From the NCBI GenBank assembly GCA_964016885.1, contig OZ024745.1:105338001-105402000 (forward strand): a DNA stretch of 64,000 nucleotides, written 5' to 3'. Numbering within the stretch: position 1 is the first letter of the stretch; each line of letters starts with the position of its first letter. A model generated the notes under the pieces. It was given only the letters and a program-made list of their open reading frames with translations. It was not told the DNA's origin and made no database searches. The position numbers and the translations under genes are program-made. Origin of the DNA: Eledone cirrhosa. Lineage: Eukaryota. Shown here one piece after another: positions 1-64,000 of this stretch.

Positions 1-37
1 TGTGTGTATATATATAATATTATAATATAACCATTCG

Positions 38-226
38 AGGGTGGTGGATTGGCAGTATCGGTAGAGGGTCGGACGTCATGCTTTCCAGCATAGTTACGTC
101 CCTTTACGATCTGAGTTCAAATCCCGCCGAGGTTGACTTTGCCTTTCATCCTTACGGGGTAGATAAAATAAAGTACCAGTAATGCACTGGGTAATTGCTG
201 GCCTTGTGCCTAAAGTAGAAACAATT
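38..226 (+). mobile_element. tRNA-derived SINE, family A
   Basis: A-box TGGCAGTATCGG, B-box GAGTTCAAATCC; flanked by direct repeat TTATAATATAACCATTC (TSD); 7 more copies in window. Confidence 0.9.
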
Positions 227-577
227 ATAATATAACCATTCTGTTGAGAACTTAATTCGTTTTGTGATATTTTGCAATTTTGCAATAATAACACACACTG
301 AATTCATCCGCCAAAACTAAGGGTTGCCCTCCTTGTCGAGCCCCACGTGGGTTTTGATAACGGTCAGTCCTTCACTTGGCACTTGAACTAAAAGCCTGTT
401 GAGAAAGTGACTTCCTTGTTCAATCATCTTACCAAAAGCTTAACATTATTTGTCTAAGCGGATAGTACTTGATTTAGGAGTTGCAGAAACCCAAATGCTG
501 GATATTTTACCAACCTTCCAGGGTATAATTTTTCAATCATATTCCAGGGTATAATAGCCGAAATACGATTCTCGCTA

Positions 578-621
<44 letters not shown>

Positions 622-842
622 CTATATATGAAAATTAGAGTTAACACTCCAATTGAAGTTTTAACTCTAATTTTCATTTATATTTCTGCTCCCTCACAAG
701 TCGAGCTTATTAAGTTGTGTGTGTTGGACTGTTGTTTCTATTCAATACACGCTTACCACGTTTGACTAGCGGCGCACGAGGTGATACATTTCATCTTTCT
801 GTGTGAACGTTGGTACATAGTGTTTGCTGCATTTAATCAGAT

Positions 843-923
843 TCTCTCGCTGATGATGCCTAAGGATTATCTGTTACAAACACACTCAGGGCGAAACAGA
901 TTAGGGATAATCTGTCCGAGAGA
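843..923 (+). ncRNA. Type I hammerhead ribozyme in (TA)n-flanked element 619-1066
   Basis: Stem I TCTCTCG/CGAGAGA, core CTGATGA (850-856), stem II GCC/GGC, GAAA (893-896), stem III CAGATTA-GGGA-TAATCTG, GUC site at 916. Confidence 0.9.
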
Positions 924-1076
924 TAAAATGGTTATTGGGGCGGTTTGTATAATAATATATTTTTATTTTATCATTCTGTCTGCTTCTTGGTTAAATATTT
1001 CAAACAAATGTGGTTTTTCAACCCTTGTAATATTAGACACACGGTTTACTGTGTTTCTTACTGCATATATATTATA

Positions 1077-1130
<54 letters not shown>

Positions 1131-1137
<7 letters not shown>

Positions 1138-1475
1138 TAAGAGGAATTCCAACTTTGTCTGATTTACTCGTTTAATTTACAATCCTTTAAAATTTATAAT
1201 GGTATTATAAATAAATAATATGATAGAATATTAAGTGTTAAGTGTTAATTGAACAAGTACTTTCATGCTTTCGCAATCTTCAGGTTCATAATGTGTGGTG
1301 ACAGTCAAGTTTGCAATTTTCAACTTGACTGTCACCACACATTATAAACCTGAAGATTAACACTTAACATTTAATATTCTATCATATTATTTCATTATAA
1401 TACCATTATATATTTTAAAGGATTGTAAATTAAACGAGTAAATCAGACAAAGCTGGAATTCATCTTATTAATATA
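1131..1475. mobile_element. Fold-back PLE-derived element
   Basis: Arms are reverse complements, apex near 1315; HHR in left arm, deleted after CTGAAGA in right arm. Confidence 0.8.
1250..1288 (-). ncRNA. Minimal type I hammerhead
   Basis: Minus strand: TGAAC CTGAAGA T-TGC-GAAA-GCA-T GAAA GTAC TT GTTCA. Confidence 0.85.
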
Positions 1476-1494
1476 ATCTTCTATACACCCGTGT

Positions 1495-1862
<368 letters not shown>

Positions 1863-1885
1863 ATATATATATATATATATATATA

Positions 1886-2342
1886 GTAATAATAATAAAT
1901 TTGAAGACTAAAATCCAAAGAGGGCTCGATAAGGATAAATATATATCAAATATATAAGAACCGTAGAGCAAATATTTATTAAAATAACAGATTAAAGTTT
2001 AAGCAAAGAATCGCTGCTTTCACCCTTAACGGGATCTTCTGAAACTAACTTACAGCCCCACATTATACCCTAACGGATAGTACGATCTATACGTGGATAT
2101 TTTACGTGTTGATGTGGTAGCTAAGTATATGTTTATACCATTACTTATTTGCATAGGTAAGTATATATTACCTGTATGTTTTGTGAAGGGAACGTTTCCA
2201 CGAACCAAAGTATCGTCTTCCGGTTGCAACGTTTTTTTGAAATATCCACTTCTGCGTTTACAGATTGACTTTGTTAGTTTCAGAAGATCCCGTTAAGGGT
2301 GAAAGCAGCGATTCTTTGCTTAAACTTTAATCTGTTATTTTA

Positions 2343-2350
<8 letters not shown>
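1886..2350. mobile_element. Fold-back element with U4A-variant HHR (2260-2335, +)
   Basis: Inverted repeat about 1972-2050/2273-2350; stem I AGTTT/AAACT plus ACAGATTGA/TTAATCTGT, core CAGAAGA, stem II CCC/GGG, GAAA, stem III AGCA/TGCT. Confidence 0.75.
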
Positions 2351-2389
<39 letters not shown>

Positions 2390-2551
2390 ATACAATAACA
2401 GAGATAGCTTAAAGCTAAACTCTGACTGGTAACCATCTCACTCAACAAACATTAGGTTATATGTTAGTATAAACCCAATTTAAGTGTTTGGGGTGCTAAC
2501 TATATGTATTATGTGGCAAGCCAGTTGTATTATTTCATGAGATATAATTAA

Positions 2552-2586
<35 letters not shown>

Positions 2587-2589
<3 letters not shown>

Positions 2590-2926
2590 GCCCCATTCGG
2601 TCGCGAATGACCATGGTTTTGCACCTAGAAAGCTTTCCCTCTGAGGCACAAGCCTGGGCAAGGTTTGATTTTGTAGAAGACCAGCAGGCGCCCATGCATA
2701 CCAGCCTCCCCTCTCCACGCCACCGATGTCGTCCAAGGGAAAGGCAATGACCGTTACAGCTTGGCACCAGTGGCGTCGCAACTCATTTCTACAGTTGAGT
2801 AAACTGGAGCAACGTTAAATAAAGTGTCTTGCTCAAGGACACAACGCATCACGCGGTCCAAGAATCGAACTCACAACCTCTCAATTGCAAGCTCAATGCT
2901 CTAACCACTTAGCTATGCGACTTCAC
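2587..2926 (-). mobile_element. tRNA-derived CORE-type SINE, family B
   Basis: Minus strand: TAGCTAAGTGGTTAGAGC...GAGTTCGATTC head, then TGTGTCCTTGAGCAAGACACTT CORE-like motif. Confidence 0.85.
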
Positions 2927-2943
2927 ATATATATATACATATG

Positions 2944-2979
<36 letters not shown>

Positions 2980-2989
2980 CATATATATA

Positions 2990-3158
2990 ACGAGGGAAAT
3001 GTGGTAAGGAACCAGGTGGACCATAACGCACCAAAGTACTCAATACTTAGAGTAGTAGAGTGGGTAATAGGAACAAGTAGGACCCCAACGGCTATTTTAG
3101 TCCAGAATTAGCCGTCGAAACGGCTTGAGCTCAGCCGTCGGGGTCCTACTCGTTCCTA
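2990..3158 (-). mobile_element. Fold-back family F (HHR 3' half)
   Basis: Shared tail CCTATTACCCACTCTACT...GGTTCCTTACCACA; GAAA CGGCT..AGCCG TC; (TA)n flanks. Confidence 0.8.
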
Positions 3159-3190
3159 TACACACATATATATATATATATTTATATATT

Positions 3191-3271
<81 letters not shown>

Positions 3272-3384
3272 GCAACACTCATCCATTTCTCCGAGGGTTA
3301 TAAGCCCCACTACCAGGCTAAACGTTTCTTTAGTCTAAAATACTGTGAAAGCTTATATTTTATAATTTCTAATATATATATATA

Positions 3385-3472
3385 ACGAAGGAAATGTGGT
3401 AAGGAACCAGGTGGACCATAACGCACCAAAGTACTCAATACTTAGGGTAGTAGAGTGGGTAATAGGAACATT

Positions 3473-3475
<3 letters not shown>
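3385..3475 (-). mobile_element. Family F short fragment
   Basis: Near-identical to 2990-3075; mini hairpin TAGGAACATTCCTA at truncated end. Confidence 0.8.
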
Positions 3476-3530
<55 letters not shown>

Positions 3531-3537
3531 GATATAC

Positions 3538-3593
<56 letters not shown>

Positions 3594-3612
3594 ATGTATG
3601 TATATATATATG

Positions 3613-3706
<94 letters not shown>

Positions 3707-3760
3707 ACCCCCCCCCAATTCCCTCTAAATGACCCTGCCGGTCAAAGCCGCATGTAGTGT

Positions 3761-3808
<48 letters not shown>

Positions 3809-4046
3809 TGTGTGTTATCTTTTTATGTGTCTAGGATTTAGTAAGCAGTCAAAATTCTGCTTGCCCCAAAGCTGTCGTGTGTTTGTGTGTGTGTTAACTT
3901 TTTTTGTGTCTATACGTTTTAGTAAGCAGCCAACATTCTGCTAGCTTCAACCGACGCAATTGATCAACTCAAGATTCTATAACCCATGTACGGACCCTTC
4001 GCCCCTGGTATGTATATATATATGAATGTATATATATATATATGTA

Positions 4047-4094
<48 letters not shown>

Positions 4095-4116
4095 TGTATG
4101 TATGTACACACACACG

Positions 4117-4188
<72 letters not shown>

Positions 4189-4849
4189 AGTATGTATGTA
4201 TGCATGTATATGCATATGTATATATATGGTCATGTAACATATATATATATATCTTAGTCTTAGATTCTTCCGCGCCATTCGGCGCATCGAAGATTAAGTA
4301 CTCGCCAACGGTCACGATCAGCGGCAAATATTGATTAATAGTTATATTTACTCTTGAAAGTATTAAAAAAAATAAAAAAAACACTGAATGAGTGAAAGAA
4401 AAAATATTGACTTTTATTAATAATTCTTGAAATGCTACTGCTGTTATTATGTATAATGTTTTACCTTACCTTATAAAATTGCATATTGGTTCTTTTATAT
4501 AGTAAGTTAATCTCACGATTTAGTTCGGTTTTAAAAGGTCTTTGTATAACTTTAATTTTCTAAATTTGCGATTTGAAATGCATCCTGGCTTTCAACGCAT
4601 TTAGCTAATTTAAATGATCAGATATGCTGTACGATGTTTACATTCATCGTATACAATTTTCGTTTTATCCAAATGGATTAATTATGTATATTTAACATAA
4701 TTTATACTGTTGCATATAGTAAGATTTGGTTGAATCGAAATAATAATACTTTCAAGAGTAAATATAACTATTAATTAATCCTATATGTAATTGACAACTA
4801 TTGATTTAAACTGTTTGTAATGTTTATAATGTTAATAATTCTAAACATT

Positions 4850-5030
4850 TGGCAGTATCGGTAGAGGGTCGGACGCCATGCTTTCCAGCATAGTTACGTC
4901 CCTTTACGATCTGAGTTCAAATCCCGCCGAGGTTGACTTTGCCTTTCATCCTTACGGGGTCGATAAAATAAAGTACCAGTAATGAACTGGTTTAATTGCT
5001 GGCCTTGTGCCTAAAGTAGAAACAATTATA
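4850..5030 (+). mobile_element. SINE family A
   Basis: Near-identical to 50-226. Confidence 0.9.
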
Positions 5031-5722
5031 TAAAATGCATATACAGATGGTGATATACGAATAAGTTGTGATAAATATCCTCATACATATTTACTATATT
5101 TGTAAACTTCATTGGTAGGTTAAAATGTCTCTGATTTTTGAAGTTTCTAACAAAATATTGAATATATTTATTAATTTAACTATGCTTCTGATTATCATTG
5201 AAAATATTTTATATTGTTTTATTTTGATTTAATATATTAGTATAATATGCTCAAACATAACCAAATACAATAGATAGTAAAAATGTCACCGTATTTAATT
5301 GGTCGTTTCTACCTGACTTAATATTTTGAAAACAACGGTCACGCATCATGTCCCTTTCTTCTTTCTTTATTTCCTGTTGCAGTTATGTATTACATCCTCT
5401 CTTTTATCTCCCTCTCCCTCCTTCTTTTTATCTTTTTTCCCTCTTCTCTTCTATTTAGCACTCTCTCTTTTCTATTTCTTCTCTAACATGGATATTTACG
5501 CATTTAAATATTTTGTACTTATGTGTTTATTTATTTCTTCTATATTTTCTCATACTCATCCTCGCTTGATACTTATATCTCGCTCCACATCCTTCTCTTC
5601 ATCATATTTAGTTTGTCATGTTATTTTTTGTGGTATATAAATATTGAGTTTTGTTGTAATAAATCACTGCCAAGATTGGAATTGAACCATCAAAACAGTT
5701 GAGGTATGTCATACATCAATTC

Positions 5723-5795
5723 ATATATTTTATCTGATGAGGACGTACTGAAAAAAACACCACAGTACCTCCGAAATATATATAATAAAACATAT
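5723..5795 (+). ncRNA. Type I hammerhead in PLE 3' fragment (about 5300-5836)
   Basis: TTTTAT CTGATGA GGA-C-GTACTG..CAGTAC-C-TCC GAAA TATATA TA ATAAAA; same layout as 27457-27520. Confidence 0.85.
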
Positions 5796-6059
5796 ATTTT
5801 GATTATGTGAACGTCTTCATTTATTAATATTTTGAATAATATATATATCTATATATATATATTGATATATATTGACACACACACACACATATATATACAT
5901 ATATATATATATATATGTAGATAGTTTGTATAAATATTTTACATAGATCTATAGAATATGCATACCAACACTAACACATATATATCCTAGAAACGATCGT
6001 AAAATGATGAATTTTTTTAATATAAGGAACTGTTTCTTTGTTTATTCATTATTTTATTA

Positions 6060-6117
<58 letters not shown>

Positions 6118-6329
6118 GGCGGTGTAAGCACTTCTGAATTGGGGTGTGGGGGGCCAAATTGGTCAATTTAGTTGTAGTGATTAGTTTAGTTCTTTGCATT
6201 CTAAAATGGTAAGAAAACTTCGATATGCGATAAACATAACATGTAGATAAATTGTAGCGCAGATCTAAATACATGTGTATTTTGATAGTTTGGGAAGAAA
6301 TAATCATTAGGGGAGGAGCTGCCATCTCA

Positions 6330-7390
6330 CCCCACCAATGATTTTTTCTTCCCCAGTTCCAACTCTAGTTCTAACCCTCTCATTATATCTATCAGCAGTG
6401 AAATCTAGCCCTCTCTAAACGACACTCTCTCCCAACCCCCTCTCTACATCAATTACCACCAATTTCTCCCTCTCCCTATATCTATCATACAGTACTCTCA
6501 TTCCATCTCACTCTATCCATCATTACCCCACCCCCGCTACATCTACTACACGGAACTCTCTTCCAGTGCACCTCTCTAAATCTAATATACAATAAACACC
6601 AATCTCTCCCCCTCTCTGTATCTAATATACAACACACTCTCCCAATGTCCTTCACTAAATCTATTACCACCATACTCTCCCCCTCTCTATATCTATATCT
6701 ATCTATCTATCTATCCCAGTATCCCTTTCTATACAAATATCTATCTCTCCCAATTCGCCTCTCTATATAAATCACCACAACTCTCTCCTACTCTCTATAT
6801 CTACCATAGAACACTCTCTTCAAATTCTCCTCTCTATATCCATTACCACCAAACTCTCCCCCATCTATATCTACCACAACATAGTCTCTTTCATCCCCTC
6901 GCTCTATCTATCTACATTTATCTCTAACAATCCCCCTCTCTATACCAATAATCACCAAGCTCTCCCCCTCTCTATATTTACCTTACAACCTTCTCATTAT
7001 ACCCCTCTCTATATCAATTAACACCAAACTGTTCCCCTCTCTATATCTACCATACAACCCTCTCTCTCAGCCCCCTCTCTAAATCAATGACCAGAAAACT
7101 CTCCCCCTCTCAATGTCTATTACCCTCTAAGCAACGCGTTGTACCCCTCTCTATATCCATTACCACCAAACTCTCCCACACGGCACACTCTCAGTATCAC
7201 TCTCTCGATATCCATTAACACTAATCTCGCCCCTCTGTATGTCTATCACACAAAACTCTCTCATAATCCCCCTCTCTATATTTACTACCACCAAAATCTC
7301 CCCCGTTTCTCTATCTATTTTACCTATCTCTCTCAATCACCCTGCCCCTCTCTATATCTATCTACACTTATCTCTCTTAATCCCCCCTAT
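6330..7390. repeat. Degenerate pyrimidine-rich minisatellite
   Basis: Recurring CTCTCTATATC..ATTACCACCAAACTCTCCCC units; related inverted piece near 28390-28520. Confidence 0.8.
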
Positions 7391-7908
7391 ATATATATGT
7401 AATGTACGTACTACGTATGCGTGCCTAAATTGTTCGTGGATTTGCCATTGTCCTAACTAAATGCATATTGAATCTATCTGTCACCTTTTAAATTCGACAA
7501 ATAAACAATAAATCAGTAGTTTTAACCAATTTAGCAGAAATATTAAATGTTGTAACCAAGACAACTTTGATGCTATTGCCCACTAACACAACCACTACCA
7601 TCACTATCATAGCTTACACCATCATAGCTAAATTTCGTCAAGAAATAACAACGGGCCTTGCCCAAGTAATTCGATGTAATTTTAATCTATTAAAGTGCTG
7701 ACTTTGATCATTGTATATCTGTTATGAAAAATTACAGTAAAATGGTTGAAGATTTAACCGACCTTCATTAAAATTATGTCTACCAACGAACTATTAACGA
7801 TGGAAAATTGTCTGCATCAAAAGAAAAAGTGAAAAAGAGAAAAACAAAGTGGTAAAAGATAATAGTAACAATAATAATTATATGTATATATATATGTGCG
7901 TGTGTATG

Positions 7909-7939
<31 letters not shown>

Positions 7940-7978
7940 ATATATATATATATGTGTGTATGTATATACACACACACA

Positions 7979-8041
<63 letters not shown>

Positions 8042-8153
8042 GCATACACATGTATGCCCACGCACATACATACACATAAATATTAAATGCATGCACATAC
8101 ACGCACGCACACACACATATATGTATATAAAAAAAATATATATATATATATAT

Positions 8154-8212
<59 letters not shown>

Positions 8213-10960
8213 CATGTGTGTGTGCGCGTGTGTGTGTGCGTGTGTGTACATACGTCTGTACGCCTGTGTGTTTAAACGAAAGAAAAAAACCCGCATCGAA
8301 TTAGCTTTCAAGCACAAAAACTACTGTGTCAAACTGATAATAAAATTATAATTCAAAGTGATGAACATGATTATTATACTGTCGACAAAGCCCCCATTAG
8401 GCTGTGCAAGTGGTAACTGCGTACTGAAAGCATTTATTAGGTGAGATACACATTCTATTCTTTTTTTCTTATTTTGTTAAATTTTTATGAAGTGATTTAT
8501 AATTATAATCGAAAATAGACTTATTATATTATACGGCGACGAGAAACTTGTAGTCAGTTTGATGTCTTCCTCTCATTTTAACAGAAACATAATTTTATGT
8601 ATTGATCAAATAATTATGGATCAATGTAATGTCAGATATGCCATCATGGTGGTTTATGCCATTGACGCAGCATAGCCGAATAGTTAGATGTTCGCTTTCC
8701 AATCACGAGGTGTCGTGTTGAATTCTACTGCTTGGATAGATAAACATACAGCTGGTGAATCCATGACGACTCATCCCATTTGAAGTGCAATATGGGTCTG
8801 GAGGTGCGTGTAGTGTGTGTGTGAGTGTGTGCTTGAGTGTGTGTGTTTGTGCTAGTGTGTGTGTGTGAATGTGTGTGTGTGAATGTGTATGTGTGAGTGT
8901 GTGTGAGTGTATGAGTGTGTGAGTGTGTGTGTGTTTGCGTGTGTGATGGTGCTGGTTGTGATGGTCTTGGTGGCGTAGTGCATCAATGTTGGCAATGTGG
9001 AATACGTGCGAGTGCCAAGAGGTGTTGTAAAGAATGGGAGTCAGGAAGGACGTTGACTATGGTGGAAATTAGAGGTGGTTAGTGGAGTTCGAAGTGTTGT
9101 AGAGAAAGCAGATCTGTTTATCGGAATGGAGAAATGAGACTTTAGAGCTGAGGTACTAAAATTCGTTCTTGCTTATATTCAAATTACAGCAGTGAGTGGC
9201 GGAAAGGGTGGAATCTACCTATGAGAAGCCACCACATTTTTGGAGAAATTTTAATATAGATAATAGCCTGTGCAGCAGAGATGGGTTATGTAATGAGGGA
9301 TTTGTGTCACAAAGAGTAAAAGGATGTTTGGTTAACGTATTTGTGGCGGGTGTGTATAGATAGGTTCTTGGTTAGCTAAGAGTCCACGAGTATTTGAGAA
9401 GACTAGGGAAAATTGCCCCGCAGATTTAGTGTTATTTAACCGCTGAATTATTTTGGAAACTGTAATATGCTAGTGTGATGTGAGGCCATAAAATTCTTCT
9501 GCCAAAATATGGTTCGAGGGCTTGCAATCGTGCGGTCTCCTCAACAAAATCGCATGAACTAGGAATAAATACTTCATCCGGTGAGATGACGAGCTTATGT
9601 CATCCCACTCCAATCTAATAAAGTATAGCTCCCATGATTAATCATAGTTTTGTGGAAATGGACATGTTGTTGGATATACAAACTCTATCTTCTATTTTCC
9701 TTCTTTTTAGGTAACTGTATATTATTTTAAGACTGCGGTAATGATAAAAATAATTACATAAAATATATCTCAATTTAGAAATACGATACAGGACCGCAAG
9801 ATTGTGTTAATGCTAAATTCTTAAGCTCTTTTTATATTAAATTTGCTATGATATATGATTTTCGCGAAATCTATAGATTGCAAAACAGTATTAGTTAATA
9901 GAATCTCACGGGAAAACACCGGATGATTGGGTAGAAAATGAAAGAAAAACAGTTTTTTTTTTTGTTGAACAGACTTATGAAATAATTCTTGGTGAATGTT
10001 TAAAGAAAAACTAAATCCTATCAAAAGATAAGCAAATGCCTGTGTTTAAATTGCTTCACAGTTCAATGTGGAAATTATGTTATTTTAAAGCCAAACTTGC
10101 TAGAAATATTCAAAGAATCACTGCATAAGTGCATTAAAAATAAATTTTCTGCAATCACCTTTCTTTTTCTTTAAATGTGGGCCAATTATTTAGATAGTTT
10201 CCACGAAGTCATTTATTTAACGAAAAACAGATTCGCAAGTTGATGCAATCCAAATATAATGGGTATTACAATAGCTTATTAAAGTTCATTCAAGAAAAAG
10301 GATCCGAGATAGCCGTATTTACTGTATTTTTGCACATAGATAATTTCTTTTGACTTGGTTTGTATATAAAGTAGATAACGTTTCTTTAGGTACATTAACT
10401 TCTGTTGGTAAGGTTAGAGGCATTTTATTTTTATTAAGGAAACAATGAAATGCTATTATAATACATCTATAACGTGACTAAACGACCTGTGTGTGCAAGC
10501 ACCTTGCGTGCGTGTCAGACAGGAGGCTTCCAAACATCTTCCCGAAATAGCATCTCCAAGAAAGTACAAAGTCTAGCCTGCTTGTAGGAATGAAGTTCAA
10601 TCTCAGTTCAGTAATGTCTATATTTCCTTATCAGAACATACCCCAAACCTAATAAATATATCACGAATAAAATTCTAAAACAGATAATAGTGTTTTCATG
10701 ATATCTAAATTAACTGGGAATTTATTTCGGCATCTTTCCCACACATTGTCTTTATATTTTCTACTTAGAAAATCTGACACATTTCTGACCTGATTGATGA
10801 AGTAGCGAATTGACAAAAAACGGTAGTCTTTTGGATTAAATAATTTTCGGTGTTTATTTTCGTCTTCTACAATTTAAGTTTAAGATTAACATCCTCTATA
10901 TAATCTACTGTCTTTTATTTTCCTAGGAACCCCCTCCCCATATATATATATATATATATA

Positions 10961-11062
10961 GGAAAAGGGTCCTGAACCTTTTCCTATTACCCACTCTACT
11001 ACCCAAAGTATCGAGTTCTCTGGTGCATTATAGTCCACCTGGTTCCTTGCCACACTTCCTTC

Positions 11063-11063
<1 letters not shown>
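10961..11063 (+). mobile_element. Family F fragment
   Basis: Shared tail; 5' hairpin GGAAAAGG..CCTTTTCC. Confidence 0.8.
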
Positions 11064-11112
<49 letters not shown>

Positions 11113-11607
11113 ACATATATATATATACTAGACCGAAAGATGCGGGCGCATATGTATTAATATTCTTAAATAATAATAAACCTGGAAAAGTACAGGACAA
11201 GTAGAATTAACTCTTAAAATATTGAAGCTGCAATTTGAATTTGATGAATTCAATGTACAGTAAAATTACCAATGCCAAGAGATAATAAGAAATAATAATG
11301 AATTAGGGATTTATTAGATATTAAGTCATCAGTTTGCCTAAGTCAGCAATCACCATTTTGCCAACCAAATGCAATTAATGTCATCAATCTTTTGTACATA
11401 AATTCTCAGTTCATTTAAGTTGTCACTTTTTTGTCCCTTTAGTGGGTTAATTATACTGTATTACTTTAAAAATTGACATTAAAAATTAATTGAAATTAAT
11501 AGTAAAAAGTAATGAGCTAAATTTTGCATAAATTGTCATCATATTAAAATTATTAATCTAATTTCATTTTAAAAAAAGTTAAACCAAAATTTGTCAAGAT
11601 CGAATTA

Positions 11608-11726
11608 TAGTTGACTCTCCCTAATTGTCAGCGTCATTTTTGGCCCAACTTTTATTTTTTTTGACTCTCCCTAATTGTCAGTCATTTTTACAGTTCCTTT
11701 GAGTGACAATTAGAGATAGTCAACTG
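11608..11726. mobile_element. Tc1/mariner (pogo-like) MITE
   Basis: TIR (T/C)AGTTGACT.TC.CTAATTGTCA at both ends, TA flanks. Confidence 0.7.
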
Positions 11727-12619
11727 TATTTCAAAAAGAAAATTTAGTGAGCAAGTGCGATATCATTCTGATTGATAATCTGGATTACTGTTCCTTTCTT
11801 ATGAGGAAAGCAGAGACTATCTTTTAGAGATTAGCACCACAGATTAACTAGGCCATTCCTAATGAATCAAGGTGATTTCTAGATCGTTTCTAATTATTTA
11901 ATTAGTAATTAAAGTAAAAAGTTATCTTTGTTGTCATTCTTGTGTTATTCTAAATCTATCCATGAAAGAGCTAGGAATGACCATTCCACATTCCAGTGCC
12001 GAAACGCTGGCACAGAAATGCCTGCACCGAAACGTCCTGTTCCATGCCATCTTAACAACCTTCACCTCCTTGTGATTAAGTGTGATGTCATAGGCTTATT
12101 ATTGTACATTTAATTCATCAAATTCAAACTCCAGCTTCAATATTTTAAGAGTTAATTCTACTTGTTCTGTACTTTTCCAGGTTTATTATTATTTAAGAAT
12201 ATTAATACACATGCGCCCGCATTTTTCGGCCTAGTCCCCCCTTTTTTAAGGCATTGCAGCAAATTATTTTATTTAAATTACCTTGACCATTTGCTAAGGT
12301 ATTTACAATCCTTTTTTCATCAATAAAAATTAATTTTTCATTTCAATATTTCTATAAAATCCAAAATATTAAAATTGAAAAGGTATTTTGTAGAATATAA
12401 TCAATAGAGACATTTGCCTTTTCTGAACACCCTTACTACAAGCCTTCAGGTGTGCCCATAGAGACAAAGCTATCATTTACTATACTCTAATGATCAATTT
12501 AAAGTTTAACTTAACAAGTGAAGTTATTAAAGATGCTAGAAAAACAAGCAATTAAAATAACTGAGTCAAAAATAAATAAAATTAAGTAGTAAATAAATAA
12601 AATGCCAATAAACAGTGAG

Positions 12620-12910
12620 CTCAAATTCAACAATAATTTGTCCATAATTAGCAGTTAGTCCAAAATAAAATTAAGTAGTCCAGAATTAGCAGTTAGTCTA
12701 AAATAAAATTATGTAGTCGAAAATCAGCATTTAGTCCAAAATAAGCAGCAAGTAGTCAAAAATAAAATTAAGTAATCCAGAATCAGCATTTAGTCCAAAA
12801 TAATCAGCAAGTAGTCAAATTAGCAAGTAGTCAAAAACAAAATGAAGTAGTCCAGAATTAACAGTAGTCCTAATTATAAGTTGGTAGTCCAAGATCAATA
12901 GTCCAAAATC
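12620..12910. repeat. AGTAGTCCAAAAT-type tandem repeat inside the Helitron
   Basis: Direct. Confidence 0.8.
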
Positions 12911-12919
12911 AAAAATCGA

Positions 12920-13574
12920 AATTTTTTCCATAAACAATACAACCACATTAGGTAACTTAGGAGGAAATTTATTGTGCCTTTTTTTGATAATGTTGTCACT
13001 AATTTCATCCCAATTTTCAGCACCACTTTTTACCAGACAAGTATAATGGCCTGCCGTAGATGATACTCCTTCATGAAGAATAGCAGCTTTTAATGTGAAA
13101 TTTGTGCCATATATTTGCTGCTTTTTTGAGCTAAAGTTCATTATATCACAATTAATTCTTTGTTCTCCTTCATTATTAATCAAAAATCTACTAATTGAGA
13201 TGACAAGATATTTGAAATCGTTAGTAAATTCTTGAAGTTATTTGATGCTCAGTATTTTCAGAACAAGTATCACAGTATTTAGTGAAAGTATTTGTTGTTG
13301 AAAGTAGAGATTTAAATTGTTGTGTGCCATTAATAGGATTTAATATCAAATCCTCTTTTATTTGAATTGGAAGTTCAGATTCTATACCACATCCAGGTTT
13401 TGAATTACAATTGCAAACATTGTTATTTAAAGCTTGGCAATTTGTTTGATGCAATCGGATGCATGTAGTATGATCAGTTTGAATAAATTGAAGTTTTTCT
13501 CTAAATACCAAGTCCAAATGTAGAGAGAGTTCTTTCCAAAATTCATGAGCACATTGCAGAATCTTTTGCAGCAA
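12920..13574 (-). pseudogene. USP/peptidase C19 (deubiquitinase-like) domain, frameshifted
   Basis: QCAHEF (QDAHEF-like), YCDTC, LVISISRF, His box LKAAILHEGVSSTAGHYTCLVK..W..ISD; Cys box not found. Confidence 0.75.
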
Positions 13575-13918
13575 GTTTCACTGCATTTAAGTTGCATTTT
13601 TTAATCATTTCATTATTCAACTCATCAAAGGTAAAATGCATACAAATTTTAATTCAGGAATAGAATACAATTCAATCAATTTTTTAGCAATTTCTTCAAC
13701 AGATGCTTTTCTATCAGGAAATAGGCATCTTTTTTGAAGAATGCTAATATCAGAGTCTGATGGGGGAACCAATCCTAATTCTTCCCAAAATATCAACATA
13801 GTTGTCTTTGTCTTCTTTTTGTCTCATATTAATGGTTAGCTCATCATATTGAAAGTATTTTCACAATGAATGCCCACTAATGCCAATTTCTGTTCTTTTG
13901 GCATCATATGATGAAATT

Positions 13919-14345
13919 CTAGAAAATACTGGTTTTTTCATTTACAGGTGGCAATTGCATCAAATCACCAAACAAAAGAAGATTCATTTTTCCAAAAGGA
14001 TATGCCATTTTTGGGGGTTCTCCAAAATTTCCATCAAGCCTTTTGTGAATGAATGCCAGCATCAAGTGACTAACCATGCTAATTTCATCAATTATGAACA
14101 ATCTGGCTCCTTCATACATATGGCGAAAAATGTTCAAGTCCACCTTTTGCAATTCCTTGTAATCATTAGAGTTCTGTGTAGAGTATTTCCTTTTATTTGA
14201 AATGCACTCATGCCTGTTGGTCTACATATTATGACAGGAGTTCCATTAGATAGATCAGTCATAAGAGTTATTTTGTCAGACAAAGTGTCAATCAAGAAAC
14301 TTTTGCTTGTTCCACCAACACCAGAAACAAACTTGAGAAGCTGTG
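13919..14345 (-). pseudogene. PIF1-family helicase fragment
   Basis: FVSGVGGTSKSFLI (Walker A, decayed), PTGMSAF, GNTLH, LFIIDEISMVS, PFGKMNLLLFGDLMQLPPV. Confidence 0.9.
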
Positions 14346-14434
14346 AGAAGTCATCACATCTGCATCTGGGTAGAGGCTTGTCTTTATTCCAATGAAGCTC
14401 TTGTTTTTTATCGATAATGTTTATTTGAGTTACT

Positions 14435-14850
14435 TAAGGGAAACTACTTAGTACAGCTACGATGGATTTATACTAGAGTTATGTTCCATAGCGTTACTCC
14501 TCATCTGATTTCGTCACTTAAAGTCACACAACTCGATTTCTATGGCACCAATCTTTTCAATATTGACAAATGTCGATTCAGCTTATCGAGTTCTATCTAC
14601 TGAGAGAGGTTGCATGAAATTAGATTCGAAATTTAAAAAGTTATGATGAGTCAAAATCAATGAGGTGCCTTATCCCCCACTACTACACCACACATATTTT
14701 TGCGTAAATTTTTTCTACTGACCCAAATTTCAATTTCCTTACACCAAAATGTAGCCTGGGATGAGCCCATTCTACCTGATCAAATTTGGTTGAGAACTGA
14801 ATTAGTGACAAGTCCTAGAAGTGGCTGTCGTTGGGAAAAAGTTGACCTTA
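14435..14850. mobile_element. Possible TTAA-flanked (Kolobok-like) non-autonomous element
   Basis: TTAA-GGGAAACT ... AGTTGACC-TTAA; imperfect TIR. Confidence 0.35.
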
Positions 14851-15328
14851 AGAACATTAATCACACACTACCGTGTGTGAATGATGTATATCAACTAGAA
14901 ATAGATTGATATATATATAGATATATATAAAATAAACATATGGAACAATCACAGGAAATAATTTGTAAATTATGTAAGCACACATAGCTAGGTAGGTAAC
15001 CAATTAAAGATTAACTAGAGCTTCAAATATAGATACCTTTAAAATGATTAATCTCCTTTTTATATATTTCTTTAAATAAAAAATATATTTCACCAATTAA
15101 TCAGTAAATCACAGTAGTTAAATCCTGGATGGTCACCAAAAGAGAAGAAATACCATCTGCGTTTACAAAGCAAATGCAAATCTGTGAATGACTTGAACCA
15201 TGTGTTGCATTTAAAAAAAAATACACACATCGCACAGCGTCATTCCAGTGGCGTGAATCGACAGCTAGAAATAGCAGCCGAGTCCATTCAACTGAGTTAG
15301 CTCTACAATTAAGGGGCCATATATATAT

Positions 15329-15476
15329 ATCCAAAATTAAATTAAGGGTTATCATGTCTGAGAGATATGCGCCATATCCTCTAGTTGATATGAAATGCTC
15401 GGATCTATTCTTTGAGCTTATTCTGCAGAGGATATGGCGCATGTCTCTCAAACATGACAACCCTTAATTTAATTTT

Positions 15477-15479
<3 letters not shown>
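15329..15479 (+). mobile_element. Fold-back element with probable HHR 3' half
   Basis: About 53-bp inverted arms; GAAA TGCTC..GAGC TTA; related to 36825-36955 and 14887-14975. Confidence 0.65.
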
Positions 15480-16073
<594 letters not shown>

Positions 16074-16096
16074 TGTATATATATACCTACATACAC

Positions 16097-16330
16097 TATG
16101 GAGGCACGTGCCCTAGTGGTAAGGATGTCGGACTTACAATCATAATGCCGTGGGTTCGATTCCTGAGTTTCGTGTTGTGTTCTTGAGCTAAACGCATTTC
16201 ACGTTGCTCCAGTATATGCAGCTCAAAATTAGTACCACCAATAGCTGGGGTTTTAACTCCTGCGATGGCCTGGCGTCCTGTCTTGTACTCTCAGTCGCAC
16301 CGGCCAAATGAGCCTTCTGGTTTAAGACAG
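16097..16330 (+). mobile_element. CORE-type SINE
   Basis: tRNA head GGTTCGATTCC plus TGTGTTCTTGAGC motif. Confidence 0.75.
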
Positions 16331-16875
16331 ACTTTAGACATACATACACATACACACATGTATCTATATGTATATATCTGAATACACATATGTTATATCT
16401 AAAAAAAAATATATATATTCTGTTCCCACATCTTCTCACTCACTATATTTCTATTTCATCTCTAATTTCTCATTTTATCTTCTTATGAAGAACACAACAC
16501 GAAACTCAGGAATCGAACCCACGACATTATGTCCGAAACGTAAAGACTCTTTTCCTACTCTTTTCCGACTATATCAACACAAAGGAAAATATAAATAGAA
16601 TTTTAAATTAGGTAAAACAGTTGCTTTACTTACACCAAAACTCTTTTTTATAGAGGAAGTCAATATCACACCATTTATATTCCTCTGTGATTATTTTACA
16701 GTAGCACTGAAAAGTATTCTATTATACAAAACAAATTAGCCAGGATGCTTAATAAAATAACCCCTCCAAATCAATATTTAACATAAAAACATATTTAATG
16801 CCTCCAGATTGCAAGTAAACGGTGTGGTTAGATCCTATCTCTCGTTCCACAGACATACACGTACAAAGAGAGAGA

Positions 16876-16962
<87 letters not shown>

Positions 16963-17134
16963 GGCACACACACGTATACACACAAACACACAAACATGTA
17001 TACATATATAGGGGCAGGCATGGCTTTGTGGTTAAGGAGTTCACTTTGAAAACACGTGTCACCTTTGATAAGTGACTTCTACTATAGCTTCGAATCTACC
17101 AGTGTTGTTTGTGTAAAATTTGCCAGACAGAATT

Positions 17135-17174
<40 letters not shown>

Positions 17175-17179
17175 AATGT

Positions 17180-17903
<724 letters not shown>

Positions 17904-17925
17904 TAATAATATATATATATATATA

Positions 17926-18152
17926 GTTATAATAATAAATTTGAAGACTAAAATCCAAAGAGGGCTCGATAAGGATATATATAAATCAAATATATAAGAA
18001 CCGTAGAGCAAATATTTAACGGGATCTTCTGAAACTATCAAAGTCAATCTGTGAACGCAGAAGTAAATATTTACTTCTGCGTTCACAGAAGATCCCGTTA
18101 AGGGTGAAAGCAGCGATTCTTTGCTTAAACTTTAATCTGTTATTTTAATAAA
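17926..18152. mobile_element. Fold-back copy of the U4A-HHR family
   Basis: Matches 1886-2350; apex GTAAATATTTAC; microhomology deletions in both arms. Confidence 0.85.
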
Positions 18153-18258
18153 TATATATATATGTATGTATATATATATATGTATATATATGTATATTTA
18201 TATATGTATGTGTATATATATATGTATGTATATATATACATGTATATATATATGTATA

Positions 18259-18290
<32 letters not shown>

Positions 18291-18341
18291 CATATATATA
18301 TACATACTTATATAAATATACATATATATACATATATATAC

Positions 18342-18391
<50 letters not shown>

Positions 18392-19499
18392 ATATATATG
18401 TATATATACGTATGTATATATGTGTGTATATATATATATATATACACATACAAACACACAAATATAAATATATATATGCGTGTGTGTGTTTGTATAATTA
18501 AGATATCCTTACATGCATAAGTATACACATTTGAAATGCACGCATCTACTTCAATATGTGTGTATATCTGTGTGATATATGTATGCAAGTATGTAATCGT
18601 GTGTGTGTATGTGTGTCTGTATGTCTGTGTGCGTGTAGGTACTGTTTTTTCTCAAAACACCTAACAAAACCTTAACACACACACTAAGGTTGTGGTTTTA
18701 TACATAAAAAAAACATCACACATTCAGCCAGTCATGAAAACAAACTAACAGACCAACCAACCAACCAATCAACCAGCCAGCCAACCAAAGAGCCAGCCAA
18801 CCAAACAGCCAGCCAACCAACCAGCTAACCAATCAACCAACCAGCCACCAGTCAGCTATCCATTCAACAAACCGACTAAGTTATCTACCAAACTAACTAA
18901 CCATCCAACCAACTAACCGATTAAACCAACCAACAAACATTACAAAGCAAGAGTCGAACCGACAATGATACAAATACTCTCACAAACGCTTCAAACAGAG
19001 AAGAAAAAAAACTGGAGTACAGCATAGTACAACAGTATATAAACATACTAGAAAGAAAACAATAAAAATACAATAAAAGCAAAATCTAAGAAAGTCTGAA
19101 AGGAATAAAAAACAACTTTATCGTAATCGAATAAAAAAGACAAAAGGGTTGGGAAAAATAAACGAAGGAAATCAAATGTTTCGTTTTCATTGATGTAAGA
19201 TTGTTATTTTAGTTGCTTCTTTTCTATTCTGTCTTTCTTTCATGTTTTGTTTGTTTCATTCATTAGTTTTTCATTTTTAAATTCATTTTTGTGTTCTTTT
19301 TCTAGTTTACTTATCTCTATTTCGTTTCTTCATTCTTTCTTTTTCTTCCTCTTCTTCTCAAATTTTCAGAAAATGTAATAAAAGTAACAAAACGAAACGA
19401 AACACGCACACATACACGCATACACACCCACTTACACACATACACACCCACTTACACACATACACACACACACACTACATGGTTAAAACAAGAATTTAA

Positions 19500-21000
19500 T
19501 GTAGCCTAAAGTTTCATGTCCTTAGAAAAATCATTGGATGATAATGTAGCCCATGGAACTGTCTTTTTCTCGCATAGCAGACAGGAATTTGTCCAATACT
19601 TTTGTGCCCGCAATGTTAGGCTTCTTTTCTGTCATGTATTGATATTAAAACGGAATGCAGAACAACATATTAATTAATCCATTTGATACTCTGGTAATCA
19701 TCGAATAAATTTCGTTTGAGATCAGATCTGAGCTCACCGGAGCCACGACACGAATATACTCAGTCGGTGTTGTTTTCTTTATCATTGTCCTCAGTGTAAG
19801 TCAGCTGTGCTCTTCTGTTAACTTTCCCTTTTGGTAAAAGATTGTGCGCGATTTTCATTCATCCAGCAATAAAATGTACTTCATTCAAAATTTGTGACCA
19901 TGTAGCATATTATGATTGCACCGTAAGGATACACATTGAGGAAGGTACGTTTTCTATTCTCGTCATGAACGAGTATTGCGTGGGATTAAGAAACAAGGGT
20001 CGTATTTCAGTAAGATGAACAACAAATGGCTTCACATTTTTCACATGCTCTGTGCATCTGCTCCTTGAGAATAAACCAGCGCTGTGAACTGGAAGAAAAC
20101 AAATAGATAATTGTCTGCAAATAGATAATTTGTCCCAAAATAATGTAACTGCATATATCTTTAGAAAATTATAGGTACATCAAGAATAAGTCATAATTGT
20201 TTTACAATAAGCATGAACTGTTCAGTACCTTAGCACTTCTCAGTGTATTACTTATGAATGTCACACATATCAACAACGAGTGACAAACGTTGTCTTCTCC
20301 AGGTGACTAGAAACTTAGGGTACACGAAGAATGCTTACATAATAATACATAGCTCATATTTCTTTCACGATAGGATTTCAAAAGTAATCTGTTCAGTTGT
20401 TGATGAATTCAACTTAATATAATCCTGAAAGATTGTGAACTTGAAGTCATTCACCTTTTTCTTGCGAATCTTTGCGGCATGTTCAGTTAAAAGTGCATTG
20501 TTACGGACCTGGAGTTATCATTATTACTGTTTCTAATTTGCCTGAATGGGCTACGGAAACAATGTAATCTTTTTCAATGATAAATCAGTGCATTAACTAT
20601 CCTTATGGATATATTTCTTCACATTTCAATCATGCTAGTGTTTCCATTGAGAGGCATCAAATAGGACCCAGTATCACTTTCTAAACTCGTCTGGAAATGA
20701 CAGCATTTTAGATAACAGTTCTTGTATGTCCATATGTTCATAATCAGGCAACCTGTTAAGCAGTTTTCTCCATTTCTGTTCTGCATCCCAAGCTTCCTTA
20801 TATGCTATGATTGATTGTATACTCTTCAGTTGTGCTCCAGCCCACTATATAATAGCTAATTTCACAAAGCAGGTAATACAATAATTGAATACAATACAGA
20901 TATTGTTTTCTCTCGGTTTCGTCATTTGCTCTTCTGACTTTGAGGACAAACTTTGAAAACCTTCGCCCGGTAAAATGGGGTTCCTTTCCAAACATATCTT
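19500..21000 (-). pseudogene. Heavily decayed hAT (ZMYM1/TTF-finger-like) transposase
   Basis: GRRFSKF..RKQYLYC and LFSSSSQRWFILK resemble hAT motifs; many stops. Confidence 0.45.
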
Positions 21001-21877
21001 TTAAGTTGGGGTTATTAAGTAAACAAAGTTATGTAAAACCTGAATACTTGCGTTGGAAGTGGGTTTTTGAATAAAGTTTTGGGTTTTGAATTGTTGGAAT
21101 TAATTTTCTTTTCTTTTTTTTCCGAAATAGAATTTTACATTAATTTAATATTCCATCATTGAAAAACATATAACTCCCCGAAATGTTTGAAATAGAATGA
21201 AGATTGCCGAGAAATATTCAACTAAACTTCAATAGTAATTCTGTTGGGAAAATCTGGAAAAATATAAGGAATATAGCAATATTTATTTCTTAATAATTCT
21301 GATACATATTATGAGAATATTTCAGATATTAAATTTTCGTCTATATATTTTAATTTAAATATTGCTGTTTTGCCTTAACTTTAATTTAAATATTGCTATT
21401 TTGTCTCAATTATATCAGCATTCGTTAATCATTATCGATTTGGATGAGTTACGAATCAATACGAGATGGAAAATAATCAATTAGCAACATTTCAGCGAGG
21501 TTAAGTTAAGTACAAAGTTTAGTTGTTTTAATTGCGCTCAATTTAAAAGAACACTCAATTGAAAACTTCAATATTGATACATTTAATAAGATATTGCGAA
21601 TAAGATATTAAGTGGTAACAACAAAAACAAAACAATGAAAATTCTCTTGATATGAATTTTAACCTTGATACTTAACTCAATATGGATACTATGCTATATA
21701 TTTTTTTTGAAAGGTTTCAGCAGGTGATTCAGCTTTAGGTTAATCATGTAGTTGTCAGTTTTGTCAATGATGTTCGATTTTATAGGTATCAGTAGTCACG
21801 TTTCTAAAGGATTCAATCAATTATGTGGTTAGTAGTGTTAGGAAGGATGCTCACTGCTTCTGTGGGGGAGCATTTTT

Positions 21878-22262
21878 GTTTCTACTTTTGGCACAAGGCC
21901 AGCTATTACCCAGTACATTACTGGTACTTTATTTTATCGACCCCGTAGGGATGAAAGGCAAAGTCAACCTCAGCGGGATTTGAACTCAGACTGTAAAGGG
22001 ACGTAACTATGCTAGAAAGCATGGCGTCCGACCCTCTACTGATACTGCCAATCCACCGCCCTTATAGAGTTATAATTGTTTCTACTTTAGGCACAAGGCC
22101 AGCTATTACCCAGTACATTACTGGTACTTTATTTTATCGACCCCGTAGGGATGAAAGGCAAAGTCAACCTCAGCGGGATTTGAACTCAGACTGTAAAGGG
22201 ACGTAACTATGCTAGAAAACATGGCGTCCGACCCTCTACTGATACTGCCAAACCACCGCCCT
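21878..22262 (-). mobile_element. Tandem dimer of SINE family A
   Basis: Two near-identical 200-bp units including the flank CTTATAGAGTTATAAT. Confidence 0.9.
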
Positions 22263-22327
22263 TATAGAGTTATAATGATGTATGGTAGGTGTGGTGACGT
22301 TTTGCTACATATTAAATTTTCGCGCAA

Positions 22328-22543
22328 TTGGTGGATGTGGAAGTATCGGTAGAGCGCCGGACACCATGCTTCGCGGTATAGAGTTACGGCCCTTTACGTT
22401 GTGAGTTCAAATTCCGCCGAGCTTAGCTTTGCTTTTCATCATTACGGGGTCAATAAGTGAAGCACCAGTAATTCACCGGGGTCGATTTAATAGACTTTCC
22501 TCGCCCCTTGAAATTGCTGGCCTTTTGCCTAAAATAGAAACAT
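22328..22543 (+). mobile_element. Diverged SINE family A variant
   Basis: Same head and tail, longer middle. Confidence 0.8.
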
Positions 22544-22762
22544 TTTTGCGCAGTATTTGGGCAATTCTATTATTTCAGATGCCGCAATATGGGACCACGT
22601 GGCAGAGATCGAAACTAATTTAATGCTGTTCCCTTCTTTCAGCGAGAATGATTTCCATTCTCGATGTATTTAGGGCAAAGTAGAAGTATGGAATATGATG
22701 TAACATATATTATCTATTTGCTTTCGAACATATATTTTGAGACATTTAAATTGTTTTTAACA

Positions 22763-22880
<118 letters not shown>

Positions 22881-22881
22881 T

Positions 22882-23062
22882 GTCGTCACATGGTACCATG
22901 GGCCCAGCACTATGTGTCAATAATTGTCACAAGTGTAGTGTTTGTACCAGAGTTTTCAAGTCGCTGGCTGGACTAAAAAGTGACACTCGTAGGGGTTCGG
23001 TAGGGGTTCTCCTACATGGATATAAAGTAGTGGCCGTACTCGAAAAGGAGTTGGCAGCCACC
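22882..23062 (+). mobile_element. RTE-type 3' end fragment
   Basis: Closely matches 17605-17789. Confidence 0.75.
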
Positions 23063-23063
23063 A

Positions 23064-23094
<31 letters not shown>

Positions 23095-23150
23095 GTGTAT
23101 ATATATATATATAATATATAAGAACAAAAGATGGTTAAAAGAGTTCCATG

Positions 23151-23221
23151 TATTTTATTATGCGCATTTCAAAAACAAATATCATCATGCAATAATATTT
23201 GTGTTTTCATCAGATAAAACA
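23151..23221 (-). ncRNA. Type I hammerhead in element 23120-23324
   Basis: Minus strand: TGTTTTAT CTGATGA ..ACAAATATT..GATATTTGT.. GAAA TGCGCA TA ATAAAATA. Confidence 0.88.
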
Positions 23222-23323
23222 GGAAGACGTGATATGAAGATTAAAAAACACTTGTGGATAGTGCAGTTTTAAATCAACATATCTGCATTGCTTTATTGTA
23301 CTACAATAAAACTCACCTCCTAC

Positions 23324-23737
<414 letters not shown>

Positions 23738-23940
23738 GTATATATATATATATACGAAATAAATATGGTTTTATAAATATAGTTTCCATTTATTTAATAT
23801 CATAAATATACTCCAAATACTTGTTGAGTGCTTTTATATCAGTTATAAATATTTACTCGTTGTTAACCCAACAATTTAAATATAACTTTCCATGTATCTT
23901 GCTCCAATACTGTTGAGCGCTTTATATTATAACTGAAAAA

Positions 23941-25518
23941 TTGGAATTCTTTAAGATTACTTCCTCTTTAAAAGACATACCTCTACCTAGAAACAAAGAC
24001 TTTATAAAACAATTAATAGATAAATCTGACTCTTTTATAAGGAGAATCAGGTGGCGAGCATTCCACTTTGATAAATCTAATATAAATGAAAATGTCTCGG
24101 ACTTAAACAAAGTTTTCAAATCCAAAAGAAATCCACCCCCCAACAAACTTTTATCTGACTTTGAAAACGATATAATTTCTATCATACAAGGAGTCAAATT
24201 CAAGAGAAACTTCAAAGGCCAGGAATATCTGAAAGGCATTAGGGATAATATTGAGAGCTTAGAGAAAACTGAGAAGATCTTGGTAAAATCTGACAAGACC
24301 AACAACCTCTATGGAGTGCAGAAAGACATGTATAATGGCCTCATACTAAAAGAACTGAGGAAAAAGTACAAGGTAGCAGATAAGGCCGAGCTAGAGAAAA
24401 TGAATGTTGAGGCATCTTGTATAATGCACGAGTTGGAAATTGAGAACAGAACACAACCTTTCGTGCCCAGGAAACCGAAGATCAATATGAAAGATCATAA
24501 GAGAAATTTTGAGAATGACTTGCCAGTCAGATTGATTGCACCATCAAAATCGGACCTGGGTAAACTAAGCAAAAACATTCTTGACAGGGTGATACAGCAA
24601 ATTAAAAACTTGAGTTGTTTACCTAACCTGAGCTTGTGGAAGGGAACTGGTGAGGTTGTTGAGTGGTTTAAGCAAATTAAATATAACAATAATAATAAGT
24701 TTATTCAACTTGATATTGCTAACTATTATTCTTCCATTACCCCTAATCTACTAAATAAGGCACTAAATTACGCATTCAAACATACAGACCTAACTAGCAA
24801 TGAAATGCACATTATATTATCGGCTAGGAAAACATTGATAGAATTTAATGACCAACTATGGACCCGAGCAGATAGAGATAACAATTTTGACATTACTATG
24901 GGATCATCCGACTCAGCTCAGGTAACTGACCTTGTGGGCTTATTTTTAATCAATTCGCTGCATAGGAAAATACCTGGTACTACCGGAGGTTTATATAGAG
25001 ATGACATGCTTTTACTTATTGATAATAATAACTCTGAACTAAATAGAAAAAGAAAACAAATTACACAATTTTTTAATCACTTTAATCTAAAAATAGAAAT
25101 CGAGAATAACCATAGAATAGTCAACTTCCTAGATATAACATTAAATCTCAACACATGTCTTCACTATCCATTTCACAAGTTGAATGAAAACTTAAACTAT
25201 GTCAGCTTTAACTCTAACCACCCCAGATCTGTTAAAAAGACTATAGTAAACTCTGTTCAATCACGTATCTCTAGAATCTCATCTAATAAAAAGATTTTCG
25301 ACGAAAAAGCCCATTATTACAATGAAGCGTTAGCTAGAGCAGGATATAGTGATAAAATTATGTACATAGATAAGGATAAACAAATTAAACAAAATAACAA
25401 CTATTTTAATTACGGCCACAACCTTAACAACTATAATAGAAAGCATTACAATAATTCCAAAAGCCATAAAAGAAATAGAACTAGGAATATAATATGGTTC
25501 CCCCCCCTTTCTCACTAA
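23941..25518 (+). CDS. PLE reverse transcriptase (5' part of frameshifted ORF)
   Basis: KSDKT, VRLIAP, QLDIANYYSSI, ITMGSSDSAQVTDL, LYRDD, NFLDITL, SNHP; no ATG at the 5' end of the frame (TTG). Confidence 0.92.
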   Translation: MEFFKITSSLKDIPLPRNKDFIKQLIDKSDSFIRRIRWRAFHFDKSNINENVSDLNKVFKSKRNPPPNKLLSDFENDIISIIQGVKFKRNFKGQEYLKGIRDNIESLEKTEKILVKSDKTNNLYGVQKDMYNGLILKELRKKYKVADKAELEKMNVEASCIMHELEIENRTQPFVPRKPKINMKDHKRNFENDLPVRLIAPSKSDLGKLSKNILDRVIQQIKNLSCLPNLSLWKGTGEVVEWFKQIKYNNNNKFIQLDIANYYSSITPNLLNKALNYAFKHTDLTSNEMHIILSARKTLIEFNDQLWTRADRDNNFDITMGSSDSAQVTDLVGLFLINSLHRKIPGTTGGLYRDDMLLLIDNNNSELNRKRKQITQFFNHFNLKIEIENNHRIVNFLDITLNLNTCLHYPFHKLNENLNYVSFNSNHPRSVKKTIVNSVQSRISRISSNKKIFDEKAHYYNEALARAGYSDKIMYIDKDKQIKQNNNYFNYGHNLNNYNRKHYNNSKSHKRNRTRNIIWFPPLSH

Positions 25519-26153
25519 ACATTAAAACCCACATTGCTAAACTATTTTTTAAAGCTCTTGATAATCGCTTCCCTAGAACACATAGGTATCACTCAATTTT
25601 CAATAGACATACTATAAAACTAACCTACTCATCCACCAAAAATTTAGCGCAAAATATTAATAGAATAAATAACAGGAACTTAAAACCTAGCGATAATAGC
25701 ATAAATAATATCCAAGTTAACAAATGTAACTGTAGAGATAGATCTAAATGTCCGTTAAATAACAACTGCTTAGTTAAAAATATAATATACAACTGTAATG
25801 TTAAAACGGACGTTAATTCTTTTAACTACGTTGGTTCTACATCGACGGAATTTAAACTTCGCTATAACAACCACAATAATTCTTTCACAGATCCATCCAA
25901 AAGATCTTCAACAGCACTATCAGGCGTACTCTGGCAACTTAGGCATGATAACGTTAGATATTCGACGACTTGGAATATAGTTTCAAGGGGGATTCCTTTT
26001 AATTCATCCTCTGAGACATGTAACCTCTGTGCGGAGGAGATATTCTTTATACTAAAATCTAAAAATTCCCTTAATCTACGGACAAATTTATTCAGTTGCT
26101 GCAGACATAGATTGAACTCAACGTTTAAATATAAATTTAAATTTAAAATGTAG
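25494..26153 (+). CDS. PLE linker + GIY-YIG endonuclease (3' part of same ORF)
   Basis: CNCRDRSKCPLNNNCL, IIY..NYVGST..FKLRYNNH, CNLC..E, CRH; joined by 1-nt indel in C8 run 25500-25507. Confidence 0.9.
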   Translation: MVPPPFSLNIKTHIAKLFFKALDNRFPRTHRYHSIFNRHTIKLTYSSTKNLAQNINRINNRNLKPSDNSINNIQVNKCNCRDRSKCPLNNNCLVKNIIYNCNVKTDVNSFNYVGSTSTEFKLRYNNHNNSFTDPSKRSSTALSGVLWQLRHDNVRYSTTWNIVSRGIPFNSSSETCNLCAEEIFFILKSKNSLNLRTNLFSCCRHRLNSTFKYKFKFKM

Positions 26154-27456
26154 TTATGTTTGATTTGATTTGTAATTATTTATGAAAATAGCCGATAAAT
26201 CTTTCGATTTCTTCTTTTTATTAAAACATTCTCTTTATTAAAACATTCTTCATGAATAATTAAACTACCCTAAAAGCTGATGCTCCAAATATATCAAATT
26301 AAATTTTACACTAGATAAACTTCTATATTAAATATAAGAACATATGTAGACCAAATGGGTATCCTAAACTTTTGGAATGATTTCTGCTAGACAGGATTTG
26401 GTAAACAATTTTTGTTTTATCTGTTTCGACTCTGATGCTTATGATGAACTTGGCAATATATTGTCAATTAACTTTGAAAGGCTGATCTCTGTGGCCGATT
26501 TGCGTGGCATACTATGTTTAATTTTTATTATTTTTTAATATTTTGTAATATTTTTATTTTTAATATTAAATGTTTTAGTTTTCTGTTTATTTATTTATTT
26601 ATTTTCTTGTCTCTGATATTTTTATTTTTATTTTTATTTTTATTTTTATTTTTATTTTTATTTTTATTAATATATTGAAATCTGTTCTATATTTCTGCTT
26701 GATCGACAATCATGTAGAGTAAAGAAAAGTATAGTATTGTTAAAATTAATATAGACTCTATATATATGTGTATATATACACACATATATGTATACTTGAA
26801 TTTTTATAGCACAATGAGAATGTTTTCGTGTGAATTGGGAGTTTGTTTATAATTATGATATAAATATATGAATTTTTAAAAACTAGACATAAGATCATTA
26901 CTTTTCACACATTATAGATACATGTCTCATTCCTGAATACTGATATTTACATTATAATGCCTGTTTTATACGAACTAATATTTTCTACAGGATGAAGCAT
27001 AGCGTTTTTAAATTCTACCTCGTTTATGTCTGGTTATTTTTCATTTTCTCTTTTTTCTCTCTATATAACGGCTATTTTCTCTCTTAACTACATACATCTC
27101 TCTTTACATTAATACTAGAGCTAAATAAATAAATAAATAAATAAATAAATGTATCAACCGATACTCAACTTCCTAGTTTCTCTATCTATCTCTATCTATC
27201 TCTTTCTTTTTTTTCCTCTCTCTATATATATTTCTCTCTGTTTCTTTACATGAAGTTCTTCTCTTTATCTATCTTTCTATATCTCTCTATTTAGTCACAT
27301 GCATTTCTTCTTTTTCTTCGTTTCTCTTTCTTTCTTTCTTTTTCTCTTTCTTTTTACAACTGTCCACAATATTTTTTACTGCCAAATCAACCTCCCAAAT
27401 GCAAGGTGATTGAAAGGTATGTCGTATCTATTTATTTATAAGACTGTTTATATTGT

Positions 27457-27520
27457 ATTTTGTCTGAAGAAGGCATAACATATTGTTAATATGATATCCT
27501 TGAAATATATATAACGAAAT
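27457..27520 (+). ncRNA. Type I hammerhead of the 3' pLTR
   Basis: ATTTTGT CTGAAGA AGG..CATATT-GTT-AATATG..CCT-T GAAA TATATA TA|ACGAAAT; cut after 27513. Confidence 0.88.
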
Positions 27521-27732
27521 AAATATGGTTTTATAAATATAGTTTCCATTTATTTAATATCATAAATATACTCCAAATACTTGTTGAGTGCTTTTATATC
27601 AGTTATAAATATTTACTCGTTGTTAACCCAACAATTTAAATATAACTTTCCATGTATATATGTATATATATATGTATATATATATATATGTATATTCATA
27701 TATATGTATATATATATGTATATACATATATA

Positions 27733-27763
<31 letters not shown>

Positions 27764-27793
27764 GTATATATATTTATATGTATATATATATAT

Positions 27794-27877
<84 letters not shown>

Positions 27878-27928
27878 GTAGGAGGTGAGTTTTATTGTAG
27901 TACAATAAACAATGCAGATATATATACA

Positions 27929-27979
<51 letters not shown>

Positions 27980-27994
27980 TTATATATATATATT

Positions 27995-28030
<36 letters not shown>

Positions 28031-28034
28031 TATT

Positions 28035-28164
<130 letters not shown>

Positions 28165-28175
28165 TACATATATAA

Positions 28176-28209
<34 letters not shown>

Positions 28210-28220
28210 CTACATACATA

Positions 28221-28266
<46 letters not shown>

Positions 28267-28271
28267 AATAT

Positions 28272-28338
<67 letters not shown>

Positions 28339-28669
28339 ACTACCAAACAGACATTTATTTGAATATCTGCTACAATTTATGTACATATTATGTAGAGATA
28401 GATATAGAGATGTATAAATTTTAGTGGTAATTGATATAGAGAGGAAGGAGGCGAGAGTGTGTTGTACATTAGATATAGAGGGGGGGTGATGTTTATTGAT
28501 ATACCAGTAATTGTTGCAAGTCAATGGTCGTATTTGTTCTTTGCTAGGAGGGTTGCGACAATTTTACTGGTATCGACCTGGGGAATAAGGTGGGTTTAGA
28601 TAGATTTCATTTGTTCGTGTTTGTGGATAACTTTGTATTCTTTACATATTTATGTTATATATATTTTTT

Positions 28670-28920
28670 TTTACGGGCAAAAACAACTTGCAGGAGACCC
28701 AGATCTAGACCTCAGCAAAGTGGCTGGATAACAACCATGAGTTCGGCAGTTCTCGTTTAGGGATCCAGCCGGATCAGTTGAAAACGGTTGCTTTTGATTG
28801 GACACGCAGGAAGGATTGCCCAGAAAAACAAAGTCAGCGAAGAAGAAGAAGAAGAAGAAGAAGAAGAAGAAGAAGAAGAAGAAGAAGAAGAAGAAGAAGA
28901 AGAAGAAGAAGAAGAAGAAG
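28670..28920 (+). mobile_element. RTE-like LINE 3' fragment with (GAA)n tail
   Basis: RRPRSRP..KWLDN-like C-terminus followed by GAA repeat. Confidence 0.45.
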
Positions 28921-29009
28921 ACTTTATATACAATTTTGACCAAATATCTGCATACTTGTACAAAACCATGGTACATAAATAGATGAAGAGTGTCATGATC
29001 TCACTCTCT

Positions 29010-29111
<102 letters not shown>

Positions 29112-29577
29112 CACATTAAAATGGAAATTTAATAATGGATGAATATTTTTTAAAAACAACATTGCTTTGGCTACAAATGTAATATTTTAGCATAACATAT
29201 CAATAATAGTTTTTATTTCCGTTTGTATTTCTCTATGTTTGTACAAAAATATATCTTCATTGATAGTTGTTTCCTGTGATGTATCTGAAAGTACACCATT
29301 TTAACTCATTTAATAATATTATTTAAGGTAAAACAATGTTGAATCCATTTTTTCGCTTTGTATAATACCCTGACTGAAATGTAAACGGTGTATCATTGAA
29401 AGCAGTATACCTGGTAGTAAACACTCACACAAAGCAAAGTACGAACTATCTCCCCTTCACATTCATACACACACGTATACGTACACGCGCACACATACTC
29501 AAACGTGTGCACATACACACAGAAAAATAACAAGACAAGCACACACACATGCACACTCAGGCACACACACACATACT

Positions 29578-29632
<55 letters not shown>

Positions 29633-29810
29633 ATATATATAGAGAGAAAGATAGATATATAGATAGGTACATAAACACACACACACACACATATATGTAT
29701 ATATTTATGTCTATACCTAGATAGATATACATATATGGATATATATATATATATACACACACATACATACATACATATAAACATACATACATACATATAT
29801 ATATATATAT

Positions 29811-29983
<173 letters not shown>

Positions 29984-30930
29984 TATATGTATACGTTATA
30001 GACATAAACCCATACCATTACATTCATGCATGTCAATACTCATAGTGTAGCTATACATTTTCAATATTCTTTTGTTTTTATTACGACTATTGTTATTTTT
30101 CTTCTATAATGTTGCTATTAGAAATCAAACTACCAACCGTTCAGTTATTTATTGATGTTTTGACGAAAAAGCGCAATAAAAACTTAAAACCGACCATAAA
30201 ACAGAAAAATAAAGATTTCTAACGTACAAACATACATAAAAATGTGAATGTATATATAATTCTAGTTTACTTACTTTGGAAACCACACAAGAAAATAAAT
30301 TCTCATAAATAAAGCAACAAATAAGGTTGTTTTTTTTTCTAAAATAAAAAAAGATACTGGAACAACACTCTATCATATATATATAAATAAGGCAACTAAA
30401 TGTAAATTTTCTACATATTCTCTCAGAAAGTGACTGCTTTTTTTCTCGATGAATTTAATGTTGCCTAAATCTCTGACAGATTTTAGACAAAAAAAGCAAA
30501 ACATGCAATGAATTTATCTCGCTGGACTTGTTTTGTACATCAAACTTTTATTTCTTTCGGTTATGTCATAAATCAAACAACTAGAAACATACTCTTCCTC
30601 TCGTCTCCCTCCTATATACATTAGACTGGCACCGAGGCGTTTTTTTTTCAGGGGAAAGGCTGACATCATTCCGTTAACTATTATGGCTGGTAGTTGTTTA
30701 CAAAGAAGCTTCTGTATAGATTCAATTAACTCCGGTTGAAGAATATCCAATATGTTGAGACGTTAATAAGTTATATAAGAAGCTGATGTTTATCTCCTGA
30801 TCACCCCCTCTTCAAGCAGGTCTATGATACAAAGGAATTTTTTAGCGATGACCAGCAACCACCCGTTTTTGTAGACAATTTTTAACTTCTCTATATGGTC
30901 GACTGTCTTTTATTTTCCTAGAGCCCCCTC

Positions 30931-31007
<77 letters not shown>

Positions 31008-31130
31008 CATGTAACATGTACAATAATTTATAGACAGTAAGGTGGGAGAATCTTGGTGCTATATCTAACAAGTCGAGTGACTGTGCAAAAGCTTCCTTAA
31101 ATATGTATATGTGTATATATATATATATAT

Positions 31131-31194
<64 letters not shown>

Positions 31195-31198
<4 letters not shown>

Positions 31199-31375
31199 AG
31201 AGTCGGGACCCCGACGGCTAAGCTCCGGCCTTTCCGACAGCTAGGATCTAGCTGTCTAAACGGCCGGATCTCAGCCGTCGGGGTCTTGACTCTTTTCCTA
31301 TTACCGACTCTACTGCCCTAAGTATCGAACACTCTGGTGCGTTATGGTCCACCTGGTTCCTTACCACACTTTCAC
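31195..31375 (+). mobile_element. Fold-back family F
   Basis: Hairpin apex GACAGCTAG-GAT-CTAGCTGTC; shared tail. Confidence 0.8.
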
Positions 31376-31407
31376 ACTTTTTTGTTCTTTGTTATATATA
31401 TATATTA

Positions 31408-31545
31408 ATGAAGACGTGTGGCTGAGTGGTTAGAGAATTGGATTCGCAACCGTAAGGTTGTGAGTTCGATTCCAGGACCGGGTGATGCGTTGTGTCCTTG
31501 AGCAAGACACTTTATTTTACATTGCTCCTTCTACCTGGAGTTGCG
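31408..31545 (+). mobile_element. SINE family B 5' part
   Basis: Matches reverse complement of 2790-2926. Confidence 0.85.
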
Positions 31546-31687
31546 ACCGATAGAGAGTATTAGCAATAAGGAAGACAAACGGAAACATTGTTACCTCGGT
31601 TCGATTTGACGAAAGTCGATCGACTGTCGATATGTGTGTGTATATATATATATATATGTGAATATACTCTCTCTTTATATATATATA

Positions 31688-31785
31688 CAGGGTATCCCAC
31701 CAAAATGTATACACATATCAACTAATAAACATCGTCAGTACAGGTAATCAAAGTGTGTACAGTATACATTTTTGGGGTCACCCTG
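31688..31785. mobile_element. Tc1/mariner MITE
   Basis: TA|CAGGGT..AAAATGTATAC ... GTATACATTTT..ACCCTG|TA. Confidence 0.75.
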
Positions 31786-32454
31786 TATACATATTATTTT
31801 GCCTGGAACTGACTCATGCCTTGAAGCTTTCCGCAATGAGATTTTATTGTTGTTAGTTATACTGTTCTTATTGTTATCTAAATTGGAGTTTTTCTCATTT
31901 TTCTCTTTCATGCTTCTCAAATTGTAACTGTTTATGTTTATAACTGTTTGTGATTATTTGTTATGTTTTGTTTTTGCTTTGATTTTTTTAACCTGTATTC
32001 GTGGTTTTTGAAATATTTGGATGTATTCATTACTTTTATTGTGGTTAGCAATTCATATTTTTACGATGAAGTGGATGTTTGCAAAAATATATATACGCAA
32101 TAAAATGTCCAAGGACTCTATATTTTCCATCCGATCTAATGAGGTAGATATTAAAATATCTTTGTAAAATGACCAAAGAAATCCCCCCCAAAAAACTTCC
32201 CCTTTCTGTGCTTCTTGTACGACGTCATCCTATATACGGAGGTATCATCCCCATTTTTGTTTTCAATACCAAGCACCTATTACAGTATATCCTACGTATA
32301 GTACACACCGAGTCATACAACGCTAAAAGAGTCCTTTAATTGATTCTTTAAGCGTATGTCGAAGACGTTTTCGGCCTTCACGAAGCAAAGGCACATCACA
32401 TCTCTCCTTGCTTGTACTTGGATGAATTCAGCAGGCAAGCGGGAACACACTATT

Positions 32455-32645
32455 GGGAGGTGAACTGGCAGTATCGGTAGAGCGTCGGACGCCATGCTTT
32501 CCAGCATAGTTACGTCCCTTTACGGTCTGAGTTCAAATCCCGTCGAGGTTGACTTTGCCTTTCATCCTTACGGGGGTCGATAAAATAAAGCACCAGTAAT
32601 GCACTGGGTAATTGCTGGCCTTGTGCCTAAAGTAGAAACAATTAT
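32455..32645 (+). mobile_element. SINE family A
   Basis: Family match; TSD TATTGGGA. Confidence 0.9.
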
Positions 32646-33147
32646 TGGGATTTAACGATGTTATCTACCTTCTGTGACCGGATACAAACTTGGTACAAAA
32701 CATTCCTCTTACCTGCATTGCTAGCAAACGAGGTGGTGTTAGCACAAGTCTGCGTTGTTGTTGTTGTTGTTGTTGTTCGAAGTCTTGTTTATGTTGTCAG
32801 TGATATTTACGTTTTCTGGTGCCAATATTCAAAAGCTGCAAACACAAAAAGATACTTTTCAGAAAAATAAAATAATGTCTAAATGAGATACAATATATTT
32901 TTCCCAATCCCCGGACGAAAAAAAAAAAAAAATTCATCCAGAAAATCTTGGTAAAAATCCAATTTTCTTGGAGACGTTTCGCAACCTTATAATAATTATA
33001 ATATTAACAAGAAGAAGAAGAAGAAGAAGAAGAAGAAGAAGAAGAAGAAACAACAACAACAACAACAACGGCAACAACTTTAACAAATACAATAAATATA
33101 GATACACATAAGTATGTGAATACGTATGTATATATATATATGACTGG

Positions 33148-33189
<42 letters not shown>

Positions 33190-33349
33190 CTATGGGTGTC
33201 TTTGCATGCATGTATGTAAGCATGTATAGATGTATGTATATATATATATATGTATATGTATGTATGTATATATATATGTAATACAGTATTTACGTATCGA
33301 GAGAGAAAAAAAAGGGAGGATAGGTGATACATATAGTTATTTGCCAAGT

Positions 33350-34512
33350 AGCGTATGCCAAAGGTGCTCGATACTAGTGCCGGCAGTATTAAATATTCGA
33401 AGTGTTAATATTTAGTGGGCTAGAGAGTTAGCAGAGCGTAAGCCCGTGGAAAAGTAAGAAATCGGAGAATAGATCGTTAAAACATGTTTATTTAAAACAG
33501 CACCTACGTATGTTTTGCCCAGTTGGGCTTCTCAAGGGCATAAATAACCAAAACTGTTCCTTACATTGCTCGGAAAGAGTTTTTGGAGTTAGGTTCACGT
33601 CAAGATTCATTGCTCGCAAAAATAGCGTGTTTTGATTTTGCAGCAGGTCAAGGGAGGTAACTCTGGTCGGTGTTAGGGCAGTCTTTTCCGGACAAATTTT
33701 TATCCGTTATAACATGTGGTTACAACCTTACCTTTGTCGATACGCACAGGCTCATGTAATCAACGGTTATTTTGAGAGGTTTGTTTGTCCGCACCTGTTT
33801 GCCTGGGTCGTTTGAGGCTGGGTCTGGTATGCATGGTTAGTTTCCTGGGTGTTATTTTGCAGCGCCTGCCCGCCGGGATGTTAAAACTTGTTGCAGGGAG
33901 ATCGGGTACACGGTTTCAGTCGTCATCCTTAACCCATCTGAAGAAGGATATTTTTAAGCGATGTGTACAACTTATCGCTGTTTCAGCTCTGCTGTTGATG
34001 AGCTCGTGGGGTGCAGTTATGATGCGGTAGAGCTCCATGAGGCAAAGATCGCACTTCCTCTTGAAATTGTACGGTGCAGCCCTGCCGACAATATCCCAGT
34101 GCGTGGAGAAGCTGATGTTTAAGTCCTTTAATGACGTGATGTAGTCCGCGAGCGAAGTGGAGTGTCTTAATTTCTTATTTGTGATAGAGTGGAGATGTGT
34201 TCGAAACCTAATTTTGAACGGGCCGGAGGTAGCCCCTATATAATGTTTGACGCTATTGTGGCTAGTTACAATGCATCTATATATAACCCTTTCAGTAAAG
34301 CTATAAGGGGGCAGCGTCCCCTGTCGCGGCAGTTGCAATTTCTGTCGCGGTTCCATTCATTTCCCACGGTAAGGCTATCATTGTTGCTGCCTACGTTGTT
34401 ATCTACGCTCCCGCAGCTGTCGTTAGCACCATTACAACCCACAGCGCGCGGGGTGGTACGATTATTATTCCGCACGTCATGTCCTGCATGTTCCCCAGTC
34501 ATTTCGCGGTTA
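33350..34512 (-). mobile_element. 5'-truncated PLE (GIY-YIG ORF 33916-34510) with degenerate U3-A8 HHR at 33500-33540
   Basis: CNCRDRGRCPL, VIYRC..HYIGATSGPFKIRFRTH, CDLC..E, CTH; GCCC TTGAGAA GCCC-AACT-GGGC AAAA CATACG TA. Confidence 0.85.
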
Positions 34513-34591
34513 TGCTGATTGCGTGTGCGTATGTATGCATGTATGTGTGTGTGTGTGTGTCTATACAAGTATGTATAAATGTATTTCATAT

Positions 34592-34698
<107 letters not shown>

Positions 34699-34875
34699 CA
34701 TAATACACACACATATATATATATATATATATGGAAACACACATATATATATGTATGTGCATATATTGATGTGTATGTGTGAATGTATGAGTTCGATATA
34801 TGTACATAGTTATAAATAATTTTGTCTGGCATTCTAGCACATCTTGTTCTTACTTCGTGTCACGTTATTAACTAT

Positions 34876-35470
34876 CTATAATATAAAGCTGACGGCCGTA
34901 TGTATGTAACAATCTTTTCGCCAAACGGCTGGACCAAACAGCACCAAATTTGCACCATAGATGTAACTTTTTCCAAGTAAAAAAGTGAGGGTATTTTTGT
35001 CTACTGAATTTTGTTAAAAGATTAAAGACATTATTTAAATATTCACTTCTTTAAAATTTCAAATGTCAACACTTCCGGTTGTACGACATTCCTCCGTTTT
35101 TCTTATGACGTCGCACAACATTCCCCTCTTTTTCTTAGTCTGTCTTTTTAGATAGATACATAGCTATAACGTTACACCCTTATAACATGTCTCTGTATGT
35201 CTGACTGTCTGCATTAGATAACGTTTTTCGAAATATTTACTTCAGCGTTCACAGATTGATTTTTTTAGTTTCAGAAGATCCCGTTAAAGGTGAAAGCCTT
35301 TGCTTAAACTTTAATTTGTTATTTTAATATATATATATTCGTGTACAGATATTTTTGCATACGCAAAAACAAAAACCTATTTATTTCACGAAAGCACAGA
35401 TGGCTTATCGTCATTGTTACTTTTCGAGGTTAGAGGACCACAGTCTTTCCAGTCTTTGAAGATATTCAAA
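34876..35470 (+). mobile_element. Helitron remnant
   Basis: 5' A|TCTATAATATAAAG; LLLFEVRGPQSFQSLK resembles the RepHel LLLxxVxGPTSF motif. Confidence 0.6.
35218..35330 (+). mobile_element. Fragment of U4A-HHR family
   Basis: Matches 2228-2345 with stem III deleted. Confidence 0.75.
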
Positions 35471-35843
35471 ACAACAAACAGCGAAGGACGCATTCCGGAC
35501 TTGTCCGACAGACAACCTCTTCCCCCACCCCGGAAAACCCCCCAGTTGATGGATGTGAATCCGAAATATATAGGGACTATTAAATCTCTCCCAAGGTAAC
35601 TCTCTCTTGTGTTGTTATTTTTATTTTATCCTTTATACTCTTCCCTTCATTCTACACATCTCACACATCTTATACACACCACGCATCTCAACGTACACCC
35701 ACCAACATCTCTCTCTCCACCACCGGACCTTGTTACCCGGAGATTTACCCATTTGCATTGTCGAGGCTTCCAAACGACTTAAAGATATTTACTTATTGTT
35801 CCACAATGCTTCAAGCAAACTTCAATACTCTCTTATCTATCTA

Positions 35844-35993
<150 letters not shown>

Positions 35994-35996
35994 TAT

Positions 35997-36470
35997 GGAC
36001 AAAATGAAATTTCTCACTCTTAGTACGATGGTTGCTAGATACTGTACGGCTTAATTTGGGATGTTTGTTTACAAACAAACCGAGTATTATAATAAATTCT
36101 CGGTAAATCCATAGGTACATATATATATACATGTGTGCATGTATGTATATATATACATACTACTGTACGTCTGTATACATATATGTATGTACGTATACAT
36201 ACTTATATTTAAGTAACAGCCGTACTAAGAGTGAGAAATGAAATTTCGTTCCAAATTTTCCATTTATCTTTTTCGGTGCGCCTGGCCGATTAACTCACTC
36301 GATATGCAAATTAGGCTGCTCAGCCGTTAATTTGCAACAAACCGAGCATTATAATAAATGCTCGGTAAATCCATACGTACATATATATATATATGTGTGC
36401 ATGTATGTATATATATACATACTACTATACGTCTGTATACTTATATGTATGTACGTCTACATACTTATTT
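35997..36470. mobile_element. Rearranged copy of the 58034-58669 family (HHR lost)
   Basis: Shared GATGGTTGCTAGA..CCGAGCATTATAATAAAT and GTACTAAGAGTGAGAAAT; partial tandem plus short inversions. Confidence 0.8.
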
Positions 36471-36479
36471 ATATATAAT

Positions 36480-36650
36480 ATAGAAACGGCTCCTACAGGA
36501 CTAGAACTGTTCCATTCGAATGAACTCATTAGGAAAGCCCTGATGATTCCTTCGAACGAAACAGTTCTATTCCTCCAGAAGCCATTTCTATATTAAATAT
36601 TTAAACTCTGGTATGTATTGTGTGCCTTCCTTACTGTTTGAACCCGAGAA
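36480..36650 (+). mobile_element. Fold-back with degenerate HHR in both arms
   Basis: TAGAACTGTT/AACAGTTCTA arms; CTGATGA TTC..GAAC GAAA. Confidence 0.6.
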
Positions 36651-36672
36651 ATACACACACACACACACACAC

Positions 36673-36748
<76 letters not shown>

Positions 36749-37268
36749 ACATGGAACAATCACAGGGAATAATTTACAAATTATTCCCTCTGATTGTTCC
36801 ATATGTTTATTTTATATATATATATGCCAATCTATTTCTAGTTGATATAAAATGCTCGGATCTATTCATTGGAATCTTTGAGCTTATTCTGCAGTGGATA
36901 GGGCGCATGACAACCCTTAATTTAGACATGACAACCCTTAATCTAATTTTGGATATATATATATATATATATATATCGTTTTTGAATTTGTTTTGCAAGA
37001 TTTCTTAACTGAAAGCATGTGTTGAAACAGATATTGTTATATTTTGGGAGGGTGATCCTACCAATAAAAACACACGCACCTGTTGGTCATCACTTAGATT
37101 TATTATAAATAAAAACCGAGTCATTGAGGTGGTCACAGAATGAGGGACGAAATAACTTTGACATTTTATAAACAACCATCCGGTTATCGAAACACCCAAC
37201 CAACCGGAATTTTGTGAAAAACACCAGGTGCATGTGTTTTTATTGGCAGCATGACTCTCCCAAACTAT

Positions 37269-37688
<420 letters not shown>

Positions 37689-37691
<3 letters not shown>

Positions 37692-37896
37692 AAGAGGAGT
37701 CAGGACCCCGACGGCAGAGCTCAAGCTGTTTCGACAGCTATTTATGGACTATTTTCAGTCCAGACATAGTTGTCGAAACGGCTTGAGCTCTGCCGTCGGG
37801 GTCCTGACTCCTCTCCTATTACCCACTCTACTACCCAAAGTATCGAGTACTCTGGTGCGTTATGGTCCACCTGGTTCCTTACCACACTTCCTTCGT
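37689..37896 (+). mobile_element. Fold-back family F
   Basis: Hairpin apex GACAGCTAT..ATAGTTGTC; shared tail. Confidence 0.85.
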
Positions 37897-37936
37897 TTTA
37901 TATATATTGAGAGAGAGGGAGAGTGTGAGAGTGAGT

Positions 37937-38003
<67 letters not shown>

Positions 38004-40191
38004 TGTGTGTGACCATGAACGTAGTGCTTTTACTCATTTTTCATTGTACTAATAATATATCTATGTATTCATGAATTACGTCTAAGTACTTTTTACATTT
38101 TCCACTCAAAGGAAGCTGCCTCTTTAGTATATAAGTAGCATTAATAGCTGAAATTACATAACGTCGTACGTTCATAAGATAATGTCTGTTAGTGTGTCAT
38201 GCAAGTACATATATATTTTTGGAGCTATTTAGAAAATAAAGTGAAAAATATCGCATATTTGTGCTGCAGAAAAAGATGAATATATTTATAATAGTATTTA
38301 GGTATAAATGAAAAGCAGATCGAAGATTACACACGCGCGCATCCCCCCCCCACACATACACACATATATATATATATGTGTGTTTTTATACATATATACA
38401 TACATATATATATATATACATACAGGGTGTTGCAAGCCCATGGCTAATGCAGACAACGTAGCTGTTTATTAATGATGAAATTGTGCAAGCCAATTGTTTT
38501 ATCATGCACTCCCTTCTATTGGCTTATTTAGAAGAAAAATAAAAGAAAAAAGAAAAACATTTACTGCTTCTCGAAGCAGCTTTTGCTTTTTACTCTCTAT
38601 TTTATTTTCTATTCTATCTTTCGTTCATTTCTTAATTTCATGCATGCATGAGCATCTAACTTGATGCTTGAATTGTTCTTGATCAAATTATTTGACACAA
38701 ACCTGTGGTGCTGCTTTTAAAAAGTTTTATTAAGAAAATGCCACCACTTTTTCCTGTTCTTTATTAATTTATCCTTTTTAACTTTATTATCATTTCTTCT
38801 TTCCTTTACTTTTTGAAAGAGCTTAATTTTCTCATGCTCTTCCATGCAAGCTCTAAATGGGTGATTCATCGTGATATTTATTGAAGTAAATAAAGAATGA
38901 AACAATAAAATATAACGTCTTAATAAAGCATTTTCTTTGTTTTTCGTCTTTGAATACATATTTCTAATGTCTATGATCTGTGTTGCCAAACAGTTCTTCG
39001 CGTGTTGCCAAAAATTCCATTACACATTGCCAAACGTGCTAGTTGGGGCGTACACAACCACGACTCAATGTAATGGTGACACCTTGGCTAGTTTTCTTCT
39101 TCCATCCTTTCTTAGTTTGCTTCTTTCATTTCTTTTTTTTTCCTTTCTTCATCTATTCTCTTGTTCATTCTTTTGTTCTCTAACGGGAAATATCGCCAGC
39201 ATCACGTAACTATTTATATCAATGGCAAGCTCCAAACAGCCTTGCTAGCAAAAGGTAATTAATGTTTCAAGCTGAATTAGGCTCTTTATGAATCAATGGC
39301 CTCAAAGAAAACTACTGTTGAAAGTTAGAAAATCCTTCGTCAAATTAAATAGCTGTTTCTTCATCATTCTCTAATTTTCTTTCTTCAAGTTTCTTGCATT
39401 ATTTTAAAGACCAAGAATACAAATGATTTGGATGAGCTGAATTGAAGAGTAACAAAAGCATGAAGAAGAAACATATAGCTGATAATATTAATTCCTCACG
39501 TTAGCATTTTGGAGATTCTCATAATCGATTATATCGACATGAGTATTTGACTGGTATTTTATCGATCCGGAAAAATGGATGAAAAACTTGATCCGGGTAA
39601 GATTTAAAAGTAGAACGTAAATTAACACAATTACGTACCTTTAGTCATGTGACCATCGTGTTATGTATTCCATCAAGACCTTACATCAGTTGAAAAAAAA
39701 AGTATTTGATTACTGTAGTAGTTTTCGTTCGTTTGTATGTAACTATTAAAGATGTAACTGGGAAAAAACTAGAAGAGAAAAATAAACGAATATGAGAAAA
39801 TATAAAAAATAAAACAAGAAGCAAAGCCGTAGAAATAATAGACAGCTTTACCTAGAATATTTAAACAATGTTACTTGTTGTAATGGATATAAATAGATTT
39901 ATTCTGCTGTTCTTTGTCAATGTTTTAATGCCAGTAACTACTGTTGGCAATATTGTTTTATGGCGTTAATGAATAAAGGAAAAAAAGAACAAACAAAACA
40001 AATATAGCGTTAAAAGATTCATGTAATATTACAACTGAAAGTACAGTTCTATTTATCAGAAACCTTTCTATTTCCTCTGAAAAACGAAAGTTTACCAAAG
40101 CAAGCCAGAGTTACAAATATGGAATTAGGAACTGGTAATCAACAACAGTAGCAATAGGAAATGTTAGAACATCATACACCTTTTAATCTAT

Positions 40192-40265
<74 letters not shown>

Positions 40266-40429
40266 CCTTTCTCTCGCTTGCTCACTCTCCCACTGAAACT
40301 CTTCAAAATATAACGAACACGCAACAGCAAAGCAAAAAGGAAATGTAAAACGTTTTCAGAAAAGTACTGCTAGCTAAATATTGATGACTAACCAAAGTTA
40401 TAGACGTGAAAACAAATATATCACAAAGA

Positions 40430-41340
40430 TAAAATATCAACTAAAACAGGACAAATCCATTGGGGGTGATCAAAACTACATTCAAAATCTACAAGGAATG
40501 TAATAAGTTGACAGCAACCATGTTGCCTATTTCACACAGTTTATTTTCGCACTTGCTTCAGTTTTACCTATACACAAGCAAAACTCCATAGTTGATCCAT
40601 TATAATATCAATCTATATTATTACCGAACGCCATAAGAAAATGGTATCAACAATCATTAAAAAATATCATACCATGGCTACATGCCAAATGATCAGTTCA
40701 ATCTGGAAAGGCAATTTGGGTTTAGAAGATTTTCTTATTATCTTACCCCAGAATATGGAATAATTACTTGGACATAATTCAAGAAATAACTATCATAGCC
40801 CTCGACATTGAAGGAAGCTTTGACAGAACATTTCACAACATACTTCACGTCTAGGTGAAATGACTTAGTGGGAACCGTTCAGGTATCTGCAAATGTAACT
40901 CAATAGCAGCCGATTAAATTAATTCTTCTATGCTAATCTTCTACTTCGCCAATCATTATTTATTGGCAGTATCGGTAGAGAGTCAGACGTCATGCTTTCC
41001 AGCATAGTTACGTCCCTTTACGATCTGAGTTCAAATCCCGCCGAGGTTGACTTTGCCTTTTATCCTTACGGGGTCGATAAAATAAAGTACCAGTAATGTA
41101 CTGGTTAATTGCTGGCCTTGTGCCAAAAGTAGAAACAATTATTTATCTGAGACAGAAAGGTCAACACTTGGTCCACCCTTGTTTCCGTTTTCATAAGCGT
41201 TGTTTACAATCCCTGCGAAAGTAAGTTGCACATATACGCCAGTGACTTCATGGTATTTACATTTGTAATATCTACAGGTGAAAGGGACCTAAACAGCAGT
41301 CATTCTAAAATTGTAAAATTTAAATCCTAGAGAAAGCTGG
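40430..41340 (+). pseudogene. Decayed LINE reverse transcriptase
   Basis: QFGFR-like, ALDIEGSFDR, GSTLGPPLF, YASD in RT order. Confidence 0.6.
40963..41140 (+). mobile_element. SINE family A inserted in LINE remnant
   Basis: Family match; TSD ATTATTTAT. Confidence 0.9.
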
Positions 41341-42790
41341 TCACGGAAGACAGATTCACCGCTTAAAATGTATTCACGAAGTATCATTGCCTACACATGC
41401 ATTTCACGTGCAACATTGAGAAAAAAACAAAACAGAACCAAGGTAAATAACCAGGACCGGATTTAGAACTAAGGTGTGGGGATGGGGAAGCTCTGAATAT
41501 TCTTATATGGCAGTATCATATACATCTTTATCCAAGAATTAGTCATTTTACAACATGCTCATGACCGCAAGATACCAATCTGACAGATTATTTCATAACA
41601 TCTATCATCATATAACAACTGTCACACACCACTTGCTGTTTTCATTACAGTAAAAAAAAAATATTGGTTTAATAATTTAAATATCCATAATGCTACTTTT
41701 TTCATGATTGCATGTGTTAAATCTTTAAATTAATCATTGAGTTTGAATTTATGGACTTCATCGTCTCTCTCAATAACACTTATATTATTGAATTCTCAAT
41801 GAGTTTAAAGAAACTGATCATGTAAATATCCTGTAAATTAGAAGAAAAAAAATCTATATTTTAGCATTATATAATTATGGCAGTGTTAATATTCATAGTA
41901 ATATTATATTAATTACGTATTATTGCATGTTATTACAGTCACTTGATATTTATAAATTGTTAGTATTGTTTTTATGTATTGTTTGTTTTATTGAATTTGT
42001 AAATTTTGTAATGTATTTTTTATTCTAAAATATATTGAATTGAACAGAAATAAAACGATATTTATGGACTATTAGATTTAATCGAACTACGAAATACCAG
42101 GTGTGGATGTTACTCTTGTTGGTGGTGATGATGGTGGTCCTGATGATTTTTTATTATTTAGTTCCTGGTCATACGTATTTAAGCAGATATATAACGAAAC
42201 GTGTATCACCCCTGACCACACTCCCTTAATTATAGATATCGTAGGTCTAGAATTACATTATACAATGGAACATTTCACATTTAGGGCGGTAGAATATACT
42301 TTGAGAGAGATTTGGCTGTTATTTGTAAAAAGGTTCTCTCGTTCGATTGTTTCAATGGAGTTGAATCTTACCTTTATGATTATAGATCTTTTAAAGAATT
42401 ATAATTCTTCTATGGTGATGTTTTAGATGGCTGGACACTCTAAAAGAGTATGATGATATTGTTTTGAAGAGATAGTGAGTTTTAAAAATTATCATTCATG
42501 AAATTTATAACAAATGTTTCACTTCATACAGAACAGTTTTCGAGACAGGCAATGGCGTTTTTGAATGCGTGCTCGAATTGAAAATGGTATTATTTTACTT
42601 TTGGCTTAGACATAAAAAGGAAAGGTGATGATTAAGACACTTCTGAGAACCCCCATGGCTGGTGACACGAAGAGAGCAAGTTATCTTCAGACTGGAAACT
42701 TGATTCGAATCCCTTCAACAGACTGGACTGAAATAAAGACACACAAAAAGCCATGTGGATGTGTTACATCGTGCACACGTGCTACGCCTA

Positions 42791-42837
<47 letters not shown>

Positions 42838-42984
42838 AAATTCCAATGCCAAGAAATTGGTTGATACGAGGCTATGGTGTGGTCGAAATCGATAACGCGT
42901 CGATGTCTTTTGTGATTGATAATATTTCCTATTACCCTCGTGTAGTTTAGCCAGTGACGTTTTCATATCATTTGGCATATTTTG

Positions 42985-43061
<77 letters not shown>

Positions 43062-43062
<1 letters not shown>

Positions 43063-43272
43063 GGCGCACTGGGGACTATCTCCAAAAGTTTCCAGGGATG
43101 GTTAAAGAAAATCGGCCCCTTCACGCTTTTTGGAACGCTTCAAAAGGCATGCTTGCTTGGAACAGCAAGAACCCTCCGATACGTCCTGAATATCTGAGGC
43201 TGCAGGTAGTGGCTTGATATTCAATCCAACGGACTTTCCAGTTAACCAACATCAATGACTGAGATTCAAGGA
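43062..43272 (+). mobile_element. R4/Dong LINE 3' end in (TAA)n
   Basis: GALGTISK..LQKACLLGTARTLRYVL*; TAA repeats both sides, the known Dong target. Confidence 0.85.
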
Positions 43273-43283
43273 ATAACAATAAC

Positions 43284-43316
<33 letters not shown>

Positions 43317-43370
43317 TATTATTATCATTATCATTATATATATATCTACTTATGTACACACACACATACA

Positions 43371-43442
<72 letters not shown>

Positions 43443-43479
43443 TACACAGACACCCACACACGCACATATATATATATAC

Positions 43480-43511
<32 letters not shown>

Positions 43512-43559
43512 GCATATATATATGTGTGTATATATTTATATATATATGTATATATATAT

Positions 43560-43682
<123 letters not shown>

Positions 43683-44149
43683 TAATGTTCCTTGAACTGA
43701 CATATCAAAGGAAATGTTATAGTAAGCGTTACTACGTGAAGTGGCATCTAGATCTGCATATTTCCCCTTTCATTCTGGTATAGATCTAATCTCTTTGATC
43801 ATCAACATCGTCATTGTGGTGTGGTCATCTCTCTCATCCTCATCACACCATTACCAGCCCCAACATCATCACCGCCATCTATGTGTTTACTATAGCTACA
43901 AGAAATAGTAAACACATATTTTTCAAATCACACCCTACAGCCTTAACTGCGTTGAAGAAGGTAGTGCCTTATATAGGAAAGGATGGGCTGGTCATGGATG
44001 GAAGGCCTTTGATCATAGGTCCGCTATATCAGGACCAACTTGGGTTAAAGATAAACAATCACCAACATGATTTTAACCACCGCCCCACCGCCGCCACTAC
44101 CACTGCCGCTCTGACTATGACGATAAAGATAACCAAGAGAAGTATCATC

Positions 44150-46110
44150 AGCAGCAGCTTCCCCCACCACAACCACAAGACCTCCAGCAGCAGTAGCAGT
44201 AGCAGCACCCCACCAGAACCATCCCACCTCCAGTAGCAGTAGCAACACCCCACCGCAACCACACCATCTCCAGCAGCAGTAACAGTAGCAGCTCCCACAC
44301 CACAACCACCCCCACCTCTAGCAGCAGTAGCATCACCCCCACCACAACCACCCCACCCCCAGCAGCAGTAGCAGTAGCATCACCCCCACCACAACCACCC
44401 CACCCCCAGCAGCAGTAGTAGTAGCAGCACCCCCACCACAACCAGCCCCACCTCTAGCAGCAGTAGCAGTAGCAGCACCCCCACCACAACCACCCCACCT
44501 CCAGCAGCAGTAGCATCACCCCCACCACAACCACACCACCCCCAGCAGCAGTAGCAGTAGCATCACCCCCACCACAACCACACCACCCCCAGCAGCAGTA
44601 GTAGTAGCAGCACCCCCACCACAACCACCCCACCTCCAGCAGCAGTAGTAGTAGCAGCACCCCCACCACAACCACCCCACCTCCAGCAGCAGTAGCAGTA
44701 GCATCACCCCCACCACAACCACCCCACCCCCAGCAGCAGTAGCAGTAGCATCACCCCCACCACAACCACCCCACCCCCAGCAGCAGTAGCAGTAGCATCA
44801 CCCCCACCACAACCACCCCACCCCAGCAGCAGTAGCAGTAGCATCACCCCCACCACAACCACCCCACCTCCAGCAGCAGTAGTAGTAGCAGCACCCCCAA
44901 CTCAACCACCCCCACCTCTAGCAGCAGTAGCAGTAGCAGCACTCCCACCACAACCACCCCACCTCCAGCAGCAGTAGCAGTAGCAGCACCCCCACCACAA
45001 CCACCCCACCTCCAGCAGTAGCAGCAGTAGCAGCACCCCCACCACAACCACCCCACCTCCAGCAGCAGTAGCAGTAGCAGCACCCCCACCTCAACCACCA
45101 CCACCTCCAGCAGCAGTAGCAGCACCCCCACCACAACCACCCCACCTCCAGCAGCAGTAGCAGTAGCAGCACCCCCACCTCAACCACCCCCACCTCCAGC
45201 AGCAGTAGCAGTAGCAGCACCCCCACCTCAACCACACCACCTCCAGCAGCAGTAGCAGTAGCAGCACCCCCACCTCAACCACCCCCACCTCCAGCAGCAG
45301 TAGCAGTAGCAGCACCCCCACCTCAACCACACCACCTCCAGCAGCAGTAGCAGTAGCAGCACCCCCACCTCAACCACACCACCTCCAGCAGTAGTAGCAG
45401 TAGCAGCACCCCCACCACAACCACACCACCTCCAGCAGCAGTAGCAGTAGCAGCACCCCCACCACAACCACCCCACCTCCAGCAGCAGTAGCAGTAGCAG
45501 CTCCCACACAACAACCACACCACCACCAGCAGCAGTAGCAGTAGCAGCACCCCCACCTCAACCACCACCAGCTCCAGCAGCAGTAGCAGCACCCCCACCT
45601 CATCCACACCACCTCCAGCAGCAGTAGCAGTAGCAGCACCCCCACCACAACCACACCACCTCCAGCAGCAGTAGCAGTAGCAGCACCCCCACCACAACCA
45701 CACCACCTCCAGCAGCAGTAGCAGTAGCAGCACCCCCACCACAACCACACCACCACCTCCAGCAGCTGTAGCAATAGCAGCAGCCCCACCACAACAACCC
45801 CACCTCCAACAGCAGTAGCAGTAGCAGCACCCCCACCACAACCACCCCACCTCCAGCAGCAGTAGCAGTACCAGCACCCCACCACAACCACCCCACCTCC
45901 AGCAGCAGTAGCAGTAGCAGCACCCCCACCACAACCACCGCATCTCCAGCAGCTGTAGCATCACCCCCACCTCAACCAACCCCACCTCCAGCAACAACAG
46001 CAGCAGTAGCAACAACCCACCACAACCACCCCACCACCAGCAGCAGTAGCAGTAGCAGCACCCCACCACAACCACCCCCACCTCCAGCAGCAGTAGCAGC
46101 AGTAGCAGCA
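44150..46110. repeat. About 45-bp minisatellite (CAGCAGCAGTAGCAGTAGCAGCACCCCCACCACAACCACCCCACCTC)
   Basis: Direct. Confidence 0.95.
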
Positions 46111-46259
46111 GTAAGGATCCACTCCATTAGAATCACTACAAACACCATTCAAACGCTACAAGCAATAATACTACAACGACGGCCCAACAGTTATTCTCCG
46201 CTTCCAGCAGAATCCAATAATATAACTACTAAGCAATACAATAACATCCAGCAGTAACA

Positions 46260-46443
46260 TAAATGACACCAGCACTACCACCATCACCACCATCACCACC
46301 AGCACTACCACCGCCTCTACCACCGCCTCTACCACCACCACTACCACCACCATCACCACTATCACCATCGTCACCATCGTCATCATCATCATCACCACCA
46401 CAACCAACACCACAACCAACACCACCACCGCCACCATCATCAT

Positions 46444-46475
<32 letters not shown>

Positions 46476-48060
46476 CTATCATCACTATCATCACCACCAC
46501 AACCAACACCACCACCGACACCGCCACCACCATCATCATTATCATCACCACCACCGTCTCTCCACCACCGTCATCATCATCGTCATCATCCTCACAACCA
46601 ACACGACCGCCTCCACCACCGCCAACACCACCACCGCCACCACCACCGCTGCCACCAGAGCCACCACTGCCACCTCAGCCGGCAGCAGCAGCAGCACCAC
46701 CACCATCATCATCATCAAAAGCACTACAGCCACCACTGCCACCACCATCACAACCACCATCACCACCACCACCACCACCACCACCATCATCATCATCACA
46801 AGCACTACAGCCACCACTGCCACCACCATCACAACCACCATCACCACCACCACCACCACCACCACCATCATCATCATCACAAGCACTACAGCCACCACTG
46901 CCACCACCATCACAACCACCATCACCACCAAAACCATCACCACCACCACCATCACCACCACCACCATCATCATCATCACAAGCACTACAGCCACCACTGC
47001 CACCACCATCACAACCACCATCACCACCAAAACCATCACCACCACCACCATCACCACCACCACCACCATGGGCTACAATTAAAGGCGGGAAGGAAGAATA
47101 GTGGAAAAAATATAACTAAACAGTAACAAATATTTCAACAGCAAAAAACATCATAAGAATGTACAACAACAACAGTAGCAATGACAACAACAACAACAGC
47201 AGCAACAACGACAACAACAACAGCAGCAATGACAACAACAACAACAACAATAACAGCAACAACAGTGATAACAACAACAACAGCAGCAACAGCGACAACA
47301 ACAACAACAACAGTAGCAATAATGACAACAACAACAATAATAGCAACAACAGTGATAACAACAACAACAACAACAGCAACAACGACGACAACAACAACAA
47401 CAACAGCAGCAACGACGATAACAACAACAACAACAGCAACAACGACAACACCACCAACAACAGCAGCAACAACGACAACAACAACAACAGCAATGACAAC
47501 AACAACAATACTAGCAACAACAGTGATAACAACAACAACAACAACAACAACAGCAACAGCGACAACAACAACAGCAGCAACAACGACAACAACAACAGCA
47601 ACAACAACAACAGCAGCAACAACGACAACAACAACAGCAACAACAACAACAACAGCAACAACGACAACAAGGACAGGAACAACAACAACAACAATAGCAG
47701 CAACAGCAACAATGACAACAACAAGAGCAACACCAGTAACGATGATAACCACCACCACAACCACCACCACCACAACAACAACAACAACAACAACAACAAC
47801 AGCAGCAGCAATGACAAAAAACAATAACAACAACAGCAAAAACAACAACAATGTCAACAACAACAGCAACAATGACAACAACAGTAACAACAACAGCAAC
47901 AACAGAAGTAATGACAACAACAATAACAACAGCAGCAGTAATGACAACTACGGCAACAATGACAACAACAGCAATGACAACCACAACAACAACAACAACA
48001 AAATCAACTACAATCAGCAGCCATGACACCAACGAAGACGTTAACAACAACGAGAGCAAT
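46260..48060. repeat. CAC/CAT then AAC/AGC trinucleotide arrays with higher-order units
   Basis: Direct. Confidence 0.95.
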
Positions 48061-48499
48061 AATAACGTGAAGAGTTAGCAACAGTTACAATAAATGTAAA
48101 AAAAAAAAAAAATGGCCTTGATGAATTCAACGAAACAGCAGGAGTAATTGACCTGATAAAAGCTTCGTTAATTCTGCACTGCTTTCTAAGATCAATGAAA
48201 GTAGCTGTTTTAATTTGGCTTCTCCAAGATTTTTCAGTTTCTGATTGTGATGCTGGTGATGGTTGTGAGAATGGCTGTGATAGTTGTGATGATTATGATG
48301 GTGTGGCAGCATATAATTGTGGATAATTGTATTGGTATTGGTTATGATGCTGAAAATGTCAACCAAAATGTTTATGTGAAACATGCATGAACGCATAAAG
48401 AAAAAAAAAAAATGAATGAATAATTGAATAAATAAACAAATAAGTAAATATAGTTAATGGTAATTTTTCTGTTATATATCGTTTGTTTAAAAAACGTGC

Positions 48500-48740
48500 A
48501 CGATTATCCATATATGCAATGGATTGGAGTCATCATGTTTTCCTGGGGAGAAATATATCAAAGAATTTGTCGGAACTAGGGTTGAGTCGATACTCAGAGG
48601 CCTTGAACTGGCAGCAAAAGAAAAGAAACGCCAATCTAGAGTATTGTCAGAGGTTGCTGAAAAACTGTCATTACATCTGGCTCAAAGTTAATATGGATGA
48701 TGCTCCTAGCACATTGAGATGGATGGAGCAATGAGACTCA
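48500..48740 (+). pseudogene. Possible HERO/R2-group LINE C-terminal remnant
   Basis: LSELGL..VLSEVAEK..IWLK across a frameshift. Confidence 0.35.
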
Positions 48741-49610
48741 TAGAATTTCATGCAATTTTGATGCGGTGTGGTGGACGGAATCACAATATCAGATTCATCT
48801 AAGATTACGCGGTTGTATACGATCTTTGTCGCCTACAGAGTTACTTCCCTGCTTGGTGAGTTATTGATTCCCGTATTCAGAGACTGAGAACAGTAGTATT
48901 CTCAGCATTTTAGTGTTTTACCATGCATTTGTCTAAGGGGATAGTCCCATGACTGGAAGAATAAGGACTCCTGGTTGAGGAGAATGAGGTCTTATGACTG
49001 GAGGGAAAAGCTCTCTTGGCTGGTGGGAAAGAAAACTCGCGTTTATATGGCAGCGATAAGATGTATGCAATCGTGAGATCATTGTCATGGCGGCAGTCCC
49101 GACAAAATAAAATGGAACAGATATATTTAATAATGTTGTCACGTCGTTATATTATGTTTGAAAAAACAAGACGGGATGGTCATGCCTAGAATGCCCTTTG
49201 TCATACATCTGCTCAATAAGAAATGAGACTATACAACATCAACAACAAAAACAACGATGACGTGAGAGAGAACAGTAACAACAAATCGGCTGATATAAAT
49301 GGAAATAAATATCGTTTGCTTAACGAGCAAAAATGCCAACCATTGTTACACAAAGAGCAAGTAGTTTCTTCCTCTAAAATTGTGCACTGAAATATTTTGG
49401 CTGTAAAATCAAGCTAAAAATCATATACGTTTCCTCTTCAATTCAGTTACTTAGATTATTCAGAGTTCTGATTTTACTGATGTCTAAAATATTGATTGGG
49501 TGTATTATCCAATAGAATACGTTATAATGAATATCTTGTACATTAATGGCTATAGTTTACGTTTTATGTATGTAATCAATATTAAGCGATTTATGTATAT
49601 AGAAATAACA

Positions 49611-49663
<53 letters not shown>

Positions 49664-49691
49664 CAATCATATATGTATGTATATATATACA

Positions 49692-49753
<62 letters not shown>

Positions 49754-49787
49754 CAATCATATATGTATGTATATATATACAGTATAT

Positions 49788-49865
<78 letters not shown>

Positions 49866-49960
49866 TGTATATATATACATACATATATGATTGACGCTAT
49901 AGTCACTTGTATATTATGAAATGCTGTTCGCTTTTCGCTGTAGTGTTTTCTATACCTTTC

Positions 49961-50015
<55 letters not shown>

Positions 50016-50107
50016 TACACGTGTTTCGTGTATAACCCAACATAAAGGAATACATTCAAACATTAACTGAAAAAGCACTCAACATATTTAGGCAGAGTAT
50101 AACATTT

Positions 50108-50210
<103 letters not shown>

Positions 50211-50474
50211 CACACACACACACACACTACCCCACACAAAGTGAACGTTGAGATATTCGTATTGAGAAAGAATGCTCAATACAATGCTAGTATAAGATGT
50301 AATAAACGCTAGCGACAACCAGCTTCCCGTTTTGATACGGCAAACGGATCTGATGTCTTTATAACATGACAAATGATGAACAGAACAACTTTCCGCTCGT
50401 GAAGTTCTAGCGTCGTTTGGCGTATATATATATATATGAAAAAATGGCGTGCTGCGTAGTTGCAAATGGGTTAC

Positions 50475-51074
50475 ATATGAATAAAATTAGTCCTTCATCA
50501 GTGATCTTCCAGCCTTCATTGGTATTTCATCGCTTTAAAGACCATATACCTCTGGTTGGTGCGGGCAACGGCTAAAGAAAGTCGTGGGACACGTAAATAA
50601 GGGGAAACGAGCGAGACAGTAAACAAACAAAGATGGTAATGCAACTGCTTCCCCTTTCTCTGTATCTCTCATTTTCCTTTTACCCCCTCTGCCAGTCACT
50701 CTCTCTGTTAGCCTCTTCCTCACACTTTCACTCACTCACTCTCTGCTACTCCCTCTCCATCACTTCCTCCCGTTCGACCTGTACGAAATTCTTTTTCTCG
50801 CTCACATTTCAACCAGGTTGGATGGTCTTTATCTCTCGTCTACGATTTCACAGAACATATGTTCACCGATTTCAGGGACTTGACTCCTTTTTCCTCACTT
50901 TTCGTTGCATTACCATCTTTGTTTGTTTACTGTCTCACTCGTTTCCCCTATTTACGTGTCCCAACGACTTTCTTTAGCCGTTGCTCGCATCAACCAGAGG
51001 TATATGATCTTTAAAGCGATGAAATACCAATGAAGGCTGGAAGATCACTGATGAAGGACTAATTTTATTCATAT
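50475..51074. mobile_element. Fold-back element, 170-bp arms, ending in HHR 5' half
   Basis: 50475-50645 is the reverse complement of 50904-51074; CTGATGA AGGAC at 51048. Confidence 0.8.
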
Positions 51075-51190
51075 ATATATATATATATATAAAGAAAAAA
51101 TGATGAAATCGAAAATGCAACTGGAGCCTTATTTTAAAAAAAATATGTATATTTATTTGGTTCCATTACCTGTTTCGCAGAAGACCGAAA

Positions 51191-54100
51191 ATGCCACCAA
51201 AGTCTCAACAAAACAACAACTCACTGAACCAGGACATCTTAAATGAACTCAAAGAGATTTCCTCTAAACTTTCAATTTTGACCAACAAAGTGGACCAAAT
51301 ACACATCTATAAAAAAGGACCCCACGAAGAAACAGAAAATACCCAAGAGACGAATATTACTCCAGCATTAACTAAACTATCGAAACCATTAAAACAGCAA
51401 TGCTCCAAAAGCTGGAACAAACATTAGAACCCAATCTACGAGATGTCTACTCAGTGAAAAACACCCTAATCAATATATGGACTCAAAAAATCACAGCCCG
51501 CAAATTCGCCTTTTGGAATCTCCTAAAAAATAATGGCAAGGCAGACATATATGAAAAGTGGCTAAACTCTACATCAATCATCCTCCCCAAAATACTCCAA
51601 ATAAAACCCATCCCGAATGAACCAGAAAACCAACCAAGACTTAGGGAAAAGATAGCGTTAGAAAAATTTAAAATAGAAATAGAACTGTTGCGATTAAGAG
51701 CCAACTCCAACGAAGAAAAATTCAAGTCACTCGACCAACAGATGGAAACAGAAATCTCAAGGCACTCTGAAGGCCTACTCTATGAAAAAACCTTAAAAGT
51801 TTGGAAAAAAAATTGTGAGGATGAAAACTAACATCCCTGCAGCGATGGGAAAAAAACGCCACCTGGTTCAACAACTACGAAATGGATTTTAAAAATGAAC
51901 AACATACAGGTAACCCATTTTTAAAACAAACTAACACTCACACACCACATGCACAACAAATAACGAAAAAAGTAACAAAACGCCCAACATAACCCCAGCA
52001 AAACTATGACAATAATCCCAGAACCCATAGACAAAACTATAACCCTACTAACAAAAATCGAAGATCCCCCAACGCAAGACAGGACCCGATCCGCAGATCA
52101 CAACCCACACAGAACCTGTTCCAAAATCGTAGATCCCAACCCACACAAAGGAACAAAATCTACAACACGGACTATCAACAAACCGAACCTCAATACGTCC
52201 GAAACTTCTATACAAACCACACAACAACAGGGGAAATGCCATTAGGTATAATAATACCATTGAAAAAACATTCCAGAAAAATCATTTTTTAGACCAAGGC
52301 TACACCCAGTGGCACAAACCGATTTTGAAAAACCGAAAATAATCAACCTTTCAAATACAAACCTCTCAGCCCAACAAGTTAAAATTCTCTCCAAAGGACT
52401 GAAATTTACACCAACACCACAATACTCTAACCTCAATGAGATAAATGACGATATCTCACACTTCTGTAGAAAATTACGTCTCACAGAGAAATTCTTTGAC
52501 AAGGAGAATAACGACCAATTAATTGTACGGAATAAAAGCAGCTACAACCCAACAAGAGGTAGAAACAGAGTTCTGGACAAATTTTGTGACCACATAGCTA
52601 CTTTCCCATACCATGAACTACCGCAACCTAAACCCAAACCCAAGTCGAAGGGAATGGGAGATTATCCATGAACTAAAAAACAATACGGACATTATAATTA
52701 AGGAAGCGGACAAGGGAAGTACTGTTGTCATTATGGATGCTGAAAAATATAAAAATTCTATGTTCTCTCTCTTAGAAAATACTAATTACTATGAAAGAGT
52801 AAAAAACTACCAGCAATCAAAAACAATGACCAGATTAAACACACTGATTTGTCGATACCAAGAAGACTTAACTAAAAAGGAACGCGATTATTTGACACAT
52901 TTTGAATACAAAACCAGCAACCATTACGGACTTCCGAAGATCCACAAGTGTAAAATAATTAACGATGCCTGTAAACAATCCACCTCAGCCTGCGTGAACA
53001 CACAATACCCCACAGACCTTAAATTAAGACCAATTGTAGCGGGCCCACAATGTGAAACACACAGACTGAGCAACTTTAGAGACATACTACTAAAACCAAT
53101 TCTCAAACACATACCAAGCCTTGTAAGAGACGATCTGGACCTCTTAAACCACCTCCCCAAACATGTCAACAACGACACTATTATTGTGTCTTTCGATGTA
53201 GTGAATCTCTACACAACGATCCCACACCAATACGGACTAGAAGCAATAGGATTCTGGCTAGAGAAATATCCCAATGAGATACCTGGCAGAATAGAAAAAA
53301 GCTTCATCACCGAGGGATTAAAATTTATCTTACAGAACAACTTTTTTGATTTCGATGGCAGTACTTAGAAGCAAATATCGGGGACTGCGATGGGTACAAA
53401 AGCCGCTCCAACTTATGCCAACTTAGTCATGGCATACTTAGAAGTCCAGATATATGAACAGTCCAAATCAAAATACGGATTGAACTTCCACAAATATTTA
53501 TCAAAGAATTGGAAACGCTACTTCGATGATTGTCTCATTCTTTGGTCCCACACACTAGACTAACTGAATAATTTCAAAAATTTAATTAACGGCATCAAAA
53601 ACCACATCCAATTCACAATGGAATACAGCCAAGATCAACTCCCATTTCTGGACATCTTAATCTTAAAAAAATGACACAAATATTGAAACTGAAATACACT
53701 ACAAACCAACAGATTCCAAACAATACCTGCTATTCACCTCCAACCATCCAAAGCACACGAAGACGAACATTCCTTTTAACCTAGCAAGAAGAATTTGCAC
53801 AATTGTCTCCAATTATGAAACGCGAAATAAAAGACTTCAAGAATTAAAGGAAATTATACTCGAAAGACCATTACTAATAAATAATCGTTTCTACTTTTGG
53901 CACAAGGCCAGCAATTACCCAGTACATTACTGGAACTTTATTTTATCGACCCTATAAGGATGAAAGGTAAAGTTAACCTCGGCGGGATTTGAACTCGTAA
54001 TGGAATAGAAAGGGCTAAAGCAACAGGGATTGAGGAATTACGATAACAGAAACAAATTCAAGGTACGTCCAATATTCTATCATATATCTCAACACACAAC

Positions 54101-54660
54101 CCAAGAAATGCGGAAGCTTACAACACTGTTCACAAGAACATCCCACTATTGAAACAAGACCCATGAATGAAAAAAGCTCTTGAAACACACAAAATAATCA
54201 AAAGCAAAAGACAACCGAAATCACTGAAAACATTACTCACCAATGCCAAATTACCTACCACAAACCCACAACCAACTGTCAAAAAATGTGGTCGCTCTAA
54301 TTGTGGAACCTGCACTCACCTCATTGAAGGCAACACGTATACATTTCAATCAGGACAAAATTTTGCTGTAAAAAATCACTTCACTTGCACATCAAAAAAT
54401 CTAATTTATGCCATTAAATGTAAAGGATGCAATGAAGATGATATAGGATAAACTAAACTCACACTCAGAAACAGAATGACAGTTCATCGCCAACAATTAC
54501 GAGATCCAGCCACGAGACAGATACCACTAAGCGCGCATCTAGACATATGAGCAACTAATAAGACACCCAAATTCCAAGTCTTCCCATTTTACCTTTGCGC
54601 TGACAATACAACAGAACAGATACGAATAAATAAGGAAAATATGTTCATTCAAAATATTTC
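51191..54660 (+). pseudogene. Neptune-type PLE polyprotein with stops, frameshifts and a SINE insertion
   Basis: LSKGLKFTP, KEADKG, GLPKIHK, LRPIVAG, SFDVVNLYTTIP, GTAMG, RYFDD, CGRSNCGTC, NLIYAIKCKGC..IG. Confidence 0.92.
53880..53997 (-). mobile_element. 5'-truncated SINE family A inside PLE ORF
   Basis: Family match. Confidence 0.85.
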
Positions 54661-55546
54661 TACTAACGGAATCATTTTCCTACACACACACACACACATA
54701 CACACACACGCATACACACACAAAATATATATTCTCTTCATCTTAACATGATAACCATACCCCCACACACACATAACACCCATACACACACACATAACCC
54801 CCCCCCACACACACAACTCCCTCCCCCATTTCTACTAATAGAATCACTTTACTACAAACATACACACACACAAAATATATATATTCTCTCCATCTTAACA
54901 TACTCCCACACACACACACACACACACACACACATAACACCCATACACACACACACAACTCCATCCCCCATTTCTACTAATAGAATCATCTCCCCCCCCC
55001 CCACACAGAAGCACACAAATAAAGATATATATCTCTAATTTCTTTATTTCAATAGAAAGTCTGAATTCTGACACCCCAGCGAACCAGCCATATTCACTGA
55101 ACCAGAACAATTCTCCCATCCCATCTCTCTTGACCATTATCCTTTGTTTGTCATAAAATTCTCTAAAAGGCTATAAAATAAATTCCCAAATACGGGCGCG
55201 AAATTTAATGAACGTGTTCAAGTGAAAATCATAATTTCATTTATAACCAATCAAATTACATTTATTAAAAAAAGCCTTCGTGAGCCCCTTTTTTTTAAAG
55301 TAAAAAGAAATTCAAACAAAATGACGCGAAAGCTGATGTGCTTATTCACGTGACTGCATCAACCAACCTTGTTTGAAGAACTTTGTAACGCGAACTGGCG
55401 CGAAATTTATTATACTTATTGACCAACCGATCAAATTACTTCTCTAAAAACCTGGCGTTTCGAGCCACTTTTTTCTATATAAAACAAGTAACATTCTAAG
55501 ACCAACCAGATGTGAGAAAAACCACAGACCCTCCATTTCAACTCTA

Positions 55547-55583
55547 CTTTTGAAAAGCAGAAGAACTGCGAAATCGGTAAAGG
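55547..55583 (+). ncRNA. Minimal hammerhead, U3-A8 variant
   Basis: CTT TTGAAAA GCAG-AAGAA-CTGC GAAA TCGG TA AAGG. Confidence 0.75.
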
Positions 55584-55713
55584 AACCAAATAAATATATA
55601 TATATTTTTAAAAATAAGACTCCAGTTGCATTTTCGATTTCATCTTTTTTTCTTTATACTTTCACTCGTGTAGAACACCTTGGTTATTTTTCATTTTGTA
55701 AAAAAACCCTCAC

Positions 55714-55791
<78 letters not shown>

Positions 55792-55795
55792 ATAT

Positions 55796-56434
55796 ATGTA
55801 ATCTGAGTTTTTCGAATATTAATAATAATATTCGATTCGTTTGTAATTATGCAAACAAGTCTCACTTTTAAAGCCATGTCACTAGAATGAGCCCCTCATT
55901 CTTGCTCTTGTGTTGGCATGTAAACAGAACTGCAGACACTAATGTTTCTGAGTATTACCCTTCATCAGTACAGTTCACTGTTTACTTGCCAACTGTCAGA
56001 GCTAGTGAAAATATATTATATTTTCTAAAACATACAGTGACTGATCGGCCTGATTTGCATATTAGCAGACTGATTGATCAGTCAGATCTGCATATTAGCA
56101 GATCCAATGATCAGCCAGATTTGCATATCAGCAGGCAAGCCAGTCAGTTTCCTGTATATGAGCGATCAATGGCCGGCTTTGCCATATTCAAATTTAAAAA
56201 AAATCTTCGCTCTACATGACTGAATATAATCTGAGTTTTTCGAATATTAATAATAATATTCGATTCGTTTGCAATTATGCAAACACGCCTCATTTTTAAA
56301 GCCATGTCAGTAGAATGAGCTCATCGTTCTTGCTCTTGAGTTGGCATGTAAACAGAACTGCAGACACTAATGTTTCTGGGTACTACCCTTGATCAGTACA
56401 GTTCACTGTTCACCGGCCAACTGTCACCCTTCTG

Positions 56435-56437
<3 letters not shown>
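55796..56437 (-). mobile_element. Retrozyme-like non-coding partial tandem, 428-bp period, two HHRs (55928-55975, 56356-56403)
   Basis: About 200-bp direct repeat; AACTGTA CTGATGA A-GGGT-AAT-ACTC-A GAAA CATTAGTG TC TGCAGTT; second core CTGATCA. Confidence 0.85.
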
Positions 56438-56522
<85 letters not shown>

Positions 56523-57782
56523 AGTATATTCCTGATAAACTATATAACTCTTTATTATTCTTTTACTGGTTTCAGTCAGTAAACTATGGCAATTCCGGGA
56601 CACCGTCTTGATTTAATCGAGGATAACAACGCCAGTACTATACTCTTGATAGTATATGATCGGATTTTTGATTTGGGGGTTATTTGGTTAGGAGAGAAAC
56701 ACTGTCTTCTTCTATTATAAAAATTGTCTGCCGTACGACCTCAGGTCGATGCAATGGTTTCTAGCAAACCGAGAAGACATACAACCACTAAACGTGTAAT
56801 TCTCGAAAAGAAAAGGAAACAAAAACAGCACTAAAAAAAAAGATTGAACTACTTTAAAAGGTTAGTTAAACAACAGCTAAACCAAGTGAGCGATTTTGTA
56901 AAAGAAAAGAGTGAACATATCTAAAGTTCAACTTGCTTCTTTTCATGTAGCAGAAAACATAGTAAAGCAAATGAGATCGCCTACTATAGGTAGGCCATTA
57001 TTTTTGTCAGCATGTCGTTTGATTGTTAGAACAATGATTCGTAATGAAGTTGAAGAAGAAATTGCTAAAATGTCACGCTCAATAATATAGTTTGAAGAAG
57101 AATAATTCCAATGACTTCTAACATTAAGTAACATATTTCTTTGGAAGTAGACAAATCAAATTGTTTCTTTATAATTTGATAAATGATACAATATTAACAT
57201 CAAAATATAACTCGTTTTGTTTCTTTCAAGGATCTAAAATTAGAAACCAACCTTTATGTTGGAGGGAGATTTAGGCAACAACATATTCGATATTCTGGAT
57301 GTATTATCAACTTCATAGGTATCATATATATTATTCTATGTATGGCAGACTGCAATCTAAGGTTCAGTTTTAATTGGAAAGTAACAGAATCTGAAAATTA
57401 TATCTACGTAGGTATGTCTATAGACATCGCCTCTTACATAAAAATCAGTCCAGGGTATATTTTATAGCCAGTTGTCTTGTATTAAAACCTCGCAAACAGC
57501 TTTGTAAAGCCATGTATTCTCATGACCACATAATATCTTACACAGTATTATGGATGAATTGAAAGTATCCGTTTGTGTTCAAGCGTTGAAAAATGAAACG
57601 AAAGAATCTTTATATCATGTATCAATCCGCAAAAGAATTTCTCTTTATATAACAGAAGATTAAATTACAGAAATATTCGAATCACTATAAAATGTGCGAA
57701 CACCAATAAATACGAGCAAAATAGTAACATTCTTGCTGAACCAGTTATTATGCATTTGGTTAAATATGATCAAATTGATATG

Positions 57783-57846
<64 letters not shown>

Positions 57847-58003
57847 GTAAAAGGACGAATTGTTATGCCTTCATTACCTTTATTGAGTAGTGACGCGCGT
57901 TTTGCTATTGATCAGCTCAAGGTTCGATCTGTATCGATCTGACCCGACTCTGGAATAAAAAGTTCGTCTCTTGGGTGAACCTACAGTAACTGCACGTTAC
58001 ACT

Positions 58004-58033
<30 letters not shown>

Positions 58034-58038
<5 letters not shown>

Positions 58039-58669
58039 TATGTATACGTACATACATATATGTATACAGACGTACAGTAGTATGTATATATATATACATA
58101 CATGCACACATATGTATATGTACGTATGGATTCACCGAACATTTATTATAATGCTCGGTGTGTTTGTAAACAAACATCCCGAATTAAGCCGTACAGTGTC
58201 TAGCAACCTTCGTTGCTCATTTGTTCAACACCGACAGAGGAACGCTGTACTAGTTTCAAGCTTATTAGCTATCGTCAGCAACGTATACCTTCCTGCCAGA
58301 TGATTGAACGTCTGAAAGTATATACTTTCCTTATGCATATTAACAGCTGAGCAGGTATACGTTGCTGACGATAGCTAATAAGCTTGAAACTAGTACAGCG
58401 TTCCTTTGTCAGTGTTGAACAAATGAGCAACGATGGTTGCTAGACACTATACGGCTTAATTCGGGATGTTTGTTTACAAACACACCGAGCATTATAATAA
58501 ATGTTCGGTGAATCCATACGTACATATATATATATGTGTGCATGTATGTATATATATATACACATACTGCTGTACGTCTGTATACATATATGTATGTACG
58601 TATACATACTTATATTTAAGTAACAGCCGTACTAAGAGTGAGAAATGAAATTTCGTTTCATTTTTTCCG
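58034..58669. mobile_element. Fold-back element with intact HHR in both arms (58242-58284 minus, 58359-58401 plus)
   Basis: About 255-bp arms; ACGTTG CTGACGA T-AGCT-AATA-AGCT-T GAAA CTAG TA CAGCGT. Confidence 0.9.
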
Positions 58670-59927
58670 TATATATATATATATATATCATGTATGTTAG
58701 TAGGAAATGTCAGCAAGGAATATATATATATATATACATTTCCTACTAACATACATGATATAGCTGGTTTCGTAATCGGTTATTTCGTAACACCGAAGGA
58801 CTAAATGGTAAGAAGTATCTAAATGCAATTTCCCTTGTTGACTATGAAAAATTTCATTTAGATAAGAAAAATCTTGATACCTTTTTCATTTGACTTTAAT
58901 TTTGCCGCAACGAGTGATCACTGCCTGAAGATGAAACATGTTGATATGTTTTGGATTCTAGGAAAACTTAGTTTTCAGAAATCTCTAGTTTAACCTTTTT
59001 TCGCCTGAATTGTTAACATATTGAAATACCATATCATAGAGAAAAGTTTATCTGTTTCGAAGAATTAGTTGAAGTTTGTATATTAGATATGTCAAAGTTT
59101 AAAGGAAAATAGCCCCAAACACGAAGCTAATGAAATCTATTAAAATAGCTATATTTGAAACAGCAGACAAAAATAAATGTGAGGACGCATTAGAAAATGT
59201 AGCCGTAAAATGTCTGTGAATAAAATACGGGAATGATCATGACATGTACGTCTATGTTCATAGGACAGTGTTTTCTATCAGATCTGATATGGAAATAAAC
59301 AATATCATCATTATATTCTTTTTAACGAAAACGTCCAGACTAGTTTTTACTTCTCCACATAATATAGCTAGTCGGATACACACACACACAAAAATCAATA
59401 CTAACAATCACATTCCCAGATTTATATCAAGGATATTAGAATGCAGCTGCAACATCCTATTGTTGTGTTCGGTAAATGACCAATGTCTAAATAAATCAGT
59501 GGTATACTGAGTTGAAATCCTGAGAGTAGATGAAACTAAAAAAGAAAATGCGTAGGATTGACAATTGACACTTTTAAAACTAGATGCAGACAGCATATAC
59601 CTTTTTTTTTGCTGCGACAAAAGCAAAGTAAAGCAGAAAAAATACAATAAAACATTCCTGTACCAACATCTAACATATTTAAAATCTGAAAGAAACTAAC
59701 AATGACTAAACAATAAATTGGTTTGTAAAGGTAAATCACCTGATTCCTCTTTGGATAGTTCTGGAATGTACTTCTTATATATATTAGAGAATTATAACGT
59801 GATTATGGAACTGAATATTATACAGAATACAAGAGATAATATACAAATGTAAGCATAACAAATATAAGATACTTACTAAAGAATTTGATTAAAACGACAA
59901 AGTGTATGTCGTCATAGGCAGTCTGGG

Positions 59928-60480
<553 letters not shown>

Positions 60481-60857
60481 TTTTGCATTAGTTATATTAA
60501 TCTTCACAACAATTATGGCAATCACGTTGAACATTTAATTTTTAAAGTCCAGGATTGGTATGTCATACATACCAATATATATAAACAATCACACGATCTC
60601 AGAAATTTGCATTTGATAAAGTAATGGCCTACTTACATGAAACTATGAAGGTTATGTTGATTACTAACATGTGGAAGATAATGTGGGTTAAATAATTTAT
60701 TTCTAGGATGAAAATTTATAGATGTTCAGGTTATAAAAGAGAATTGGAAGCAAGTGTGTTGCGAAACTGTGTATTACGATAGTTCTTTACAACGTAATAA
60801 CAGTGAATGTGGTGTGGTCAATAAAAAGATACATATATAGCAGGCCCGAACACAATG

Positions 60858-61052
60858 CAGACCTGTCAACACTCTCTGTCCGACGAGGGGACCTCCCACC
60901 CACTTTGGGGTGGGTGAGAGATGTCTTCTCTTGCGAAAATGGATATAGCTTTCATTATGTCAAATCTCCCCATTTTGCCTCATTTCTCCCCGTTTTGGGG
61001 CATTGTTTTTCATTGTACTCCCTGTTTGGATTATTAGAGGTTGGCAGGTCTG
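60858..61052. mobile_element. hAT-like MITE with 6-bp TSD
   Basis: TIR CAGACCTG(T/C)CAAC; TSD ACAATG at 60852-60857 and 61053-61058. Confidence 0.75.
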
Positions 61053-62730
61053 ACAATGGAACCAAACTCCCACTGTCTCTGCCTCCGTCTCTCCCGCTCT
61101 CCACATGTCCCACTATTGTGAGCAAATGAGGGCCCATTCGCTGATCACCGCGCGGTCCCGGTGGGCAGAATGTTCTGTATATATGTGTAAATGACATACA
61201 AGATTAAATATATGAATAACTTTGGAGAAATAACTATTTACATAGACATAGGACGTTGTGATTAGAAAACTATATTCTTATTGTAGCAACATGATTGAGA
61301 TAGGAAATGTATTGTATGCATGTGCGTATGCGTATGTAAATTTTAAACACACACATACACACATACATACCCACATACACAAACACACACACACATCAAT
61401 AGTACAAATGTTTACATTGACGATGCCCATCTTCATATCATTAACATCAGACTTCACACGACCAGTAACAATATTCACGATATTAACACCTACCTTAACT
61501 TTAAGAAAACTAATCTTAACTAATCTTAACATTAAACGCTTTAATATTCACATCAGTCTAGACAGCAGTAACAATATTCATGTTGACACCACAGATATTG
61601 ACATGAACAGTTCCCGTCTCCACATTAACACAAATCTTCACATAGCCAGCACTAATATAAATAACACCAGTCATTACATCAACGGTACCGATATTACTAA
61701 AATACGAGGTTTTACTTTAACAACACAGATATTCACATTCACAAAAGTATTGTTCGTACATTTTCACTGTACTTTCTTCTAGCAGCTACGAAGTGACTAC
61801 ATCATTCTCACGGTGACTGTAATGAACTGTGTTCTTCAGAAATTTGTAGATGCCACACAAACTCACTCGAATTTATTCGACCCAACAAAAGAGCTTTCAT
61901 GCAGTCACTTAACCAGGGACAATTAGTAGATAAATTCTCTCAAATCAAACACGATTATCTTAAAATACAAAGAGCATATTGGATATGTATAAAAAAATGT
62001 CCTATACACTACGTCCGAAAAGCAATATACGTTAATGTCTCAATATCTTTGATCGTAGGTCTGTTAGATCAGAGCAGAGGTGTAGCTACAGAAAAACAAC
62101 AGAGACGACGACGACGACGACGGCTACAACAACATGACCAACAACAGCAACAAAAACTCCAACAAATATTCTAAGTACGTAAATGAGTTTGGTATGTTAA
62201 GATGCTCTTGCTAAACTAAATCATCGATAAATAAGTAGCAACAGTGTACACTAAAACTACTACAAAGAACTCAGCTGATACTAAGTTTACCAGACGTCCA
62301 CAATTTAACAACACATACGAATAAATAAATAGATATATAAATATGAATGATTAAAACATAGGCTGTAGTAAAGATAATTTCGAATAATACTTTCAGCACC
62401 ACTCCTAGAGAAATGTAACAAGATTGAATCTAATCCTAGATATAGTTGTGGCTTTGATATTTAATATTGACTGGGGACACACTAACATAATATTGATAAG
62501 GCTTAAGAAAGAAAATTTCTGATATCTTCTCAGTCTTCATCAATACTTTATTTCAGATAACAACTTGGTCAGATAACACAGTATTTTCTCTACCATTCTT
62601 TGCAAATACTTCTAAAATTCTCAACAATATGGAAGTAACAATAATTCAGCAACTACCATCATTATCTCATTCTCTTGTTCACCTTTATCTCCCCCTCCCT
62701 CTCCCTCCCCTCTCTGTACTACTCACATTT

Positions 62731-62778
<48 letters not shown>

Positions 62779-62889
62779 TCTTTCCTTGCGTTCATGTCTA
62801 TCGATCTTTTATTTAAAAAATGATGAAGTAGAATAAAAAATAGTAAATGCGGTGCTATTTCGATGATTATGATTAACATGATTACCATT

Positions 62890-62891
62890 GC

Positions 62892-62946
<55 letters not shown>

Positions 62947-63115
62947 GGTGGTAGTAGTAGTAGTGGTAGTTGTAGTAGTAGTGGTAGTAGTAGTAGTGGT
63001 AGTAATAGTAGTAGTAGTAGTAGCAGTAGCAGTAGAAGTAATAGTAATAGTAATAGTAGTAGTGGTAGTAGTAGTATTAGTAGTAGTAGTAGAAGTAGTA
63101 GTAATATTAGTAGTG

Positions 63116-63197
<82 letters not shown>

Positions 63198-63203
63198 CAG
63201 TAG
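62890..63203. repeat. (TAG)n/(TAT)n array
   Basis: Direct. Confidence 0.95.
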
Positions 63204-63457
63204 TCGCAAAACATGAATACTCACTACGAAGACAAGAATTATTACCAAGAGTATATATCTGGTTCCAAATGGTTTAAACAAGCTCCACGAATGCAATTAT
63301 CGGAAAATTCTGCGTTCGCTTCAAGAATGATTTTGGCTTGGAAATATGTGATTTTTATTCCCCTAATTTTCCCTATCGGAAGGTCGTGACTGTCATATTA
63401 CTGAAATTTGTACGCATTCTTTGTTTTCACTTTTAGTTATATATACTAATACAAAGC

Positions 63458-63539
<82 letters not shown>

Positions 63540-63599
63540 TAGATACATACATACATACATACATACATACATACATACATACATACATACATACATACA

Positions 63600-63646
<47 letters not shown>

Positions 63647-64000
63647 GCATAGATGCATATATACATAAATACACACACACATATATGTATATATGTATAT
63701 ATGTATATATGTATATATGTATATATGTATATATGTATGTGTGTGTGTGTGCGTGTATGTATGTATACATACCATCATATTGTGTGAGTGTGACTGAGTG
63801 ATTGTGTGTCTCCGTATAAGGATGTATGCGCGCGTGCGATTTGGCTCGCTGTATACAGAGAAAACTATAATAGCTTTTATGGAGCACATGTTTATTATAT
63901 TTGGCAGAATTCTAAGAAACTAATAAACTATTGTTCCTGATAATCACAAATATTCATCTTTGAACTTTGCAGCAACTATTAATAAAAATACATATATGGA

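Follow-up and report, generated by a model that had tools for sequence, protein, structure and literature searches.

A splice-donor-like motif upstream of hammerhead ribozymes in Hydra-clade Penelope-like elements is likely one arm of a long-range helix with the start of the reading frame

Results

Penelope-like elements and hammerheads in the window

The window, i.e. the whole stretch of 64,000 nt of Eledone cirrhosa DNA that was analysed, contains a Penelope-like element (PLE, family C) and hammerheads (HHRs) of several families (Table 1). The reverse transcriptase frame of element C breaks near 25500. Its RW motif, RRIRWRAF, aligns with RMRWKAFF with Arg in place of Lys as in several relatives, and the change from DKG to DKT is present (KSDKTNN). 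The endonuclease part shows CNCRDRSKC, IIY...YVG, CNLC and CRH and no CCHH when read against the description of the Hydra clade, which lists a C-terminal endonuclease, RW and DKT, CxCX5C, no CCHH, an HHR in the pLTR and (TA)n targets (Craig et al. 2021, PMC8557442). Element C has all of these features, including a canonical HHR in the pLTR and insertion into (TA)n, and the HHR of a related locus, L017, matches the HHR listed there for Penelope-1_NV. A Pfam search gave no match. Two named protein matches, Argonauta and Octopus, make a cephalopod host likely. Thus element C is assigned to the Hydra clade of Penelope-like elements by the motifs described in that paper. It differs from the clade, whose members are usually shorter than 3 kb, in being 3.9 kb long and broken, and it has a long helix II and a TA-palindromic helix III. 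A single intact ORF is lacking, as the frame breaks near 25500 and TTG occupies the place of the start codon; also in view of its length we take the copy at 23754 to be decayed. A remnant of another Hydra-like endonuclease domain lies at 33943-34337 (-) with 35% identity to 25485-26153.

The pLTR repeat of family C comprises 23754-23897 and the corresponding 27514-27657. The element begins with the base that directly follows the predicted HHR cut, and its 3' end lies 144 nt beyond the cut, within the second pLTR. At the 5' junction, (TA)n-T-ACGAAAT, there is one A where the intact HHR has two, which places the end within one base of the cut site rather than inside the TA stretch of helix III. 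The preliminary description had proposed Penelope-like pLTR ends with HHRs and self-cleaved RNA as the template; the Hydra-clade motifs and the HHRs are indeed there, and the start of the 23754 copy is the one expected for cleaved RNA.

The HHRs at 5734, 15823 and 23213 mark pLTR ends of other families, the ORFs of which are absent from the window. All HHR calls rest on our own descriptor; an Rfam search had no hammerhead among the best 150 of 260 matches, nearly all of which were microRNA models on microsatellites. Region 15479-15968 is an inverted-repeat derivative of family B that ends before hairpin 1 and before the place of hairpin 2 (see below). Family D is represented by two head-to-head pieces with the same 5' boundary, 23120-23322 (-) and 27878-27918 (+), and element C sits in (TA)n between them.

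Table 1. Coordinates of the features in the window. The caret marks the splice-like boundary.
Feature	Position	Strand	Remarks
Shared 8-mer, copies A and C	5666..5673 and 27378-27385	+	ACTGCCAA, common to both copies
Donor-like motif and predicted helix arm, family A	5702..5710	+	AGGTATGTC; 9/9 identical to arm at 27415
Type I hammerhead, family A	5728..5790	+	core at 5734, with a cut predicted after 5784; helix III weak and TA-palindromic
Inverted pLTR piece, family B	15534..15704	-	hairpin 1 and following CAG; ends just short of hairpin 2's place
Donor-like motif and predicted arm, family B	15767..15775	+	GGGTATGTC; 8/9 match to window arm
Hammerhead, family B	15816..15879	+	core 15823; homologous to 27464
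Hammerhead, family D	23151..23221	-	core 23213
Top-scoring donor-like site, family D	23311..23319	-	GAG^GTGAGT; 6 nt from (TA)n junction
Hydra-clade Penelope-like element, family C	23754..27657	+	in (TA)n
Hairpin 1	23810..23830	+	ACTC...GAGT; most relatives have GCTC...GAGC
5' arm of helix P2	23839..23847	+	includes best acceptor-like CAG (23840-23842)
Hairpin 2	23901..23918	+	GCTC...GAGC
3' arm of helix P2	23928..23936	+	
TTG where relatives have start ATG	23941..23943	+	
Reverse transcriptase part of ORF	23941..25518	+	RW, DKT, YRDD motifs
Predicted partner of donor-like arm (helix P0)	23974..23982	+	GACATACCT; Asp-Ile-Pro codons
Linker and GIY-YIG-type endonuclease part	25485..26153	+	CxCX5C; other frame
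Donor-like motif and 5' arm of helix P0, family C	27415..27423	+	AGGTATGTC; GT at 27417
Hammerhead, family C	27433..27539	+	core 27464; extended helix I; predicted cut after 27513
pLTR fragment of a further family	50012..50112	-	hairpin 1, then TTTTTCAG^TTA
Weak AG^GTATAC abutting helix I of minimal HHR	58352..58401	+	in palindromic element 58029-58618

Donor-like motifs upstream of the hammerheads

Donors were scored in bits with an approximate matrix, and distances were taken from the GT motif to the HHR core. All five GT motifs named in the preliminary description were located where it had put them. On the plus strand GT 5704 (GAG^GTATGT) scored 5.2 bits at 30 nt from the core, GT 15769 (AGG^GTATGT) 3.6 bits at 54 nt, and GT 27417 (AAG^GTATGT) 6.0 bits at 47 nt; an acceptor-like T9-CAG run precedes the motif of family B. 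On the minus strand GT 23316 scored 7.2 bits at 103 nt, and a second copy of this GAG^GTGAGT of family D is found at 27882-27890 (+). Hence all four Hydra-type HHRs of the window have a donor-like GT 30-103 nt upstream. Among 12,778 positions sampled across the window, 990 (7.7%) had a site of at least 3.5 bits within 110 nt upstream. These four motifs thus exceed chance even if the homologous HHRs at 15823 and 27464 are counted once. The motif GGTRWGT was not enriched across the window as a whole (30 found vs 34.8 expected).

The proposed tie between GT motifs and HHRs did not extend to the fifth site, GT 58355 (+; CAG^GTATAC), which scored 1.1 bits at 10 nt from the core. Sites of at least 1.1 bits have a background of 27.7% of window positions, and the HHR is of a different, minimal type; we therefore rejected 58355 as part of the pattern. 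The palindromic, MITE-like element in which it lies has no ORF, carries two minimal HHRs facing outward, 58365 (+) and 58278 (-), and has a partial copy at 36025-36267. The best donors of the remaining five of ten HHR-like sites scored in the window had 0.4-2.2 bits. Further HHR-like cores of other types are at 55968 (-), 36540 (+), 850 (+) and 1283 (-).

The 8-mer ACTGCCAA, said to lie about 38 nt before the donor in copies A and C, was confirmed in both at 38 and 39 nt ahead of the GT, with the first start corrected from 5665 to 5666. An 8-mer shared at that offset occurred in about 1.3% of shuffles. A TATA-like box at 5634-5641, 30 nt upstream of 5666, is restricted to copy A.

Donors and acceptors in related elements

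Loci with related ORFs numbered 92 (77 from metagenomes, 15 from genome bins), and the HHR descriptor, applied to both strands, made 83 calls in 36 families; a few of these calls may stem from other PLEs that flank the loci. The loci L078-L092 are Hydra-clade PLEs in bacterial genome bins and likely represent animal host DNA. Two families with too short upstream sequence were dropped. A donor of at least 3.5 bits within 110 nt upstream of the HHR was present in 1 of the remaining 34 families, with 2.4 expected from shuffles; control windows downstream gave 0/32, 1/31 and 1/30, and the other strand gave 3/34. Among eight further HHRs one had a donor. Thus a donor before the HHR is not a feature of the clade, and the conservation across families outside this genome that the intron proposal had anticipated did not materialize. 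Searching viral contigs by protein revealed no relative, and of 31 pattern matches in them none had a reverse transcriptase match or a passing HHR near the motif; a search with the N-terminal protein gave no match.

Nor was a good acceptor for the proposed intron found: four AGs lie from the cut site up to the start position, and in a simple acceptor model they scored -7.0, -6.5, -1.5 and -4.2, all below 0. Between GT and HHR core there is no AG at 5704 and 15769, and at 27417 there is one, 26 nt after the GT. The CAG after hairpin 1 is kept in 3/3 families of the window and in 5/20 others. Donor and acceptor are each kept in three window families, and the donor is absent in 33 of the 34 other families. 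Close to the ORF start, the acceptor-like AG with the highest score is at 23973-23975, at the end of the P0 partner (see below); P0 would lay the donor against it, and a splice there would break the ORF.

In Penelope of D. virilis a 75-nt pLTR intron begins 46 nt downstream of the start site, and RT-PCR has demonstrated its splicing (PMC2377424); its 3' end is at the 5' edge of helix I, which leaves the HHR exonic (PMC4209133). The window resembles this arrangement in having a donor-like site in the pLTR, soon after a possible start site and upstream of the HHR. It differs by the lack of a usable AG between donor and HHR core, so that an intron in the window would have to contain the HHR. A clade-wide acceptor of the D. 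virilis kind at the edge of helix I is not claimed, as the tests were mixed and most families have no nearby donor: a pyrimidine-rich YAG ending within 7 nt of the core occurred in 7/36 families against a background of 5% (p 0.002, chosen after seeing the data), and the scored acceptor test at the helix I edge gave 3/36 families vs 2.3 expected. Locus L049 has a donor at -110 and an acceptor at -9 before its HHR at 3793, which may be a 101-nt intron with the D. virilis geometry. Among the direct repeats listed for contigs with both pLTRs there was no intron-sized gap that would betray a spliced form.

Predicted pairing of the donor-like arm with the start of the ORF

The arm 27415-27423 of element C is the exact complement (9/9) of 23974-23982 at the start of the ORF, and AGGTATGT recurs on the minus strand at 23982. 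With the two element ends co-folded, the nine pairs of this helix, P0, had probabilities of 0.87-1.0. Since ATA-CCN codons read as GGTAT on the opposite strand, the GGTATGTC motif has the look of a splice donor.

In 18 families, the window excluded, the 110 nt preceding the HHR were compared with the ORF start zone for the longest perfect helix. Its mean length was 8.67 bp for cognate vs 6.84 bp for non-cognate combinations, and 0 of 20,000 permutations reached the total; helices of at least 9 bp were present in 9/18 cognate vs 26/306 non-cognate combinations. Four other ORF windows, with our window included, gave no pairing signal (p 0.09-0.77). At contiguous natural tandem junctions 19/21 loci were above the shuffle mean and 13/21 above all 10 shuffles.

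The published octopus element Hydra-1_Obim, looked up after the pairing had been predicted and read by eye in the supplement of PMC8557442, has an arm AGGAATATTT 81 nt before its HHR that forms ten pairs with AAATATTCCT at the codons AAA AAT ATT CCT. Compared with the window the arm has three double, compensatory changes and no GT, and by eye no strong donor was seen near it in that source. In the family of L001 and L002 the helix is AGGAATATTCTT with 12 bp, in L026 it is GAATGTCT with 8 bp; both have the ATT codon and no donor GT in place. The C at +7 is not needed for pairing with U1. It is kept in 3/3 arms of the window.

On the other hand, several results speak against this reading, among them the low conservation of the CAG after hairpin 1 outside the window (5/20 families, see above). 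The total duplex energy of the window ranked 15 of 19 against non-cognate ORFs, and window pieces folded alone were no more stable than shuffles (z -0.8 and -0.9). A helix of at least 7 bp on the K[ND]IP codons themselves was present in only 4/18 families, the register being shifted elsewhere. Covariation in a fixed register was weak within families, with 15/38 double changes keeping the pair and 142/550 cells broken. Sense and antisense paired about equally (p 0.29), which gives no sign of selection at the RNA level. Families A and B have no ORFs in the window and their pairing is assumed. The best match of family D to the arm is AGATATGTT (7/9, no GT); its donor at 23316 has a different sequence (GTGAGT) that pairing does not explain, with no known partner, and its ORF lies outside the window. 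Taken together we infer that the helices form in RNA, and consider the GGTATGTC motif, the reverse complement of the Asp-Ile-Pro codons, likely to be a long-range P0 arm that closes an RNA domain.

The missing start codon

Splicing had also been invoked to account for the absence of a 5' ATG at 23941. Joining 27417 to any AG upstream of the Ser-Leu-Lys-Asp-Ile-Pro motif yielded no in-frame Met. Two of 12 donor-acceptor joins tested for an in-frame Met were flagged. The join of 27417 to 23975 is an artefact with a TGA 10 nt before the junction in that frame, and the join of 27406 to 23918 is in frame, but was judged unlikely because its donor is not conserved and the GAG it would use lies in hairpin 2. 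In related loci an ATG stood exactly eight codons before the conserved Ser in 39/46 matches; among homologous proteins the column of TTG 23941 held Met in 11 of the 12 with a residue there, and 10 more were gapped. Because 39/46 relatives have ATG at this place, the TTG is most simply explained by a point change in a dead copy, and the explanation by splicing was dropped.

Twin hairpins, the predicted helix P2 and element ends

Between HHR and ATG two hairpins of the type GCTC-N8-19-GAGCACT were present in 26 of 41 full 5' UTRs (loci L001-L088), about 105 and 42 nt before the ATG. They occurred in 13/8,200 shuffles and 0/41 ORF windows. The sequences that follow hairpins 1 and 2 pair with each other as helix P2 at -11.2 vs -6.1 kcal/mol (0 of 20,000; 21 loci kept of 27 after dereplication), and the window ranked first.

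The 3' end of element C maps 4-10 nt before hairpin 2. Among flanked pLTR ends 10/11 fell between 9 nt before and 3 nt inside the start of a hairpin, an interval that was chosen after seeing the data and in ends that assembly can bias; contig-end rows, one tandem row and the mis-matched row of the window were excluded from this count. The window's own element ends agree with the hairpin-adjacent pattern.

Discussion

We regard the pairing pattern and the hairpin pair as a well-supported and apparently undescribed feature of a known element clade. The parts of PMC8557442 and its supplement consulted here describe neither P0, twin hairpins and P2 nor an intron for the Hydra clade, and the literature searched, which left most subscription papers and Repbase notes outside, held no report of P0, of the twin hairpins or of an HHR-containing PLE intron. 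It is probable, and here our confidence is good, that P0, the hammerhead, the twin GCTC...GAGCACT hairpins and P2 form an undescribed cassette of Hydra-clade PLEs that sets two starts of reverse transcription and clamps the ends of the RNA. The domain would begin with the arm and the HHR with its long helix I, continue through hairpin 1, P2 and hairpin 2, and finish with the start codon and the first approximately 25 codons. In an RNA transcribed through the pLTR into the ORF, the ribozyme, the hairpins and the start codon would lie enclosed by P0 and helix I. With the protein bound to the hairpins, cDNA would start just 5' of either one. On unspliced RNA reverse transcription would then copy back through the uncut downstream HHR; copies extend 45-145 nt past the HHR cut site. 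Since the cDNA would run through an uncut downstream HHR, the template would have to be unspliced and no more than partly cut. The 5' end would be set by cutting at the upstream HHR, as in the 23754 copy. P0 and helix I may keep both ends of a cut monomer in contact and, in template RNA, the start region closed. As helix III is a weak TA helix, cutting may be slow or may depend on dimers, by analogy with PMC4209133.

Two internal stem-loop sites at which reverse transcription starts, giving a 'tail', have been described for the Poseidon element PAc of Anolis, where unprocessed RNA is the template and HHR cutting is dispensable in vitro (Frangieh et al. 2024, PMC11167929). Two start sites would fit the clustering of element ends before two hairpins. 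Yet PAc starts 111-118 nt inside the ORF and its HHR overlaps the start codon (PMC11167929), whereas hairpins of the window type precede the ATG by about 105 and 42 nt and share the conserved GCTC...GAGCACT.

A spliceosomal intron confined to this host lineage, from GT 27417 to CAG 27602 (equivalent to 23842), would span 186 nt across the HHR and hairpin 1. Splicing would yield a capped, ribozyme-free mRNA, and unspliced RNA, its sites perhaps masked by P0 and P2, would be the template; the helices could coexist with such an intron. The donors at 4/4 HHRs of the window against the 7.7% background speak for it, as does the comparison with 1/34 families elsewhere (Fisher p 0.0005, three families counted), the strong donor of family D (23316) with its different sequence, and GCTTT(T/ATAT)CAG^TTA being kept in three families. 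In copy A the TATA-like box 30 nt before a possible start, which in turn is 38 nt ahead of the GT, gives a layout like that of D. virilis Penelope (PMC2377424). Furthermore, Chlamys-3_cRei has a 5' UTR intron across the boundary of pLTR and body, shown by Iso-Seq, albeit in another clade generally without a canonical HHR (PMC8557442). Against it stand the 34 other families, in which donors are not enriched, the octopus element Hydra-1_Obim, donor-less by eye, the weak acceptors with -1.5 bits at best, and the failure of donor 27417 to gain an in-frame ATG. Copy C has no TATA-like box at the offset of copy A, and in D. virilis the HHR is exonic, the intron ending at the 5' edge of helix I (PMC4209133). 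Pairing offers an explanation for both splice-like sites, as donor and best acceptor are predicted arms of P0 and P2 with counterparts in other families. We thus consider the intron possible but doubtful. The combination of the cassette with a splicing switch of this lineage, in which P0 hides the 5' and P2 the 3' splice site, appears unlikely. In that case folded RNA would stay unspliced as template, while capture by U1 before the ORF is transcribed would lead to removal of the ribozyme and the first hairpin for reverse transcription start, giving mRNA.

The GT motifs might also bind U1 snRNP without being spliced and suppress an AATAAA at or after the HHR cut, which would allow read-through of the upstream pLTR. 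The donor of retroviral 5' LTRs suppresses a polyadenylation signal in such a way. This would account for a strong donor without a good acceptor, and in each of the four copies an AATAAA follows the motif at a distance of 80-160 nt. Yet the TTTT(A/G)T strand of helix I has AATAAA as its complement, so that the hexamer needs no other cause, the same layout at the 3' pLTR would suppress termination too, and other families have no donors; we hold this explanation to be very improbable. Finally, the segment before the HHR could be a scar at the DNA level, left when the inverted or foldback insertions that are typical of PLEs copied the ORF start in reverse orientation, without RNA function and with a donor look that is an accident shared by descent. 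The equal pairing of sense and antisense, the register shifts between families, the weak covariation within them and the frequency of inverted pLTR pieces in the window (15479-15968; 23120-23322 vs 27878-27918) would be in line with this. However, the complement is kept at about 35% protein identity and follows each family's own synonymous codons, and its position beside the HHR is constant and accompanied by conserved hairpins and P2. Such a scar therefore seems very improbable to us.

The preferred reading, a folded cassette closed by P0, touches on the choice of template RNA by PLEs, the placement of reverse transcription starts and the role of the hammerhead. A fold common to the clade would join HHR, start codon and reverse transcription starts in a defined cis element for in vitro tests. 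It also calls for caution, as a donor-like motif in a pLTR can mirror Ile-Pro codons. If the splicing switch were true, it would represent a ribozyme-containing intron in a PLE pLTR, which we did not find in print.

Other repeats in the window

An abundant dispersed repeat of about 190 nt, which we take to be SINE-like, is found at 39-230, 4849-5032, 21876-22276, 32455-32646 and 40962-41145. A long C/A-rich tandem repeat with several open frames occupies 44130-48070.

Follow-up and report, generated by a model that had tools for sequence, protein, structure and literature searches.

Insertion ends and the predicted hammerhead cut in a Penelope-like retrotransposon family of Eledone cirrhosa

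Does a Penelope-like element (PLE) with a hammerhead ribozyme in its repeats owe its 5′ end to ribozyme cleavage of its RNA template? The question is raised by one copy in a 64,000-nt stretch of the Eledone cirrhosa genome (contig OZ024745.1, forward strand, positions 105,338,001 to 105,402,000; the whole stretch is called the window here, and coordinates count from its first base). The features on which the question turns are these, with +1 defined as the base right after the predicted hammerhead cut (23754 and 27514):

23324–23753, no strand: (TA)n target tract, 5′ side
23754–23897, plus strand: remnant of the 5′ pseudo-LTR (pLTR), +1 to +144 relative to the cut; its first base could equally belong to the TA tract
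23941–26153, plus strand: ORF of a Hydra-clade PLE, with reverse transcriptase (RT), CxCx5C linker and C-terminal GIY-YIG-type nuclease
26154–27513, plus strand: 3′ UTR with variable simple repeats; in other copies, upstream pLTR of variable length
27456–27521, plus strand: dimer-type hammerhead of type I, its stem III a palindrome and its cut predicted at 27513/27514; recognised by descriptor and backed by compensatory pairs
27658–27877, no strand: (TA)n-rich target tract, 3′ side

Positions 23754–23897 and 27514–27657 are identical 144-nt repeats, spaced 3760 nt apart, with a hammerhead, and, as the preliminary description of this DNA had stated, the 5′ end coincides with the predicted cut. 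The start is +1 or +2, since the single A at the junction (TAT-ACG) is common to the element and the TA tract; read-through copies have two As. A simple microhomology at stem III would keep two As, and so is not what the focal copy displays. A start at the ribozyme site is therefore real in this copy. Across the family it does not rise above chance, and it is likely a coincidence: the focal 5′ end is likely an ordinary 5′ truncation, and its match with the cut site does not demonstrate a ribozyme-made template. On both sides the focal element is flanked by one and the same 45-nt stretch, the long end of a third hammerhead family (23279–23323 and 27878–27920), in inverted orientation and with an identical break point. 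This is possibly an inverted duplication of the flank, in which case the focal 5′ end could have been reshaped later.

The family and its hammerheads

Judged by its motifs, the focal element is a defective full-length copy of a new family of Hydra-clade Penelope-like retrotransposons, one that is young and abundant in the E. cirrhosa genome. Its start codon (23941) is lost and its frame is broken near 25500. A start codon at the equivalent place is kept in 36 of 38 sister copies, and 13 of 39 have one 737-aa ORF with YRDD and IIY...YVG, in which RWR lies at position 37, DKT at 118, CNCRDRSKC at 596, CDLC at 694 and CRH at 721. One Cys lies between IIY and YVG, CCHH is absent, and the endonuclease (EN) is C-terminal. 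Several features are those of EN+ Penelope-like elements: a single ORF joining RT and a GIY-YIG-type endonuclease in sister copies (broken in the focal one), partial tandem pLTRs, an inverted 5′-truncated arm, an optional tail and a type I hammerhead motif in the pLTR. Others are those of the Hydra clade, namely RWK-type and DKT motifs, a CxCx5C linker, CxxC and CxH, no CCHH, C-terminal EN and insertion into (TA)n. Atlas look-alikes of the ORF score 0.96–0.98, and some of their clusters carry GIY-YIG or RVT_1; Pfam scans of the ORF gave no family, and a PDB sequence search gave no meaningful match.

Four type I hammerheads emerged when both strands of the window were scanned with a descriptor; their cuts are predicted after 5784, 15872 and 27513 and, on the minus strand, at 23159. 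In the focal one, stem I has 8 bp and stem II is long; CUGAAGA lies at 27464, GAAA at 27502 and the palindromic stem III at 27506–27513, the dimer-type architecture described in PMC4209133. The TA-rich stem IIIs to which the preliminary description had pointed at 5777 and 15865 are real, and they sit in hammerheads of families other than the focal one; the fourth hammerhead has TGCGCATA in stem III instead. Among the best 150 of 260 Rfam matches (E≤1) the hammerhead family is absent, those listed being all repeat-driven. Across 146 distinct hammerhead strings, which are related sequences with part of stem I fixed by the search pattern, pair 2 of stem I is A-U in 57, G-U in 48, G-C in 40 and A-C in 1. 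Pairs 2, 3, 5 and 6 of stem II alternate between G-C and A-U types, and the C-C mismatch between them is fixed. Compensatory changes in both stems indicate that the fold is under selection for something. The conserved hammerhead fold probably has some role. The segment +1..+237 is predicted to fold no more stably than its shuffles (z=-1.5).

Elsewhere in the window, truncated pLTR pieces of three other hammerhead families lie at 5727–5792, 15591–15913 and 23100–23279, with a head-to-head pair at ~15700. At 44149–48013, a long 47/94-nt tandem array gives way to runs of CAC/ACA triplets, and the whole resembles a repetitive coding exon. A 200-nt SINE-like repeat, which we take to be of the kind typical of octopus genomes, has copies at 38–230, 4849–5030, 21876–22276, 32455–32645 and 40962–41142.

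Insertion 5′ ends around the predicted cut

The mapping of 5′ ends was the check that the preliminary description had set beforehand for its linear cut-to-cut monomer, with scattered ends as the outcome that would count against it, and the ends are scattered. Our counts exclude the initial DNA search, which was biased to copies with a whole ribozyme. Among 40 ORF-bearing copies scored from 1062 candidates (search with +145..+547), 27 start upstream of the cut (-34 to about -1940) and 12 downstream of it (about +20 to +148), which leaves the focal copy as the only one to start at the cut. A second sample comprised the first 100 of the 2215 genome matches to the exact post-cut 29-mer (+1..+29), all on C1, mapped against three natural references. 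None starts at +1, one starts at -9, two start in -64..-13 and 35 in -155..-65, with a peak of 13 in -140..-131, upstream of the ribozyme; the remaining 62 extend beyond -155, and 5 of the 100 are ORF-linked. The missing pile-up at +1 disfavours a linear RNA cut there, since a strong stop at +1 would be expected. The peak and a nearby motif have these positions:

27374–27383, plus strand: hot spot of sister-copy 5′ ends (-140 to -131), where a weak hairpin has its 5′ base
27415–27422, plus strand: splice-donor-like motif at -97; of 230 distinct hammerhead contexts, 98 have it 44–47 nt upstream of CUGA

The hot spot lies 35–45 nt upstream of the splice-donor-like motif. In Drosophila virilis Penelope, 46 nt downstream of the start site lies an intron (PMC2377424), whose end is at the hammerhead (PMC4209133). 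From the position of the hot spot and this layout, we infer a candidate RNA start at about -135, which the DNA junctions make likely. Two points bear on it: the coincidence of the hot spot with a hairpin supplies an alternative, and the 62 copies that pass -155 would need priming from a downstream pLTR, or template transfer. The splice-donor-like motif, ~46 nt upstream of the hammerhead core, is common to several families, and a putative intron starting there could span the ribozyme plus both priming sites described below; spliced copies were not seen among 39 ORF-bearing copies, a search of low power.

The census of the 2215 matches tells the same story. GAAA stands 6–12 nt upstream in 2111 of them (~95%), which thus continue into the ribozyme, and CTGA (CUGA) stands 43–49 nt upstream in 1916. 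A base other than A at -1 is found in 11 matches, namely four junctions at +1 (L076, the focal copy, L079 and L081) and seven substitutions. Non-T at -2 is found in 16: six junctions at -1, six small changes in an intact ribozyme and four chimeras. The last (L176, L178, L182 and L183) were considered as jumps at the cut and dropped, as they are chimeras with another hammerhead family through an 8-nt match. Non-A at -10 is found in 28, of which 11 keep the ribozyme and 17 are junction rows from nine events, one of them a 9-unit tandem array and one situated further upstream. The control position at -19 gave 16 matches (four junctions, one small deletion and 11 substitutions), so that +1 and the control have four junctions each (Fisher p=1.0, with the control denominator assumed to be 2000 and its true value at most about 2111). 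These single-position junction counts are small (4, 6, 4). In the larger, commoner variant, C or G stands at -1 in 164 of 27093 matches, and 7 of 30 examined are junctions, or about 0.14%; at its +7 control, non-A occurs in 323 of 38181, and 4 of 30 examined are C/G junctions, or about 0.11%. A control at -20 in this variant was uninformative, the tested base being a subfamily allele (29 of 30 examined, 179 matches).

Total losses run at ~5–6 per base in -12..+1 and likewise in -50..-13. These totals include indels, and hence a 2-fold excess near the cut is possible: if half of the losses were indels, the background would be ~0.12% per base and the cut maybe ~2-fold enriched. In the 100 mapped matches, the background in -64..-13 is only 0.04% per base. 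With about 110 ORF-linked pLTRs (5 in 100, scaled to 2215) and about 0.2% per base, chance alone would yield one ORF-linked start at the cut with a probability of 20–42%.

Two side observations concern sequences that resemble starts at the cut. The second hammerhead-bearing family (16462 matches) has two 3′ ends ~58 nt apart in (TA)n, and its long end has 8 nt in common with the focal post-cut sequence, where the chimeras form. At L344 (G000:C13, ~38431800–38433300), an arm with an intact hammerhead is followed by nine tandem 160-nt units, each consisting of (TA)n and +1..+139. The array is likely the product of unequal exchange between stem III and the flanking TA tract, a process that leaves starts resembling the cut site where no ribozyme is present; alternatively, a small cut RNA may have been the template of repeated jumps.

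Could the focal copy nevertheless record a real but rare route, in which its RNA was cut at the upstream hammerhead while the downstream one stayed uncut, or in which RT jumped the junction? We think this unlikely. The single-A junction, exact to within one base and unexplained by stem-III microhomology, favours that route and counts against an ordinary truncation; moreover, none of the 11 non-A matches at -1 is an intact ribozyme minus an A, 10 junctions fall at +1 or -1 among the 2215 matches, and the fold covaries. Against it stand the equal number of junctions at -19, the missing excess among the 27093 copies of the larger variant and the ease with which chance alone would yield one such full-length copy.

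Two priming sites and the choice of template

The 3′ ends are far more orderly, and fall at two sites:

27563–27564, plus strand: short 3′ end and priming site (+50/51), about half of sister ends
27653–27657, plus strand: long 3′ end and priming site (+140 or +144), the end of the focal copy

In 39 long copies, 13 ends lie at +50/51, 23 at +140/144 and none at the cut, the other three being gapped or interrupted; the ends are placed at an AT or TAT that precedes (TA)n. Internal priming ~144 nt past the cut through short AT matches to (TA)n, as the preliminary description had it, therefore stands for the long site; the second site, at +50/51, it had missed. The about 90 nt between the two sites constitute the PLE tail. 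A short end is joined to a long one in all 31 head-to-head pairs of the 100-copy sample (p about 1e-9 under independence) and in 19 of 20 in the ORF-bearing set, the remaining one joining stem III to a long end; one insertion is common to the two sets. This pairing is a strict version of the "tail at one end" already published (PMC3846280, PMC8557442), and suggests that both target strands prime on one RNA. Two start sites have been shown in vitro (PMC11167929); in a mostly open-access literature, represented by main texts, we found no report linking the one-sided tail or the pairing to PLE twin priming. In seven pairs (L081, L104, L112, L124, L274, L276 and L284) the long arm stops at ~+20 to +80, close to where short ends are primed; two primers on one RNA would be expected to leave this pattern.

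The reading that we consider probable is that the family is copied from RNA continuous across the cut, that the focal 5′ end is an ordinary truncation and that the ribozyme does not set the ends. The element protein would nick both strands of (TA)n, and each of the two 3′-OH ends would then serve as primer at one of the internal sites, probably with a single RNA as template. Both cDNAs would read through the uncut ribozyme, and many would run out at the RNA start, ~135 nt upstream of the cut, or close to it, and then be joined head to head. Longer copies would either originate in the downstream pLTR or involve transfer to a matching pLTR, whether on that RNA or on a sibling RNA, and such transfer would renew the 5′ pLTR at variable length. 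Read-through in itself does not separate uncut RNA from a re-ligated circle.

Renewal is indeed seen. The preliminary description held that both pLTRs of a copy derive from the same unit, and the comparisons agree: among 16 copies whose pLTRs overlap by at least 300 nt, 15 have a 5′ pLTR that matches the 3′ pLTR of its own copy best and one shows a tie, and at subfamily-diagnostic sites in -175..+50 none of 24 copies is discordant. Within-copy matching implies that the repeats are renewed from one lineage, and it is predicted alike by a circle, by a jump within one RNA and by a jump to a sibling RNA.

A circle, in which hammerheads would excise a 3760-nt monomer for ligation and rolling reverse transcription from +50 and +140 would give copies longer than one unit with matching pLTRs, was proposed in 2014 (PMC4209133); for this family we rate it as rather doubtful, slightly more so than the rare cut RNA. 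In its favour, besides the matching just described, are 5′ pLTRs that reach to about -1940 and one copy, L308, with two consecutive ORF-linked pLTRs in tandem. Template transfer explains copies longer than one unit with matching repeats equally well, and transfer between RNAs of one source locus yields the same pLTR match. Moreover, since a circle lacks an end at the cut, it gains nothing from the focal junction, and it leaves the 5′-end peak at -131..-140 unexplained unless a structural pause is assumed. Three inverted pairs (L348/349, L355/356 and L361/362) also count against it, having G at the cleavage base in both arms. By the NUH rule, a G at this base would not cut. Such pairs are also explicable by gene conversion. 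They do not establish an uncuttable lineage in the focal variant, since in 6 of 6 pairs checked there the G was private to one arm and the partner had A.

A further and tentative idea, one that we hold with low confidence, combines these elements. A single RNA, possibly a hammerhead-made 3.76-kb circle, would be primed twice by a dimeric protein, at +140/144 and +50/51, one per strand, and the focal copy would be a rare record of a cut, unligated template. Fixed twin priming, if true, would explain the one-sided tail, the head-to-head arms and pLTR renewal at once.

The linear cut-to-cut monomer as usual template, its UAUAUAUA end steering target choice, is contradicted and very improbable: it predicts exactly the shape of the focal copy and can cite 20 copies that end at stem III in (TA)n, but there is no pile-up at +1, of the 39 ORF-bearing copies none ends at the cut and 36 use +50 or +140/144, and a related family with TGCGCATA in stem III also occupies TA tracts. 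The proposed mimicry of the target by the stem-III end accounts for those 20 ends (one of them an internal rearrangement), against 8590 read-through copies (0.23%). In all 11 resolved cases they are paired with a long arm, which mostly spans the cut; stem III can rarely substitute for the short site through its TA run, and cleavage is not needed. An apparent excess of stem-III ends in subfamilies with a paired stem-II base (19:1) disappeared against the denominators (7360:1230, p=0.34).

Relation to known systems

The idea of a monomer or circle in the preliminary description is the cut-and-circle model published for PLEs and non-LTR retrozymes (PMC4209133; PMC7229834), with which the focal family has in common the same type I, dimer-type hammerhead in both pLTRs. 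In these sources circles are shown for small retrozymes, not for autonomous PLEs, and the focal family is known from DNA alone. The role of the hammerhead in PLEs and the renewal of pLTRs are treated as open questions in PMC8557442 and PMC2377424; this family is young and abundant enough to probe both from DNA, with a candidate RNA start upstream of the ribozyme as a further by-product.

The closest relatives are the C-terminal EN+ PLEs of the Hydra clade (Craig et al. 2021, PMC8557442). The focal family has the same RWR (RWK-type) and DKT motifs, the same CxCx5C, the same CxxC/CxH around the nuclease E and N and no CCHH, and resembles them in its pLTR hammerhead, (TA)n insertion, partial tandems with an inverted 5′-truncated arm and tail at one end. 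It differs in its unit of 3.76 kb, owing to a 1.3-kb 3′ UTR, whereas the Hydra families described there are mostly below 3 kb; in a tail of about 90 nt rather than 30–40; and in tens of thousands of related pLTR ends in the genome, unlike the clade as described in that account.

For the mechanism, the nearest comparison is PAc, a Poseidon PLE of Anolis carolinensis (Frangieh et al. 2024, PMC11167929), in which two internal initiation sites downstream of the hammerhead likewise define the tail, targets are AT-rich as here, and both strands are cut and extended in vitro. As reported there, uncut RNA is used, the hammerhead cut is not needed, and no reads end at it. Our finding that insertion ends do not record the cut agrees with this one in vitro study. 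The two systems part on one point: in PAc no difference in start site was seen between strands, whereas paired arms of the focal family always use different sites, and the pairing of short with long ends (31/31) turns twin priming on a single RNA into a prediction that is sharp and can be tested.
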